A stretch of 64,000 bases of DNA from Ruminococcus bicirculans (ex Wegman et al. 2014) (GCA_963642145.1 CAVIFU010000002.1:9023-73022); one strand, 5' to 3'; shown: positions 1 through 64,000, counted from the stretch's first letter. Program-made: numbers and translations. The notes: generated from the letters alone by a model not told the origin.

Positions 1-98
1 GGCTCGTAAGAATTCGGAATCGGACGACTCCGAAGACGAATAAAAATCGGCGGACGGAGCCCCACAAGGGCTCTCGTTTGCTAAATGGGAGATAGGTT

Positions 99-1637
99 AT
101 GCTTGCCATTGTGAAAAGTTACGCTCTTGACGGCTTAAACGGATACCCCGTTGATATAGAAGTGGACACCCAAAAAGGGGTCGCTTCTTTCGATATCGTC
201 GGACTGCCTTCAAGCTCTGTCAAAGAGGCTCGCAACCGCGTTCGCTCGGCTGTCAAAAACTCGTATTTCGAGTTTACTCCCAAGCGTACAACCGTCAATA
301 TGGCGCCGGCGGACGTCAAAAAAGAGGGCTCGTGTTTTGATCTTCCGATAGCTCTCGGCTTTTTGGCAGGCACGGATCAAATCAATGCCGACAAGCTCGG
401 AGATTACGTTATACTCGGTGAACTTTCGCTCGACGGTAGCGTCAGGAAGGTAAACGGAGTATTGCCGATTCTCATATCCGCGTTACAAAACGGCTACAAA
501 AACTTCATTATCCCGGCAGAAAACGCCACCGAAGCCAGCTATATTATGGGAGCCAAGGTCTACGCCGTCAAATCCCTCGGCGAAGCGTGCGCGTTTTTGG
601 GCGGACTCAAAGAGTTGGAACCGGTGCCCCTTACGGAGTACCATTCCGTCAGCGCGAAGAACAAGTACGGAGTCGATCTGAAATTCGTAAAAGGTCAAAA
701 ACTTGCCAAAAGAGCGTTGGAAATAGCCGTTGCCGGCGGTCACAACATACTTATATGCGGACCTGCCGGGGCCGGCAAAACACTTCTTGCCAAATGTGTT
801 CCGACAATAATGCCGGACATGACATTTGAAGAGGCGATCGAAACGACCAAAATCCACAGTGTTGCCGGCGTTTTGGACAGCGAAGAGGGCATGGTAACGT
901 CACGTCCCTTCCGTTCTCCTCATCATACCGCAAGCTTGTTCAGCCTCGTCGGCGGTGGAAACAAGAGTATGTGCGGCGAAGTCAGCCTTGCGCATAACGG
1001 CGTGCTGTTCCTTGACGAAATGCCGGAGTACAACAAGAAGACGTTGGAGACGTTGCGCCAGCCGATAGAAGACGGCGTCGTAACCGTCGCGCGCGTAGCG
1101 CGTTCAATAGAATATCCCGCGCGCTTTATGCTTGTGGCGAGTATGAACCCGTGTCCTTGCGGCAACTACGGTTCTCGCGACCCGAATAAACCTTGCACAT
1201 GTACTCCTCTCGAACGCAAAAGATACGCCGGCAGAATATCCGGACCGCTGCTTGACAGAATCGATTTGTACGTATCCGTAGGCGGCGTGGAGTATGACGA
1301 ACTCAGAGCCAAGTCCGAGGAAGAGGACAGCGCAACCGTCAAAGCGCGCGTCGAAAAAGCAAGAGAAATCCAACGTATCCGATTCAAGGGTATGGGAATA
1401 CATAATAACGCGGAGATGAACAATGCGCTAATCGATACTTATTGCAAGCTCTGCGGAGAGGCGGAAGAGCTGCTTAAACTCGCGTTTAAGGCAAAAAGTC
1501 TCAGCGCAAGAAGCGTAACGCGTATATTGAAGGTGGCAAGGACCATTGCAGACTTAGCGGGTAGAGAAAGCATATCCGCAAACGATATCGCGGAAGCGGT
1601 ACAATTCAAGACTAAGGAAATCGGCGATGAAGATTGA
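99..1637 (+). CDS. comM: YifB/ComM family Mg-chelatase-like AAA+ ATPase
   Basis: 512-aa ORF with ATG at 99 and a purine-rich RBS. It has an N-terminal Lon-like domain, Walker A GPAGAGKT and Walker B LFLDEMPE. It sits in the canonical comM-dprA-topA neighbourhood. Confidence 0.9.
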   Translation: MLAIVKSYALDGLNGYPVDIEVDTQKGVASFDIVGLPSSSVKEARNRVRSAVKNSYFEFTPKRTTVNMAPADVKKEGSCFDLPIALGFLAGTDQINADKLGDYVILGELSLDGSVRKVNGVLPILISALQNGYKNFIIPAENATEASYIMGAKVYAVKSLGEACAFLGGLKELEPVPLTEYHSVSAKNKYGVDLKFVKGQKLAKRALEIAVAGGHNILICGPAGAGKTLLAKCVPTIMPDMTFEEAIETTKIHSVAGVLDSEEGMVTSRPFRSPHHTASLFSLVGGGNKSMCGEVSLAHNGVLFLDEMPEYNKKTLETLRQPIEDGVVTVARVARSIEYPARFMLVASMNPCPCGNYGSRDPNKPCTCTPLERKRYAGRISGPLLDRIDLYVSVGGVEYDELRAKSEEEDSATVKARVEKAREIQRIRFKGMGIHNNAEMNNALIDTYCKLCGEAEELLKLAFKAKSLSARSVTRILKVARTIADLAGRESISANDIAEAVQFKTKEIGDED

Positions 1638-2700
1638 TGAGCGCACGCGCAATGTAGTATGGTTGCAACTTACGTTAGGGCTGTCTTCGGCGAGGATAAA
1701 CGATATCGAACGCGAGGTAGGCATAGACGAGTTTGTTCGTGCGCCTAAACGCTTTGCGTCGAGGTTATCGCATAAGTTGCCGGACAGAACGCCCGATGAG
1801 GTGGATTTCAAACCTGCAAACGATCTTATTGCGGATTTGGAGAGTAAGGGATACGGCGTTATCACGGAGTGGAGCGCTGAGTATCCGGATACGCTCAGGA
1901 ATATCGACGTACCTCCCGCCGTACTCTACTACAAAGGCGATATAGGTTTGCTCAAAACAAGGTGTTTGGGCGTAGTCGGCACTCGAGATCCTTCGCGGTA
2001 CGGCAGAGATTACACTACTAAGTTTGTGGAAGTTCTTGCCAAGTGCAAGCTGACGATTGTCAGCGGTATGGCGCGCGGCGTAGATTCTGTGGCGCACAAA
2101 ACTACCATGGACAACAGCGGCAAAACGATAGCCGTGCTCGGCACCGGCATAGACAAAGTTTTTCCGCAAGATAACGACGCTTTATATAGGGATATATGCA
2201 AGAAAGGGCTTGTCGTTACGGAATATTTACCGGGAACGCCGGCGCTTTCGTACAACTTCCCCGAGCGCAATCGTATAATAAGCGGATTGTCGCAAGGCGT
2301 GCTCGTAACGGAGGCAGGCAACAAGAGCGGATCTCTCATCACGGCAGACTATGCCATAAGGCAGGGTAGGGACTTGTTTATAATACCTTCCGCGCTCAAT
2401 TCTCCGCGCGGAGCCGGCGGTAACAGGTTGCTCAAAACTTGTCAGGGAGCCATTGTGTTGTCCCCGGACGATATCGTGGAAGCTCTCGGCATCAACGCCC
2501 AACCCGAGCGACGCGCTTCCGCAATGCAACTTGATTTTATGGAGGAAAAGCTTGTTGACGCTCTCGGTTACAGCGAGATGCACTTCGACGAGCTCGTAGA
2601 GCTGACGGGACTCGGAGTAAGCGATTTAAGCGCATTACTTGTCAGAATGCAATTAGTCGGGCTCATCAAACAATTAGATAATAATTACTACGGAGTGTAA
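1627..2700 (+). CDS. dprA: DNA processing protein DprA (Smf)
   Basis: Motifs GVVGTRDPSRYG, SGMARGVDS and ERNRIISGLSQGVLVTEA. The start overlaps the comM stop by 11 nt. Confidence 0.9.
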   Translation: MKIDERTRNVVWLQLTLGLSSARINDIEREVGIDEFVRAPKRFASRLSHKLPDRTPDEVDFKPANDLIADLESKGYGVITEWSAEYPDTLRNIDVPPAVLYYKGDIGLLKTRCLGVVGTRDPSRYGRDYTTKFVEVLAKCKLTIVSGMARGVDSVAHKTTMDNSGKTIAVLGTGIDKVFPQDNDALYRDICKKGLVVTEYLPGTPALSYNFPERNRIISGLSQGVLVTEAGNKSGSLITADYAIRQGRDLFIIPSALNSPRGAGGNRLLKTCQGAIVLSPDDIVEALGINAQPERRASAMQLDFMEEKLVDALGYSEMHFDELVELTGLGVSDLSALLVRMQLVGLIKQLDNNYYGV

Positions 2701-2701
2701 A

Positions 2702-4813
2702 ATGAAATTAGTAATAGTCGAGTCGCCTTCCAAGGCAAAGACAATTCAAAAATATCTCGGACGCGATTATAAGGTTATGGCGTCCGGCGGGCACGTTTGC
2801 GATCTTCCGCAAAAAACGCTCGGAATAGATATAGACAACAGATTCAAGCCGGAATACGTCATAACCGACGCAAAAAAGAAAGATTTGCTCAAACGCATGA
2901 AAAAAGAGGTTAAAGACAGCGAGTTTACCTATCTTGCGACGGACCCGGATAGAGAAGGCGAAGCAATAAGCTGGCATCTTGCCAACAATCTCGATCTCAA
3001 CGGTCAAAAGAACCGTATCGAGTTTAATGAAATTACCGCAAAAGCGGTGCAAAAGGCTATACAACAGCCTCGCGAGATAAATATGAATCTCGTTGACGCA
3101 CAGCAAGCGCGCAGGGTGCTGGATAGATTGGTCGGTTACAAAGTAAGCCCGATACTGTCGCGCAAGATCAAGAGCGGACTTTCCGGTGGCAGAGTGCAAT
3201 CCGCCGCATTGAAAATGATAGTCGATAGAGAGCGTGAAATCAACGCTTTCGTACCGCAAGAGTACTGGAACGTGTGCGCGGAGCTCATAAAACCCGGCAC
3301 CAAGTCCCCGGTAATCAAGGGATCTTTGCAAGACGTCAACGGCACAAAACTCAAATTGGATAACGAATCCGCCGTCAAGGAAGTGGTCTCCAAGCTGGAA
3401 ACCGCCGATTGGAGCGTTGACAAAGTCAAAAAGGGAGTATCGCGTTCCAAACCTGCCGCGCCGTTTACGACCAGCACGTTGCAACAGGACGGATCCCAAA
3501 AACTCGGACTTACCGCACCGCAAATCATGTTAATCGCCCAGCAACTTTACGAGGGCGTAGAACTCCCGGGCGAAGGGCACACCGCGCTTGTAACGTATAT
3601 CAGAACGGACTCCGTAAGGATTTCTTCCGATATGCAAGCGGCGACCATATCGTATATCAAGGATAGATTCGGCGAAGCATACGCGCCCGTCAAACCCAAT
3701 GTCTACACGTCCAAAGGGCAGAACGTCCAAGACGCGCACGAGGCTATACGTCCCGTTTCGCTCGACAGAACCCCGGAGAGTTTGGAGGACAAACTGCCGC
3801 GCAACCAATACAGACTTTATAAGCTCATATATTACAGATACCTTGCAAGTCAAATGACCGACGCAACGTATAACACCATGACCGTGCGCATAAGCGCGCG
3901 CACGAGCAAAAACGAGGATTACGGCTTCAAAGTCAGCGGTAAGTCGCTTGTTTTCAAGGGCTACACCGCCGTTTACGAAACGGAAAAGAATACCGCCGAC
4001 GATGACGATTCTTCCGAATCAACGCTTCCTAACCTCAACGAGGGCGAAAAGCTCAACCTGAAGAACATAAAGACGGAGCAAAAGTTCACCAAGCCCCAAC
4101 CGAGGTATTCCGAAGCCACCCTAATAAAAGCTATGGAAGAAAACGGTATCGGACGTCCGTCAACGTACGCTACCGTCATATCAGTGCTTACCAAGAGGGA
4201 GTACGTTACCAAGGAGCAAAAGCTGTTCAAGCCGACGCCTCTCGGAGAAACCGTAACCGAGTTCATGGAAGAATGGTTCAAGAATATCGTCGATATTCAC
4301 TTTACCGCGAGTATGGAAGACAAGCTTGACCTTGTAGAGCGTGGCGCGGAGTGGCAAAAGATAATAGAGGATTTCTATCCGTCCTTTGAAAAAGAACTCA
4401 AAGAAGCCAACTATAACGGCAAAAAGCGTTCTCCGCTACCGGAGGAAGTCAGCGACGTAATATGCGAGAAGTGCGGAGCGCACATGGTAGTCAAAGAGGG
4501 ACGTTACGGCAAATTCCTTGCGTGTCCCAACTATCCCGAGTGCAAAAACGTCAAGAACATAGTAGAATCGGTAGGCAAATGCCCCATATGCGGCGGCGAT
4601 ATCAGCAAGCGTTACAGCAAAGCCGGTAGGGTATTCTACGGTTGCTCCAATTATCCCGCTTGCAAGTTCATGTCTTGGGATATTCCGGCGCCGATACTTT
4701 GCCCCAAATGCGGCAAAACCATGAAAATAGTTGAGGAAGACGACGTCAAGAAGTACGTTTGCACGGATAGAGCGTGCAATACCGTCGTTATTCCCAAGGA
4801 AAACAAAGAATGA
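2702..4813 (+). CDS. topA: DNA topoisomerase I
   Basis: TOPRIM motifs LVIVESPSKAKTI and ATDPDREGEAISWH, and the active-site Tyr region VTYIRTDS. Three C-terminal C4 zinc ribbons are present (CEKCG..CPNYPEC, CPICG..CSNYPAC, CPKCG..CTDRAC). Confidence 0.96.
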   Translation: MKLVIVESPSKAKTIQKYLGRDYKVMASGGHVCDLPQKTLGIDIDNRFKPEYVITDAKKKDLLKRMKKEVKDSEFTYLATDPDREGEAISWHLANNLDLNGQKNRIEFNEITAKAVQKAIQQPREINMNLVDAQQARRVLDRLVGYKVSPILSRKIKSGLSGGRVQSAALKMIVDREREINAFVPQEYWNVCAELIKPGTKSPVIKGSLQDVNGTKLKLDNESAVKEVVSKLETADWSVDKVKKGVSRSKPAAPFTTSTLQQDGSQKLGLTAPQIMLIAQQLYEGVELPGEGHTALVTYIRTDSVRISSDMQAATISYIKDRFGEAYAPVKPNVYTSKGQNVQDAHEAIRPVSLDRTPESLEDKLPRNQYRLYKLIYYRYLASQMTDATYNTMTVRISARTSKNEDYGFKVSGKSLVFKGYTAVYETEKNTADDDDSSESTLPNLNEGEKLNLKNIKTEQKFTKPQPRYSEATLIKAMEENGIGRPSTYATVISVLTKREYVTKEQKLFKPTPLGETVTEFMEEWFKNIVDIHFTASMEDKLDLVERGAEWQKIIEDFYPSFEKELKEANYNGKKRSPLPEEVSDVICEKCGAHMVVKEGRYGKFLACPNYPECKNVKNIVESVGKCPICGGDISKRYSKAGRVFYGCSNYPACKFMSWDIPAPILCPKCGKTMKIVEEDDVKKYVCTDRACNTVVIPKENKE

Positions 4814-6105
4814 AGATAACCGTTATAGGCGGAGGTTTGGCAGGCTCCGAAGCCGCGTATCAGCTACTCAAAAGGGGATACGAAGTCGATATGTACGAGA
4901 TGCGTCCCGTCAAACGCACCTTGGTACACAAGACGGACGGACTTGCCGAACTCGTCTGTTCCAACAGCTTAAAGAGCGAAGACAAAACGACGTCGCAAGG
5001 ACTGCTCAAAGAAGAGATGCGCATGTTCGGTTCACTCATACTGGAGTGCGCCGAGGGTACGAGAGTCCCGGCAGGCGGTGCTCTTGCGGTAGACAGAGAG
5101 GAGTTTTCCCAAAAAATCTCTTCCGTTTTAACGTCCTATAAAGGTTTCAGGCTTATAAGAGAAGAGGCGGAGGATATCGGTAACGACACCATTGTCGCAA
5201 CGGGACCGCTGACGTCGGACGCGCTGGCAAAACGCATTACGGAATACACCGGAGCCGACAAACTCTATTTTTACGACGCAGTCGCGCCTATAATAGAGCT
5301 CGATTCCGTGGATAAAGATCGTTCTTTCTGGTCTGCGAGGTACAACAAGGGCACTGACGATTATCTCAATTGCCCCATGACCAAAGAGGAGTACGACGTA
5401 TTCTACAACGCGCTTGTCACGGCGGACACGGTAATACTCAAATCGTTTGAGAAGAGGGAGATATTTGAGGGCTGCATGCCGGTCGAGGTTATGGCAAAGC
5501 GCGGTTACGACGCGTTGCGCTTCGGACCTTTGCGCCCGGTAGGCATCAGAGACGAGCAAGGCAACGGCTTTTACGCAGTTGTGCAGCTCCGCAAAGAGGA
5601 CAATTACGATAAGCTTGTCAACCTTGTAGGGTTCCAAACCAACCTTACGTTCGGCGAGCAAAAGAGGGTATTCTCCTTGATACCGGCGTTACGCAACGCC
5701 GAGTTTGTCAGATACGGCGTCATGCACCGCAACACGTACATAAACAGTCCTGCCGTGTTAGACGAGCACTTTGCGTTAAGGTCGAACCCGTCGGTGTACT
5801 TTGCGGGACAGATAACCGGAGTCGAGGGCTATATGGAAAGCGCTATGAGCGGTATGCTTGCAGGCATCAACACGGCTCGGCGGACGGAGGGAAAGGCGCA
5901 GTTGCTGTTGCCGGAAACCACCGTCATCGGCAGTCTGCAAAGGTACATAGCCGGCGCAAAAACCAACTTTCAACCGATGCACGTAAGTTTTGCATTATTA
6001 CCGGAGCTTGGCGGTAACGTCAAAAAATCCGATAAAAAAGCGGCTTACGCCGAGAGATCGCTAAGGGATCTCTCAACATATCTAAAAAACATACAGGAGG
6101 TGTAG
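4810..6105 (+). CDS. trmFO: Methylenetetrahydrofolate--tRNA-(uracil54-C5)-methyltransferase TrmFO (Gid)
   Basis: FAD motif [14 protein letters not shown] and [12 protein letters not shown]. The ORF-track start at 4774 was trimmed to the ATG at 4810, which forms an ATGA overlap with the topA stop. Confidence 0.9.
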
Positions 6106-6106
6106 T

Positions 6107-6640
6107 ATGCCGGAATTCAAAGGCACGACTATATGCGCCGTCAAGCGTAACGGCGTAACCGCCGTCGCAGGCGACGGACAGGTAACCATGGGCGAAAGCG
6201 TTATTTTCAAAGGTAACGCCGTCAAAGTCAAAAGAATATATGACGGCAAGGTAATTGTCGGATTTGCGGGCTCTGTGAGCGACGCATTCGCGTTGAGCGA
6301 AAAATTTGAAGAAATGCTCCAAAAGTTCAGCGGCAATCTGACTCGAGCGGCTGTCGAGCTTGCCGAGCTTTGGCGTACGGATAAAGCGCGCAAGTTAGAG
6401 GCGATGCTGATAACCGCGGACAAGGACAATTTACTTATCGTATCCGGCACCGGAGAGGTAATAGAGCCGGAGAGTGGCGTTTGTGCCATAGGTAGCGGCG
6501 GCAATTACGCGTTAAGCGCGGCGCGCGCGCTGTTGGAGAACACCGATCTCGACGCAAAGACCATAGCGGAAAAGGCAATGAAGATAGCGGGAGATCTTTG
6601 CATCTTCACCAACCATCACGTCACTGTGGAAACAGTATAG
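6107..6640 (+). CDS. hslV: ATP-dependent protease subunit HslV (ClpQ)
   Basis: 177 aa with an N-terminal [11 protein letters not shown] nucleophile region and GSGG. It lies immediately upstream of hslU. Confidence 0.93.
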
Positions 6641-6649
6641 GAGGTCAAA

Positions 6650-7969
6650 ATGTCTGTACCGGAACTTACTCCCAAACAAATAGTATCGGAGCTTGATAGA
6701 TACATTATAGGTCAAAACGATGCCAAAAAGGCAGTTGCCGTAGCTTTGCGCAACAGATATCGTCGTTCGCAGCTTCCCCAAGAGATCAGGGACGAGATAA
6801 CTCCCAAAAATATTATCATGAAGGGACCTACGGGCGTAGGCAAAACAGAGATAGCAAGACGTCTTGCCAAGCTTGTCAAAGCGCCGTTTGTCAAAGTCGA
6901 AGCCACCAAATTCACCGAAGTCGGCTATGTCGGCAGGGACGTTGAGTCGATGATTAGGGATCTTGTCGAAGTGTCGATAAGGCTTGTCAAAGAAGAGAAG
7001 ATCGCCGAATGCGAGCCCAAGGCGAAAGCGGTTGCCGAGAAAAAACTTGTAGACGGTTTATTCCCGGCGCGCAAGAAGAACCACCCCGAGCTTGCCGACG
7101 ACGAAATCAGACGCATGCTTACGGAGGAACTCAACGAAGGCAAACTCGACAACATCACCATTGAGATGGAGCTTCCCGTGGCGCAACCTTCTTTACAGAT
7201 AGGCAGCATCGGCGGTAACGATATCAATATCGGAGACATGTTAGGCAGATTCATGCCCAAACAGACCAAAAAACGCAAAATTACCGTCAAGGAAGCCTAC
7301 GAATTTCTTACGAGAGAAGAGGCGTCCAAGCTTATAGACGACGACTCGATCAACGCAGAGGGCATCAGACGCGCCGAGCAAGACGGCATAATCTTTATTG
7401 ACGAAATGGACAAGATCGCGTCCAAAGGCAACGTCAACGGACCGGACGTTTCGCGTGAAGGCGTGCAACGCGACATTCTCCCGATTGTCGAGGGATGCAC
7501 CGTCAACACCAAATACGGCAATATCCGTACGGACTTTATCTTGTTTATTGCGGCGGGCGCGTTCCATATTGCCAAGGTGAACGACTTAATTCCCGAGTTG
7601 CAGGGCAGATTCCCCGTAATCGTCGAGCTTCAAAGCCTTACGGAGGAGGACTTTACCAAGATTTTGCGTGAGCCGGACAACGCCATAATCATGCAATACG
7701 CGTCGTTACTCGGCGTAGACAACGTCAAGTTGAAGTTTACCGACGAAGCGATAGCCGAGCTTGCGAAAATAGCGTTTTTGGAGAACGAAACCAGCGAGAA
7801 TATCGGCGCGCGCAGACTCCACACGGTCATGGAAGCGTTGCTTGAAGACATCAGCTTCAACGCTTGCGGCGGACACGACGATATCGAAGTCGTAATCGAC
7901 AAAAACTACGTTTCGGAGCATATGGCAAACGCGGCAAAACTCATGAATCTCAAAAAATATATTTTGTAG
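6650..7969 (+). CDS. hslU: ATP-dependent protease ATPase subunit HslU (ClpY)
   Basis: Walker [16 protein letters not shown], Walker [10 protein letters not shown], and RFPVIVEL. Confidence 0.94.
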
Positions 7970-7977
7970 AGGATAGA

Positions 7978-9225
7978 ATGATAAATATACCTAAAGGCAC
8001 AAAAGACGTAACTCCGTTTGAGAGTTACAAATGGCATTACATCGAGGGCGTTATCCGTCAAACTGCCGGCGAGTACGGTCTTAACGAGATCAGAACCCCG
8101 TCGTTTGAGCATACCGAGCTGTTTTTGCGCGGCGTGGGCGACACCACCGACATTGTCAACAAAGAGATGTATACGTTCGAGGACAAAGGCGGTCGCAGCA
8201 TTACGCTCAAACCGGAAGGCACGGCGGGAGTTGCGCGTTCGTACGTAGAGAACGGATTGTCGGAGTTACCCCAACCCGTCAAGATGTACTATATTACGCC
8301 GGTATTCCGTTACGAGCGTCCGCAAGCGGGAAGACTCAGAGAGCATCACCAATTCGGTATCGAGCTCTACGGTAGCGATTCTCCTTACGCCGATGTAGAG
8401 GCGATAAGCGTAGCCAAAACTCTGTTTGACAAACTCGGCATAACCGAGCTTGAACTAAACATCAACAGCATAGGTTGCCCCACTTGTCGCAAGGAGTATA
8501 ACAAAGCGCTTTGCGACTACCTCAAAAGCTACGAAGATAAGCTTTGCCCGACGTGCAGAGAGCGTTTATACAAGAATCCCTTGCGCATACTTGACTGCAA
8601 GGAAGAGCGTTGCAAAGAGATAACCGCCGGCGCTCCGCACGTATTGGATTATTTGTGCCCGGATTGCAAGGCGCATCACGAGGAAGTCAAACGCCTTTTG
8701 ACGCTTGTGGGCATACCGTACAAGGTTAACCCCAATATCGTCAGAGGACTCGATTATTACACCAAAACGGTATTTGAATTCGTGTCCACTTCGATAGGCG
8801 CGCAAGGCACCGTTTGCGGAGGCGGCAGATACAACGGTCTTGTCGAGCAAGTTGGCGGAAAGCACACGCCGGCAGTCGGATTCGGCATGGGCATAGAACG
8901 CTTAATCATGGTGCTTGAGAGCCTAAACTTGAGCGTTGGGGAGCCCGAAGTGCCGATTGTGTACGTTGCGCCTCTTTCGCAAGCCGAGGCGGACGCGGCG
9001 TTTGTCATAGTCAACGAGCTACGCAAAAACGGCATATCCGCCGATACGGATTTGTTGGGCAGGAGCCTCAAAGCGCAAATGAAATATGCCGGCAAGCGCG
9101 GTTACGCCTATGTAGCGGTGGTCGGATCCGATGAGCTCAAAGACGGTGAAGTTAACTTAAAGAACATGCAAACGGGTGAAGCGACCCGTGTCAAGATAAA
9201 CAATCTCGCAAAGGAGTTGAAGTAG
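7978..9225 (+). CDS. hisS: Histidine--tRNA ligase
   Basis: Class II aaRS motifs YYITPVFRYERPQAGRLREHHQFG and GGGRYNGL. The ORF-track start at 7864 was trimmed to the ATG at 7978 (MINIPKGTKD). Confidence 0.94.
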   Translation: MINIPKGTKDVTPFESYKWHYIEGVIRQTAGEYGLNEIRTPSFEHTELFLRGVGDTTDIVNKEMYTFEDKGGRSITLKPEGTAGVARSYVENGLSELPQPVKMYYITPVFRYERPQAGRLREHHQFGIELYGSDSPYADVEAISVAKTLFDKLGITELELNINSIGCPTCRKEYNKALCDYLKSYEDKLCPTCRERLYKNPLRILDCKEERCKEITAGAPHVLDYLCPDCKAHHEEVKRLLTLVGIPYKVNPNIVRGLDYYTKTVFEFVSTSIGAQGTVCGGGRYNGLVEQVGGKHTPAVGFGMGIERLIMVLESLNLSVGEPEVPIVYVAPLSQAEADAAFVIVNELRKNGISADTDLLGRSLKAQMKYAGKRGYAYVAVVGSDELKDGEVNLKNMQTGEATRVKINNLAKELK

Positions 9226-9226
9226 T

Positions 9227-11017
9227 ATGGAAGAGTTTCTTACGAACATGAAAAGAACCAAAATGTGTGGTGAGTTCCGCGCTACCGATATAGGCAAGCA
9301 CGTAACGGCTATGGGTTTTGTCGCCAAGTACCGCAACCTCGGCAGCATACAATTTGTGGATCTGCGCGATAGGACGGGTATTTTGCAACTTAGTTTTGTG
9401 CAATCGGATTATCCCGACGTGTACGAAAAATCTACTCGAATCCGCAATGAATTCGTTATAGCGATAAGCGGTACCGTACAACCGCGCGGAGAGCGTAACG
9501 TCAACAAGGCGTTGCCTACCGGAGAAATCGAGGTAATTGTCGACGAACTCCGTATAATATCGGAAGCGGATACCACGCCGTTTGCGGTATCGGAGCTTGC
9601 AAACGTAGGCGAAACGTTGCGTCTCAAATATCGTTACCTTGACTTGCGTCGTCCGACTCTGCAAAGCTACCTTATCACAAGAGCCAAGATTACGGAAGTC
9701 ACCAACAATTACATGTCAAAACACGGATTTTTGAATATAGAAACTCCGTTCCTCGGCAAGTCCACTCCGGAAGGCGCGCGCGACTACCTTGTGCCGAGCA
9801 GAGTCCATCCGGGGACGTTCTACGCGTTACCGCAATCTCCGCAAATCTATAAGCAACTTTTGATGATATCCGGGTTCGACCGTTACTATCAAATAGCGCG
9901 TTGCTTCCGCGATGAGGACTTGCGCGCAAACAGACAGCCGGAATTTACTCAAATCGATATCGAAATGAGTTATGTGGACAAAATCACCGACGTCATGTAT
10001 ATGGCAGAGGGTCTTATTCGCGAGATATTCAAAGAGATCAAGGGCATCAAGCTGCCGCGTCATTTCAGACAAATGAAGTGGAAAGACGCCATGAACCGTT
10101 ACGGATCGGATAAACCCGACACGCGCTTCGGACTGGAACTCAACGACGTTACAAAACTTGTGAAAGGATCCGACTTTACGGTATTCGAGAACGCTACCAA
10201 GCGCGGATACAGCGTAAGAGCCATAAACGCCAAGGGTTTGGCTCACATTACGCGTAAAGAGATCGATTCTTACCAAGACGTCGTGCGCGAATACGGCGCG
10301 AAAGGTCTTGCATACATTGCCATCAAGCCGGAAGGAATAAGTTCTCCCATCCAAAAGTTCTTTACCGCCGATAAATTCAACGCGCTCATCGAAGCTCTCG
10401 GCGGAGAAACGGGAGACATATTGTTCTTTGTAGCCGACAAGGACAAGACCGTATACGACGCCCTCGGCGCGCTGAGACTTGCGATAGCCAAAAAGCACGG
10501 ACTAATAGACGAATCCGTATACGACATCCTCTGGGTAACCGAGTTTCCGCTATATGAGTATGACGAAGAGGAGCACCGCTTGGTAGCCATGCACCATCCC
10601 TTCACCAGCCCGATGACGGAAGACTTGAAGTATATCGATAAGAATCCGCTCAAAGTCAGAGCCAAAGCATACGATCTTGTCATCAACGGACAGGAAGCCG
10701 GCGGTGGTTCCATAAGAATCCATTCGCGTGACGTCCAAAAGAAGATGTTCGAGAAGATAGGGCTGAGCGACAAAGACATCAACGAGAGATTCGGTTTCTT
10801 TGTGGAGGCTTTCCGTTACGGAGTCCCTCCGCACGGCGGTTTGGCATTCGGGCTCGATAGGCTCGTAATGCTTTTGACGGGCACGGATAACATCAAAGAC
10901 GTTATCGCATTCCCCAAGAACCAATCCGCAGTCGGCTTAATGGAAGACGCTCCTTCGGAAGTCGAACCCAAACAGCTCAGAGAATTGTCTATCAAGATTG
11001 ACGGAGAAAACGTATAA
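9227..11017 (+). CDS. aspS: Aspartate--tRNA ligase
   Basis: FYALPQSPQIYKQLLM, QIARCFRDEDLRANRQPEFTQID, GGGSIRIH and PPHGGLAFGLDRLVM. Confidence 0.94.
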   Translation: MEEFLTNMKRTKMCGEFRATDIGKHVTAMGFVAKYRNLGSIQFVDLRDRTGILQLSFVQSDYPDVYEKSTRIRNEFVIAISGTVQPRGERNVNKALPTGEIEVIVDELRIISEADTTPFAVSELANVGETLRLKYRYLDLRRPTLQSYLITRAKITEVTNNYMSKHGFLNIETPFLGKSTPEGARDYLVPSRVHPGTFYALPQSPQIYKQLLMISGFDRYYQIARCFRDEDLRANRQPEFTQIDIEMSYVDKITDVMYMAEGLIREIFKEIKGIKLPRHFRQMKWKDAMNRYGSDKPDTRFGLELNDVTKLVKGSDFTVFENATKRGYSVRAINAKGLAHITRKEIDSYQDVVREYGAKGLAYIAIKPEGISSPIQKFFTADKFNALIEALGGETGDILFFVADKDKTVYDALGALRLAIAKKHGLIDESVYDILWVTEFPLYEYDEEEHRLVAMHHPFTSPMTEDLKYIDKNPLKVRAKAYDLVINGQEAGGGSIRIHSRDVQKKMFEKIGLSDKDINERFGFFVEAFRYGVPPHGGLAFGLDRLVMLLTGTDNIKDVIAFPKNQSAVGLMEDAPSEVEPKQLRELSIKIDGENV

Positions 11018-11021
11018 TCGT

Positions 11022-11049
11022 TTGACTTTAACAACGTAGTCAATAATAT
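11022..11049 (+). promoter_or_regulatory. Candidate sigmaA promoter for trxA-glyA
   Basis: TTGACT (11022-11027), 16-nt spacer, TAATAT (11044-11049). The implied leader before the RBS is very short, so this is only a candidate. Confidence 0.35.
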
Positions 11050-11070
11050 AGAAGTAAGTTGGAGGTAACC

Positions 11071-11394
11071 ATGGAAAAAATTATTAACGGTATTGCCGAA
11101 TTTGATTCTTTAATTGCCGATGAACGCGTCGTTATGGCTGACTTTTGGGCTACTTGGTGCGGTCCGTGCAGAATGCTTATGCCTACGGTTGAAAAGCTTG
11201 CGGAAGAGGCAAACGGCAAGTATGTCGTAGCCAAAGTCAACGTCGACGAAAACGAGGAACTTACCGCTCGTTACGGAATAGTCAGTATACCCACACTGCT
11301 GTTTTTCAAGAAAGGCGAGCTTGTCGAAAAGTATGTCGGAGTCAAATCCGAAGACCAATTGAGAGCCGTCTTGGCAAAATATGTAGAGGCGTAA
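11071..11394 (+). CDS. trxA: Thioredoxin
   Basis: WCGPC active site. GGAGG at 11061-11065 precedes the ATG at 11071. The ORF-track start at 11059 is a TTG inside the RBS. Confidence 0.9.
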
Positions 11395-11395
11395 A

Positions 11396-12649
11396 ATGAT
11401 TGATCTGACACCACTCAAAAACAGCGATCCGGTTTTGGCGGAAGCTCTTATCAAAGAGCTTAACCGCCAACGTGACAACGTAGAGCTGATAGCCAGCGAA
11501 AACTTTGTTTCGTTACCCGTAATGACGGTTGTGGGAACCCATCTTACCAATAAATATGCCGAAGGCTATCCGGGCAAGAGGTACTACGGCGGATGCGTAA
11601 ACGTAGACGTGATAGAAGATTTGGCACGCGAAAGGGCAAAGGAGCTGTTCGGCGCGGCGTACGCAAACGTCCAACCTCATTCCGGCAGCAGCGCCAACAT
11701 GCAGGCATACAAGGCTCTTATCAACGACGGCGACGTCATCCTCGGTATGGACCTCGGCGCAGGCGGACACCTAACGCACGGCAGTCCCGTCAATTTCAGC
11801 GGCAAAACGTACCGTATCGTGTCGTACGGCGTGGACGAAAACGGTTTCATCGATTACGAAGAGGTAGAGCGCAAAGCGCGTGAGAACAACGTAAAACTTA
11901 TCGTTGCCGGCGCAAGCGCCTATCCGCGCGCAATAGATTTCAAACGTTTCCGCGAAATCGCGGACAAAGTAGGGGCATACCTGATGGTTGATATGGCGCA
12001 TATTGCGGGACTTGTCGCAGCCGGGTTACATATGAGCCCCGTGCCGTATGCGCACATAGTTACCACGACAACGCACAAAACCTTGCGCGGACCTCGCGGC
12101 GGTATGATACTTACAAACGATCCGGATATAGCCAAGCGCGTGGACAAGGCGGTATTCCCCGGCACCCAAGGCGGACCCTTAATGCACATTATTGCGGGTA
12201 AAGCGGTTGCTTTCAAAGAAGCGCTTTCTCCCGAATTCAAGGAATACCAACGCAAGATAGTCTCCAACGCAAAGACTCTTGCCGATACGCTGATGGCAAA
12301 CGGTATCAAGTTGTTCTCCGGCGGTACGGATAACCATTTAATGCTCATAGACTTGCGCGGTACCGGCGTCGGAGGCAAGACGCTCGAAAAGCTCTTGGAC
12401 GAAGCAAACATCACCGCGAACAAAAACAGCATTCCCAACGATAACGCAAGCCCGTTTGACCCCAACGGCTTACGCATAGGCACCCCGGCTGTTACCACCA
12501 GAGGCATGGACGGAGACGCCATGATCGTCATAGGCGAGTGCATAGCAGACATAATCAAAAATAAAGAGGAGGCAGTCGAGCGCACCGGCGCGCGTATTCG
12601 CGAGCTTACCGCCAAATTCCCCCTCTACGAAAACGACTTTATATTATAG
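11396..12649 (+). CDS. glyA: Serine hydroxymethyltransferase
   Basis: PLP-lysine motif [14 protein letters not shown], with full-length conservation. Confidence 0.96.
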
Positions 12650-12658
12650 TAGGATAGT

Positions 12659-13846
12659 ATGAAAAAGGTTTATTTGGATAATTCTGCGACAACGGCTCTT
12701 GATAAGACCGCTCTTGACGCAATGATGCCGTACTTTATCGAAAAGTTCGGCAATCCGAGCTCACTCCATTCGTACGGGAGAGAGGCGTTGCGCGCCGTCG
12801 ATGCGTCACGCGAAACGATCGCGAAGATAATCAACGCACGCACCAATGAAATTTACTTTACTTCCGGCGGAAGCGAGTCCGACAACTGGGCATTGAAGGG
12901 CGTTGTACGCGCCTCACGTGCGAAAACCAAACATATAATCACAACAGCAATCGAGCATCCCGCAATAATGGAAACTCTCGATTACCTTGTGCAGAAAGAA
13001 GGCGTGGAGGTAACATATCTTCCCGTAAACCAAGACGGACTTATCAGCCTCGATGACTTAAAAAAGGCTGTTAGGGACGATACCATATTGGTATCAGTGA
13101 TGTTTGCAAATAACGAGATGGGCGCGATACAACCTATTGCGGAAATCGGCGCGTATCTTCATGAAGAAGGCATCTACTTCCATACCGACGCCGTGCAAGC
13201 CATGGACTCTCAAAAAATCGACGTAGAGGCAATGAATATAGATATGTTGTCCATGTCGGCGCATAAGTTCCACGGACCCAAAGGAATCGGCGTATTGTAC
13301 GTTCGTTCCGGCGTTAAATTGGATAGGCTTATCGCAGGCGGTCACCAAGAACGTCGCGCGCGCGCAGGCACGACCGATACGCCTCTTATCGTAGGCATGG
13401 CAAAGGCATTGGAAATTGCGGATAGGGACAGAGAAGAAAATAATAAGCGTATAGCGGATTTGCGCGACAAATTCGTCAAACGCGTTTTGGAAGAGATACC
13501 GTTCGTGTATCTGAACGGCGGTATGGAACACAGACTTCCGAATAACGCGAATTTAAGCTTTGCGTATATAGAAGGCGAAAGCATCCTCATCAATCTCGAT
13601 CTTGCGGGAATAGCCGTCAGCAGCGGTTCCGCGTGCTCGTCGGGATCCTTAGAGCCGTCGCACGTCATTTTGGCGCTCGGAGTCAAAGAGGAGCTTGCGC
13701 ATAGCTCTATACGTTTCAGCTTGGGCAGAGACACGACGCAGGAAGACATGGACTATACGTTTGAGGTCCTCAAAAACACCGTTGAGAAACTCCGCTCGAT
13801 ATCACCTCTATTTAACATGGAAAAAGGAACAGGTTCTTATGTATAA
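12659..13846 (+). CDS. nifS: Cysteine desulfurase (NifS/IscS type)
   Basis: PLP Lys motif SAHKFHGPKG and catalytic Cys loop SSGSACSSGS. Paired with a small NifU scaffold gene. Confidence 0.92.
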   Translation: MKKVYLDNSATTALDKTALDAMMPYFIEKFGNPSSLHSYGREALRAVDASRETIAKIINARTNEIYFTSGGSESDNWALKGVVRASRAKTKHIITTAIEHPAIMETLDYLVQKEGVEVTYLPVNQDGLISLDDLKKAVRDDTILVSVMFANNEMGAIQPIAEIGAYLHEEGIYFHTDAVQAMDSQKIDVEAMNIDMLSMSAHKFHGPKGIGVLYVRSGVKLDRLIAGGHQERRARAGTTDTPLIVGMAKALEIADRDREENNKRIADLRDKFVKRVLEEIPFVYLNGGMEHRLPNNANLSFAYIEGESILINLDLAGIAVSSGSACSSGSLEPSHVILALGVKEELAHSSIRFSLGRDTTQEDMDYTFEVLKNTVEKLRSISPLFNMEKGTGSYV

Positions 13847-14207
13847 CGATAAAGTATTAGAAGTATTCTCCAACCCGAAGAACGCGGGCGATATGGAGAA
13901 CCCCAGCTGTGTAGGCACAATCGGCAACGCCGCTTGCGGCGATATTATGAAGATGTATCTCAAAATCGAGAACGGCGTAATCACCGACGCGAAGTTCAAG
14001 ACGTTCGGTTGCGCCGCGGCAATAGCTACCGCGTCCGTCGCGACTGAAATGGTCAAGGGCAAAACTATAGAAGAGGCACTCCAAATCAGGAATGCCGACG
14101 TCGTAGACTACCTTGGCGGACTTCCTCCGCAAAAGATACACTGCTCGGTTTTGGCAGAAGAAGCGATCCACGCAGCCATTGACGATTACAATAGCAAAAA
14201 CAAATAA
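13839..14207 (+). CDS. nifU: Fe-S cluster assembly scaffold NifU/IscU (122 aa)
   Basis: Three scaffold cysteines in [17 protein letters not shown] and IHCSVLAEE. The ATG at 13839 overlaps the nifS stop by 8 nt, and the ORF-track start at 13695 was trimmed. Confidence 0.9.
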
Positions 14208-14217
14208 ATCCAAAAAA

Positions 14218-16026
14218 ATGGACGAAAGACAGAGCAAAATAAGGAATTTTTGCATAGTAGCGCACATAGATCACGGCAAAAGTACACTTGCCGATAGAAT
14301 TATGGAGCTTACGGATACGGTAAGTCGCCGCGACATGAAGGAACAGCTTTTGGATAGTATGGATATCGAGCGCGAGCGCGGTATAACCATCAAGCTTACC
14401 CCGGTAACTATGCGATATAAGTACAACGGAGAGGAGTATACGCTTAATTTGATAGACACTCCCGGGCACGTTGACTTTACGTACGAAGTATCACGTTCTC
14501 TTGCCGCGTGCGAGGGAGCGATACTTATCGTGGACGCCACGCAAGGCGTGGAGGCGCAAACGCTTACCAACGCCTATCTTGCAATAGACAACGACCTCGA
14601 AATTATTCCCGTAATCAACAAAATAGATTTGGCTTCCGCCGATCCCGATGCGTGTAAAAAAGAAATAGAAGAAGTTATCGGTCTTGACGCGGAGAACGCG
14701 CCGCTTATCAGCGCAAAAGAGGGAATCAATATCCAAGAGGTGGTAGACGCCGTCATCGAGAAGTTGCCTTGCCCGTCCGGTAATCCCGAAGCGCCGTTGC
14801 GCGCTCTCATATTCGACAGCCTGTACGATAACTACAAAGGAGCTATTTGCAACATTCGCGTCGTAGACGGAGAGGTAAGAGCAGGAGACCGTATCAAGAT
14901 GATGGCTAGCGGCAAAATTTTTGACTGCACCGAGGTCGGCATTTTTACGCCCAATATGCAAGAAGTGGACGTTTTGCGCGCCGGTGACGTCGGATACCTT
15001 GCCGCGAGCATCAAAAACGTCAAAGATACCGCCGTAGGCGACACCATCACACATGTGGAAAACGGCGCTCCCGAACCACTACACGGCTACAAAAAGGTAC
15101 TGCCCATGGTGTTTGCAGGCATCTACCCGGCAGACGGCTCCAAATATAACGATTTACGCGAGGCAATGGACAAGCTCAATCTGAACGACGCCGCATTGCT
15201 TTATGAGCCCGAAACGTCGGGCGCGTTGGGTTACGGCTTCCGCGCGGGCTTCCTCGGATTACTTCACATGGAAGTAATAGAAGAGAGATTGGAACGCGAG
15301 TTCGATCTCGATCTTGTTACGACGGCGCCGAGCGTCAGCTACAAAGTCAAAAAGTTGAACGGCGAAACCATAGACGTAGATAACCCGTCGCACCTCCCTA
15401 ATCCTGCCGAAATAGATGAAATTTTAGAGCCCATCGTGTCCGCAAGCATATACACACCGCCGGAGTACGTCGGCTCAATAATGGACTTGTGTCAGGAAAA
15501 ACGCGGCGTATTCGTCACGCTCACTTATCTGGATACGTCAAGAGTAAAAATCGATTACAAAATTCCGCTTGCCGAAATAATATATGACTTTTTCGACGCG
15601 CTTAAATCGCGGACGAGAGGTTATGCGAGCTTGGAATACGAGCTTGACGGTTACAAGGCGGACGATCTCGTCAAATTGGATTTTCTTCTCAACGGCGAGC
15701 CGTGCGACGCATTATCGCTTATAGTACATAGGGACAAAGCCTATGCGCGCGGCAGAAAAATCGCGGAAAGGTTGAAAGACGTAATACCTCGTCAGATGTT
15801 TGAAATTCCCATTCAAGCGGCAATCGGCTCCAAAATAATCGCGCGCGAAACGGTCAAAGCTTTGCGCAAGGACGTCCTTGCAAAATGTTATGGAGGCGAT
15901 ATCACGCGCAAAAAGAAACTTTTGGAAAAGCAGAAAGAAGGCAAAAAGCGTATGCGCCAATTCGGTAGCGTGGCAATTCCTTCCGAAGCCTTTATGTCCA
16001 TACTCAAATTTGACGATGACGACTAA
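14218..16026 (+). CDS. lepA: Elongation factor 4 (LepA)
   Basis: GTPase motifs [17 protein letters not shown] and NKID. The ORF-track start at 14113 was trimmed to the ATG at 14218 ([11 protein letters not shown]). Confidence 0.96.
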
Positions 16027-17125
16027 GGGCATATATATACATATACCGTTCTGTGATGCCAAATGTACCTATTGCGACTTCTATTCTGTATCCTCAGATA
16101 CAGAAACAATGGTAAAATATACCGATGCGCTCGTGTCGGAACTCAAAGAAATATCATCTTTGTATCCGACAAACGCAGATACCGTATACATCGGAGGCGG
16201 CACGCCGAGTGTGCTACCTCCGTTTTTGTTGAAAAAAATCGTCAAAACCGTATACGATTGCTTCGGCAATTCCGTCAAAGAATTTACCATGGAAGCCAAT
16301 CCGTGTTCATGCGCTTATCCTAAGGAGTATCGCGCTCTGGGCATTAACCGCATCAGCCTCGGCGTGCAGACGCTCAACGACAAACTTCTCGGAGTCATCG
16401 GCAGGCGTCATACATCCTCCGTCGCGCTGAATAAGCTTGCCGAACTTGCCGGAATCTTTGACAACGTGTCTGCAGACTTAATCATCGGATTGCCCGGGCA
16501 AACCGTCGAAGACGTCGTGTGCGCCGTTGACAATATCGCTCCGCTCGTCAAACATTTATCTATGTATATGCTCAAACTTTCGGATACCGTTCCGATGGCG
16601 ACGAGCGTAAGAAGCGGCAACCTCGTTTTGCCGGACGACGATCTGACCGTAGACATGTATGAAGAGGCGTACGCGCGCATGACGGATTACGGGTTGCATA
16701 GATACGAGATAAGCAACTTCGCGCGCGACGGCTACGCAAGCGCGCACAACCTAAAATATTGGTTAAGACAAGAGTATATCGGCGCAGGGTGCTCGGCACA
16801 TGGCTTTATCGGTAGCCTCAGATACCAAAATCCGAGTAATTTAGCACAATACATCGATGGCAAACGTTTCGGACGCGGTACGGCCGAAACGCTTATCGTC
16901 GACAAGCAAACCGCTCTGTTTGAAACGATTATGCTTGCGTTCAGGCTAAGCGAGGGCTTGGACGTAGACGCCGTCAACTCCGCATACAATATTGATTTTG
17001 AAAAGTTATACTCCGCTCAACTCAAAAAGCTTGCTCCGCTGCTTGTGCATGGCAACGGCAGAATAGCAATAAGAGACGATAAATTGCTCTTGGAGAGCGC
17101 GGTAGCTCGCGAATTTTTGCCTTAG
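16016..17125 (+). CDS. hemW: HemW/HemN-like radical SAM protein (heme chaperone type)
   Basis: [14 protein letters not shown] (CxxxCxxC) and GGGTPS. The ATG at 16016 overlaps the lepA stop by 11 nt. The lepA-hemN-hrcA order matches Bacillus. Confidence 0.85.
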
Positions 17126-17178
17126 CTTAACGTTTCCTTAAAATTTGAAAAATTTTTTTCGGAATTTGCTTCAAACCG

Positions 17179-17207
17179 TTGACAAAGGGTATACTTGCGC
17201 ATATAAT
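17179..17207 (+). promoter_or_regulatory. SigmaA-type promoter of the hrcA-grpE-dnaK-dnaJ operon
   Basis: Perfect TTGACA (17179-17184), exactly 17-nt spacer, perfect TATAAT (17202-17207). Confidence 0.8.
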
Positions 17208-17211
17208 GTGT

Positions 17212-17238
17212 TTAGCAATCGAGATAGATGAGTGCTAA
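17212..17238 (+). promoter_or_regulatory. CIRCE operator (HrcA binding site)
   Basis: TTAGCAATC-N9-GAGTGCTAA versus the consensus TTAGCACTC-N9-GAGTGCTAA (one mismatch). It lies immediately after the -10 box and upstream of hrcA. Confidence 0.88.
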
Positions 17239-17276
17239 CAATGAACTCAGACAAGTGCTAAACGAAAAGGTGTGAG

Positions 17277-18320
17277 ATGGAAAGACTATCGGAAAGGAAA
17301 AGCAAAATCTTAAAGGCGTTGGTGGAGGAATATATCCGGGAAGCTCAACCGGTTTCTTCCGGCGGAATACAATCCAAATATTTCTCCGACATAAGTTCGG
17401 CGACCATTCGTTCCGAGCTTGCGGCGCTTGAAGAGATGGGATATCTTATCCAACCGCACACTTCCGCCGGTAGGACCCCGACGCCCAAAGCGTACAAGTA
17501 CTATGTCGAGCACTACGTTGACAAGCATCCGCTGCGCAAAAAGGATATCGACCTCATAGACGCGTCCTTCTCTGCCAAATTCAACGCGGTAGAGGATATC
17601 GTCAAGACGACCGCAAAGGTCATCAGCGACGTAACCAACTACACGTCCGTGATAGTCATCAAAAACATCAAGAAGGTTCTCATCAAGCAAATCAAGCTTG
17701 TCGGACTCGATAAGCACAGCGCCCTCGTCATAATCATAACCGACTCGGGTATAATTAAGGATAAGGTGATTACGCTCAACAACAACATCGTAGACGATGA
17801 GTTTATCTCGAGCGCGTCGTTGCTCATCAACAAGATCTTTGCCGGCAAGAGGCTCGGAGACCTGCACGACTCCGACGTACTTGTCCAAAAAGAGCTTACG
17901 GAGTTCAGAGAGCTGTTTGACAACGTCGTCGCCATACTCAAAGCGTATTGCGCCACTTCCGAAGACGATGTGTTCATGGAAGGCGAAAGCAAAATGCTCG
18001 ATTATCCGGAGGCAAGCATAGACAGCGCAAGGCACTTCCTGTCGGTGATAGACAACAAGTCCGCCGTTGCCGCCCTCGTAGACGCGTCCGACGACATAGA
18101 GTTCAACGTTAAGATCGGCAAGGACGAAACCGCGGGCATGGACAAATGCGCGATAATCACCGCGAAATACTCCGTAAACGGCACCGAAATAGGACACGCC
18201 GGAGTCATCGGACCCGAGCGTATGGATTACGCCAAAGTCATGTCGGTGTTGTCGTACATCGGAGAGACGATAGGCAACGTAGTAGACAAAAAAGGAGAAA
18301 ACGATGTCGAAGACGAATAA
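17277..18320 (+). CDS. hrcA: Heat-inducible transcription repressor HrcA
   Basis: N-terminal winged-helix region (RKSKILKALVEEYI), HTSAGRTPT, 347 aa. Preceded by CIRCE. Confidence 0.93.
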   Translation: MERLSERKSKILKALVEEYIREAQPVSSGGIQSKYFSDISSATIRSELAALEEMGYLIQPHTSAGRTPTPKAYKYYVEHYVDKHPLRKKDIDLIDASFSAKFNAVEDIVKTTAKVISDVTNYTSVIVIKNIKKVLIKQIKLVGLDKHSALVIIITDSGIIKDKVITLNNNIVDDEFISSASLLINKIFAGKRLGDLHDSDVLVQKELTEFRELFDNVVAILKAYCATSEDDVFMEGESKMLDYPEASIDSARHFLSVIDNKSAVAALVDASDDIEFNVKIGKDETAGMDKCAIITAKYSVNGTEIGHAGVIGPERMDYAKVMSVLSYIGETIGNVVDKKGENDVEDE

Positions 18321-18897
18321 AAAAGAAATGCCGGACAGCAATTCCGGCGCAAACGAAGCTCCGCTCGAAGAAGAGGAACTCGTCGTAGAGGAATCCGCAG
18401 AGGCAAACGCAGACGTCAAGGCGAAAAACGCCGCGGGACAGCCCACAGAAGAGGCTGTCGTATCGGATCCCGTGGCGGAAGCCAACGCCAAAGCAGACGA
18501 GTACAAAGACATGTTACAGCGGTTGCAAGCGGAATTCGACAATTTCCGCAAACGCAACGCTGAATCCGTTAAGCTCGCAAGGCAAGACGGCGGCAACGAA
18601 ATGATAGTAGCCATGCTCCCTATCCTCGATAGCGTAGACAGGGCTCTTTCGATGATAACGGACGAATCGACCAAAGTCGGCGTCAACCTCATCGGCAAGA
18701 TGATTCTCGACGTATTCGGCAAATACGGCGTCAAAGAGATAGACGCACAGGGTGCCGAATTCGATCCGAGCCTTCACAACGCAGTCATGCAAGTCGAAGA
18801 CGCCCAAAACGCCGGCAAGGTGGTGGAAGTTATGCAAAAAGGCTACACGCGTAACGGGAAAGTAATCAGGTACGCGATGGTCAAAGTAGCCTGTTAA
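18304..18897 (+). CDS. grpE: Nucleotide exchange factor GrpE
   Basis: Acidic N-terminus, a coiled-coil region (LQRLQAEFDNFRKR) and a C-terminal beta domain. Overlaps the hrcA end by 17 nt. Confidence 0.93.
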   Translation: MSKTNKKEMPDSNSGANEAPLEEEELVVEESAEANADVKAKNAAGQPTEEAVVSDPVAEANAKADEYKDMLQRLQAEFDNFRKRNAESVKLARQDGGNEMIVAMLPILDSVDRALSMITDESTKVGVNLIGKMILDVFGKYGVKEIDAQGAEFDPSLHNAVMQVEDAQNAGKVVEVMQKGYTRNGKVIRYAMVKVAC

Positions 18898-18974
18898 TCG
18901 CAACAAAGCGCATATGCGCAGTCGGCACGTAAGTGCAAATATAAATACAAAGCTAAGCAAAAGGAGATAGAAAA

Positions 18975-20795
18975 ATGTCCAAAATTATAGGTATTGACCT
19001 TGGAACAACCAACTCGTGCGTAGCCGTTATGGAAGGCGGCGAAGCAACCGTTATAGCTAATGCGGAAGGTAGCCGTACGACGCCGTCCGTAGTCGGATTT
19101 GCCAAGAACGGAGAGCGTCTCGTAGGGCAACTTGCAAAACGCCAAGCCGTTGTCAATCCCGACAAAACCGTTTCCTCCATCAAGAGAGAAATGGGCACTG
19201 ACTACAAAGTAAAAATCGACGATAAGGAGTACACTCCCCAAGAGATCTCCGCGATGATTCTTACCAAACTCAAAAACGATGCGGAGGCGTATCTCGGACA
19301 AAAGGTAACCCAAGCCGTTATCACCGTACCCGCATACTTCTCCGACAGCCAACGTCAAGCGACGAAGGACGCAGGCAAGATCGCAGGACTCGACGTATTG
19401 CGTATCATCAACGAGCCTACGGCAGCTGCGCTTGCATACGGACTTGACAAAGGCGAAAAGAACCAAAAGATACTTATCTACGACCTCGGCGGCGGAACGT
19501 TCGATGTTTCCATCCTTGAGCTCGGTGACGGCGTATTCGAAGTCCTTGCAACCAACGGCAACACTCGTCTCGGTGGCGACGATTTCGATAAGGTCATCAT
19601 GGATTGGATCGTATCCGAATTCAAGAAGAACGAAGGCATCGACCTGTCCGGCGACAAGATGGCAATGCAAAGGATTAAGGAAGCTGCCGAAAAGGCAAAG
19701 ATCGAGCTCAGCGGCATGACGAAAGTCAATATCAACTTGCCGTTCATCACCGTAGGACCCAACGGACCTCTGCACATCGATTTAGACCTTACTCGCGCTA
19801 AGTTCGACGATATGACCGCGCACCTCGTTAAAGCCACTCTGGAGCCTATGAGAAAGGCTATGGAGGACGCAAAACTCAAGATGAGCGACATAGACAAAGT
19901 TGTGCTGGTAGGCGGTTCGACTCGTATCCCTGCCGTAGTAGACGCGGTAAGGAACGTGACCGGCAAAGAGCCCTACAAGGGCATCAACCCCGATGAATGC
20001 GTAGCAATAGGCGCTGCAATTCAAGGCGGCGTTCTCTCCGGCGAAGTCAAAGACGTATTGCTCCTCGATGTTACGCCGTTGTCGCTCGGCATAGAGACCA
20101 TGGGCGGCGTATTCACCAAGCTGATAGACAGGAATACGACTATTCCTACAAGGAAGTCTCAAATATTCTCAACGGCGGCGGATAACCAAACTTCCGTAGA
20201 CGTGCATGTGCTTCAAGGCGAAAGAAGTATGGCTGCCGACAACAAGACGCTTGGCAGATTCGAGCTCACCGGTATACCTCCTGCGATGCGCGGAGTACCT
20301 CAAATAGAGGTTACGTTTGATATAGACGCCAACGGCATCGTTTCCGTTACCGCGGTCGATAAGGGCACGAACAAGAGCGCGAACATCACCATAACGGCAT
20401 CCAGCAACCTTTCCGAAGCCGACATTGACAAAGCCGTCAAGGAAGCCGAGAAATATGCGGAAGAAGACAAGAAGAAGAGAGAACTTGTAGAGATGAAGAA
20501 CACTACCGAGCAACTCATCCTTGCCGTAGAGAAGACTGTTTCCGAGTCCGGCGACAAACTCTCCGATGAAGAAAAGACAACTCTTACCAATGCCGCTAAG
20601 GAAGCGAAAGAGAAACTAGACAAAGCAGACGATGTAGAAGCCGTCAAGGCTGTAGGCGAAGAGCTTAGCAAGGTAACCAATCCTATCTTCACAAAGCTCT
20701 ATCAACAAAACCAAGCTAACGGCGCAAACGCCGAAGGCAACGCAACCACAGACGACGATACAACCATAAACGTCGATCCCAACGACATAAAGTAA
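18975..20795 (+). CDS. dnaK: Molecular chaperone DnaK (Hsp70)
   Basis: [18 protein letters not shown] and [10 protein letters not shown]. Strong RBS AAGGAG. Confidence 0.98.
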
Positions 20796-20808
20796 TTAAG
20801 GAAACGTA

Positions 20809-21978
20809 ATGGCACAACAAGATTATTACGGCATCTTAGGTGTCGAAAAAAACGCGAGCGCGGACGAAATCAAGTCCGCGTATCGCCGTATGGCAAAGAA
20901 ATACCATCCCGACGTCTACGCTACCGCGAGTGAAAAAGAAAAAGCCGAGGCTGAGAATAAATTTAAGGACATTCAACATGCCTACGACGTTTTGTCGGAT
21001 CCGCAAAAGAGAGCCGCATACGACCAATACGGTAGCGAAGACGGACCTATGGGCGGAGGCGCAGGCTTCAACCCGTTCGGAGAAGGCTTCACTTCATCCG
21101 GTTTCGGCGGAAATTCGGGATTCGGCGATATATTCAGCGACATATTCAGCGCATTTGCGGGCGGCGGAAATCAACGCAGCGCAAGTTCCTCGCGCGCCGG
21201 TGACGATATCGAGGTAGAGCTGACGCTCACTTTCAAAGAAGCTTGTTTCGGCGCGAAGAAAGAGGTCACTTATTCAAGGGTAGAAAAATGCCCTACGTGC
21301 AAAGGTACCGGCGCCAAAGACGGTACGAGTGTTAAGACTTGTACCAAATGCGGCGGTAAAGGAAGAGTCGTTGTACAACAGCGCACCATGCTTGGCGTAA
21401 TGCAAACCGAGCGCGTATGCGATATGTGTGGCGGTACGGGCAAGATAATTATGGAGCCGTGTCCCGATTGTAAGGGCAAGGGCAAAGTGCGTAAGCAACG
21501 CACTATTTCCGTAAATATTCCCGCCGGCGTAGACAACGGGCAAATGCTCAATATGCCGAATGAAGGTAATGCCGGATACAATGGCGGACCTAACGGGAAT
21601 TTGATCATTGTTTTCCGCGTCAAACCGCATTCGTTGTTTGTCCGCAAAGGCAATGACCTTTCGTTCGAGTTGCCTATAACCGTAACGCAAGCGGTATTCG
21701 GAGATTCGATAGAGGTACCCACATTGGATAAGCCTGTGCGTATAGATATTCCTGCCGGGACCAAGAACAACACCAATATCAAAATCAAAGGCAAGGGCGT
21801 CAAGGACTTGCGTCGCAACGTATACGGCGATCTCATAGCGATAATCAAGGTAGATATTCCGAAGAACATCGGGTTGAAACAACGCAAGGATTGTCGCGCC
21901 GCATTCGAGCAAGTTGATCAAAACGCCACTTACGATGAAGTTGAAAAATACAAAAAGAAACTTAGGAACCTCGACTGA
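20809..21978 (+). CDS. dnaJ: Molecular chaperone DnaJ
   Basis: J-domain with HPD (KKYHPDV), a G/F-rich linker and four CxxCxGxG zinc motifs. Confidence 0.96.
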   Translation: MAQQDYYGILGVEKNASADEIKSAYRRMAKKYHPDVYATASEKEKAEAENKFKDIQHAYDVLSDPQKRAAYDQYGSEDGPMGGGAGFNPFGEGFTSSGFGGNSGFGDIFSDIFSAFAGGGNQRSASSSRAGDDIEVELTLTFKEACFGAKKEVTYSRVEKCPTCKGTGAKDGTSVKTCTKCGGKGRVVVQQRTMLGVMQTERVCDMCGGTGKIIMEPCPDCKGKGKVRKQRTISVNIPAGVDNGQMLNMPNEGNAGYNGGPNGNLIIVFRVKPHSLFVRKGNDLSFELPITVTQAVFGDSIEVPTLDKPVRIDIPAGTKNNTNIKIKGKGVKDLRRNVYGDLIAIIKVDIPKNIGLKQRKDCRAAFEQVDQNATYDEVEKYKKKLRNLD

Positions 21979-22892
21979 TGTTTAAGAAGCTAACCGTGAC
22001 AACCACAACAAGCGGCGCCGACGCGGTAGCCGACGCGTTTTGGGCGATAGGCGTAGACGGCGTAGAGATTCTCGATCCGCACGACCTTGAAGACGTTTTG
22101 CACGATGAAACGTGTTGGGATTACGTAGACGAAGGGCTGTTGGACACCACAAAACCGGTGACGGTCAGTTCTTTTGTCGAAGACGTCGATCTTCAAACCA
22201 AATCGGATGAACTCTGCAAGTTATTGAAGGCAATAGAGCCGTTTGAAGGCGCTTACACGCCCGTCGTAACGGATGTTCCCGACGTTGATTGGGAGAACGA
22301 CTGGAAAAAGTACTATCATCCCATCGATGCCGGCAGATATACGGTTATGCCCGATTGGATGCAGGCAGAGCACGGAAGTTCCGACAGCATTATTTACATA
22401 AATCCGCTTATGGCTTTTGGCACGGGCGAGCACGAGAGTACTCGGCTGTGTCTCAGGCTGATGTCGGAAATAGATTTCACAGACAAAACCGTAGCCGATA
22501 TAGGAACGGGCAGCGGTATTCTTGCTATCGGCGCAAAAAAATCAGGCGCGCAGTCTGTTTTTATGTGCGACATAGACAAGGAAGCCGTTAAATGCGCCAA
22601 AGAAAATGCCGCTTTCAACGGCGTTGACGGGATAAAAGCGATATGCGGAGGGGCGGAAGCGTGCGATGTGCTAAACGACGTTGTGCTTGCCAATCTTACC
22701 GCAGATATTCTGCAAAAAATTTCGAGTGATATAGTACGTATCGTCAAGCGTGGCGGTACGCTCATATGCTCCGGCATACTCGATACAAGAGAGAAGGATT
22801 TAACCGATCACTACGTAGCGTTAGGCTTTACCGTAGCCGATAGAATCGGTGAGGGCGAGTGGGTCGGAATAAGGTTTACGTATGGAGCTTAA
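21978..22892 (+). CDS. prmA: Ribosomal protein L11 methyltransferase
   Basis: SAM motif DIGTGSGILAI. The dnaJ-prmA-rsmE-mtaB order matches Bacillus. 1-nt overlap with the dnaJ stop. Confidence 0.9.
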   Translation: MFKKLTVTTTTSGADAVADAFWAIGVDGVEILDPHDLEDVLHDETCWDYVDEGLLDTTKPVTVSSFVEDVDLQTKSDELCKLLKAIEPFEGAYTPVVTDVPDVDWENDWKKYYHPIDAGRYTVMPDWMQAEHGSSDSIIYINPLMAFGTGEHESTRLCLRLMSEIDFTDKTVADIGTGSGILAIGAKKSGAQSVFMCDIDKEAVKCAKENAAFNGVDGIKAICGGAEACDVLNDVVLANLTADILQKISSDIVRIVKRGGTLICSGILDTREKDLTDHYVALGFTVADRIGEGEWVGIRFTYGA

Positions 22893-23586
22893 ACGTTTTT
22901 ACGGTCAAAAGACAGGCAATGCGATAGTGCTCACCGGACGTGAGTACGTTCATTGCGTAAAGGTAACCCGCCATAAGACGGGTTATTTGATTATAGGGTG
23001 TATCGGAGACGGATACGATTATTACGCAAAGATAGTGTTGATAACGCCTGAAGAAGTTATTGCCGAGATCGAACGCGCCGAATTAAATGTAGCGGAGCCT
23101 AAGGAAGAACTAACACTCATACAAGGGTGTTGTAAAGAGTTCGATTTTATTTTGCAAAAAGCCGTAGAACTCGGCGCTACGCGTATAATTCCGTTCGAGT
23201 CGGCGCGGAGCAATTCCAAACCGCTCGGCGCAGATAGGGCGGAAAGCATCGTTCTCGACGCGTCTAAACAATGCGGACGCGCAACGCTTGCGGAAGTTAC
23301 CGAGCCGCAGCCGGATCTGCAGTCCGCGTTAGAACTTGCAAATAACTCAAAAATCAAGCTGATGTGCTACGAAGGAGAAAACAATATTCGAATAGCCGAC
23401 GTCGTAAACGAGAGCGGATCCGTAGCCGTGGTTATCGGACCGGAGGGCGGTTTTACGCCCGAAGAGGTCGCAGTCGCAGAACGGACGGGCTATACGGTCG
23501 TAACGCTCGGCAAGCGTATTTTGCGTGCGGAGACAGCTTCTTTGGTGGCTTTGACTCTTATCGAGCGCGAAGAGGGTGAGTTATGA
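22882..23586 (+). CDS. rsmE: 16S rRNA (uracil1498-N3)-methyltransferase RsmE
   Basis: SPOUT C-terminal motif VVIGPEGGFTPEE and ILRAETA. Confidence 0.88.
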   Translation: MELKRFYGQKTGNAIVLTGREYVHCVKVTRHKTGYLIIGCIGDGYDYYAKIVLITPEEVIAEIERAELNVAEPKEELTLIQGCCKEFDFILQKAVELGATRIIPFESARSNSKPLGADRAESIVLDASKQCGRATLAEVTEPQPDLQSALELANNSKIKLMCYEGENNIRIADVVNESGSVAVVIGPEGGFTPEEVAVAERTGYTVVTLGKRILRAETASLVALTLIEREEGEL

Positions 23587-24836
23587 GTAAAAAAGCGGTA
23601 GTTTTCAATTTGGGCTGCAAGGTAAATCAATATGAGTGCGACGTCATATCCGCGGGACTCAGAGCACGCGGATACGAAACAACGGAGACTCTTGAATATG
23701 CAGACGTATATGTCGTAAATACGTGTGCGGTCACGGCGGAAGCAGAACGTAAATCGCGGCAGGTTATAGCAAGATTCCGTAAATTCAATCCGGAAGCCAA
23801 GATTTTCGTTACGGGCTGCGCTTCGCAAAAAAATGCCGATTTTTACGTGGAAAAGGGCGTGACTTACGTGTCGGGAGTCGGTGGCAAGAATAAGATATTT
23901 GAGCTTTGCGATCAAGGCGAGGCGGACAACAGAGTAGAACTTCCTACGAAATACGAAGAACTCGAATACTCTCCGGAAGGAGACCGTACGCGTTCGTATG
24001 TGAAGATTCAGGACGGGTGTAATAATTTTTGCTCGTATTGCATAATTCCGTATCTGAGGGGCAGATCTCGTTCGCGTAGCGTCGAGTCATGCGTTAAGGA
24101 AATAGAAACTCTCGCAAAAAATACTCCGGAGATAGTCATAACCGGCGTCAATTTAGCGCAATACGGCATAGATACGGGAGAAAGTTTAGCTTCTCTCATG
24201 CGTGCGATAGCGCATGTGAATGTCCGTATACGTCTGGGCTCTTTCTATGTAGAGGGAGTCAACGACGAGTTGCTTGGCGCGTTACGAGATCTAAAAGACT
24301 TTTGTCCGCAGTTCCATCTATCGTTGCAAAACGGCGATGACGGCGTTTTGAAGGACATGAACCGCCATTACGGCACCGCCGAATACAAAGATAAAGTTGC
24401 GTTAATCCGCAAATATTTTCCGATTTCCGCAATTACCACCGACGTAATTATCGGGTATCCGACGGAAACGGACGAAGCTTTCGAGAACACTCTGAATTTT
24501 GTCAAAGACGTTGGATTTTCGGATTTACACATATTCCCGTTTTCACCGAGAGAGGGCACGGTTGCTTGGCGCTTGAAGCCGCTTGCACCGCAAATTATAG
24601 ACAAACGCAAAGAAAAATTGGAAGCCGTAAGGGAAATTTTACGTAAAAATTTTATAGATAAGATGCTCGAAATTCCCCAAAAAGTCGTCTTTGAGCGGGT
24701 AAAAAACGGATATGCCGAGGGTTATAGCCAATATTATGTTCGAGTTTATTTACAAACGGATAAAAAGTATGCTATAATTTATCCGACCGCTCGAATATTC
24801 GACGGAATAACCGGAGAAATCAGAGATGATAGATAA
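23583..24836 (+). CDS. mtaB: tRNA t6A37 methylthiotransferase MtaB (YqeV-like)
   Basis: N-terminal NLGCKVNQYE, radical SAM CNNFCSYCIIP and a C-terminal TRAM-like region. Its position after rsmE matches Bacillus yqeV. Confidence 0.85.
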   Translation: MSKKAVVFNLGCKVNQYECDVISAGLRARGYETTETLEYADVYVVNTCAVTAEAERKSRQVIARFRKFNPEAKIFVTGCASQKNADFYVEKGVTYVSGVGGKNKIFELCDQGEADNRVELPTKYEELEYSPEGDRTRSYVKIQDGCNNFCSYCIIPYLRGRSRSRSVESCVKEIETLAKNTPEIVITGVNLAQYGIDTGESLASLMRAIAHVNVRIRLGSFYVEGVNDELLGALRDLKDFCPQFHLSLQNGDDGVLKDMNRHYGTAEYKDKVALIRKYFPISAITTDVIIGYPTETDEAFENTLNFVKDVGFSDLHIFPFSPREGTVAWRLKPLAPQIIDKRKEKLEAVREILRKNFIDKMLEIPQKVVFERVKNGYAEGYSQYYVRVYLQTDKKYAIIYPTARIFDGITGEIRDDR

Positions 24837-25173
24837 TAATTGTATATTTTGCAAGTTAGCAAACGGAGTAATTCCGACAAAAAAATATTATGAAGACGAG
24901 GATATGGTAATTATTGCAGACCAAGCTCCGCAAGCGGAGAAGCACTATTTACTTATCCCCAAAAATCACTACGCCGACATTACCGAGATGACGGAAGAAG
25001 ATGCCGTTACGTTAGGGAAGTGTCTTAAAAAGCTCGGCACGATTGCGGACGATTTAGGTCTCAGCGACGGATTCAGGCTTGTATCCAATAAGGGCGAAAA
25101 CGGTTGCCAAACCGTTAAGCACTTGCACATACATATTCTCGGAGGAGAAAAACTTGCCGACAAAATGGCATAA
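24826..25173 (+). CDS. HIT family (histidine triad) nucleotide hydrolase
   Basis: Histidine triad HLHIHILGG, 115 aa. Confidence 0.9.
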   Translation: MIDNNCIFCKLANGVIPTKKYYEDEDMVIIADQAPQAEKHYLLIPKNHYADITEMTEEDAVTLGKCLKKLGTIADDLGLSDGFRLVSNKGENGCQTVKHLHIHILGGEKLADKMA

Positions 25174-25196
25174 TTCAAATCGCTACGGAGAAAGAT

Positions 25197-27887
25197 ATGC
25201 TTAGATTAGTAAATGTAACAAAAACTTACGATATGGGCGAATATCGAGTAAACGCACTCAGGGGCGTTTCACTTGCTTTCAGAGAATGCGAATTCGTATC
25301 GATCATAGGCGCGTCCGGTTGCGGTAAGTCTACTATGCTGAACATTATAGGCGGTTTGGACAGATACACGACCGGCGATTTAATAATAGGCGATACCTCG
25401 ACAAAAGAGTTTAAGGATGAGCAATGGGACGCATACCGCAATGCGACAATCGGCTTTATTTTCCAAAGCTACAACCTCATACCGCATCTTACCGTTTTGG
25501 AGAACGTTGCGCTGGCGTTGAGCCTTTCCGGCGTAGACAAAGCCGAGCGTAACCGTCGTTCGATAGAAGCTCTTGAAAAGGTAGGACTCGGTGATGAGCT
25601 GAAAAAGAAACCTTCTCAACTCAGCGGCGGACAAATGCAGAGGGTTGCCATAGCCAGAGCTCTCGTCAACAATCCGAAAATCGTTCTTGCAGACGAACCG
25701 ACCGGTGCTCTCGACAGCGAACTGAGCGTTCAGGTAATGGAAGTGCTCAAAGAAGTTGCAAAGGACAGGCTTGTAATTATGGTTACCCACAACAACGAGC
25801 TTGCCAACGAGTACAGCACGCGTATTGTCCGATTGAAGGACGGACATGTAGAGTACGATACCATGCCGTACAGCTTGGAGGAAGAGGCGGCAGAATACGC
25901 GACAAAAGAGGACTCTGCCTGCAGTAGCGCGCCCGTAGAAAACGATACGGTGGAGAATACGAAGAAGAGTAGATCTCCCGTAGATTTTCTGAATAAGCTC
26001 GGAATAGGTGGCGGCAAAAAAAAGAAATGCAAAGGAAAATCTCCCTTCAAAGCTACTTCGATGAAAGCAAAAACGGCGTTTAGTTTGTCGTTTAAGAATT
26101 TGACTACAAAAAAACGTCGCACTTTCCTTACATCTTTTGCCGGGAGTATAGGTATCATAAGCCTTGCGTTGGTTTTGGCGATGTCAAACGGATTTAACGT
26201 ATTCATCGATAGCATGCAAACCACAATCTTGGCTACCGTCCCGATAAGCGTGTACGAGTATTCTATCGATTACACGGTTATGACGGATATGTTTGAAAAT
26301 TACGCCGACGAGGTCACTCCCGGCGAATATCCGGACGAAAAAGTCGCTTACATACAGGGCACGGGCGCCAGTGCGACAAGCGACGGCATATCGAGTTTGC
26401 TCGGTACCATACAAAATTCAATATCGACAAACGATATTTCGACCGATTTTGTAGAGTATCTCGGACAAATGGATAAGAGTTTGTACAAAGCCCTCAATAT
26501 GTATTACGGCGTATCCATGAACGTATTGACAAAATCGTTAAATGATGACGGCGACACCGTATACGGCAAAGCCGCTCTCAAAAACGAAGCGACAACGGCT
26601 TTAACCATTGCTTCGCAAGTTCTCGGCGATAACGGATTGCAGACGAAGAATTGGTATCAGCTTGTGGGCGACGAAAATTTCGTATTGGAGTACTATGACC
26701 TTATAGACGGTAGCTATCCCAAATCGAAAGAAGAGGTCGTGTTGGTTGTCGACGGCAACAACAGCATAAGCGCAGAGGCTCTCAAATTGTTCGGATTTGA
26801 CGTTTACGAAAGAGATGAAAACGGCAAAGTCGTGCATAGCGAAAACGGCAACAGATATTATAAAGACGGAATCTCATTTGAAGACATATACAAACAAGAG
26901 CTGAAACTTGTGCACAATAACGACTATTATACGCAGGATCCCGATAACGAAAGTCATTATGTAGAAAACACAGTGAACGAGAAGTTGTTTAATAATGACT
27001 CGAATCTTACGCTTAAAGTCGTAGGCGTCTTGCGTAGTAAGCCCAAGGCGTCCGTAGCTACATTGGGAACGGCGCTTTGTTATACGCCCGCACTCGCGAA
27101 GTACGTTGTCGAGAACGCGCACGAATCCAAAGTTGCCAAAGCCCAAGCGGAGTTGTTGAAAAATGAAGAAACAAAAGATCAATGTGTAATTGATTTGGGC
27201 GGCACAGATCACTACAATTTGCCGCAAGACGCTTCGATTACAAAAGATAGCAGCGCATTACTTGGTATAACTGGATTTGCAACCAATGGACTTCAACGCA
27301 CTCGCGTCCTTAAGGCTCTCGGCGTAGATACGACTCCCGTATATATAAATATCTATCCGACCAATTTTGATACCAAAAGTCAAATAACCGATTACGTCGA
27401 CGCTTGGAACGAAAATGGCGGTGACATAAACTACTTTGACGTTTCGGAAATGTTTATACATAATATGCGTACAATCGTGGATTTGATGACATATGTATTG
27501 CTCGGAATGGCGTCGATATCACTTATTGTTTCGTCCGTAATGATTTCCATCATAACAGGTAACTCGGTAGTGGAACGCACAAGGGAAATCGGTATACTCA
27601 GGAGCTTGGGCGCAAGGAAGAGGGATATATCGCGAGTGTTCGATGCGGAGACCTCGATACTCGGTTTGTATTCCGGATTGCTCGGAATAGGCATAGCGTA
27701 CGCGCTGGTGCCGTTTGCCAACTTCCTGATCGAGCGTAACGCAGGCGTCAGCGGACTAATGGTACTTAGCCCGTTGCATGCCGTGCTGTTGGTTATTCTC
27801 AGTTTGACGCTGACGGTTATCAGCGGATTGGTGCCAAGCCAAGTGGCGGCGCACAAGAATGTAGTCGACGCATTACGCATAGAATAA
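25197..27887 (+). CDS. Fused ABC transporter ATP-binding protein / FtsX-family permease (MacB-like)
   Basis: N-terminal NBD with Walker A GASGCGKST, signature LSGGQMQRV and Walker B IVLADEPTG. A Lys-rich linker (GGGKKKKCKGKS) follows, then TM1 (FAGSIGIISLALVLA), a roughly 440-aa predicted extracytoplasmic region and a C-terminal FtsX-type 3-TM bundle. Confidence 0.85.
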   Translation: MLRLVNVTKTYDMGEYRVNALRGVSLAFRECEFVSIIGASGCGKSTMLNIIGGLDRYTTGDLIIGDTSTKEFKDEQWDAYRNATIGFIFQSYNLIPHLTVLENVALALSLSGVDKAERNRRSIEALEKVGLGDELKKKPSQLSGGQMQRVAIARALVNNPKIVLADEPTGALDSELSVQVMEVLKEVAKDRLVIMVTHNNELANEYSTRIVRLKDGHVEYDTMPYSLEEEAAEYATKEDSACSSAPVENDTVENTKKSRSPVDFLNKLGIGGGKKKKCKGKSPFKATSMKAKTAFSLSFKNLTTKKRRTFLTSFAGSIGIISLALVLAMSNGFNVFIDSMQTTILATVPISVYEYSIDYTVMTDMFENYADEVTPGEYPDEKVAYIQGTGASATSDGISSLLGTIQNSISTNDISTDFVEYLGQMDKSLYKALNMYYGVSMNVLTKSLNDDGDTVYGKAALKNEATTALTIASQVLGDNGLQTKNWYQLVGDENFVLEYYDLIDGSYPKSKEEVVLVVDGNNSISAEALKLFGFDVYERDENGKVVHSENGNRYYKDGISFEDIYKQELKLVHNNDYYTQDPDNESHYVENTVNEKLFNNDSNLTLKVVGVLRSKPKASVATLGTALCYTPALAKYVVENAHESKVAKAQAELLKNEETKDQCVIDLGGTDHYNLPQDASITKDSSALLGITGFATNGLQRTRVLKALGVDTTPVYINIYPTNFDTKSQITDYVDAWNENGGDINYFDVSEMFIHNMRTIVDLMTYVLLGMASISLIVSSVMISIITGNSVVERTREIGILRSLGARKRDISRVFDAETSILGLYSGLLGIGIAYALVPFANFLIERNAGVSGLMVLSPLHAVLLVILSLTLTVISGLVPSQVAAHKNVVDALRIE

Positions 27888-27907
27888 AAGCCCTTAGAAA
27901 TAAACGA

Positions 27908-27934
27908 AACCGCCGATTTGCGTCGGCGGTTTTT
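27908..27934. terminator. Rho-independent terminator shared by the convergent ABC gene and rpsU
   Basis: 9-bp stem AACCGCCGA / TCGGCGGTT with a 6-nt loop, followed by TTTTT on the + strand. A partial T-run is present on the minus strand. Confidence 0.7.
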
Positions 27935-28004
27935 GTATGCAGGCTTTGTCCGAGTAGGGGATGAAGAAAAAAGAATACCGAGCATTGACTCGGTATTTGT
28001 ATAA

Positions 28005-28181
28005 CTATTTATACATTCTTTTGCGTGCAGCTTCGGCTTTCTTTTTGCGACGAACGCTGGGCTTCTCGTATGCTTCCTTACGACGGAGGTCTCCGATAAT
28101 ACCGTCGTTGGCGCATTTCTTCTTCCATCTGCGGATGGCGGAATCAAGAGTTTCATTCTCTTTTACGATAACGGTTGACAT
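28005..28181 (-). CDS. rpsU: 30S ribosomal protein S21
   Basis: [27 protein letters not shown]..., basic C-terminus, 58 aa. GGAGG lies 9 nt upstream of the ATG at 28181. The ORF-track start at 28190 is a GTG inside the RBS spacer. Confidence 0.9.
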
Positions 28182-28213
28182 TATATTCACCTCCTTCGGT
28201 TTTAATCGTTAAT

Positions 28214-28242
28214 ATGATACATTATTCGGCGCGCTTTGTCAA
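28214..28242 (-). promoter_or_regulatory. Candidate sigmaA promoter for rpsU
   Basis: On the minus strand: TTGACA (28242-28237), 17-nt spacer, TATCAT (28219-28214). Confidence 0.55.
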
Positions 28243-28421
28243 CGATAAACTGCTTATTTTTGAAATTGTCGAATAGTTGCGCGAGCATGACGGCATATTT
28301 AACCGATTGATGTGGTTAAGAGCTCCATTACAAGATTTTTTGTCGAATTTTGCCTAAAATGTTCGTGAGCCGATTTTATAAAGTATAATCTAAATAATAC
28401 TTTCGATTAAGGAGATACAAA

Positions 28422-28772
28422 ATGAAATCCAATTGTTCCAAGAGAAGCGATCTCATCAAAGAAGCGCGTGAAAGATTTACAAGGGGCGATTACGCGACCT
28501 TGCGCAAGTTGCGCGAAATACGTTGCGACGGCAAGATCGTATATCTTGCAAACAGACTGTTGACTCCCGAAGAATTGTTTGAGTATTATGACTATGTTGA
28601 GCGCGTCCAATCATCCGCTACTTTTGTTACGGACGTTATAGGTAAACTTATAGATCACAAGATCTATGAATCGCTATGCAAAGAAGGGAGAGAAAAGTAT
28701 GTATTGGAAGTTGCGGAATTATATTGCTATTTGCTCGGAGTATATAAAATCAAGCATGGTGCGTCATCTTGA
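28422..28772 (+). CDS. Hypothetical protein (116 aa, no recognisable domain)
   Basis: Strong RBS AAGGAG placed 8 nt before the ATG. The product is predicted soluble and helical-looking (charged N-terminus, EELFEYYDYVERV). I recognise no family motifs. Confidence 0.55.
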   Translation: MKSNCSKRSDLIKEARERFTRGDYATLRKLREIRCDGKIVYLANRLLTPEELFEYYDYVERVQSSATFVTDVIGKLIDHKIYESLCKEGREKYVLEVAELYCYLLGVYKIKHGASS

Positions 28773-28850
28773 TAAGAATTATTCAATAATTTAAGGAAAA
28801 GCAATGCGCGAATTCGTAAATACATTTGTTAAAAGGAGATGTTTAACAAT

Positions 28851-30581
28851 ATGGCAAGGTTCCCGGAACGGTGGTTGGAGGACCTTAAGTTGCGGTCCGA
28901 CATAGTTTCCGTTTTGAGTAAGTTCATATACTTACAGCGTCGTGGCAGCAAGTATTGGGCTTGCTGTCCTTTTCATAACGAAAAAACGCCATCTTTTGTC
29001 ATAAATCCCGAAGAACAGTACTATTATTGCTATGGTTGCCACAAAAGCGGCAATGTAATTACGTTTTTGATGGAACATGAGCATATGTCTTACGGCGATG
29101 CGGTAGAATGGTTGGCGCGGGAAGCCCATATGGATGTCCCCGAAAACGATGATCCCGAATTCCAAGAGCGCCAAATCAAAAGAGAAAAGCTTGTAGCCGT
29201 AAACAGAGCCGCCGCACAATACTTTTATTCTTGCCTAAAACGTAGTGACGCGCGCGAAGTTCTCGACTATATGGACAAAAGGGGCTTGAGTAGTGAAACT
29301 CGTATAATATTCGGTCTCGGATATTCTCCCGACGGATACGGGCTGCTTAATACGCTTACCAAAGCCGGTTTTTCCAAGGAAACGATGATTTCTGCAGGAC
29401 TTGTAAACGAAGACGGCTACGATCCGTTGGCAAAACGCATGATAATTCCGATAATCAATGCAAGAGGGCAGGTCGTCGGATTCGGAGGCAGGACTCTCCA
29501 AAAGGACGCGAAGCCCAAATATCGCAACACCAAAGGCACGTTACTTTTTGATAAACGCAGAAATTTATATAATATCAACCTGTTCAAAAAAACGCAGACC
29601 GAAGAGAAGCATACGTCAGTAATACTTACGGAAGGCTACATGGACGTCATAAGTCTATATCAAGGCGGTATACACAACGTCGTAGCGTCTATGGGCACCG
29701 CTCTTACTCCGGAGCAGTGTAGGGAAATGCATAAGTATGTGCCACTCGTATACGTTTGTTATGACGGCGACTCCGCAGGACAAAATGCAACGTGGAGATC
29801 GCTTGATTTGTTGGTAGAAGAGGGCTTGGAAGTCAAAGTAATGTCCTTACCCGACGGTATGGATCCGGACGATACAATCAAAAAAACGGGCGTAGAGGGT
29901 TTCCGTAAGCTTATGCGAGAAGCACTACCGCTCAATGAGTTCAAAATAAGGACCATAGCCTCCAAATACGACGTAAAAACCATTGACGGACGAGAAAAGT
30001 TTGCAAGAGCCACGTTGCCTGTGTTGACCGAAATGGACGCCATTTCGCGCGAAACATATTCTAAACTTGTGTCCGACATAAGCGGCTTGAGTAGCGACAG
30101 TCTTTTAGCTTCGGTAGGAAGCGCAACGGAGGCAGATGTGTCGGCGCGCAACAAGACGCGCGATAGATCCGAAGGCGATTCGGACTTAGGCGTACGTAGA
30201 TTTGTGCTGGCGTCGGCTATCGAGCTTAAAGACTATGTCAAAATCGAAGATTTAAAGGAATATTACTTTAATTCGGATGTACACAAAGCCATATACAAGT
30301 ACATAAGGGAAAGAATGGAGAAAAAAGATCATCCGCCGCGTAAAGGCGATTTGTTTGATTTGGCGGAAGACGGGAACGCCGAAATTGCGGAAGTGATCGC
30401 GTCGACGGAAAAGGTTGCCGTCGATAAACAAGCAGAGTTTTACAAGGCTTGCATAAACAAACTTGAAAGAGAAACAAGTCAAGCCGAGATACAGCGCATC
30501 GTGGAAGAATTGAAAACGGCGCAAGGCGAACAAAAAACGGCATTGGAAAGAGAACTTATGCTAAAACTAAATAAAAAGTAA
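28851..30581 (+). CDS. dnaG: DNA primase DnaG
   Basis: Zinc-binding [20 protein letters not shown], and TOPRIM motifs EGYMDV and DGDSAGQNA. The ATG at 28851 is preferred over 28839, which abuts the RBS. Confidence 0.92.
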
Positions 30582-30600
30582 TTTGTTACAGGAGAACAAA

Positions 30601-31668
30601 ATGCCAGATAAAGAAGCAAGAGTAAAATTAGAGATACAAAGAGTCGTAGATTATTACAAGGAAAAAGATGTAAAAAATATCAACGAAGAAGATCTCTTAA
30701 ATAAAGTAGAGAAGCTTGATCTCGAACCGCAAGATATAGAGAACCTATACAAAGAGCTTGAATCCGTAGGCATATCCGTCAAGGAGCAATCCGAGACAAA
30801 AAACGACCAACTGCTCCAAAAGATAATGAACGAAGTCAACATAGATGACTCCGTCAAAATGTATCTCAAAGATATAGGCAGAGTACCGCTTCTTTCGGGA
30901 GAAGAGGAATTGAAGCTTGCCAAAGAGATGTCGGAAGGCAGTGCGGAAGCCAAAGAAAAGCTGATAAACGCGAATCTGCGTTTGGTGGTAAGTATAGCCA
31001 AAAGATATGTCGGCAGAGGAATGGCGTTTTTGGATCTTATCCAAGAGGGTAACCTCGGATTGATGAAAGCGGTAGACAAATTCGATTATACAAAAGGATT
31101 TAAGTTTTCCACTTATGCCACATGGTGGATTCGTCAGGCGATAACGCGTTCAATAGCAGACCAAGCGCGTACAATACGTATTCCCGTGCACATGGTTGAG
31201 ACTATAAACAAACTTGTCAAAGTCTCTCGAAACCTCCTCCAGCAATTGGGAAGAGAACCGACTACCGAGGAAATAGCGGAAGCCATGGGCATATCGGAAG
31301 CGCGAGTTATGGAAATACAAAAAATAGCGCAAGATCCCGTCTCGCTTGAATCCCCCATAGGCGAGGAAGAAGACAGTCACCTCGGAGATTTCGTAGTGGA
31401 CGACAAGGCTGTCGCGCCTGTAGACGCAGCCGAGTCCAATATGTTGAAAGAGCAAGTAAACGAAATTTTGGGAACATTGCTTCCGAGAGAAGCGATGGTG
31501 CTGATTTTGCGTTATGGCTTACGTGACAACAGACCACGCACGTTGGAAGAAGTCGGCAAGGTCTTTAACGTAACGCGTGAAAGAATACGTCAAATTGAGG
31601 CAAAAGCTTTGCGTAGGCTAAAGCACCCGAACAAAACCAAAAAATTGCGTGATTTTCTGGATAAATAG
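30601..31668 (+). CDS. rpoD: Primary RNA polymerase sigma factor (SigA/RpoD)
   Basis: Region 2 motifs [12 protein letters not shown] and [12 protein letters not shown], region 4 motif [20 protein letters not shown]. The ATG at 30601 follows AGGAG, and the ORF-track TTG at 30583 was trimmed. Confidence 0.94.
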
Positions 31669-32318
31669 TGATTAAGCTCGACAAAAGGCTGTCTTGCTTA
31701 TTGCAAGAAATCGACGGCGATGTTTTGGCAGATATAGGATGCGATCACGGCAAACTATCGGTGTCGGCGGTTTTGAGCGGCAAAGCAAAAAGTGTTATAG
31801 CCGTTGATATAAGCAAAGAGAGCCTCGGTAAAACAATTAAACTTGCATCCGAATACGGAGTCGGAGAAAAAATAAGCTGTCGCGTAGGAGACGGCTTTTC
31901 ACCTATTTCGGAGGATGTGGACACCGCCGTTATAGCCGGAGTCGGAGGGTACGAAATAGCTGCAATTTTGGACGGACAAACATATTCGGCAAAAAGGCTT
32001 GTGCTATGTCCGCATCAAAACCCGTCGGAGGCTCGCAAAGCTTTGGACAAACACGGCTACACAGCCGTCAAAGATTATATAATCGATTGCTCCGGCAAGT
32101 TTTATCCAATAATAGTGGCGGATAAACAAAAAGAGCTCATCCCGTATAAGCAAGAAGAGTTAAGATTCGGCAAAAATATACCGGCAACACGGGAATACGC
32201 AGATATGCTGTCGGCTCGCAAACAAGCGTTGGACGCGAGGTTTGCCGAGCACACGGTGACGTCTAAGTGTATGATAGAAGAATATGAAGAGGTAAAAAAT
32301 CTGTTATGCTCAAAGTAG
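31668..32318 (+). CDS. trmK: tRNA (adenine22-N1)-methyltransferase TrmK (YqfN-like)
   Basis: ADIGCDHGKL motif. Its position after sigA matches Bacillus yqfN. The GTG start overlaps the rpoD stop by 1 nt. Confidence 0.8.
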   Translation: MIKLDKRLSCLLQEIDGDVLADIGCDHGKLSVSAVLSGKAKSVIAVDISKESLGKTIKLASEYGVGEKISCRVGDGFSPISEDVDTAVIAGVGGYEIAAILDGQTYSAKRLVLCPHQNPSEARKALDKHGYTAVKDYIIDCSGKFYPIIVADKQKELIPYKQEELRFGKNIPATREYADMLSARKQALDARFAEHTVTSKCMIEEYEEVKNLLCSK

Positions 32319-33079
32319 AAAACGTGGTAAAAGCAATAGAAGCTTTCGCGCCGCTTGATATACAGGCGGAGTATGACAATTCCGGATTGCTGTTCGGCGA
32401 CCCTCAATGGGAAATCAAAGGCATACTCGTTACCCTCGATAACTCGGAAGAAGCCGTCAAAGAGGCGATAGAAAAGGGGTGCAATATGATAGTGGAGCAC
32501 CACCCAAGCATATTCTTGCCCGTAAAAAAAATAAATTTATCCGTTCCGAAGCAACGTGCGCTTGCTCTTGCTATAAAAAACGATATAGCGATATACAGCG
32601 CGCATACGACGGTTGATTTTACGGTAGGCGGACTTAACGATAAAGTTGCCGAGATGTTGGGACTCGAAAACATCGTAAACGCAGACAATTCACCGTCCGG
32701 CGCAAGAATAGGCAGACTGAAAAGTCCTATGGCGTTAGATGCGTTTGCTAAGCGGGTAGCGGAAGTTTTCGACGACAAACATTCGTTTTATGTCGGAGAT
32801 AAGGACGCCGTTGTGCGTACCGTAGCGGTAATCAACGGAGCCGGTGGCGGGTCCGAGTCCGTAATATTCGAGCTCAAAAACGCCGGAACCGACGTATTGA
32901 TTACTTCCGAGTATAAATATAACGTCATAAGGTTGGCAAAAGACCTCGGATATGCTATAATATCCGTTGGACATTATGATAGCGAAGCGCCTTTTTGCAA
33001 TTTGATAAAAGACGTTTTGCACAAAGACGACATCGGTTGCGTTTTCGTAGCGGAAACCGGCACAAATCCCGTAAATTAG
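32306..33079 (+). CDS. Nif3-like dinuclear metal centre protein (YqfO/GTP cyclohydrolase 1 type 2 homologue)
   Basis: NMIVEHHP, YSAHTTVD and SVGHYDSE motifs. Conserved trmK-nif3 adjacency. Confidence 0.85.
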   Translation: MLKVENVVKAIEAFAPLDIQAEYDNSGLLFGDPQWEIKGILVTLDNSEEAVKEAIEKGCNMIVEHHPSIFLPVKKINLSVPKQRALALAIKNDIAIYSAHTTVDFTVGGLNDKVAEMLGLENIVNADNSPSGARIGRLKSPMALDAFAKRVAEVFDDKHSFYVGDKDAVVRTVAVINGAGGGSESVIFELKNAGTDVLITSEYKYNVIRLAKDLGYAIISVGHYDSEAPFCNLIKDVLHKDDIGCVFVAETGTNPVN

Positions 33080-33088
33080 GAGGGCACA

Positions 33089-33787
33089 ATGAATATAGAA
33101 AAGATATTGGAGTATCAGGCAGAGGATCTGATAATCTATAAAGCCGATCGCGAGTATGCCAACAGCGAAGAAAATCGTAGGTATGTTGATTTGCGCAACA
33201 GAGTAGCTGCGACGAGCGATCGCCTCATGAAGCTTGACAAAGAAACCGGTGCCATCTTTAAGGAATTGGAAAGGATAGACGCTCAGCTTACGTCGTTTAT
33301 CGAGACGAGCAAATCTACGCAGATTTCCGGAGCGAAGACTGTGGATCAATCCAACAAATTAATAGGCAATATAGAACGCTTGGAAACTGAATTGGACGCA
33401 ATCGATCGTGAATCGAAAAAATATTTTCAACGCCTTGCGGACATATCCAAAGACGTTAAGTTGTTGCATGGTCAATATGTCAAACTTGTAAACGAAGCAA
33501 GAGGCGCGCTGGACGCGCGTAACGCAAAGAGAGAAGAGATTCTCAAATCCATTACGCACAACGGCGTCAAATTGCAAGAGCTCAAAGCGTCACTTGACCC
33601 CGAAGATTACAAAATCTATATGCATGCAAGGCAAGCTAAAATCAAATTGCCGATAGTTGTGGAGTTTAACAACGGACATTGCTCCGGATGCGGTATGGAT
33701 ATAGGCACCGAAGTCGGTGACAAGTTGCAAAATAGCGGAGATATTGCAGAGTGTCCGCATTGCAGACGTATAGTTTATCGCAAATAA
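33089..33787 (+). CDS. Coiled-coil / C4 zinc-ribbon protein (COG1579-like, usual Nif3 neighbour)
   Basis: Long coiled-coil followed by a C-terminal CSGCGMDI...CPHCRRIVY zinc ribbon. Confidence 0.75.
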   Translation: MNIEKILEYQAEDLIIYKADREYANSEENRRYVDLRNRVAATSDRLMKLDKETGAIFKELERIDAQLTSFIETSKSTQISGAKTVDQSNKLIGNIERLETELDAIDRESKKYFQRLADISKDVKLLHGQYVKLVNEARGALDARNAKREEILKSITHNGVKLQELKASLDPEDYKIYMHARQAKIKLPIVVEFNNGHCSGCGMDIGTEVGDKLQNSGDIAECPHCRRIVYRK

Positions 33788-33827
33788 TTGAACATAAAAG
33801 CATATAATTTACCGAGGAGACTCGGTA

Positions 33828-34607
33828 ATGTTATTTTGGAAAATGAATGGGCTCGGCAACGATTACGTTTTTATAGACGTTGAGCGTTTCGCGAGCAAAA
33901 AAGAAAGACTGTACCTTGAAAACAATATCGAAAAATTTTCGCAAAAATTTTCGGATAGACATTTTGGAATAGGTAGTGACGGCGTTGTGTTAATGATGCC
34001 GTCTATTTGTGCGGACATGCGTATGCGAATATTCAATGCGGATGGCTCTGAAGGCAAAATGTGCGGAAACGCGCTCAGATGCGTATGTAAGTACTTATAC
34101 GATTCCGGCATCATCAGAGCGCGGGAATATGTCATAGAAACGGCGTCTGGAGAACGACGCGTAGACGTTGAAGTCATAGCCGGCAAAGTAGTATCCGCCG
34201 TAGCGGATATGGGCTTGCTCGAATCGAAACGCGTCGGCATAGGCGAGTACATTGTAGACGTAGGCAATAAGCATTACGTGATTATCGGAAATAAGCAAAC
34301 ACTGCCGCCCTTTTCAAAGGCAAAAAGTATTTCCGATAAGTACGACGCAAACGTTGAGTTTGCGAGTATGGAAGTCCAAAACAAGTTAGACGTTCGTGTG
34401 TACGAAAGAGGCTCGGGAGAAACTCTTGCGTGCGGAACCGGGGCTGCTGCGGCGGCATATGCCGCTGTCTTGAACGGATGTGATGCTAAAGTTATCGACG
34501 TGAACCTAAAAGGCGGACTGCTGAAAGTAAATTTTGACGGCAATCGCGCATATGTAAGCGGAGCCGTTGCGCTTAACTATATAGGCGAGGTGAGCGCGAA
34601 ACTATGA
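33828..34607 (+). CDS. dapF: Diaminopimelate epimerase
   Basis: KMNGLGNDYVFID, and catalytic Cys motifs MCGNALRC and LACGTGAAA. Confidence 0.92.
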   Translation: MLFWKMNGLGNDYVFIDVERFASKKERLYLENNIEKFSQKFSDRHFGIGSDGVVLMMPSICADMRMRIFNADGSEGKMCGNALRCVCKYLYDSGIIRAREYVIETASGERRVDVEVIAGKVVSAVADMGLLESKRVGIGEYIVDVGNKHYVIIGNKQTLPPFSKAKSISDKYDANVEFASMEVQNKLDVRVYERGSGETLACGTGAAAAAYAAVLNGCDAKVIDVNLKGGLLKVNFDGNRAYVSGAVALNYIGEVSAKL

Positions 34608-35794
34608 TACGTTTGTCAGACGGATATTCCAAAAATTCGAGTTCGAGATATTTATTCTCGGAAATAGCGCACAAAGTTTCGGACTATAAGAAGAATTGCC
34701 CGGAGCGCAATCTAATCAGATTGGATATCGGAGATGTGACGCTACCTTTACCGCAGCCCGTTACGTGCGCAATGGCAAAGGCATCCTATGAAATGTCGCA
34801 AGCATCTACTTTTCGCGGATACGGAGAGGAGCAAGGATATCTCTTCTTGCGCGAAGCCATCGCCGAGTATTATTATAGAAATACCGGCTACGTTCCGGAC
34901 GTCGGAGAAATTTTCGTTTCAGACGGCGCCAAAAGCGATATAGGCAATTTTAGAGAATTATTTCCTAAAAACGCCGTTGCCGTGATACCGAATCCGACGT
35001 ATCCCGTATACAGAGATTCCAATTTGTTGGCGAACTCCGCGATAGTCTATTCGGACGGCAATGCAAGCAATGGCTTTTTGACGATGCCGGAGTCTCTCCC
35101 CAAAGGAGCTCTCGTCTATATATGTTCGCCCAATAATCCTACGGGTGCGTCCTACAATAGGGCGCAACTTTCATGTTGGGTGGAAGCATGTATCGAGGCA
35201 GACGCGCTCATCTTGTTCGATTCGGCATATGAAGCGTTTGTAGAAGACAAAGACGTTCCACGCTCTATTTACGAAATAGATGGAGCTTCTACATGCGCGA
35301 TAGAGTTCTGTTCTCTTTCCAAGACGGTGGGCTTTACCGGAGTCAGATGCGGATATACGATAGTTCCGTACGCAATCAAAACGCGTTGCGGACACGGCGT
35401 TAACCGCGCGTGGCTTAAACGGCAAACAACAAAGTTTAACGGTGTGTCATATATTGTTCAGCGTGGCGCGCAAACCGCTTTGAGTAGGGAATGCGAACCT
35501 TATATAGCGAGCAATATTGCTTACTACAAGCAGAACGCAAAAGCGATTTTGACAGCGTTCGATAAATCGGGCATCGCTTGTTTCGGCGGTAAAAACTCGC
35601 CGTATGTGTTCGCGGATGTTCAAATCGACGATGTGGAGTTTTTCGATAAGCTACTTAGCGAGCAGGGCGTTACGGTTACGCCCGGCAGCGGATTTGGCAC
35701 TAACGGTAAATCTTACGTTAGGCTGACCGCGTTCAACACACACGAAAATACTACGGATGCGTTAACTCGTATTCGTTTGTTATTGACAAAATAA
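34604..35794 (+). CDS. dapL: LL-diaminopimelate aminotransferase (DapL type, class I/II aminotransferase)
   Basis: RYLFSEIAHKV...IRLDIGDVTLPLP N-terminus and PLP Lys motif SLSKTVGFTGVRCGY. Overlaps dapF by 4 nt. Confidence 0.8.
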   Translation: MIRLSDGYSKNSSSRYLFSEIAHKVSDYKKNCPERNLIRLDIGDVTLPLPQPVTCAMAKASYEMSQASTFRGYGEEQGYLFLREAIAEYYYRNTGYVPDVGEIFVSDGAKSDIGNFRELFPKNAVAVIPNPTYPVYRDSNLLANSAIVYSDGNASNGFLTMPESLPKGALVYICSPNNPTGASYNRAQLSCWVEACIEADALILFDSAYEAFVEDKDVPRSIYEIDGASTCAIEFCSLSKTVGFTGVRCGYTIVPYAIKTRCGHGVNRAWLKRQTTKFNGVSYIVQRGAQTALSRECEPYIASNIAYYKQNAKAILTAFDKSGIACFGGKNSPYVFADVQIDDVEFFDKLLSEQGVTVTPGSGFGTNGKSYVRLTAFNTHENTTDALTRIRLLLTK

Positions 35795-35816
35795 ATACTT
35801 TACAACGGAGGCAAAT

Positions 35817-37094
35817 ATGTCTGTTACAGTTCTTGTCGGAGCACAATTCGGCGACGAAGGAAAGGGCAAAATAGTTGACTATCTTTCCAAAGATATGGAT
35901 ATGGTCGTGCGTTTCCAAGGCGGAGATAACGCCGGTCATACGGTAGTTAATGACAAAGGTTCATTCAAACTACATCTTATTCCGTGCGGAATATTTAAGG
36001 ATGGATGCAAGGGATTGGCAAATACCGGCATGGTAATCAATCCGGATGAACTTATAAAAGAAATTGCGGAAGTCGAAAGCAAAGGCGTAAACACTTCCGA
36101 ATTGTATATCAGCGCAAGAGCTATCATGCTTATGCCGTATCACGTTGATCTTGATAGCGCGAGCGAGAAGAGCGGACGCACAAACATCGGCACTACAAAG
36201 CGTGGTATCGGATATGCATACGCGGATAGAGCGCGTCGTAATGCTCTTAGGTTCGAAAACCTCAAAGACTTGGAATACTGCGCCAAGCGCGTTTCACAAA
36301 TAATGCCCACAATTAACGCAGAGCTCACCGCTAAAGGTTGCGCGACTTATACGGAAGACGAAATCATGACAAAGATCCGTGTTTGGTCAGATAAATTGAG
36401 CGCGCGCATAGTAGAACCCGTATCGTTTGTAAACAAAGCCATCGATAGGGGAGAGAACCTCTTGTTCGAAGGTCAACTCGGAGCCATGAAAGATATAGAC
36501 CTCGGCATCTATCCGTATGTTACTTCCTCAAACCCCGTAGCGGCATATGCGGCAGTCAGCGGCGGCTTCCCAATAAGCAAAATAACGAATATTGTCGGCG
36601 TTATGAAGGCGTTTACGTCCGCGGTAGGCGACGGTGCTTTCCCCACAGAAATGAAGGACGAAAGCGAAGCAAGCTACTTCCGCGGAACCGGCGAACACAT
36701 TGACGATGAATTCGGCGCAAGAACGGGACGCGCGCGCAGACTCGGATGGCCCGATCTCGTGTTGGTAAAATATGCGGCAACCATCAATGGATTTACGAGT
36801 ATTGCAGTATGCAAAGTCGATAAATTAGACGCCGTTGACAAGATAAAAGTTTGCGTTGCGTATAAGTTGAACGGCGAGGTTATAGACTATATGCCGTCGG
36901 CAACGGAACTTGAAAAAGTGGAACCCGTTTACAAAGAAATTGACGGATGGATGACGAGCACTGCAAATATCAGACGCTATGAAGATCTTCCCGAAAATGC
37001 CAAAAAGTATATTGAGCTCATAGAAGAGGTTACCGGTACTCCCGTTAAATATATAGGAGTAGGACCCGCACACGATGAAATCATCGTAAAATAA
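35817..37094 (+). CDS. purA: Adenylosuccinate synthetase
   Basis: GAQFGDEGKGKIVD P-loop, GGDNAGHT and TTKRGIG. Confidence 0.96.
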   Translation: MSVTVLVGAQFGDEGKGKIVDYLSKDMDMVVRFQGGDNAGHTVVNDKGSFKLHLIPCGIFKDGCKGLANTGMVINPDELIKEIAEVESKGVNTSELYISARAIMLMPYHVDLDSASEKSGRTNIGTTKRGIGYAYADRARRNALRFENLKDLEYCAKRVSQIMPTINAELTAKGCATYTEDEIMTKIRVWSDKLSARIVEPVSFVNKAIDRGENLLFEGQLGAMKDIDLGIYPYVTSSNPVAAYAAVSGGFPISKITNIVGVMKAFTSAVGDGAFPTEMKDESEASYFRGTGEHIDDEFGARTGRARRLGWPDLVLVKYAATINGFTSIAVCKVDKLDAVDKIKVCVAYKLNGEVIDYMPSATELEKVEPVYKEIDGWMTSTANIRRYEDLPENAKKYIELIEEVTGTPVKYIGVGPAHDEIIVK

Positions 37095-37112
37095 AAAAAC
37101 AATATATTTTTT

Positions 37113-37142
37113 AGGACCGACGACAGTCGGTCCTATTTTTTT
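37113..37142 (+). terminator. Rho-independent terminator after purA
   Basis: 9-bp stem AGGACCGAC / GTCGGTCCT with a 4-nt loop, followed by A+TTTTTTT. Confidence 0.85.
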
Positions 37143-37146
37143 ACCG

Positions 37147-37172
37147 ATTTATGTATTCACGGATACATAAAT
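37147..37172. repeat. Perfect 10-bp inverted repeat (possible operator) upstream of the beta-galactosidase gene
   Basis: ATTTATGTAT-TCACGG-ATACATAAAT. It lies about 50-75 nt upstream of the candidate -35 box. Confidence 0.5.
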
Positions 37173-37221
37173 CAAGCATTTTAAGGAACATTCTCGACAT
37201 CGAGGCAAATCGATGTTCGGA

Positions 37222-37250
37222 TTGCATTTTTCGCGCGCGTATGATATACT
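37222..37250 (+). promoter_or_regulatory. Candidate sigmaA promoter for the lacZ-patatin-EIIC cluster
   Basis: TTGCAT (37222-37227), 17-nt spacer, TATACT (37245-37250). The RBS GGAGG is at 37274-37278. Confidence 0.45.
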
Positions 37251-37282
37251 TTAATTACTTACAACCTTTATATGGAGGCTAT

Positions 37283-40200
37283 ATGAGAAATTACTGGCGT
37301 AATGCTAAAATATATAATGTCAACAGCATTGAAAGATATGCGTCGGGCTACCCGATAGATCAGAACGGAGATTACAGAATTTGTAGTTTGAACGGCAAGT
37401 GGGATTTCAAGCTTTGTTACGGCGTGGACTCTATACCGAACGGTTTTGAACGGCCCGACGCGTCTCTTAAAGACTTTGATAAGATTGACGTTCCGAGCGA
37501 GTGGCAAATTAAGGGCTATGATACGCCGATCTATACGAACATTCATTATCCTTATGCGCTGGAATCCGTTTTTTTGCCGATGATACCGCATGTATACGGT
37601 GACAAAAACACTGTCGGATGCTATTCAAGAGAGTTTGATGTGGAAGCCGGCGGAGATAACGTATTTATTCACTTCGGCGGCGTCGGAAGCTGCGCGGAAG
37701 TATACGTGAACGGAAACTTTGTGGGATACTCCGAGGACACATTTGATTTTCAGGAGTACGACATCACCAAGTTCGTAAAAACCGGCAAGAACAAACTTTC
37801 CGTTATTGTTTACAGATACTGCACGGGAAGCTATCTTGAAGATCAAGACATGTGGCGTTTGTCCGGTATTTTCCGCGATGTCACGCTTATCTATAAACCG
37901 AAAGTAGAGATTGCCGATATGTACTTTAAGTCCGACTTATCTGACGATTTCGGATCCGCAAAATTTTCCGGCACGATAAAATTGAGCGCAAACGGTCAAA
38001 ATTTGAAGACTGCCAAGCTTAAAGTTGCGCTCATCGATAGGGCAAACGCTTCCGTACCTGTGTATGAAGACCGCATAGAACTCGGGCGCATGGATGACGG
38101 CGTGTCCATAAATGTCGACGTAGCGGCGCAGATCGACGGCATCAAGCTATGGTCGCATGAGTTCCCCAACTTGTACAGGGTGGAAGTTTCTTTGTATGAG
38201 AACGATTTATTCATCGATAAGAGGGCGTGCTCGTTCGGATTCCGCAAAATAGAAATCGTCCCGATGCAGAACGGCAAGGGACCGTACATATTGCTAAACG
38301 GCAGACCTCTTAAATTCGCAGGGGTTAATCGCCACGAGTTCCATCCCGAATACGGGCATGCCGTTCCCGTTGAACTCATAGAAAAAGACATCAAAATCTG
38401 CAAAGAAAACAACATAACCGCAATAAGGACTTCGCATTATCCCAACAGACCGGAATTCTACGAGTTGTGCGACAAGTACGGCGTATTGGTAATATGCGAA
38501 AACAATTTGGAAACTCACGGATTAAGTCTTTTTATTCCGCGCAACAACAAACGTTGGACGGAGCAATGCGTATATCGTATGCGCAACATGGTCAACACTT
38601 TCAAGAACCATCCGTGCATAGTTTGCTGGTCTCTCGGCAACGAGTCCGGTAAGGGAACGGCATTTATGGCAATGCGCAACAGTGCGCTGAAAATCGACGA
38701 TACGCGTTTTATACACTATGAGCAGGACGCTTCCGGCAAAATAAGTGATGTTCTTTCAGAAATGTACGCTAAGTTGGAAAAAATGCCGTTGATAGGAGAA
38801 AACAAACCTATTCGCCACGGCACGTATTTGTTCTGCCCGTGGGGATACGCTTTTAAGCCGGAAAAATACCGTGATTTGCCGTTTATTCAATGTGAGTATG
38901 CTCATGCGATGGGTAACAGCCTCGGTAACTTTTCCGATTATTGGGATGCGTTCAAAATGTATGATAGACTTGCCGGCGGATTTATATGGGATTTTGCGGA
39001 TCAAGCAATCAAAGTCGTTAACGACCAAGGCATAACAGAATGGCGTTACGGTGGTGATTTCGGAGACAAACCCAATGATTCGAACTTTGCTTTTAACGGA
39101 ATATTACGCGGAGACAGGAGCCCCAACCCCGCCCTGTATGAGGTGCGTAAACAATATCAACAAATAGACATCGCGCTTATAGACGGTGAAATAGTGTTCT
39201 ACAACAGATACATGTTTACCAATCTTTTGCGTTTTGAATGCAAGCTTGAACTTACTATAGACGGCGAGCATGCAGACGAAACGACGTTGCCGATGCCGGA
39301 AGCCGCGCCCGGAGAATTCGGAAGGATAGCGCTTCCTCTCGATTTCGACTTTGGCAAGAGCGAAGCGTCTCTCATCGTCAGCGTAGTTACCAAAGAGGAC
39401 GAGTCTTTTGCCAAGGCAGGTAGAGTAGTTGCATATGAGCAGTTCTTCCTGCAACCATACGATTACACTTTGCCGAAAGCAGAGGGCGATAGCTATTACA
39501 GCGAGACCGATGCGGAAATAGTCATAAGTTTCGGCGTGTGTAGAGCAATTATCGATAAGAAAACGGGCAATATCCTAAGCATAAGCAAGTCTAATGAAGA
39601 GAAACTCAAAGAGCCGTTCAGACTTGACTTTTATCGAGCGACAATCGATAATGACAGACTGCCGCAAGTGGATATTGCTATTGCAAAGTGGTATATGGGC
39701 GTAGGTAAATTCAAAAATGCACAAAAGCATTTGCGCGTCAAACGCACCAACGTATACGTCAAAGACGGCAAAGTATCGGTGGCAATAGACTGGCATATGC
39801 CCTACATCAGAGAAATGCGCACGCTGTATCGCTTTAACGGAGAGGGCAGCATAGATGTAGAGATGTCGCTTATTCCGAAAGCCGAACTCGAGCGATACGG
39901 CTTCACATTTGCATTGAGAGACGGCATAGACGGCGTATCGTTCTATGGGAAGGGTCCGTTTGAAAACTATTGCGACAGGGCTTCCGCAGCGATAGTAAGG
40001 ACATATCGCGGAGTGGCTGAAGACTTCTTGCATGATTACCTATATCCGCAGGAGAACGGGAACCATACGGAAATACGCTGGTTGGATGTCGGAGGAGACA
40101 AGGGATTCCGTATACTTGCTTGCGACAAACCGTTTGAAGCGAGCGTTCATCCGTATACGACTGACATGCTTGACGAGGCAAAACATCTTCATGAGTTGCA

Positions 40201-40345
40201 AGGGCTCGATTATTTAACGGTCAACATTGACGGCAGACAACGCGGCGTCGGCGGAGACGTACCGGCACTTGCAAGCCTCAAACCGCAATATAAGATATTG
40301 CCGCGGAGCGCACAACACGTTAAATTCAGAATAATCGTCAAATGA
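37283..40345 (+). CDS. lacZ: Beta-galactosidase, glycoside hydrolase family 2 (LacZ type)
   Basis: Acid/base motif WSLGNESG and nucleophile motif QCEYAHAMGNS, plus a C-terminal small-chain domain (YRATIDNDR, PQENGNHT). The ORF-track start at 37151 was trimmed to the ATG at 37283. Confidence 0.92.
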   Translation: MRNYWRNAKIYNVNSIERYASGYPIDQNGDYRICSLNGKWDFKLCYGVDSIPNGFERPDASLKDFDKIDVPSEWQIKGYDTPIYTNIHYPYALESVFLPMIPHVYGDKNTVGCYSREFDVEAGGDNVFIHFGGVGSCAEVYVNGNFVGYSEDTFDFQEYDITKFVKTGKNKLSVIVYRYCTGSYLEDQDMWRLSGIFRDVTLIYKPKVEIADMYFKSDLSDDFGSAKFSGTIKLSANGQNLKTAKLKVALIDRANASVPVYEDRIELGRMDDGVSINVDVAAQIDGIKLWSHEFPNLYRVEVSLYENDLFIDKRACSFGFRKIEIVPMQNGKGPYILLNGRPLKFAGVNRHEFHPEYGHAVPVELIEKDIKICKENNITAIRTSHYPNRPEFYELCDKYGVLVICENNLETHGLSLFIPRNNKRWTEQCVYRMRNMVNTFKNHPCIVCWSLGNESGKGTAFMAMRNSALKIDDTRFIHYEQDASGKISDVLSEMYAKLEKMPLIGENKPIRHGTYLFCPWGYAFKPEKYRDLPFIQCEYAHAMGNSLGNFSDYWDAFKMYDRLAGGFIWDFADQAIKVVNDQGITEWRYGGDFGDKPNDSNFAFNGILRGDRSPNPALYEVRKQYQQIDIALIDGEIVFYNRYMFTNLLRFECKLELTIDGEHADETTLPMPEAAPGEFGRIALPLDFDFGKSEASLIVSVVTKEDESFAKAGRVVAYEQFFLQPYDYTLPKAEGDSYYSETDAEIVISFGVCRAIIDKKTGNILSISKSNEEKLKEPFRLDFYRATIDNDRLPQVDIAIAKWYMGVGKFKNAQKHLRVKRTNVYVKDGKVSVAIDWHMPYIREMRTLYRFNGEGSIDVEMSLIPKAELERYGFTFALRDGIDGVSFYGKGPFENYCDRASAAIVRTYRGVAEDFLHDYLYPQENGNHTEIRWLDVGGDKGFRILACDKPFEASVHPYTTDMLDEAKHLHELQGLDYLTVNIDGRQRGVGGDVPALASLKPQYKILPRSAQHVKFRIIVK

Positions 40346-41481
40346 GATACGGATTGGTACTTGAGGGCGGAGGCGCGAAAGGCGCTTTCCATGTCGGCGC
40401 TGTCAAGGCTTTGCGCGAGAAAGGATATGAGTTCGGCGGTGTAACCGGGACTTCTATCGGTGCGCTTAACGGAGCCATGATTGCGCAAGACGATTTTGAT
40501 CTTTTGTACGAGATATGGTGCAATGCGATGCCGTCTATGCTCATTGACGCCAACGACGAGATACTTGAACGTATACTCGGAGGGGCGCGAGATAAAGAGT
40601 CGCTCAAGTACATGATCAAATTGGCAAAGTCTTTTGTCGCGAACAGAGGCGTGCCGATAGATCGCGCACAAGGCTTTATAAACACCTACATAGATGAAGA
40701 CAAATTGCGCAAGTCTCCTATAGATTACGGACTTGTGACGGTTTCTACATCTGACAATTGGGAAGCTCTCGAAGTGTTCAAAGAAGATATACCGTACGGC
40801 ATGCTCAAACAGTATATTTTGGCAAGCGCGTATTTTCCGATTTTTAACCGTCCGACCATAGACGGGAAGTCGTTCATAGACGGTGGCGTATATAATAATT
40901 GCCCCGTAAATCCGCTGATATACAAAGGTTATACGAATATTATCGCCGTTAGAACGGGGAGCAAGATGCCGTCACGTAAAGTGGTTGACGGAACTGTTTC
41001 CGTGAGTTATATCAATCCCTCGGAATCGCTCGGAAAAACATTGGATTTTCGCAATGAGCACGTCAAATACAATTTGAATCTCGGATACTATGACGCATTG
41101 CGTTTTACGGATAAACTCATAGGCAAGAAATACTATGTAAAGCATACGCCGAAAGCGGAAGTGATCAATTATTTTGAAAACTTAGATTATAAAGTTTACG
41201 AAGATTGGGCAAATGCACTTGGCGTTAACGGCAATAAAAGGGAATTAATGTCGCGCGTGATAGAGTATATCGCAAACAAAATGGAACTCGATAGCGGAAT
41301 CGACTCGGTAGAAACGCTTGTCAGACTATTGGAAACGGTAGCCGACGGATGCGGTATAGAAAGGTTCCGTATTTATTCCGTAATTGAATTTGTAGAAGCT
41401 ATACGTCGGGCAAATGCGCCTATGACCGAAATACTCGGAGATATCGCAATAACTCAAATTGTGACTGCACTGAAAAAATAA
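40342..41481 (+). CDS. Patatin-like phospholipase with a C-terminal extension of about 120 aa
   Basis: Oxyanion motif GGGAKGAFHVG, nucleophile GTSIG (GxSxG) and catalytic Asp in IDGGVYNN. The ATG overlaps the lacZ TGA (ATGA). Confidence 0.87.
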   Translation: MRYGLVLEGGGAKGAFHVGAVKALREKGYEFGGVTGTSIGALNGAMIAQDDFDLLYEIWCNAMPSMLIDANDEILERILGGARDKESLKYMIKLAKSFVANRGVPIDRAQGFINTYIDEDKLRKSPIDYGLVTVSTSDNWEALEVFKEDIPYGMLKQYILASAYFPIFNRPTIDGKSFIDGGVYNNCPVNPLIYKGYTNIIAVRTGSKMPSRKVVDGTVSVSYINPSESLGKTLDFRNEHVKYNLNLGYYDALRFTDKLIGKKYYVKHTPKAEVINYFENLDYKVYEDWANALGVNGNKRELMSRVIEYIANKMELDSGIDSVETLVRLLETVADGCGIERFRIYSVIEFVEAIRRANAPMTEILGDIAITQIVTALKK

Positions 41482-41495
41482 AAGGAACTAATTTT

Positions 41496-42716
41496 ATGGA
41501 TAAACCCGAAAACGAAGACGCCGTTGTACAACAAACCGAAAATACGACTGCCGATCATGCGGACACGGAAAGCCGGGATGTAGACAAACGAAAAGGCAAC
41601 AGAAACGTCAAAGCAACCGTCAAAAAGCTTGCCAAGAGATGGTTTATAGACGCTTTTACCGGGATGGCACAAGGATTGTTCTGTACTCTGATAGCAGGTA
41701 CGATACTTGCGCAGTTTGGCGTATGGATAACCGCCGCCGGTACGGCAGCCGGTATTGCTGTCGGGAAATTCATAACATCCGTTGCCAATATAGCTAAATG
41801 CCTTATGGGCGCCGGTATCGGCATAGGCATGGCGAACAGACTCAACGCGCCGAAACTCGTTATGTTTACGGCGGGAGTTGCCGGTATGGCAGGAGCCTTC
41901 GCAGATAAAATAATCGGGGGTGCGTTGACTGCGTCGTTTTTGCCCGGCAATCCCATCGGCGCGTATGTTGTTGCGCTTATAGCAATAGAACTTGGAATTC
42001 TGATAAGCGGCAAAACGAAGGTGGATATTGTTGTTGTTCCGCTGTCTATGATGATAATATCGATGTTTGGGATGTTTGTCGCATGGCCCTTCATCAAAGC
42101 TATCGATTATGTCGGTAAAGGAATAGCGCTTGCCACAAATATAGCGCCCGTATCCATGGGTATCATAGTTTCCGTCGTTATGGGCATAATACTAACGCTT
42201 CCGACATCTTCTGCCGCGATGTGGGTGGCGATCGCTACTCCGGTTATCGCTACCGGCAATGCGGAGATGGTAGACGCCATGCTGTTGGCAGGCGGCGCGG
42301 CAACGGTAGGTTGTGCTTGCCAAATGGTCGGCTTTGCCGTTCAAAGTTATAGAGAAAACGGAGTGGGCGGACTTATAGCGCAGGGACTCGGAACAAGTAT
42401 GTTGCAGATACCTAACCTAATGCGTCATCCTTTGATTATGGTGCCTCCGATTGTTGCAAGCGCCATAGCCGGGCCTCTTGCAACGGCAGTATTCGGATTG
42501 CGTTGCGGTGCCGCCGGCGGAGGAATGGGGACTTCCGGTTTAGTGGGCGTTTTCGATACGATTTCGGCATCGGTAGGGGTTATCTCGGATTGGAAGATCG
42601 GAGTAGGTATAACGTTATGTATGTTTGTAATTCCTGCCGTTGTATGCTTTTTCGTCAGCGAAGGCATGCGTAAACTCGGTTGGATAAAGAAAGATGATAT
42701 GAAACTTGAACTTTAG
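41496..42716 (+). CDS. Polytopic membrane protein, PTS EIIC-like (PTS_EIIC_2-type), with no EIIA/EIIB partner
   Basis: Hydrophilic 45-aa N-terminus followed by at least 9 hydrophobic segments. FIDAFTGMAQGLFCTLIAGTIL, GLGTSMLQIPN and GMGTSGLVG resemble the EIIC_2 family as I remember it. This assignment needs an HMM search. Confidence 0.55.
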   Translation: MDKPENEDAVVQQTENTTADHADTESRDVDKRKGNRNVKATVKKLAKRWFIDAFTGMAQGLFCTLIAGTILAQFGVWITAAGTAAGIAVGKFITSVANIAKCLMGAGIGIGMANRLNAPKLVMFTAGVAGMAGAFADKIIGGALTASFLPGNPIGAYVVALIAIELGILISGKTKVDIVVVPLSMMIISMFGMFVAWPFIKAIDYVGKGIALATNIAPVSMGIIVSVVMGIILTLPTSSAAMWVAIATPVIATGNAEMVDAMLLAGGAATVGCACQMVGFAVQSYRENGVGGLIAQGLGTSMLQIPNLMRHPLIMVPPIVASAIAGPLATAVFGLRCGAAGGGMGTSGLVGVFDTISASVGVISDWKIGVGITLCMFVIPAVVCFFVSEGMRKLGWIKKDDMKLEL

Positions 42717-42718
42717 GT

Positions 42719-45340
42719 ATGACTAAGATTCTTTTACTCGACAGCAATAGTTTGGTGAACAGAGCTTTCTACGCTCTGCCACCGTTAGAAAACAAAAAAG
42801 GCGTGTTTACCAACGCGATTTTCGGATATTTGTCGATGCTTTCAAGGCTTATTACGGATGTAAACCCTACCCACATAGGAGCTGTCTTTGATTTGAAAGC
42901 ACCGACGTTCCGTCATAAAAAATATGCCGAATACAAAGGTAAGCGCAAGCCGATGCCCGAAGAACTTGCTTGTCAGATTCCCATCCTTAAAGAGCTCATA
43001 GCCGAGATGGGTATAAAAATTTTAACACTCGAAGGGTACGAAGCCGACGATATTATAGGAACAATCGCCAAGCGATTCGATTACGAAACGGTTATAGTAA
43101 GCGGAGATCGTGACGTATTGCAACTCGTAGATGGAAACACCGTTGTGTATAACACCAAGCGAGGAGTTACGGACATCAAAGAATATACTACGGAAACATT
43201 AAAAGATGAAGGTTTTACGCCGCGCAAGGTAATAGAATACAAAGCGCTTGCCGGAGATACATCCGATAACATTCCGGGATGCCCGGGCGTAGGAGAAAAA
43301 ACGGCGATAGGACTTCTCAACGAATACGGCGACGTAGATGGCATATATGCCTCCATAAACGATATCAAAGGCAAGCTCGGAGAAAGACTCAAAGAGAACA
43401 AAGATCTTGTATATCTTTCACGAGAGCTTGCTACGATAGATACCTGCGTGCCGATAGAATGTGAACTCAGCGACATCGAATTCAAAAAAGAAAATATAAG
43501 CGATAAGTTCATCGCGCACCTTAACGAACTCGAGTGCTTCAAACTTGTGCCGAGATTTAATTTCGGAGGCAACAAAGTGCCGCAAAAGGCGGAATCGAGC
43601 GTAAGCATAGTCGCCGATTTAGGGGCGACTCCGGTTAAGCCTCTCGGCGAAGAGAGCTTGCCTTTTGCAGAAGAAAAAAAGAGTCCCGAGCGCATTTATA
43701 TTAAAGACAAAGATCAACTTCACGACATTCTTAATTGTGCCCATGCGAACTTTTCGATTTCTGTCGGTAAAGACGTTGCTTTTGCATTTGACGAGAATAC
43801 AGAGTATGTAGTTAAGTGTGCGGAAACGTTAATAGACGACGGTATGAATTTCGAAGAGGCTATATGTTGCTTCCGCGATATACTCTGTTCTCCCGTGCAC
43901 AAAGTGTTTTTTGACGTTAAAGACAAGTTGCACTTGTTCAAAAACTATGACATTACGGTTTCGGAGCCATGGGACGATGTGCTGTTGAAGTCATATCTAT
44001 CAAATTCAAACTACACGTACAAATCGGAAGCCGAATTTATGAGCGCTAACGGCTATCCTGAGGACGGCGTTGCCGGTATATTCGACATTGACGTAAAGCT
44101 CAACGCGCAACTCAAAGAAAAAGATCTGCTACACTTGTATAACGACATAGAATTGCCGCTTGTCAAAATACTTTTTGATATGGAAAATAGCGGATTCTCG
44201 ATAGATATAGCGGTGCTGGACTCATTAAGCGAGAAATACACGGAAGAAATCAGAACTTTGACGGAAGAAATCTATCAAGTAGCCGGAGAGAAATTCAACA
44301 TCAATTCTGTTCGTCAGCTCGGGGATGTTCTGTTTGAGAAACTATCGTTGCCACACGGAAAAAAGACAAAGACAGGGTATAGCGTAGCCGCTGAGATATT
44401 GGAAGAGATAGACCATCCGATCATTTCGTTAATTTTGAGATACAGACAAATAAAGAAGTTGCTTTCTACTTATATCGAAGGTATGCGCGACGTGATAAAC
44501 AAGAACACCGGCAAGGTGCACACGATATTTAAGCAATGTTTGACAAGCACCGGACGGCTCTCATCAACAGAACCCAATCTGCAAAACATTCCCGTCAGAA
44601 CGGAAGAGGGCAGGGAGATCAGGCGCATGTTTGTGCCGAGCGCCGGCAATATATTGGTTACGGCGGACTACTCGCAAATCGAGCTCAGGTTGCTTGCGCA
44701 TTTTAGCGGCGATCCCGTTTTGACGGAGGCTTACAACACGGGGAAGGATATTCATGCGATAACCGCATCCAAAATTTACGACGTACCGCTATCGCTTGTC
44801 ACCAAAGAGATGAGACGTAGGGCAAAAGCCGTCAATTTCGGAATAATTTACGGGATTAGCGCATTTGGTTTGGCGCGTAATACCGGCATTAGTCCCGGAG
44901 AAGCCAAAGTATTCGTAGCTAAGTATTTCGAAACTTATCCTTCAGTAAAAGCATATATGGACGCCAATGTCGCCTATGCGAAGGAACACGGCTATATCAG
45001 GACGCTCGAAGGAAGGATACGATATTTCCCGGAATTCAATTCGCCCAACAAAAATATACGCAATTTCGGCGAACGCGCGTCAATGAATATGCCGCTACAA
45101 GGTTCGGCGTCGGATATAATAAAAATAGCGATGATCAGAGTGTATAACGCACTGAACGCCGGCGGTTACAAGGCAAAAATAATTCTCCAAGTGCACGACG
45201 AACTCGTTATCGATTGCCCTATGGAGGAAGCGGACGAGGTTAAGAAATTGTTGGTCGACAATATGGAATCTGCCGTAAGACTTAACATTCCGCTGATCGC
45301 AGACGGAAAATCAGGCAAGAACTGGTACATGGTGGAATAA
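42719..45340 (+). CDS. polA: DNA polymerase I
   Basis: 5'-nuclease domain (LLDSNSLVNRAFYA, GDRDVLQL), and polymerase motifs DYSQIELRLLAH, RRRAKAVNFGIIYG and QVHDELV. Confidence 0.96.
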   Translation: MTKILLLDSNSLVNRAFYALPPLENKKGVFTNAIFGYLSMLSRLITDVNPTHIGAVFDLKAPTFRHKKYAEYKGKRKPMPEELACQIPILKELIAEMGIKILTLEGYEADDIIGTIAKRFDYETVIVSGDRDVLQLVDGNTVVYNTKRGVTDIKEYTTETLKDEGFTPRKVIEYKALAGDTSDNIPGCPGVGEKTAIGLLNEYGDVDGIYASINDIKGKLGERLKENKDLVYLSRELATIDTCVPIECELSDIEFKKENISDKFIAHLNELECFKLVPRFNFGGNKVPQKAESSVSIVADLGATPVKPLGEESLPFAEEKKSPERIYIKDKDQLHDILNCAHANFSISVGKDVAFAFDENTEYVVKCAETLIDDGMNFEEAICCFRDILCSPVHKVFFDVKDKLHLFKNYDITVSEPWDDVLLKSYLSNSNYTYKSEAEFMSANGYPEDGVAGIFDIDVKLNAQLKEKDLLHLYNDIELPLVKILFDMENSGFSIDIAVLDSLSEKYTEEIRTLTEEIYQVAGEKFNINSVRQLGDVLFEKLSLPHGKKTKTGYSVAAEILEEIDHPIISLILRYRQIKKLLSTYIEGMRDVINKNTGKVHTIFKQCLTSTGRLSSTEPNLQNIPVRTEEGREIRRMFVPSAGNILVTADYSQIELRLLAHFSGDPVLTEAYNTGKDIHAITASKIYDVPLSLVTKEMRRRAKAVNFGIIYGISAFGLARNTGISPGEAKVFVAKYFETYPSVKAYMDANVAYAKEHGYIRTLEGRIRYFPEFNSPNKNIRNFGERASMNMPLQGSASDIIKIAMIRVYNALNAGGYKAKIILQVHDELVIDCPMEEADEVKKLLVDNMESAVRLNIPLIADGKSGKNWYMVE

Positions 45341-45903
45341 TGTTTATAGTAATAGCCGGCGGCATTGGATCCGGGAAAAGCGCGGTTTCGGATATAATAG
45401 AATCCGAAGGATATGTCGTTATCAGAGCAGACGATATAAACAGAGAACTTCTACTTAACGGCGAGTATCTGCGTAGGCTTATAAACAAGTTCCCGGAAGC
45501 ATTCGAAAACGGCGTCCTTGACAGGCGCAAATTGCGCAACATTATTTTTGAATCTGAACCGCGGCGTGCCGAACTTAACGCAATGGCGCATCCCATAATC
45601 CTTCGCGAACTCAAAAGCAGGGCAAGCCGTTATCCGCTTGCGTTTGCGGAAATTCCTCTTGCAGGGGAAAGTTTGGACGAAAGTTATTACGACATGTTAT
45701 GCGTTGTGACGGCGCCTGTAGACGTCAGAATTAAGCGAATCATAGCGCGCGACGGCGTCACGGAAGAAGAAGCGGCAGCCGCAATATCGGCGCAGAGCGC
45801 GGAGGCATTGCTTACCGAACGCGCCGATTATATCATAGAAAACGATGGCAGTTTAGCTGAATTATCGCAGAAAGTAAAAGAATTTATCAAGTATGTTCGA
45901 TAG
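45340..45903 (+). CDS. coaE: Dephospho-CoA kinase
   Basis: P-loop IAGGIGSGKS. Conserved polA-coaE adjacency with a 1-nt overlap. Confidence 0.9.
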   Translation: MFIVIAGGIGSGKSAVSDIIESEGYVVIRADDINRELLLNGEYLRRLINKFPEAFENGVLDRRKLRNIIFESEPRRAELNAMAHPIILRELKSRASRYPLAFAEIPLAGESLDESYYDMLCVVTAPVDVRIKRIIARDGVTEEEAAAAISAQSAEALLTERADYIIENDGSLAELSQKVKEFIKYVR

Positions 45904-47161
45904 AGTGATATTGCATTGCGATCTGAATAATTTCTATGCATCGGTTGAAGCGTTGCTGAATCCCGAATTAAAAGGCAAGGCGATTGCCGTTTGTGGAGAT
46001 CCGACAAGACGACACGGAATTGTGTTAGCCAAGTCGGAACTTGCAAAAAAAGCCGGAGTCCGTACGGGTGAAGCGATATGGGAAGCTAAGCAAAAATGCC
46101 CGGAACTTATAATTGTTCCTCCTACTTTTGCCGAATATGTTAAGTATTCGAGGATGGTAAGGGAAATATATACGGAATTCAGCTCAGAGGTAGAAAGCTT
46201 TGGTTTGGATGAATGCTGGGTCGATGTTACGGGATGTGTTAAACTTTTCGGAACCGGACCCGAGATAGCGGAGAAGATAAGAACAGAGGTTAAACGTCGC
46301 ACGGGAGGATTGACCGTATCCATAGGGGTATCGTTTACGAAAGTGTTTGCAAAACTCGGGAGCGATCTCAAAAAACCTGACGCAATAACCGTAATCAGCC
46401 CGGAAAACTATCGTACGATAGCTTGGAATTTAGACGCGTCCGATATGATATATGTCGGTCGCAGTACGCGCGCAAAACTCGCCAAACTGAATATAAACAC
46501 AATAGGGGACATAGCTCGCGCGGATAAAAATTTAATAGTCAAAACATTCGGCAAGGTTGGCGAAAAGTTATACGAAAATGCGTGCGGAACGGACGAAGAG
46601 CCCGTCAAATCATATACCGAAAAACACGTACCCGAAAGCGTAGGCAACGGTACAACCACAGCCGTGGACATTACCGACGTAAACGAGGCGTCTGCCGTTA
46701 TATACGCGTTATGCGAGATGATAGCGTTCAGATTGCGCACATATGACGCTGTCGCGGAGGGAGTCGGCGTTTATTTGAGGGATGTTGAGTTAAAGCACGC
46801 ATCCAAGCAATGTAAATTGCCTTATCCAACCAATTCTGCGGACATAATAGCTAAAAGCGCAATAGACTTAACAAAATCCTTATACGATTTCAAAAAGTTA
46901 CCGCATTTAAGGACTATAACGGTAAACGTATTCAAGCTTTCACCGTCAAACGAAGCAATGCAAAGCAGTATGTTTGAAGTCGACACAAAAAAGGACGACG
47001 CTTTGGGTAAAGCGATAGATAATTTGCGCTCGAAGTACGGCTATAACGTACTGAAAAGAGCCGTCAACCTCGGTTCGCTGTTTAATTGCGATTCAAAAGA
47101 AGCCGACGACGAGTTCCTGCCGTTCGATAAGAATATGAAAAATATTTCCGACGACGATTAA
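45893..47161 (+). CDS. dinB: Y-family DNA polymerase IV (DinB-like)
   Basis: ILHCDLNNFYASVE, SLDECWVDV and SIGVSFTKVFAKLGSD. Confidence 0.88.
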   Translation: MFDRVILHCDLNNFYASVEALLNPELKGKAIAVCGDPTRRHGIVLAKSELAKKAGVRTGEAIWEAKQKCPELIIVPPTFAEYVKYSRMVREIYTEFSSEVESFGLDECWVDVTGCVKLFGTGPEIAEKIRTEVKRRTGGLTVSIGVSFTKVFAKLGSDLKKPDAITVISPENYRTIAWNLDASDMIYVGRSTRAKLAKLNINTIGDIARADKNLIVKTFGKVGEKLYENACGTDEEPVKSYTEKHVPESVGNGTTTAVDITDVNEASAVIYALCEMIAFRLRTYDAVAEGVGVYLRDVELKHASKQCKLPYPTNSADIIAKSAIDLTKSLYDFKKLPHLRTITVNVFKLSPSNEAMQSSMFEVDTKKDDALGKAIDNLRSKYGYNVLKRAVNLGSLFNCDSKEADDEFLPFDKNMKNISDDD

Positions 47162-47178
47162 TTATAAACACTGTTTGA

Positions 47179-47205
47179 CAAGAGCGACGCATGGCGTCGC
47201 TCTTG
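47179..47205. terminator. Hairpin between convergent dinB and degV (probable bidirectional terminator, no clear U-tract)
   Basis: Perfect 12-bp stem CAAGAGCGACGC / GCGTCGCTCTTG with a 3-nt loop. Confidence 0.5.
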
Positions 47206-47214
47206 CAATATAGG

Positions 47215-48105
47215 TTACTCTTTAATCGGAGCCGGTCTGTCACCGCCTACGAAACAGAAACCTATCGTTCCGGGACCGCAGTGAGTTCCGATTACCGGTC
47301 CTACGTCAAATTGCCATACATCGGCGTTCGGAAGAGAGGCTTTGATACGCGTTTCGGCGCGCAGTGCGTCCTCGCGGCAGTTTGCGTTCATGATAACGAT
47401 AGGGTAGTTTACATCGACTTGCGCCACCAATTCATTTACGATGGTGAGGATTGCTTTGTTCTTGCCGGGAACCGTTGTGAAGGGGTTGAGCGTGCCTTCT
47501 GTGGTAAGCTTGATTACGGGCTTCAATTTTAGCATGGTGCCCAACAGAGCCTTGACGGCAGTGAGTCTACCGCCGCGCTTCAAGTATTGCAGATCATCCG
47601 CAACGAAGAAAGCGTTTATGTGTTCAACAAGCACGTCGAGCATTTCCGTAGTTTCAGCTACGGATTTGCCTGACTTGATGCTTTCATATGCGGCAACGAC
47701 GGCGATACCGGTTGCCATACTTATGCCTTTTGTGTCGTAGCGCGTGAACTTAACGTCGGGGTACTTCGGCTTTAATGTTTTGAGAGCCATTTCCAGATTG
47801 TTAAACGTGCCGCTCATTTTGCTACCGAAACTTACGTAGAATATTTCATCTCCTTTTTTGAAAGCGGGCTCAAATATATCGATGTATTCCTGCTCGTTTA
47901 GCGCGGAGGTGGTAGGCATATTGCCTGCATTTACTTTTGCAAAGAAATCATCGGATATTTCCGGGGTAATCAGTTCCGAACCTTTGGTCTCGCCACAAAT
48001 TGTATACGGCATTTTGATATAGCCCACGGACTCGGAAGTCAATCCGAGCTCCTTCGCTTTGAATAAATTCATCTCGCTGTCTGCGTCGTAAAAAAATTGT
48101 ATCAT
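47215..48105 (-). CDS. DegV family fatty-acid-binding protein (FakB-like)
   Basis: YVSFGSKMSGTFNN, DTKGISMATG, LQYLKRGGR and IGTHCGPGTIGF. The ORF-track start at 48240 was trimmed to the ATG at 48105, which is preceded by AGGAGA. Confidence 0.85.
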   Translation of the reverse strand: MIQFFYDADSEMNLFKAKELGLTSESVGYIKMPYTICGETKGSELITPEISDDFFAKVNAGNMPTTSALNEQEYIDIFEPAFKKGDEIFYVSFGSKMSGTFNNLEMALKTLKPKYPDVKFTRYDTKGISMATGIAVVAAYESIKSGKSVAETTEMLDVLVEHINAFFVADDLQYLKRGGRLTAVKALLGTMLKLKPVIKLTTEGTLNPFTTVPGKNKAILTIVNELVAQVDVNYPIVIMNANCREDALRAETRIKASLPNADVWQFDVGPVIGTHCGPGTIGFCFVGGDRPAPIKE

Positions 48106-48113
48106 GTTGTCTC

Positions 48114-51100
48114 CTATATGTTGAATTGTTTTTTCTCGCGGAGCACTGATTTTCTGCGTTCTATTTCCGCCACGAGTTCGGAGAGAACCTTTTCGCGGGA
48201 AAGCCACCAATCGCGTGACCATACCCTTACTATATCCCAACCCTTACTTTCTAAGAATTTGAATCTGTAAACATCTCTTTCGAGTACGCTTGTGCTGGAG
48301 TGGTAAGCTCTGTAATCGCACTCTATGCCCAGCACGTATTCTTTTAATTCGGGATCGAATATTCCGAGCGAGAGTTTATAATCGGTGTTGCCTAAATTGA
48401 TATCCACGCTGTATCCGAGTTTTTCGAGTTGCTCTTTAATCTGGATTTCATATGCACCTATGGGATCGATGATTTCTTGCGTGCGATGTAAGGATGCAAG
48501 TATGTTTTTGGCCTCTTGCGGCTTGCCATCGGATACCGCTCTTGCATATTGCAGGTATTTTTTCAGAAGTTTCGGTCCGTTGTTTTTGGTCGTTTCCGCA
48601 CGATCGAGCTCCTCCGGCTCGATACTTGTTACGACATAGACCTTGCTCTTTGCACGCGTGATGGCGACGTTCAAGCGATTCTCGCCGCCTTCTACGGAGA
48701 GAGAACCGAATTGAGCGACTACTTTGTCATAGTCGTTGCGTGCGTAACCTACGCTGAATATGATGATGTCGCGCTCTTCGCCCTGTACGTTCTCGAGATT
48801 TTTGACAAACAAACCGGCGTTTTCACCGTCAATCATTCTGTTACGCTCCGCAAATAATTGCTTGCGGAAAGAGGGCGATTTATCCGCCTCGGCGTCAAGC
48901 AGGTCCTCGATGTATTCTTTTTGCTCCATGTTGAACGTAACTATGCCGATAGTTTCGTCATTGGTGCGTTTTGCGAATATGTTTTTAACAAGTTTGACGA
49001 CGGCAACCGCTTCTTCATGGTTGTGACGATTTTGCCAACTGCCTTTGACTTTTATTCGTTCGATAGGCGGTGTGTCGGTATCTTTGGTTATGTTGGGTGC
49101 GATTTGCAGTTTGTTTTCGTAGAAGCTTGCGTTAGAAAAGTCAATCAGCTCTGCGTAACGGCTGCGATAGTGGTACGACAGGTGCACGGGGTAATATCTT
49201 GCCGTGGCAAGATCCAATAGGCTTTCAACTTCAAGAGCGGCTTGAGTAGACAGGTCAAAATTCGGATCGGAATAATAATCGCCGAAATATTTTTTGACAA
49301 AACCTGCCGTGGGGCGTAGCTGTTTATTGTCGCCGGCAACAACCACTTTGCTTCCGCGATATATGGAAGGCAAAGCGTTTTCTATAAAGATTTGCGACGC
49401 TTCGTCAAAGACAACCAAGTCGAATAAGTCTTTTTTGAGTGGCAAAATAGTGCTTACGACTTCCGGCGAAAGTAGCCAGCAGGGGAAAAGCCTCAGCAAA
49501 AAATCGTCAAAATAATCGAACATTTTGCGAATAGGGCGCAATCCGCGTTGTTTTTGTATTTCGTACAGGAAGTCTTTGTTGTGTTCAGCCGTCTTGAAGT
49601 ATTCGCGATAATCGTTACTGAATCCGGACATGGCAAGCTTTTCCGAAAGCTTTCTTTGATCGGCTTTTAGCTTCAGTATTCTGTTACGCAGATCGTCGAA
49701 TGTTACCGTTTTTGAGAGGTAAGGCTCGATATATCTGTCCATTGCGATAATCTCATGGTATATGCGTATCGGCATTATTTTAGAGATTACTTCTTGCATG
49801 GATTCGAGATCGTGCTCGGAATTATCGTACGCAAAATCGAGGAGTAGGCGAACGCCGGGACTTAACGACTTCAGCGCGTCGTTCATATCCCTGATCTTGA
49901 CGTAGTTGTCGAGTGCGTTTTCCAGTTGCTTCAAATAGACGGCGTTTCCGTTTATGAGTCCGCTGACAGCCAATGCATAGCCTTCGTTGTCCAATACTTT
50001 TTCGAGGCTGCGGAATTCTTCGGAGAAGTCATCGAGAGCTTGTTTGGCTACGTTCAAATCTATTTTAACGTTCTCGTAGTACTCGTTGTATTTTGACTTA
50101 ACGAACGGATAAATCGGCCACAAAATGGGGAAAGCCGAGGCTTTGAGCCATCCGGAAAGTGCGGGATGCTCGCAATCCGTAACGATACGAGCTACACGTC
50201 TGACGCTTTTGCGATCGGAAGCGTTGCGCTCGAAATAGAACGTTGCAAGATACCTGCTATGCGGATATTTGGATGAGTCAAACGGCAGTAAACCGGAAGC
50301 AAGCGTTTTTGATATCAGGGCGCGCGCTTCTTTGAGTTTGTGCATATCGATATCCGGCAAAACGTGTTCTACCATGCGATTGTCATTGATAAGTTCTCTA
50401 CGTCCGAGATAAAATTTAGCAAGGTTTTTATCTCCTATCAAACGGAGATTCTCGCTAAGTTCTGCGTAATTAGTGCGAATAATCGCCGTTTTCAGCATCT
50501 TGTTATACAACACATAGTCCTTACTGTCTTTGCCGATGTTGTAACTTCCGGCATACATTTCCTGCAAAGTAATGCCGAACTCGGTAGGCGTGAACAAAGT
50601 ATTGCTGATATCGCTCAGAATGGATATTTCGTGGTTGATGTTGGTCTCTGTTTGCTTATAAGTAGCATGCTCGTCCGCATAACTTGAAGACATCGTAATC
50701 GCATGCATCGTGCGTATACGCTCGAAGAACGCTATTTTATCTTTTTCGGGGTCGGGAATTAACACTGCTTTTGCGTTAAGCTTGCCGAGTCTTGAGAATA
50801 CGACATCGAGGGCCGCGCGCTTTTGGCTGACCACGAGTACACGTTTATGCTTGCACAATGCGTCCGATATGATATTTACGATCGTTTGCGATTTACCTGT
50901 TCCGGGGGGACCGTAAATTACGATATTGTTTTGCTTGTTTATCTCAGCCAAAGCGTTTTCTTGGGCGAAGTCAAGATCGTTGATAGGGTAGTAAGACGGC
51001 GTTTCCGAGCCTTTTACGCGTTTGGCTTTGCGCATCGAGCGCGAGTCCTTTTTTGTGGAGGCGGGAGACAAGAGTGCGTCTATGGACGGCGTTGTCAAAT

Positions 51101-51959
51101 TGTCTTTTTCGAGGGCGAGATAGTCGTTGTATATCGCGTTTGCCAGCGGAAATTTGCCGATAACGGCATAATTGCGCACTTCCACGCCATCGAGAGGCAT
51201 ACCGTAAGAATCGAACGTGGACAGACTTTTGCGTTTCGGAACGCGCAGTTTGAATCCGTTCGCATTCAAATAATCGACGACTTCATAGGCGTTTTTGAAG
51301 GTGTCGTCGGATTGGGGGTCAAATTCTTGGATTATCTTATCGACTGAGATATTGTGTTCTTTTGCATACGCGAGCACAAGCGCCTTGTTTAGCATTACCG
51401 GTTGGTTCGGCGTTAACGTCAATTCCGCATCATCCTTTTCGATGTTGATGTGGGCAGGGAAGAGAAGTAGCGGCGCTTTAAGTTGGATATCCTTTGAAAG
51501 ATACCCGACTACAAACGGGTAGCCGATATATAAGTCATAGAGTCCGGTTTCTTTTTCGGTTTCCTCGACTTCGCGTTTCAGATATTTCAATGCGCCGATT
51601 TGAGCGGAAGCAATAGACCCCACGCTCTTTTTTTGAGGTTGCTTTTTGACGGTAACGACTTCTTCGGTATCCGTTGCAAGCGTTTCGTTTACGGCGGTAA
51701 GACGCTCGATCTCTGCATTCGCTTCATCGATTTTTGTAGCCTGTTTTACCAATTTTGCGATGACCTTATCGTTTATCAAAGAAAAACTGCGACGTCTGTG
51801 CCACAAAAAATCCGTGAAGTCATCGGTATCGGAGCGGTTTTCCATTATGGCACCGATATCGTAATTGTATTTTTTGACTATGCCTTTAAGAAATAAACTG
51901 CGATTATTTCCGCTTATCTGAATAAATCTCTCTTTGTATTTTCCGTAAATAGGGTTCAT
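48114..51959 (-). CDS. 1281-aa fusion protein: DUF4011-like N-terminal region, Upf1-like SF1B helicase (AAA_11/AAA_12) and C-terminal DUF559/Vsr-like endonuclease domain
   Basis: Helicase motif I is GPPGTGKS (aa 350-357, nt 50889-50912). Other helicase motifs are Ia VLVVSQKRAALD, II VVFDEASQ (aa 849-856), III VVAGDNKQLRP, YHYRSRYAELIDF, QGEERDIIIFS and VI NRLNVAITRAK. The C-terminus carries IFDP..LGIECDYRAYH..RDVYRFKFLESKGWDIVRVWSRDWW. The N-terminus carries NRSLFLK, GLYDLYIGYPFVVG and APLLLFP. Confidence 0.85.
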   Translation of the reverse strand: MNPIYGKYKERFIQISGNNRSLFLKGIVKKYNYDIGAIMENRSDTDDFTDFLWHRRRSFSLINDKVIAKLVKQATKIDEANAEIERLTAVNETLATDTEEVVTVKKQPQKKSVGSIASAQIGALKYLKREVEETEKETGLYDLYIGYPFVVGYLSKDIQLKAPLLLFPAHINIEKDDAELTLTPNQPVMLNKALVLAYAKEHNISVDKIIQEFDPQSDDTFKNAYEVVDYLNANGFKLRVPKRKSLSTFDSYGMPLDGVEVRNYAVIGKFPLANAIYNDYLALEKDNLTTPSIDALLSPASTKKDSRSMRKAKRVKGSETPSYYPINDLDFAQENALAEINKQNNIVIYGPPGTGKSQTIVNIISDALCKHKRVLVVSQKRAALDVVFSRLGKLNAKAVLIPDPEKDKIAFFERIRTMHAITMSSSYADEHATYKQTETNINHEISILSDISNTLFTPTEFGITLQEMYAGSYNIGKDSKDYVLYNKMLKTAIIRTNYAELSENLRLIGDKNLAKFYLGRRELINDNRMVEHVLPDIDMHKLKEARALISKTLASGLLPFDSSKYPHSRYLATFYFERNASDRKSVRRVARIVTDCEHPALSGWLKASAFPILWPIYPFVKSKYNEYYENVKIDLNVAKQALDDFSEEFRSLEKVLDNEGYALAVSGLINGNAVYLKQLENALDNYVKIRDMNDALKSLSPGVRLLLDFAYDNSEHDLESMQEVISKIMPIRIYHEIIAMDRYIEPYLSKTVTFDDLRNRILKLKADQRKLSEKLAMSGFSNDYREYFKTAEHNKDFLYEIQKQRGLRPIRKMFDYFDDFLLRLFPCWLLSPEVVSTILPLKKDLFDLVVFDEASQIFIENALPSIYRGSKVVVAGDNKQLRPTAGFVKKYFGDYYSDPNFDLSTQAALEVESLLDLATARYYPVHLSYHYRSRYAELIDFSNASFYENKLQIAPNITKDTDTPPIERIKVKGSWQNRHNHEEAVAVVKLVKNIFAKRTNDETIGIVTFNMEQKEYIEDLLDAEADKSPSFRKQLFAERNRMIDGENAGLFVKNLENVQGEERDIIIFSVGYARNDYDKVVAQFGSLSVEGGENRLNVAITRAKSKVYVVTSIEPEELDRAETTKNNGPKLLKKYLQYARAVSDGKPQEAKNILASLHRTQEIIDPIGAYEIQIKEQLEKLGYSVDINLGNTDYKLSLGIFDPELKEYVLGIECDYRAYHSSTSVLERDVYRFKFLESKGWDIVRVWSRDWWLSREKVLSELVAEIERRKSVLREKKQFNI

Positions 51960-51985
51960 ACGGGCTCCTCGATTCGATTTTCTAT

Positions 51986-52014
51986 ATTATAACACGCGCG
52001 CGTTTGTTTGTAAA
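51986..52014 (-). promoter_or_regulatory. Near-consensus extended -10 promoter for the helicase-nuclease gene
   Basis: On the minus strand: TTTACA (52014-52009), 17-nt spacer ending in TGT, TATAAT (51991-51986). The RBS GAGGAG is at 51970-51965. Confidence 0.6.
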
Positions 52015-52113
52015 TTAGAAATATATCTACCGACTAAGTTTTACCGTTCTTGCAAGTGTATAGTCATTGTCGGATAAAAATAAAAAAATAATTGATAAAT
52101 GTACGTTTTTCGT

Positions 52114-52142
52114 TTCGGAATTTTGGAAAAATGTGGTATAAT
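52114..52142 (+). promoter_or_regulatory. Candidate extended -10 promoter for thyA-folA
   Basis: TGgTATAAT (52134-52142) with a weak -35 TTCGGA (52114-52119). Confidence 0.4.
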
Positions 52143-52164
52143 AATAAAAATTGTTGAGGTAGAC

Positions 52165-52995
52165 ATGAGTTACGCTGATAAAATTTTTGTCGAAAACATA
52201 ACCGACATATTGGAAAACGGTTTTAGCGACGAGTCTCTCGAAGTAAGACCCAAATGGACGGACGGCACGCCGGCGCATACGATAAAAAAATTTTGTATCG
52301 TGAACAGATACGATCTGTCAAAGGAGTTCCCGATAATAACTTTGCGCAAGACCGTATTCAAAGCGGCGGTAGAAGAAATGTTATGGATTTGGCAAAAAAA
52401 ATCGAACAACGTCAACGATTTGAAAACGCGCATTTGGGATGCTTGGGCGGACGAATCCGGCTCGATAGGCAAGGCGTACGGATACCAACTCGGAGTCAAA
52501 CATAAGTACAAAGAGGGCGAATTCGATCAAGTCGACAGAGTACTGTACGACTTGAAACACAACCCACAGTCAAGGCGCATTATGACTAACATTTATGTGC
52601 ATGCGGACTTGCATGAGATGAATCTTTATCCGTGTGCATACTCAGTAACTTTCAACGTGTCCGGCGATACGCTGAATTGCATCCTCAACCAACGTTCACA
52701 GGATATGATTACGGCAAACAATTGGAACGTCGTGCAATATGCGGTGCTGCAACACATGATGGCGCAAGTAAGCGGATTGAAAGTAGGCGAATTGGTCCAC
52801 GTAATAGCGGACGCGCACATTTATGACAGGCACGTCGATATTGCCAAAGAAATGCTCGGTAGGGAACAATTCCCGGCGCCCAAATTTACCATAAACAAAG
52901 ACGTCAAAGATTTTTATGCGTTCACCGTAGACGATTTCGGTTTGGAAGATTATCGGTTTACTCCGTTGGATAAAAAAATCGAGGTGGCTGTATAA
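52165..52995 (+). CDS. thyA: Thymidylate synthase (ThyA)
   Basis: LRKTVFKAAVEEMLWIW, RRIMTNIY, and the catalytic Cys in LYPCAYSVTFNV, plus DAHIYDRH. The ORF-track start at 52099 was trimmed to the ATG at 52165. Confidence 0.93.
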   Translation: MSYADKIFVENITDILENGFSDESLEVRPKWTDGTPAHTIKKFCIVNRYDLSKEFPIITLRKTVFKAAVEEMLWIWQKKSNNVNDLKTRIWDAWADESGSIGKAYGYQLGVKHKYKEGEFDQVDRVLYDLKHNPQSRRIMTNIYVHADLHEMNLYPCAYSVTFNVSGDTLNCILNQRSQDMITANNWNVVQYAVLQHMMAQVSGLKVGELVHVIADAHIYDRHVDIAKEMLGREQFPAPKFTINKDVKDFYAFTVDDFGLEDYRFTPLDKKIEVAV

Positions 52996-53498
52996 TGAGG
53001 GCTATTGTCGCTGTGGACAAAGAGTGGGGAATAGGCAAAAACAACGGTATGTTGTTCCATTTGCCCAAAGATCTCGCTTTTTTCAAAAAAACAACAATGG
53101 GAAAGGTCATAGTCATGGGAGGCAACACGCTGTTGTCGTTCCCTAACTCCAAGCCGTTGCCCGGACGCACGAACATAGTTTTGTCGGAAAGTATCGAGAG
53201 GGAAGATTGTGTCGTAGTCAAAAGTTTGTCCGCATTGTTTTCGGAGCTTGAAAAGTATAGCTCGGACGATATTTTTATCGTCGGCGGGGCTAAATTTTAC
53301 GCTACAATGATAGACTATTGTGCCGTAGCTTATGTTACCAAAGTTGATGAAATAGGCGAGGCTACCGTGTTTTTTCCGAATCTTGACGATAGAGAAAATT
53401 GGTCGTTACGTAGCGAGAGCGACAAAGAAGAAGACAACGGGCACATCATATCGTTTACCGAATACGTAAACGCACATCCGAAAAAGTTCATTTTATAA
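52995..53498 (+). CDS. folA: Dihydrofolate reductase
   Basis: IVAVDKEWGIGKNNGMLFHLPKDLAFFKKTT, VIVMGGNT and FIVGGAKFY. 1-nt overlap with the thyA stop. Confidence 0.92.
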   Translation: MRAIVAVDKEWGIGKNNGMLFHLPKDLAFFKKTTMGKVIVMGGNTLLSFPNSKPLPGRTNIVLSESIEREDCVVVKSLSALFSELEKYSSDDIFIVGGAKFYATMIDYCAVAYVTKVDEIGEATVFFPNLDDRENWSLRSESDKEEDNGHIISFTEYVNAHPKKFIL

Positions 53499-53506
53499 TT
53501 ACAGTA

Positions 53507-54142
53507 ATGAGTGTTTGTCAGGTAAGAAGAGTAACATATGCCGCGTTCGGCGACTCAAATAGCTACATCGTATTTTTCGACGATACAAACAAAGCTATCT
53601 TGTTCGATTGCGGAAAATCGTATAAGACGTACAGCGCTTTCTGCGAAAAGCACGGATTGGAAGTTGAGGCGGTCTTTTTAACACACGGGCATATCGACCA
53701 TATAGCGGAAGGCGCGTTATGGAAAAATCGGGGTGCCAAGATATACATTTCTCGCGAGGACGCACAATATCTCAATTCAGATCTGAATCTTGCATCGCGA
53801 TTCAGAGTCGTTTATACTCCGTACGAAGCCGATGTTTTGTTGGAAGGAGGAGAAACGATAGACTTCCACGGACACAAGGTGCACGTTATAGCCACCCCGG
53901 GGCATACTAAGGGAGGTCTGAGCTACGCAATAGAGGGTCTTTTGTTTACGGGAGATACGCTGTTCGCGGATAAAATCGGTCGTACCGATTTCTATGGCGG
54001 AGACTTCTTTGCGCTTCTCAATTCGCTTAAAAAAATCATTGCGCTACCAAAGAACACCATCGTTTATCCCGGGCACGGAGAGTGGGTGACGGTTGGCAAA
54101 ATACTCGAAAAGAATCCGTACGTGAGGTCGCTTAATGTTTGA
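53507..54142 (+). CDS. MBL-fold metallo-hydrolase (glyoxalase II-like)
   Basis: THGHIDHI metal motif, TPGHTKG and GDTLF. Confidence 0.87.
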   Translation: MSVCQVRRVTYAAFGDSNSYIVFFDDTNKAILFDCGKSYKTYSAFCEKHGLEVEAVFLTHGHIDHIAEGALWKNRGAKIYISREDAQYLNSDLNLASRFRVVYTPYEADVLLEGGETIDFHGHKVHVIATPGHTKGGLSYAIEGLLFTGDTLFADKIGRTDFYGGDFFALLNSLKKIIALPKNTIVYPGHGEWVTVGKILEKNPYVRSLNV

Positions 54143-55517
54143 CGTCAGGTTCGTATCCGAGCTTCCTGCATATATGAACGATGTGCAGGAAGTGGTAAGA
54201 GCCTTTGATCCTTATGTCAAAGTGTCCGAAGACGCCAAAGATGTTATCGACGTAGGCGTTGAAGAGCGCAACGGCGGAATAATTATCAAAATAGACGGCA
54301 CCGTCATCAACGGAGTAAAAAAAGACGTTTGCATTGGTGGGAATCCCGGAGAATTGCTATATAAGAGGCTTGCAAAACGTGCCGTCAAACAGTTGCTATA
54401 CAAAGAACTTGTCGCGAAAACCAATGTCGAGTTACCGTACGGGTGCCTTACGGGTGTAAGACCAACCAGACTTTATTATGATGCAATCGGTAGCTATAGC
54501 AACATAAAACAGCATTTTATTGACGAATTCGGTGTTGAGCAAAAGCGTGCAGAGCTGATAGAAAACGTCGTTTTGACCCAAAAGGGAATATACAACGAAT
54601 CCGGTATGGGAATAGATGTTTTCGTCAATATTCCCATATGTCCCACAAGGTGCAAGTATTGCTCGTTTATTTCCACGGAGTACCCGAGGGTCAAGAAACT
54701 CGTGCCTGCGTATATCGATTGCGTCAAGCGTGAACTTGACGGAATTAACGCGAAAATCGAGCAGGAAAATCTAAAAGTGCGTAGCGTATACTACGGCGGT
54801 GGAACGCCCACGTCTCTTTCGGCAGAGGGACTCGGAAGCTTGTTGGAGTTGACGCGTTACGGAGTGGAATTTACCGTCGAAGCCGGCAGACCCGACAGTA
54901 TAACGGACGAAAAACTTGCGGTTATGGCTGAAAACGGCGTTACGCGCATATCGGTAAATCCTCAGACGTTTAAGGACGAAACTCTTGTTCTGTTGGGACG
55001 AAAACATACATCCGAAGATTTGTATGTAGCATTCCGTTCGGCTCGCAAGTATCCGTTCGACATCAATATGGATTTGATTGCGGGGCTCCCGGCAGAGACG
55101 TTTGACGACTTCAAAAATTCCTTGGAAAGAGCCATCGAACTCGATCCCGAGAATATTACGATTCATACGCTTGCCATCAAACGCGGATCTGTTTTGAGAG
55201 AGGAAGGCTCGGAAAAGCATATGGACGGTACCGTGAGGAAAATGGTTGATTATTCGATAGACAAGCTATACGAGTCCGGTTATCGTCCGTACTATATGTA
55301 TAGGCAAAAGAACATGGCAGACGGATTGGAAAATGTCGGTTGGTGCAAAAACGGAAAAGTTTGCATATACAATATCGACTACATGGAAGAAACGAATACC
55401 GTGCTGTCGGCAGGCGCCGGAGCAATGAGTAAATTCGTGTATAAAGCCGACGGCAGAATCGAGCGCAGCTGCAATGCAAAGGGCTTCGAGGAATACCTGC
55501 GTCGCAATGCAAAATAA
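54135..55517 (+). CDS. hemZ: HemZ-type radical SAM protein (coproporphyrinogen dehydrogenase-like)
   Basis: N-terminal extension of about 165 aa, then CPTRCKYCSF (CxxxCxxC) and YYGGGTPT. Overlaps the MBL gene by 8 nt. Confidence 0.72.
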   Translation: MFDVRFVSELPAYMNDVQEVVRAFDPYVKVSEDAKDVIDVGVEERNGGIIIKIDGTVINGVKKDVCIGGNPGELLYKRLAKRAVKQLLYKELVAKTNVELPYGCLTGVRPTRLYYDAIGSYSNIKQHFIDEFGVEQKRAELIENVVLTQKGIYNESGMGIDVFVNIPICPTRCKYCSFISTEYPRVKKLVPAYIDCVKRELDGINAKIEQENLKVRSVYYGGGTPTSLSAEGLGSLLELTRYGVEFTVEAGRPDSITDEKLAVMAENGVTRISVNPQTFKDETLVLLGRKHTSEDLYVAFRSARKYPFDINMDLIAGLPAETFDDFKNSLERAIELDPENITIHTLAIKRGSVLREEGSEKHMDGTVRKMVDYSIDKLYESGYRPYYMYRQKNMADGLENVGWCKNGKVCIYNIDYMEETNTVLSAGAGAMSKFVYKADGRIERSCNAKGFEEYLRRNAK

Positions 55518-55540
55518 TGCGGAAAAGTTCGGCTTTTTGC

Positions 55541-55569
55541 TTTACAAATTAAATTTAATCGTGTAATAT
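55541..55569 (+). promoter_or_regulatory. Candidate sigmaA promoter for rpsO
   Basis: TTTACA (55541-55546), 17-nt spacer, TAATAT (55564-55569). It gives a leader of about 85 nt. Confidence 0.5.
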
Positions 55570-55659
55570 AATATAGCGATTTACCGAGTCCTCGGATAGG
55601 ACGGAATATTCTTTCTGGGAACACGGCGTATCAGCTCATTCGAAAAGGAGTAAACTACA

Positions 55660-55923
55660 ATGACCAAAGAACAAAAACAAGCAATCATCGCTAAGTACGG
55701 CAGAACCCCGGAAGATACCGGCTCCCCGGAAGTGCAAATAGCTCTTCTCACGAAGAGAATCGAAGAGCTTAACGCACACCTTTCGGTTCACAAAAAAGAC
55801 CACCACAGCAGAAGGGGACTTCTCAAATTGGTAGGTCAAAGAAAAAACATTCTCCGTTATCTTATGGAAACCAACATCGAAAGCTACAGAAATTTGATAG
55901 CCGATCTCGGTATCCGCAAATAG
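55660..55923 (+). CDS. rpsO: 30S ribosomal protein S15
   Basis: [40 protein letters not shown]. Confidence 0.96.
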
Positions 55924-55932
55924 GAAGTAATC

Positions 55933-55957
55933 GGGTGGCGCATTTGCCACCCTTTTT
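55933..55957 (+). terminator. Rho-independent terminator/attenuator between rpsO and pnp
   Basis: Stem GGGTGGC / GCCACCC with a 6-nt loop, followed by TTTTT. Confidence 0.82.
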
Positions 55958-56031
55958 ACTGCTAAATTATCGGTTTTAATTAAAAAAACAAATAAATTTT
56001 TTAGTTTCCACGGACGGAAACAGGAGGCAAA

Positions 56032-58131
56032 ATGAAAGAAAGCAGAATTTTCACAACAACAATCGGCGGACGTGAAGTTAGCGCGGAAATCGGCGGATAT
56101 TGCTCCCACAGCAACGGCGAAGTGCTTATTCGTTGCGGAGATACCGTTGTACTCACCAACGTCACAATGTCCAAGTCTCCGAGGGAAGGTATGGATTATT
56201 TCCCGCTCGGAGTAGACTTTGAAGAAAAAATGTACGCCGTAGGCAAGATCCCCGGCGGATTCAAGAAGAGAGAAGGTCGTCCCGGCGACAAAGCCATATT
56301 GACGTCTCGTCTTATCGATAGGCCCATACGTCCGTTGTTCCCCAAGGGACTTTTCAACGACGTATCCGTTATAGCTACGGCGCTGTCCGTAGATACCAAT
56401 ATCCCTCCGGAAGTTTTCGGTATGCTCGGTAGCTCCATAGCTCTTTCCGTATCGGATATACCTTTCAACGGACCTACGGGAAGCGTAATGGTAGGATATG
56501 TAGACGGCGAGTACATTATCAACCCCGACAGCGAACAACGCGAGAGATCCAGACTTAACCTTGCACTTAGCGGAACAAAAGACGCTATCATGATGGTTGA
56601 AGCAGGCGCAAACGAGCTTACGGAAGAAGAGATGCTAAACGCCATACTTTTCGGACACGAAGAGATCAAGAAGATCGTCGCTTGGATAGAAGATATACAA
56701 AAAGAGGTCGGCAAGCCCAAGAAAGAAGTAGAGCTTTACCACGCCCCCGAGCAAATCGAAGCAGACGTAAAGGCATACGCTCAAGAAAAAATCGATTATA
56801 TGTTCGATACTTACGATCGCAACGTTCGTGAGGCTCGTGAGGAAGAAATCACCGCCGATATTATGGCGCACTTTGCGGATATATACCCCGATAATCGTCG
56901 CGATATAGACGATATCCTCTATAAGATGAAAAAGGAATGCGTCCGCGCGATGATAGCAGATAAAGGCGTACGTCCCGACGGAAGAACTCTTACCGAAATC
57001 CGTCCTATTTGGTGTGAAGTAGGTCTCCTTCCCAGAGTGCACGGTTCGGCAGTCTTTACGAGAGGACAAACGCAAGTACTCACCACCGCAACGCTCGGCA
57101 CGATATCCGAGGCGCAAAAGTTGGAAGGACTCGATGACGAGGTATTCAAGAGATATATCCACCATTATAACATGCCCGGATACAGCACGGGTGAAGCAAA
57201 ACCTCTTCGCAGCCCCGGTAGGCGTGAGATAGGTCACGGTGCACTTGCAGAACGCGCCCTTGAACCCGTACTTCCCGGTGAGGATTGCTTCCCTTACGCA
57301 ATCAGGACGGTATCCGAGGTTATCAGCTCCAACGGTTCGACATCGCAAGCTTCCGTGTGCGGATCCACTTTGGCGTTGATGGACGCGGGCGTGCCGATTA
57401 AGGCTCCCGTAGCCGGCGTTGCCATGGGCTTAATCAAAGATGACGTAAACAACAAGCTCCACATTCTTACGGATATTCAAGGAATTGAGGACTTCTTCGG
57501 CGATATGGACTTCAAAGTCGCAGGTACCGCAGAGGGCATTACCGCAATCCAAATGGATATAAAGATTAAGGGCATCAACAAAGAGATACTTACTCGCGCT
57601 CTCGAACAAGCAAGACAAGGCAGATTGTTCATCCTTAATAAGATGTTGGAAGTTTTGCCGGCACCGCGCAAGGAAATCAGCAAATATGCGCCTAAGATTG
57701 TTACCTTCGGCATTAACCCGGATAAGATTCGCGACGTTATCGGCAGCGGCGGCAAGACCATAAACAAGATCGTTGAGGAAACCGGCGTTAAGATCGACAT
57801 CGGCGACGACGGCACGATATACATCGCTTCCAACGATGCGCAAGCGATCGCAAACGCAAAACAAATCGTTGAGGATATAGTAAGAGATTTTGAGGTCGGC
57901 GACGAGTTCGACGGTACCGTCATAAAAATCATGGAGAACGAAAAGGGACAATTCGGCGCATCCGTAAAACTTACTACGAACAAAGACGGCATGATCCATA
58001 TCAGCAAGCTATCCAAGGAACGCGTCGAAAAGGTTACCGACGTCGTAAACGTAGGAGACAAAGTAAAAGTCAGAATAATAAAAATTGACGAGAAACAAAG
58101 AATAGATCTTAAACTCATCAAAAAATTATAA
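56032..58131 (+). CDS. pnp: Polyribonucleotide nucleotidyltransferase (PNPase)
   Basis: Two RNase PH domains (REGRPGDKAILTSRLIDRPIRPLF, GRREIGHGALAERAL), a KH domain (VIGSGGKTINKI) and an S1 domain. Confidence 0.97.
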   Translation: MKESRIFTTTIGGREVSAEIGGYCSHSNGEVLIRCGDTVVLTNVTMSKSPREGMDYFPLGVDFEEKMYAVGKIPGGFKKREGRPGDKAILTSRLIDRPIRPLFPKGLFNDVSVIATALSVDTNIPPEVFGMLGSSIALSVSDIPFNGPTGSVMVGYVDGEYIINPDSEQRERSRLNLALSGTKDAIMMVEAGANELTEEEMLNAILFGHEEIKKIVAWIEDIQKEVGKPKKEVELYHAPEQIEADVKAYAQEKIDYMFDTYDRNVREAREEEITADIMAHFADIYPDNRRDIDDILYKMKKECVRAMIADKGVRPDGRTLTEIRPIWCEVGLLPRVHGSAVFTRGQTQVLTTATLGTISEAQKLEGLDDEVFKRYIHHYNMPGYSTGEAKPLRSPGRREIGHGALAERALEPVLPGEDCFPYAIRTVSEVISSNGSTSQASVCGSTLALMDAGVPIKAPVAGVAMGLIKDDVNNKLHILTDIQGIEDFFGDMDFKVAGTAEGITAIQMDIKIKGINKEILTRALEQARQGRLFILNKMLEVLPAPRKEISKYAPKIVTFGINPDKIRDVIGSGGKTINKIVEETGVKIDIGDDGTIYIASNDAQAIANAKQIVEDIVRDFEVGDEFDGTVIKIMENEKGQFGASVKLTTNKDGMIHISKLSKERVEKVTDVVNVGDKVKVRIIKIDEKQRIDLKLIKKL

Positions 58132-58158
58132 TCAACGCAATAATTAACGGAGGTTACT

Positions 58159-58854
58159 ATGCAATATACTCATGAAGTAGACAACATGGTTTGCGTAGCT
58201 AAGGGACCGCACCATGGTCCCGCTCCCATTCCGGAAGAAGGAAAATGGGTCAAGGCAACGGAAATCAAAGACATCAGCGGACTTACCCACGGTGTGGGCT
58301 GGTGCGCTCCGCAACAAGGCGCTTGCAAGCTTACTCTTAACATCAAAGACGGCATCATAGAAGAAGCGTTGGTCGAAACCATCGGTTGCTCCGGTATGAC
58401 GCATTCTGCGGCAATGGCTGCGGAAATTCTCCCCGGCAAGACCATACTCGAAGCCCTTAATACAGACCTCGTGTGCGACGCTATCAACACCGCAATGCGT
58501 GAGCTCTTCCTCCAAATCGTTTACGGCAGAAGCCAATCCGCATTCTCCGAAAACGGACTTTCCATAGGTGCCGGTCTTGAAGATCTCGGCAAGGGACTTC
58601 GCAGCCAAATCGGCACGATGTATTCCACCAAGTCCAAGGGCGTAAGATACTTGGAAATGGCTGAAGGTTACGTAACTCGCATCGGACTTGACGAAGACGG
58701 CGAAGTTATCGGCTATGAGTTCATACGTCTCGGTCAAATGCTTGAACAAATCACCGTTAAGGGTGTCGAACCTGCCGAAGCACTCAAAAAGTGCACCGGC
58801 ACTTACGGTCGTTTTGCCGAAGCCGTTACCAAAATCAATCCGAGAATTCAATAG
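58159..58854 (+). CDS. Divergent NifU-N/IscU-like protein (231 aa) with a C-terminal extension
   Basis: The region GVGWCAPQQGACKLTLNIKDGIIEEALVETIGCSGMTHSAAMAAEILPGKTILEAL parallels the IscU core (CGD...GC...). The gene starts 27 nt after the pnp stop and has RBS GGAGG. Confidence 0.65.
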   Translation: MQYTHEVDNMVCVAKGPHHGPAPIPEEGKWVKATEIKDISGLTHGVGWCAPQQGACKLTLNIKDGIIEEALVETIGCSGMTHSAAMAAEILPGKTILEALNTDLVCDAINTAMRELFLQIVYGRSQSAFSENGLSIGAGLEDLGKGLRSQIGTMYSTKSKGVRYLEMAEGYVTRIGLDEDGEVIGYEFIRLGQMLEQITVKGVEPAEALKKCTGTYGRFAEAVTKINPRIQ

Positions 58855-58865
58855 GGAGGCGCAAC

Positions 58866-59867
58866 ATGGCTGTTAAATTTGAAGGTTACGATAGAAGAAT
58901 AGATAAAATCAATGCGTTCCTTGCGGCAAACGGCATTGCGAGCTTAGAAGAAGCCAAAGCAATTTGCGACGACAAGGGTGTAGATGTAGAATCGATTGTC
59001 AAGGGTGTGCAACCTATAGCTTTCGATAACGCGGTATGGGCATACACCATCGGCTGCGCGTATGCAATCAAAAAGGGCATATCCAAGGCTGCCGATGCGG
59101 CTGAAGCAATAGGACAGGGACTCCAAGCATTTTGCGTTCCCGGCTCCGTTGCCGATACCCGTAAAGTAGGTCTCGGACACGGCAATCTTGCCGCAAAACT
59201 CCTTCGCGAAGAAACCAAGTGCTTTGCATTCGTAGCAGGGCACGAAAGCTTTGCCGCGGCAGAAGGTGCAATAGGCATCGCACGTTCGGCAAATAAAGTT
59301 CGCAAAGAGCCTCTACGCGTCATACTTAACGGACTTGGCAAAGACGCTGCGTACATCATCAGCCGTATCAACGGATTTACTTATGTCCAAACGGATTATA
59401 ATCAATATACGGACGAACTCACCGTTGTTAAAGAAAAAGCATATAGCAACGGCGAAAAAGCAAAAGTAAGATGCTATGGCGCGAATGACGTCAACGAAGG
59501 CGTTGCGATCATGAGAAAAGAGGGCGTTGACGTCGGTATTACCGGCAACAGCACTAACCCCACGCGTTTCCAACATCCCGTAAGCGGCACATACAAAAAA
59601 TGGTGCATTGAGAACGGCAAGACTTATTTCTCGGTGGCATCCGGTGGCGGCACGGGCAGAACTCTGCATCCGGACAACATGGCGGCCGGTCCCGCGTCTT
59701 ACGGAATGACCGACACTATGGGCAGAATGCACAGTGACGCACAATTTGCCGGTTCCAGCTCCGTTCCCGCACACGTGGAAATGATGGGCTTGATAGGTAT
59801 GGGTAATAACCCGATGGTAGGCGCTACCGTGGCGTTAGCCGTCGCTATAGAAGAAGCAAGCAAATAG
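58866..59867 (+). CDS. GGGtGRT family protein (function unknown)
   Basis: Eponymous motif GGGTGRT at aa 260-266 (nt 59643-59663), 333 aa. The ORF-track start at 58791 was trimmed to the ATG at 58866, which follows GGGAGG. Confidence 0.8.
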   Translation: MAVKFEGYDRRIDKINAFLAANGIASLEEAKAICDDKGVDVESIVKGVQPIAFDNAVWAYTIGCAYAIKKGISKAADAAEAIGQGLQAFCVPGSVADTRKVGLGHGNLAAKLLREETKCFAFVAGHESFAAAEGAIGIARSANKVRKEPLRVILNGLGKDAAYIISRINGFTYVQTDYNQYTDELTVVKEKAYSNGEKAKVRCYGANDVNEGVAIMRKEGVDVGITGNSTNPTRFQHPVSGTYKKWCIENGKTYFSVASGGGTGRTLHPDNMAAGPASYGMTDTMGRMHSDAQFAGSSSVPAHVEMMGLIGMGNNPMVGATVALAVAIEEASK

Positions 59868-59916
59868 CATTACTTCTACCCAAACAGGCAACAGCGTTGT
59901 TTTGAAAAAACGGCGA

Positions 59917-59981
59917 ATTCTCATTGCAAATGCGGCAGTATCGTCATTGTTGCATTTGCTTTGAGAATGCCTGTCTTTTTT
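59917..59981 (+). terminator. Long imperfect hairpin plus T-run after the GGGtGRT gene (putative terminator)
   Basis: 17-nt arms ATTCTCATTGCAAATGC / GCATTTGCTTTGAGAAT (2 mismatches) with an 18-nt loop. A TTTTTTT run at 59975-59981 lies 6 nt after the stem. Confidence 0.45.
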
Positions 59982-59992
59982 AAGAAAAACGT

Positions 59993-60021
59993 TTGACAAA
60001 TGCTTTTATAAATGCTATTAT
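59993..60021 (+). promoter_or_regulatory. SigmaA-type promoter for tRNA-Ala
   Basis: TTGACA (59993-59998), 17-nt spacer, TATTAT (60016-60021). The tRNA starts at 60039. Confidence 0.6.
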
Positions 60022-60038
60022 CTTTACGTTATCAACTT

Positions 60039-60114
60039 GGGGATATGGCTCAGTTGGTAGAGCGATGCGTTCGCAACGCATAGGCCAGGGGTTCGAATCC
60101 CCTTATCTCCACCA
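60039..60114 (+). tRNA. tRNA-Ala (anticodon CGC), CCA encoded
   Basis: Manual cloverleaf fold, 76 nt in total. Acceptor GGGGATA/TATCTCC carries the G3:U70 Ala identity pair. D arm is GCTC-AGTTGGTA-GAGC. The anticodon arm is ATGCG-TTCGCAA-CGCAT, and the T arm is AGGGG-TTCGAAT-CCCCT. The 3' end is ACCA. Confidence 0.93.
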
Positions 60115-60123
60115 ATGTAAAGG

Positions 60124-60146
60124 AAACCGCCTTTTAGGCGGTTTTT
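60124..60146 (+). terminator. Rho-independent terminator after tRNA-Ala
   Basis: Stem AAACCGCC / GGCGGTTT with a 5-nt loop, followed by a T-run. Confidence 0.8.
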
Positions 60147-60426
60147 GCTTGTTTTTTTGCGAGCTTTGGCTCATTTTATTCTACGCTAATTTAACGGCTT
60201 TTAATTTTTTGTACATGCTTTTGTACCTGTCTCGGCTAAGGGCGATAAAATCTTGCTTTTTGATAGGGTGGGCTTAGATTCTTTGTTAAATCGCGCGAAT
60301 ACTTGATGGAAATTGCTTTATTTTTGGTTGTAAATGTTGTACAATATGTACGATGGGAAGTTTGGATTCCCGGACAATTGCCGACACATCGGCAGTAAAC
60401 TCATATAATATAAAGAGGTATCTGTA

Positions 60427-62034
60427 ATGAAAAAAATCGATTTGACTAAGTACGGCATTAGCGGAACAACGGAAGTTGTCTACAATCCTTCTTATGACCT
60501 CCTCTTTGCAGAGGAAACCAAACCCGGTCTCGACGGGTACGAAAAGGGTCAAGTAAGCGAACTTGGCGCTGTCAACGTGATGACAGGTATCTATACCGGA
60601 CGTTCGCCCAAAGATAAGTTTATTGTTGTGGACGAAAATTCCAAAGACACCGTTTGGTGGACCTCCGACGCATACAAGAACGATAACCATCCCGCTACCG
60701 AAGAAGCGTGGAATGCCGTCAAAGAAATAGCTATCGACGAGCTCTCGAACAAAAAACTTTACGTTGTAGACGCGTTCTGCGGTGCAAATAAGGATACTCG
60801 CATGGCTATCCGCTTCATTATGGAAGTAGCATGGCAAGCTCACTTTGTCACGAATATGTTTATAAAGCCCACGGCGGAAGAACTCGAAGACTTTGAACCG
60901 GATTTCGTAGTATACAACGCCTCCAAAGCTAAGGTTGTAAACTACAAAGAACTCGGTTTGAATTCCGAGACTGCCGTCGTGTTCAACATCACCAGCCGCG
61001 AGCAAGTAATCATCAATACCTGGTACGGCGGTGAGATGAAGAAGGGTATGTTCTCCATGATGAACTATTACCTACCGCTCAAAGGCATTGCCTCGATGCA
61101 CTGCTCGGCAAATACCGACATGAACGGACAAAACACGGCGATCTTCTTCGGACTTTCCGGCACGGGCAAGACGACGCTTTCTACCGACCCTAAACGCCTC
61201 CTCATCGGAGATGACGAACATGGTTGGGATGACAACGGCGTATTCAACTTTGAAGGCGGTTGCTATGCAAAAGTTATCAACCTCGACAAAGACTCCGAAC
61301 CCGATATCTACAACGCAATTAAACGTGACGCACTTCTCGAGAACGTAACTTTGGACGAGAACGGCAAGATAGATTTCGCGGATAAGAGCGTTACGGAGAA
61401 CACCCGTGTTTCTTACCCGATAGACCACATCAAGAATATCGTTCGTCCTATTTCGGCAGCTCCGGCAGCGAAGAACGTTATATTCCTTTCCGCAGACGCG
61501 TTCGGCGTGCTTCCGCCCGTATCGATTCTTACGCCCGAACAAACCCAATACTACTTCCTTTCCGGCTTTACCGCTAAATTGGCAGGTACCGAACGCGGAA
61601 TAACCGAGCCTACGCCCACGTTCTCCGCTTGCTTCGGTCAAGCCTTCCTTGAACTCCACCCGACCAAATATGCCGAAGAGTTGGTTAAGAAAATGAAAGT
61701 AAGCGGCGCTAAGGCGTATCTTGTCAATACCGGTTGGAACGGCACCGGCAAACGCATATCCATCAAGGATACGCGCGGAATCATTGACGCGATACTCGAC
61801 GGCTCTATAGAAAAGGCTCCCACCAAGAAGATCCCATACTTCAACTTTGAAGTACCCACCGAGCTTCCCGGCGTAGACTCACACATACTCGATCCTCGCG
61901 ATACCTATGCAGACGTAAACGTATGGAACGAAAAAGCCATTGACTTGGCAGGTAGATTTATCAAGAACTTTGCTAAGTACGAAGGCAACGACGCCGGTAA
62001 AGCGTTGGTTCCCGCAGGTCCGCAAGTCAAATAA
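60427..62034 (+). CDS. pckA: Phosphoenolpyruvate carboxykinase (ATP)
   Basis: TGRSPKDKF, kinase-1a motif [19 protein letters not shown], and [17 protein letters not shown]. Confidence 0.96.
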
Positions 62035-62053
62035 CATGTATCCATAGCAACAG

Positions 62054-62083
62054 AAGTCCCCGCAATTGCGGGGACTTTATTTT
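62054..62083. terminator. Rho-independent terminator between convergent pckA and the ABC exporter
   Basis: 10-bp stem AAGTCCCCGC / GCGGGGACTT with a 4-nt loop, followed by TATTTT. Confidence 0.78.
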
Positions 62084-62106
62084 GGAAAGTATCAATAAAA
62101 TTACAA

Positions 62107-63873
62107 TCAATTGCAATCTACATCGGACGGCAGACCGGCAATATCCGTGTACTGCGTCTCGTACAGTTTTTTATAGACGCCGTTTAGAGCCATAAGTTGG
62201 TCGTGTGTGCCTAACTCCTGAATTATGCCTTTGTTGACGACGACGATCATGTCGGCGTTACGTACCGTCGATAGGCGGTGGGCAACTACGAGAGTGGTTC
62301 TGCCTTTGCATAGTTCGTTCAGTGAACGTTGGATAAGTGCTTCCGTAACGTTATCCAAAGCGGACGTCGCTTCATCCAATATCAGTACGGACGGATTTTT
62401 GAGGAAGACTCTTGCGATGCTCAGGCGTTGCTTTTGTCCGCCGGAGAGTTTAATTCCTTTTTCTCCGATTTGGGTATTGTAGCCCAAAGGTAAAGATACG
62501 ATGTAATCGTGTATGCCGGCGCGTTTGGCTGCGACGATTATTTCATCATCGGCTGCATCGATTTTGCCGTAAGCGATGTTCTCTTTGAACGTGCCGGTAA
62601 ACAGGAATACGTCTTGCTGTACGATGCCTATGTTACGACGCAAAGAGTCGTTTTTTATTTGAGTTATAGGTTCGCCGTCAAGGAGTATCGTACCGGATTC
62701 AGGTGTATAGAATTTAGGGATTAAGTGGCAAAGAGTTGTCTTACCGCCTCCGCTGGCGCCAACGAAAGCATAGGTTTTACCGGCAGGAATCTCAAGAGTG
62801 ACGTTATCGAGAACTTTGCGGTCGGATTCGTATGCGAACGTAACGTTTTCAAACTTTATATCGCCCTTGACGTTTGTTACGTCACGTGCGTCGTCGGCAT
62901 CTTCTTCTACGGGCGCTTCCATGATGGCGCGGTAGCGTTTGAACCCCGCAATGCCGTCCTGTAACTGCTCGAAGAAGTTTATCAGCGTTTGAATAGGGGA
63001 CACAAATAAGTTAATGGAGAGCATGAAAGCCACAAGGTCAACGTAATCGAAGTGCTCTTTGTCATATATACAGAACAGTGCGCCTGCAAGCAAAACGATA
63101 ACGTTGTATACTTGTGTGACGAATCCCATACTTGAGCTGAACGCGCCCATATATTTATATGCTTTGGCGCGCGCCTTGACAAAGTTTGAGTTATCGTGCT
63201 CAAAGCGGCTTTGTTCGTATTCCGCGTTGGCGTACGCTTTTGTAACACGTATGCCGGCGATGCTGTTTTCGAGAGTGGCGTTGATGTTGCCGATTTCTTC
63301 ACGGCTACGTTGGAAGGCGAGTTTCATTTTTTTGCGTACGGCAAACGCGATTATAAACAGAACGGGCAAAAATGCAAACACAATAAGCGCAAGCTTCCAA
63401 CTGATCGTGCATAAATACACAAAAGAGCCAACGGTCATAAATGTCGTGATAAACAAATTTTCAGGACCGTGATGCGCAAGCTCAGATACGTCAAACAAAT
63501 CGTTGGTCATGCGTGCCATAAGCTGACCCGTTTCGTTGTCGTCGTAGAAGGAATAGGGGAGCTTTTCGAGGTGCTCAAAGAGATCGCTACGCATTTTTGC
63601 CTGCATGTTCACGCCCATGACGTGACCATAGTAGCAAATGTAGTAGTTTAGCCCGGCTCTGAGCATGTAGGCGCCGAGTAAGATGGCGCACACGATGAGC
63701 GTTTCTTTCAACATTCCGTTTGGGATGTATTCATCGAGGACTTTTTCCGTTGCAATCGGGTACAAAAGACCGATTATGGAATAAAAGAACGAACACGTCA
63801 TGTCCAAGACAAAAGTTTTCTTGTGTGGCTTGTAATAGGAAACGAAGTTTATAAATAAGTTATCTTTTTTCAT
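62107..63873 (-). CDS. ABC transporter ATP-binding/permease protein (type I exporter, MsbA/MdlB-like half transporter)
   Basis: N-terminal 6-TM domain followed by the NBD, with Walker A GASGGGKTT, signature LSGGQKQRL and Walker B ILILDEATS. Confidence 0.9.
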   Translation of the reverse strand: MKKDNLFINFVSYYKPHKKTFVLDMTCSFFYSIIGLLYPIATEKVLDEYIPNGMLKETLIVCAILLGAYMLRAGLNYYICYYGHVMGVNMQAKMRSDLFEHLEKLPYSFYDDNETGQLMARMTNDLFDVSELAHHGPENLFITTFMTVGSFVYLCTISWKLALIVFAFLPVLFIIAFAVRKKMKLAFQRSREEIGNINATLENSIAGIRVTKAYANAEYEQSRFEHDNSNFVKARAKAYKYMGAFSSSMGFVTQVYNVIVLLAGALFCIYDKEHFDYVDLVAFMLSINLFVSPIQTLINFFEQLQDGIAGFKRYRAIMEAPVEEDADDARDVTNVKGDIKFENVTFAYESDRKVLDNVTLEIPAGKTYAFVGASGGGKTTLCHLIPKFYTPESGTILLDGEPITQIKNDSLRRNIGIVQQDVFLFTGTFKENIAYGKIDAADDEIIVAAKRAGIHDYIVSLPLGYNTQIGEKGIKLSGGQKQRLSIARVFLKNPSVLILDEATSALDNVTEALIQRSLNELCKGRTTLVVAHRLSTVRNADMIVVVNKGIIQELGTHDQLMALNGVYKKLYETQYTDIAGLPSDVDCN

Positions 63874-63973
63874 AAGTACTCCTATAAATATATTAACAAA
63901 TAAAGTTAAAAATTCAAAACGTATTTAGGGCATACCGCGAAATTTAGTGCGCAAAACAATAAAAAAATGTGTA

Positions 63974-64000
63974 TTGACAAAAAGTCGGATACAAATTATA
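63974..64000 (+). promoter_or_regulatory. Candidate promoter truncated by the window end
   Basis: TTGACA (63974-63979), 17-nt spacer, then TATA at the last 4 nt of the window. The target gene lies outside the window. Confidence 0.35.

Follow-up and report, generated by a model that had tools for sequence, protein, structure and literature searches.

Part of the published account of Hhe (Gao 2020, cited in bioRxiv 10.1101/2022.06.16.496414) gives its architecture as DUF4011 + SF1 helicase + Vsr nuclease. Defence by Hhe needs the Vsr-nuclease residue E1731, a phenotype reported for E. coli Hhe only, and the E. coli gene is accessory (bioRxiv 10.1101/2022.06.16.496414). Its trigger appears to lie in the class II DNA-metabolism functions of T7, and expression of the trigger is toxic in the presence of Hhe. 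ProA (NCBIfam NF058533, 'anti-phage protein ProA'), e.g. WP_237924679 from Bacteroides finegoldii (1985 aa), has a ~1900-aa architecture that includes an N-terminal region and DUF3320, a domain described as wHTH (Anantharaman 2013); a literature search found no publication naming ProA. PADLOC PDC-S37 is an unvalidated phage-defence candidate, for which no published validation was found. The MTES_1575-type domain has the Vsr REase fold (Anantharaman 2013). There is a precedent for core inheritance in P. aeruginosa, where the large DUF4011 gene belongs to the core genome (PMC10250203).

The window, i.e. the whole stretch of 64,000 nucleotides analysed from Ruminococcus bicirculans, encodes a DUF4011 / SF1B helicase / Vsr-like nuclease of 1281 aa at 48114..51959 (-), as identified by ORF, Pfam, PADLOC and NCBIfam profiles. 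It starts with ATG, is not interrupted, and stops at TAG (48114-48116); a protein 100% identical to it is present in public data (P0001). An earlier note on this DNA described a single uninterrupted ORF joining three modules, which translation and Pfam bear out, and the motifs quoted there are all found where it had placed them. A promoter-like site, TTTACA-17-TATAAT with a TG extension (51986..52014, (-); 11/12 matches, consensus scan only), is the best consensus match of the region and lies 27 nt 5' of the helicase ATG; the near-consensus extended -10 promoter proposed earlier is present as a consensus match only. Downstream, degV (47215..48105, (-)) has its ATG at 48105, after an 8-nt spacer, and the stop codon of the helicase gene lies within reach of its RBS, GGAGA, so that the two overlap. 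As had been proposed, degV is a genuine, closely spaced operon partner. Since the helicase gene is translationally coupled to degV, its description as 'stand-alone' holds only in part.

The N-terminal region carries NRSLFLK, GLYDLYIGYPFVVG and APLLLFP. Residues 1-60 (51780..51959, (-)) form a conserved segment, in which family members have a mean identity of 64% to the window protein and Y8, R11, G17, R20, K29, K30 and D34 are invariant and NRSLFLK is included. The DUF4011 core (residues 121-300; 51060..51599, (-)) is mixed alpha/beta and has 27% identity to ProA 503-759; the Pfam match, at residues 94-194, scores 26.0 bits against a gathering cut-off of 22.2. In the model of the N-terminal region, residues 30-270 mostly have a pLDDT of ~62-91, with a linker (91-110) at 38-45, and a Foldseek search of solved structures with the DUF4011 core detected no relative (best E 0.37).

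The helicase core is split in two. The N-terminal part of domain 1A (residues 326-400; 50760..50984, (-); 82% mean identity) contains motif Ia and the Walker A motif GPPGTGKS (residues 350-357, nt 50889-50912), which includes K356. The C-terminal part of domain 1A and domain 2A (residues 811-1115; 48615..49529, (-); Pfam, Foldseek, 35% identity to ProA) contain VVFDEASQ (motif II, 849-856), GDNKQLRP (motif III, 876-883), QGEERDIIIFS (motif V, 1059-1069) and NRLNVAITRAK (motif VI, 1094-1104). The motifs of an Upf1-like SF1B helicase (I, Ia, II, III, V and VI) are therefore intact, and they are invariant in 40 homologues. Both Pfam matches, AAA_11 from residue 329 (67 bits) and AAA_12 at 920-1112 (79.6 bits), exceed their gathering cut-offs, and together with the DUF4011 match they confirm the DUF4011-like N-terminal region and complete Upf1/Dna2-like core that had been suggested. 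The PDB matches of the helicase core are IGHMBP2, Upf1 and Sen1, and residues 811-1115 have local Foldseek matches to Upf1/IGHMBP2/Sen1/Dna2. Between motifs Ia and II lies a family-specific insert of ~410 aa (residues 401-810; 49530..50759, (-)), predicted to be all-helical, with pLDDT mostly ~65-89 over model residues ~120-440. The insert (51% mean identity) and DUF4011 (58%) evolve faster than the catalytic cores (73-82%).

The C-terminal domain (residues 1171-1266; 48162..48449, (-)) is a Vsr-fold endonuclease domain of the MTES_1575 type (PF18741; E 2.5e-23, 82.4 bits against a 38.2-bit cut-off), with IFDP...LGIECDYRAYH...WSRDWW at residues 1200-1252. Its model, moderately confident with pLDDT mostly ~61-87, matches the catalytic domain of I-Bth0305I (3r3p_B) with a target-normalised TM of 0.72, an rmsd of 3.4 A and a probability of 1.00, at a search-wide E of 0.13. 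Pfam and Foldseek thus both support an endonuclease fold. Of the earlier assignment as DUF559/Vsr-like, the Vsr fold stands; DUF559 gives only a weak match (E 0.056), and MTES_1575 is the better description. The acidic residues are intact as had been claimed: E1171, E1213, D1215, E1227, D1229 and D1250, and also the basic R1249, are invariant in a set of 40 family members whose identity goes down to 49%.

Among solved structures, those nearest to the helicase core in sequence and fold (IGHMBP2, Upf1/Nam7 and Sen1) are RNA or RNA/DNA helicases. It is conceivable, though improbable, that the motor runs on RNA or RNA:DNA hybrids and that the task of the nuclease is to resolve R-loops or to degrade aberrant transcripts. 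Against this, Vsr-fold/MTES_1575 nucleases and I-Bth0305I are DNA endonucleases, Hhe, a validated relative, has been described as acting against DNA phages by means of its nuclease, and a Pfam scan of the 1281-aa protein found no RNA-binding accessory domain. The same scan found no PLD, no N-terminal nuclease and no DUF3320.

The earlier note held that this architecture had no assigned function, which is wrong, since DUF4011, the SF1 helicase and the Vsr nuclease together define the anti-phage families Hhe and ProA and the PADLOC candidate PDC-S37. The strongest profile match is PDC-S37 (E 8.6e-166, 552 bits), in which residues 486-1277 align on positions 588-1349 of a 1550-position profile with no curated cut-off; ~200 further C-terminal positions are unmatched. 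ProA is the best NCBIfam match; at 574.3 bits, against a cut-off of 1500 bits and 1825-2197 bits for true ProA proteins, the window protein is not a member. In BLASTP, identity to ProA is 27% over residues 123-395 and 35% over 805-1271, and DUF4011, Walker A, motifs II-VI and MTES_1575 are collinear. However, the ~400-aa N-terminal region of ProA has no counterpart in the window protein, nor do window residues 1-122 have one in ProA; the ~240-aa C-terminal extension with DUF3320 is missing, as the window protein ends 15 aa past the nuclease, so that it does not have the ~1900-aa ProA architecture. The central inserts are unrelated, as BLASTP of the ~410-aa insert against the equivalent ProA region gave no alignment and no similarity. 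Hhe (NF042953, PADLOC PDLC02194) likewise combines DUF4011, AAA_11/AAA_12 and a Vsr-type nuclease in one polypeptide (PADLOC E 6e-90). Its model has ~1800 positions (NCBIfam profile 1797), only residues ~800-1276 align well, and the NCBIfam score of 400.8 bits falls below the 2000-bit equivalog cut-off; the window protein is therefore not Hhe. Nhi and type II Mokosh have the Upf1-like/COG1112 helicase core in common with it. They lack DUF4011, have another nuclease type and position, and are far more distant than Hhe, ProA and PDC-S37. MkoC (E 4e-33) and MkoA (E 8e-31) match nothing but the helicase, and the window protein, having neither PLD nor N-terminal nuclease, belongs to neither system. 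Judged by sequence, it appears to belong, as a compact form, to the superfamily of DUF4011 / Hhe / ProA helicase-nucleases.

Since the protein is 500-700 aa shorter than Hhe/ProA and has no terminal modules, it might be what is left of a longer Hhe/ProA gene, in decay or without catalytic activity. This is scarcely credible and is already contradicted by the conservation pattern: the ORF is uninterrupted, the ATPase and nuclease motifs are all invariant in the same 40 family members, and the compact family is large, with about 45 full-length 50%-identity clusters nearest the query among the matches listed. Its members are ~1220-1420 aa and come from Christensenellales-like gut Clostridia. Compact-family relatives make up 40 of the 80 listed loci, 33 of them with complete genes (Clostridia/Eubacteriales/Christensenellaceae MAGs); these locus sets are samples among matches listed up to a limit of 600, not a census.

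The gene order rSAM-MBL-folA-thyA | helicase | degV-(dinB-coaE-polA) is present in every sufficiently long close locus. In the window, thyA (52165..52995, (+)) is divergent from the helicase gene and has its own TGgTATAAT at 52134-52142. This adjacency is kept at 60-62%, 53%, 46% and 43% helicase identity, and the helicase-degV pairing is kept in relatives with 45-87%. The helicase gene was therefore already divergent from its neighbours thyA-folA before the split of lineages that now have as little as 43% helicase identity. It had been claimed that all flanking genes except degV belong to DNA or nucleotide metabolism; this is true of polA, a Y-family polymerase, thyA and folA, and not of coaE, an MBL-fold hydrolase, a radical-SAM enzyme, PTS EIIC and patatin.

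In the close clade, helicase identity to the window protein is 71-87%, higher than that of polA, dinB, folA and the radical-SAM gene, with which it correlates (Spearman 0.75-0.90). Helicase and neighbour distances are congruent (Mantel r = 0.60-0.78, p = 2e-4, n = 14). The housekeeping-versus-housekeeping controls are higher (0.84-0.93), which counts against a core gene, and helicase identity spans 43% to 62% at similar neighbour divergence; in-situ allele replacement could account for the looser correlation. The gene is not universal, as one related genome (L098) has the thyA-folA-MBL-rSAM and tsaE-tsaB-rimI blocks and no helicase gene at the junction, and more distant homologues are in other contexts. 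Overall, it may well be a vertically inherited, core-like chromosomal gene of the Christensenellales-like Clostridia lineage.

Single-gene defence modules are usually accessory and island-borne. That the window gene is a recently acquired or island-borne module of this kind is very unlikely and already contradicted by the synteny data: its homology to defence proteins, the one point in favour, is at the family level only, its position is kept in all close relatives among housekeeping neighbours, and no integrase, transposase or tRNA boundary was seen among the adjacent genes. Its G+C (45%) is the same as that of the flanks, in agreement with the earlier remark that composition gives no sign of recent acquisition.

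The flanks of the compact and long forms differ. At the 33 compact-family loci among the matches listed, 123 flanking ORFs match only 3 PADLOC models, in 9 protein-level matches (E <= 1e-10) that are all ABC-ATPase or radical-SAM cross-hits, and none of these ORFs is a genuine defence gene. In contrast, 119 flanking ORFs at ~32 listed loci of long ProA/Hhe-like relatives (of 5 tested, 3 exceed the cut-off for ProA) match 221 PADLOC models, including type I and IV R-M, pAgo, DRT, CARF and Gabija. The window's own neighbours have no defence matches in PADLOC, and no close relatives of the 1281-aa protein were found on plasmids or phages. The accessory, variable context of Hhe/ProA, often beside defence genes, is thus not that of the window gene. 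A 50%-identical homologue (L008) is flanked by matches to the unvalidated PADLOC candidates PDC-S16 and PDC-M51A, an observation that counts against a core gene.

The earlier note proposed a defence module and named, as what would refute it, orthologues kept in synteny across the clade without association with defence islands. This is what was found; of the proposal, the homology to anti-phage proteins stands. Defence therefore survives only in another form, in which a streamlined Hhe/ProA-type protein, chromosomally fixed in the clade, provides constitutive single-gene anti-phage/anti-plasmid defence by sensing phage-perturbed DNA metabolism or foreign replication intermediates and cutting DNA, with a direct or abortive outcome. 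This is possible, if somewhat unlikely. It draws on the strong homology to PDC-S37, ProA and Hhe, on the nuclease dependence and trigger of Hhe, on the faster evolution of the putative sensor regions (DUF4011 and insert), on the looser Mantel congruence, and on the L098 junction, where the missing gene indicates dispensability. Synteny down to 43% helicase identity with conservation above that of polA is atypical for defence genes, however; the listed loci have no genuine defence neighbours, the protein lacks the accessory modules by which the long forms are associated with conflict, and no link to mobile elements, plasmids or phages was found.

With a probability of about 0.5, the compact protein is a housekeeping genome-integrity enzyme for the cell's own abnormal replication/repair intermediates, and not a mobile immune module. 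Two observations count against this housekeeping role: the relatives that have been named or tested by experiment (Hhe, ProA) are all anti-phage and a defence candidate model is the top match in PADLOC, and no SOS (Cheo) box was found upstream of the gene. By analogy with its families, the Upf1-like SF1B motor would use ATP (K356) to move 5'->3' along single-stranded nucleic acid, with ssDNA at gaps, flaps, or stalled or aberrant forks as the most likely track; DUF4011 and the 410-aa helical insert may serve as substrate-recognition and autoinhibitory modules, and the Vsr-fold endonuclease (E1213/D1215) would nick or cleave the motor-engaged DNA. If the protein also acts against phages or plasmids, this would be incidental to that activity.

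To annotation pipelines and defence finders, every protein with DUF4011, a helicase and a Vsr domain counts as Hhe/ProA-like immunity. The compact branch described here is large and core-like in its genomics, with thyA synteny, co-divergence with housekeeping genes and no defence neighbours at the listed loci. If this holds, defence-system counts in gut Clostridia that use sub-threshold Hhe/ProA-model matches are inflated, and the family offers a tractable case for the relation between housekeeping and mobile immune helicase-nucleases; the mechanism of Hhe-type enzymes would also be simpler to work out with the minimal 1281-aa form than with proteins of 1800-2000 aa.

The proposed role would be comparable to that of Dna2, AddAB and RecBCD, core chromosomal helicase-nucleases in which an SF1 motor likewise has a PD-(D/E)xK-type nuclease in the same protein or as its partner. 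Foldseek gives a local match to the Dna2 helicase domain; the nuclease belongs to another family and the domains stand in another order (the Dna2 nuclease is N-terminal), no orthology is detectable, and the resemblance is best regarded as functional analogy only. The biochemistry is most likely that of Hhe, which is accessory in E. coli, while the window gene is syntenic and core-like. A possible, if somewhat unlikely, extension is that the compact family represents a housekeeping enzyme of genome maintenance in Christensenellales-like Clostridia that had gone unrecognised, and that the deeply conserved divergent thyA-folA | helicase arrangement couples it functionally to the supply of thymidylate, e.g. 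for processing gaps or forks arising under dTTP or uracil stress. If so, the mobile anti-phage proteins Hhe/ProA would have their cellular counterpart in this family, and would themselves have arisen from a shared core by gain of HEPN, transglutaminase or wHTH modules; the opposite direction, in which an immune gene was domesticated and then held for family-level evolutionary time, is also possible.

The window encodes on its reverse strand (48114..51959) one unbroken ORF with an ATG start and 1281 aa. All the motifs quoted in the earlier note were found in it: Walker A GPPGTGKS (residues 350-357, nt 50889-50912 (-)), motif II DEASQ (852-856), motif III GDNKQLRP (876-883), motif V QGEERD (1059-1064), and motif VI NRLNVAITRAK (1094-1104), together with the C-terminal string LGIECDYRAYH...WSRDWW. 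By Pfam, DUF4011 was assigned to residues 94-194 (26.0 bits against a gathering cut-off of 22.2), AAA_11 from residue 329, AAA_12 to residues 920-1112, and the restriction-endonuclease-fold domain MTES_1575 to residues 1171-1266 (E 2.5e-23). Since MTES_1575 was defined as a novel Vsr-fold REase (Anantharaman et al. 2013, PMC3710099), the description of the nuclease as 'DUF559/Vsr-like' is essentially right in its Vsr-like part, but not for DUF559, whose model matched weakly (E 0.056).

The protein was modelled with AlphaFold2 as two parts, residues 1-335 and 310-1281. The first part was predicted as a mixed alpha/beta domain of moderate confidence (mean pLDDT 68), with residues 30-270 mostly at pLDDT ~62-91 and the linker 91-110 at 38-45, and this DUF4011 model gave no significant match to a solved structure in the PDB (best Foldseek E 0.37). 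Because its global confidence is poor (pLDDT 63, pTM 0.34), the second model was used only locally, for Foldseek matches, and its domain packing was left uninterpreted. In it, the insert of ~410 aa appears all-helical (model residues ~120-440, mostly pLDDT ~65-89). Matches of the helicase parts are to IGHMBP2, Upf1, Sen1, and Dna2, and a PDB sequence search returns the same Upf1-like helicases. For the C-terminal domain, the structural match is the Vsr-like homing endonuclease I-Bth0305I (3r3p_B; TM 0.72 target-normalised, rmsd 3.4 A). Therefore, the endonuclease fold, on which the earlier note had staked its proposal, is supported.

More than 4500 homologues were recovered by a word-indexed search. 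The best 120 of these are all full-length (~1240-1300 aa), slide smoothly in identity from 88% to 49%, and belong mostly to Clostridia or Christensenellaceae MAGs from animal guts. An exhaustive representative search, run with a trimmed query, returned 22,659 superfamily clusters at E <= 1e-3 and 7,504 at E <= 1e-30, the ~45 nearest of which align over the full length in a single stretch (1100-1450 aa). In a 40-member alignment every helicase motif is invariant, as are the nuclease residues E1171, E1213, D1215, E1227, D1229, R1249, and D1250. Mean identity to the window protein is 73-82% in the helicase core, 73% in the nuclease, 64% in the N-terminal 60 aa, 58% in the DUF4011 core, 51% in the helical insert, and 16-20% in two linkers. 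The data show an intact SF1B ATPase/helicase and a Vsr-fold nuclease in a single polypeptide, both under strong purifying selection, with DUF4011 and the helical insert as two less conserved accessory modules. A pseudogene or dead enzyme was ruled out by the invariant motifs, which also make a dead remnant the least probable of all the explanations weighed here. Spiroplasma reads UGA as Trp, and the splitting of two Spiroplasma homologues (L218 and L220; 40-42% identity) into 4-5 ORFs each is expected under translation table 11, so both are probably intact. DUF4011-type helicase-nucleases are thus present even in reduced Mollicute genomes.

The helicase is flanked by housekeeping genes: polA, coaE, degV, thyA, folA, and those for a Y-family polymerase, an MBL-fold hydrolase, and a radical-SAM enzyme. 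Only some of them act in DNA or nucleotide metabolism, to which the earlier note had assigned every flank except degV. Its view of degV as an operon partner was borne out: degV starts at 48105, 8 nt past the helicase stop, and its GGAGA ribosome-binding site overlaps that stop; therefore, the two genes form a tight operon. The near-consensus extended -10 promoter it described exists as a site, TTTACA-17-TATAAT with a TG extension at 52014..51986 (-), which is the best in the region with 11 of 12 consensus matches; as a promoter it is putative, being a consensus match only. In the 205-bp helicase-thyA intergenic region (window 51960-52164), each gene has an extended -10 element of its own, the two in divergent orientation: TGnTATAAT for the helicase, its hexamer ending at 51986 (-), and TGgTATAAT at 52134-52142 for thyA. 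The sequence between them is very A+T-rich. No LexA/Cheo box was found upstream of the helicase or dinB, and Cheo-box matches overall were not enriched (38 against 43 expected), although the clade may use a LexA motif other than the Cheo consensus, so that the negative result carries little weight. The G+C content of the gene is 45%, the same as that of its flanks, in agreement with the earlier statement that composition does not mark a recent acquisition. Along the window, G+C steps fairly sharply near 24 kb, from ~50% (1-24000) to 43-47% (24001-64000).

Gene order was compared in samples of the clade, drawn among the matches listed in collection scans, three of which gave at least 600 matches each. 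Among those from species-representative genomes with helicases 71-87% identical, all long-enough contigs show the same order: pnp-rpsO-rSAM-MBL-folA-thyA (rSAM, radical-SAM gene; MBL, MBL-fold hydrolase), then helicase-degV, then dinB-coaE-polA. The divergent arrangement of rSAM-MBL-folA-thyA and helicase is kept at 60-62% helicase identity (loci L010-L012 and L180), at 53% (L077), at 46% (L187), and at 43% in a Christensenella sp. (L191). In these genomes the downstream partner differs, with ddl-murF in place of degV. In one 60%-identical relative (L179:1613-7863), two large ORFs (~1290 and ~770 aa) lie between thyA and the helicase, and degV is still downstream. In several relatives (L006, L007, L009, L016-L018, L010, and L011), an extra gene of ~1.2 kb lies between folA and the MBL hydrolase (cf. 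window 53498-53507), which in L010/L011 is an Iso_dh-family dehydrogenase, and ~1.9 kb is added between degV and dinB (cf. window 47161-47215); both extras are missing from the window and its closest relative, L001.

Similarity of the helicase to the window protein rises and falls with that of the flanking housekeeping genes to their window counterparts (Spearman 0.75-0.90), and the helicase is more conserved by identity than polA, dinB, folA, coaE, the MBL gene, and the radical-SAM gene. All-pairs Mantel correlations between helicase and neighbours were 0.60-0.78 (p = 2e-4, 14 genomes), against 0.84-0.93 in housekeeping-versus-housekeeping controls. Therefore, the helicase co-diverges strongly with its neighbours, though somewhat less tightly than true core genes do with one another. 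Where the neighbours have diverged to a similar extent, helicase identity spans 43% to 62%: with the radical-SAM gene 45-50% identical to the window's, the helicase is 43-46% identical in L187/L191 and 60-62% in L010/L011, which suggests either that rates vary or that a divergent allele replaced the resident one in situ.

The thyA gene was an uninformative bait for presence or absence since it is 72-83% identical across phyla, and the radical-SAM gene was a better one. Several observations qualify the reading as a core gene. The helicase is not universal: one related genome (L098:1-6170) has thyA-folA-MBL-rSAM and tsaE-tsaB-rimI and, at the junction itself, no helicase; an LtaS-like sulfatase-family protein, a glycosyltransferase, and a multi-pass membrane protein lie there. 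Homologues at 49-50% identity occupy other, mostly housekeeping contexts. An ICE interrupts a chromosomal DUF4011 gene in Mycoplasma hominis (PMC12228374), so at least this relative is dispensable. On the other side, every P. aeruginosa isolate has the large DUF4011 gene, which is used there as a core marker next to a defence hotspot (PMC10250203), a precedent for the core-gene reading.

In a controlled test, the two nearest ORFs in either direction from the helicase were compared with PADLOC (E <= 1e-10). Among the matches listed, 123 flanking ORFs at 33 compact-family loci matched 3 PADLOC models, against 221 models for 119 ORFs at ~32 loci of long relatives (1425-2373 aa), two sets that differ in taxonomy. 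The three compact-family models were mad3 (6 proteins), PDC-M51A (2), and pVip (1); since the same flanks include by Pfam 6 ABC-transporter ATPases and 4 radical-SAM enzymes, these matches are generic cross-hits. The other flanks include thyA, DHFR, DegV, Ddl, YajC, SecA, enolase, NrdD, and similar genes. The long-relative models include a type IV restriction enzyme, type I methyltransferase and specificity subunits, pAgo, a DRT reverse transcriptase-helicase, CARF, GajB, MkoA, and mad6, and three of five long relatives sampled passed the ProA cut-off. Among the ten neighbours of the helicase in the window itself, PADLOC gave no defence profile beyond the expected PolA-domain cross-match. Plasmid and phage collections gave only distant relatives (<=36% identity), and two of the 'plasmid' records inspected look like chromosomal fragments: Bacteroides finegoldii 'plasmid 29' (L176, NZ_OY725931.1), where a bona fide ProA has rpsA on one side and a convergent 'reverse transcriptase family protein' on the other, since the record also has glutamine synthetase III and bglX, and a Bernardetia record (L177), with purA and rnpA.

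Synteny is therefore conserved in the clade with no defence-island association among the loci compared, the outcome that the earlier note had said would refute its proposal of a defence module. Recent horizontal acquisition was ruled out by composition and synteny, which likewise contradict an island-borne accessory defence gene and leave it highly improbable. Among the matches listed, the sole compact-family context with any defence flavour is a 50%-identical homologue in an Eubacteriales MAG (L008; features at L008:3259-4821, 12090-12452, and 12756-13742), whose flanking genes encode a radical-SAM protein similar to PDC-M51A (E 4e-41), a small protein similar to PDC-S16 (E 2e-21), a protein with a weak match to PDC-S18, and, from its translation, a putative IS200-like transposase. 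PDC-S16 and PDC-M51A are unvalidated PADLOC candidates.

Judging from the families of its domains, the SF1B motor would translocate 5'->3' on single-stranded DNA with ATP, DUF4011 and the helical insert may serve substrate recognition or autoinhibition, and the C-terminal endonuclease would nick or cleave. From the inheritance pattern of the compact family, a housekeeping role in genome integrity, in which the protein would act on replication or repair intermediates of the cell itself, is favoured, with a probability of about one half. A fixed, constitutive immune role comes second, as a tentative alternative. A role on RNA or R-loops is considered unlikely. Several T7 class II DNA-metabolism genes trigger Hhe, and trigger expression is toxic when Hhe is present (bioRxiv 10.1101/2024.10.10.617714), which is consistent with a sensor of abnormal DNA metabolism, not of any single phage protein. 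The housekeeping and immune roles are not mutually exclusive, as RecBCD illustrates.

The protein matches PDC-S37 (E 8.6e-166) and Hhe (E 6e-90) in PADLOC, and 'anti-phage protein ProA' (574 bits) and 'DUF4011 domain-containing anti-phage protein Hhe' (401 bits) in NCBIfam; the earlier remark that its architecture has no assigned function was therefore incorrect. According to bioRxiv 10.1101/2022.06.16.496414, citing Gao 2020, Hhe is a single-gene system of helicase and Vsr nuclease, is active against lambda, T3, T7, and PhiV-1, and loses defence in the nuclease mutant E1731A. Literature searches found nothing on ProA or PDC-S37, and the identity of ProA rests on its NCBIfam name; nor was an experimental study of any compact-branch member found in the searchable literature. 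Since ProA has a curated equivalog cut-off of 1500 bits and Hhe one of 2000 bits, and genuine ProA proteins recovered here score 1825-2197 bits, the window protein falls outside both families. The B. finegoldii ProA (1985 aa) comprises a ~400-aa N-terminal region, DUF4011 (410-581), AAA_11, AAA_12, MTES_1575 (1648-1742), and DUF3320 (1824-1869). Only two collinear blocks align with it by BLASTP, window 123-395 with ProA 503-759 (27% identity) and window 805-1271 with ProA 1305-1747 (35%). Therefore, the ~400-aa N-terminal region of ProA has no counterpart in the window protein, its C-terminal DUF3320 tail, which overlaps two wHTH domains (Anantharaman 2013, PMC3710099), is missing, and the ~410-aa insert of the window protein between motifs Ia and II is unrelated to that of ProA. 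The compact family forms a core-like branch of the Hhe/ProA helicase-nuclease superfamily whose link to thyA is deeply conserved, and it is a caution for defence annotation. The window protein is a compact core version of the Hhe/ProA architecture and may serve as a minimal model for Hhe-type enzymes.
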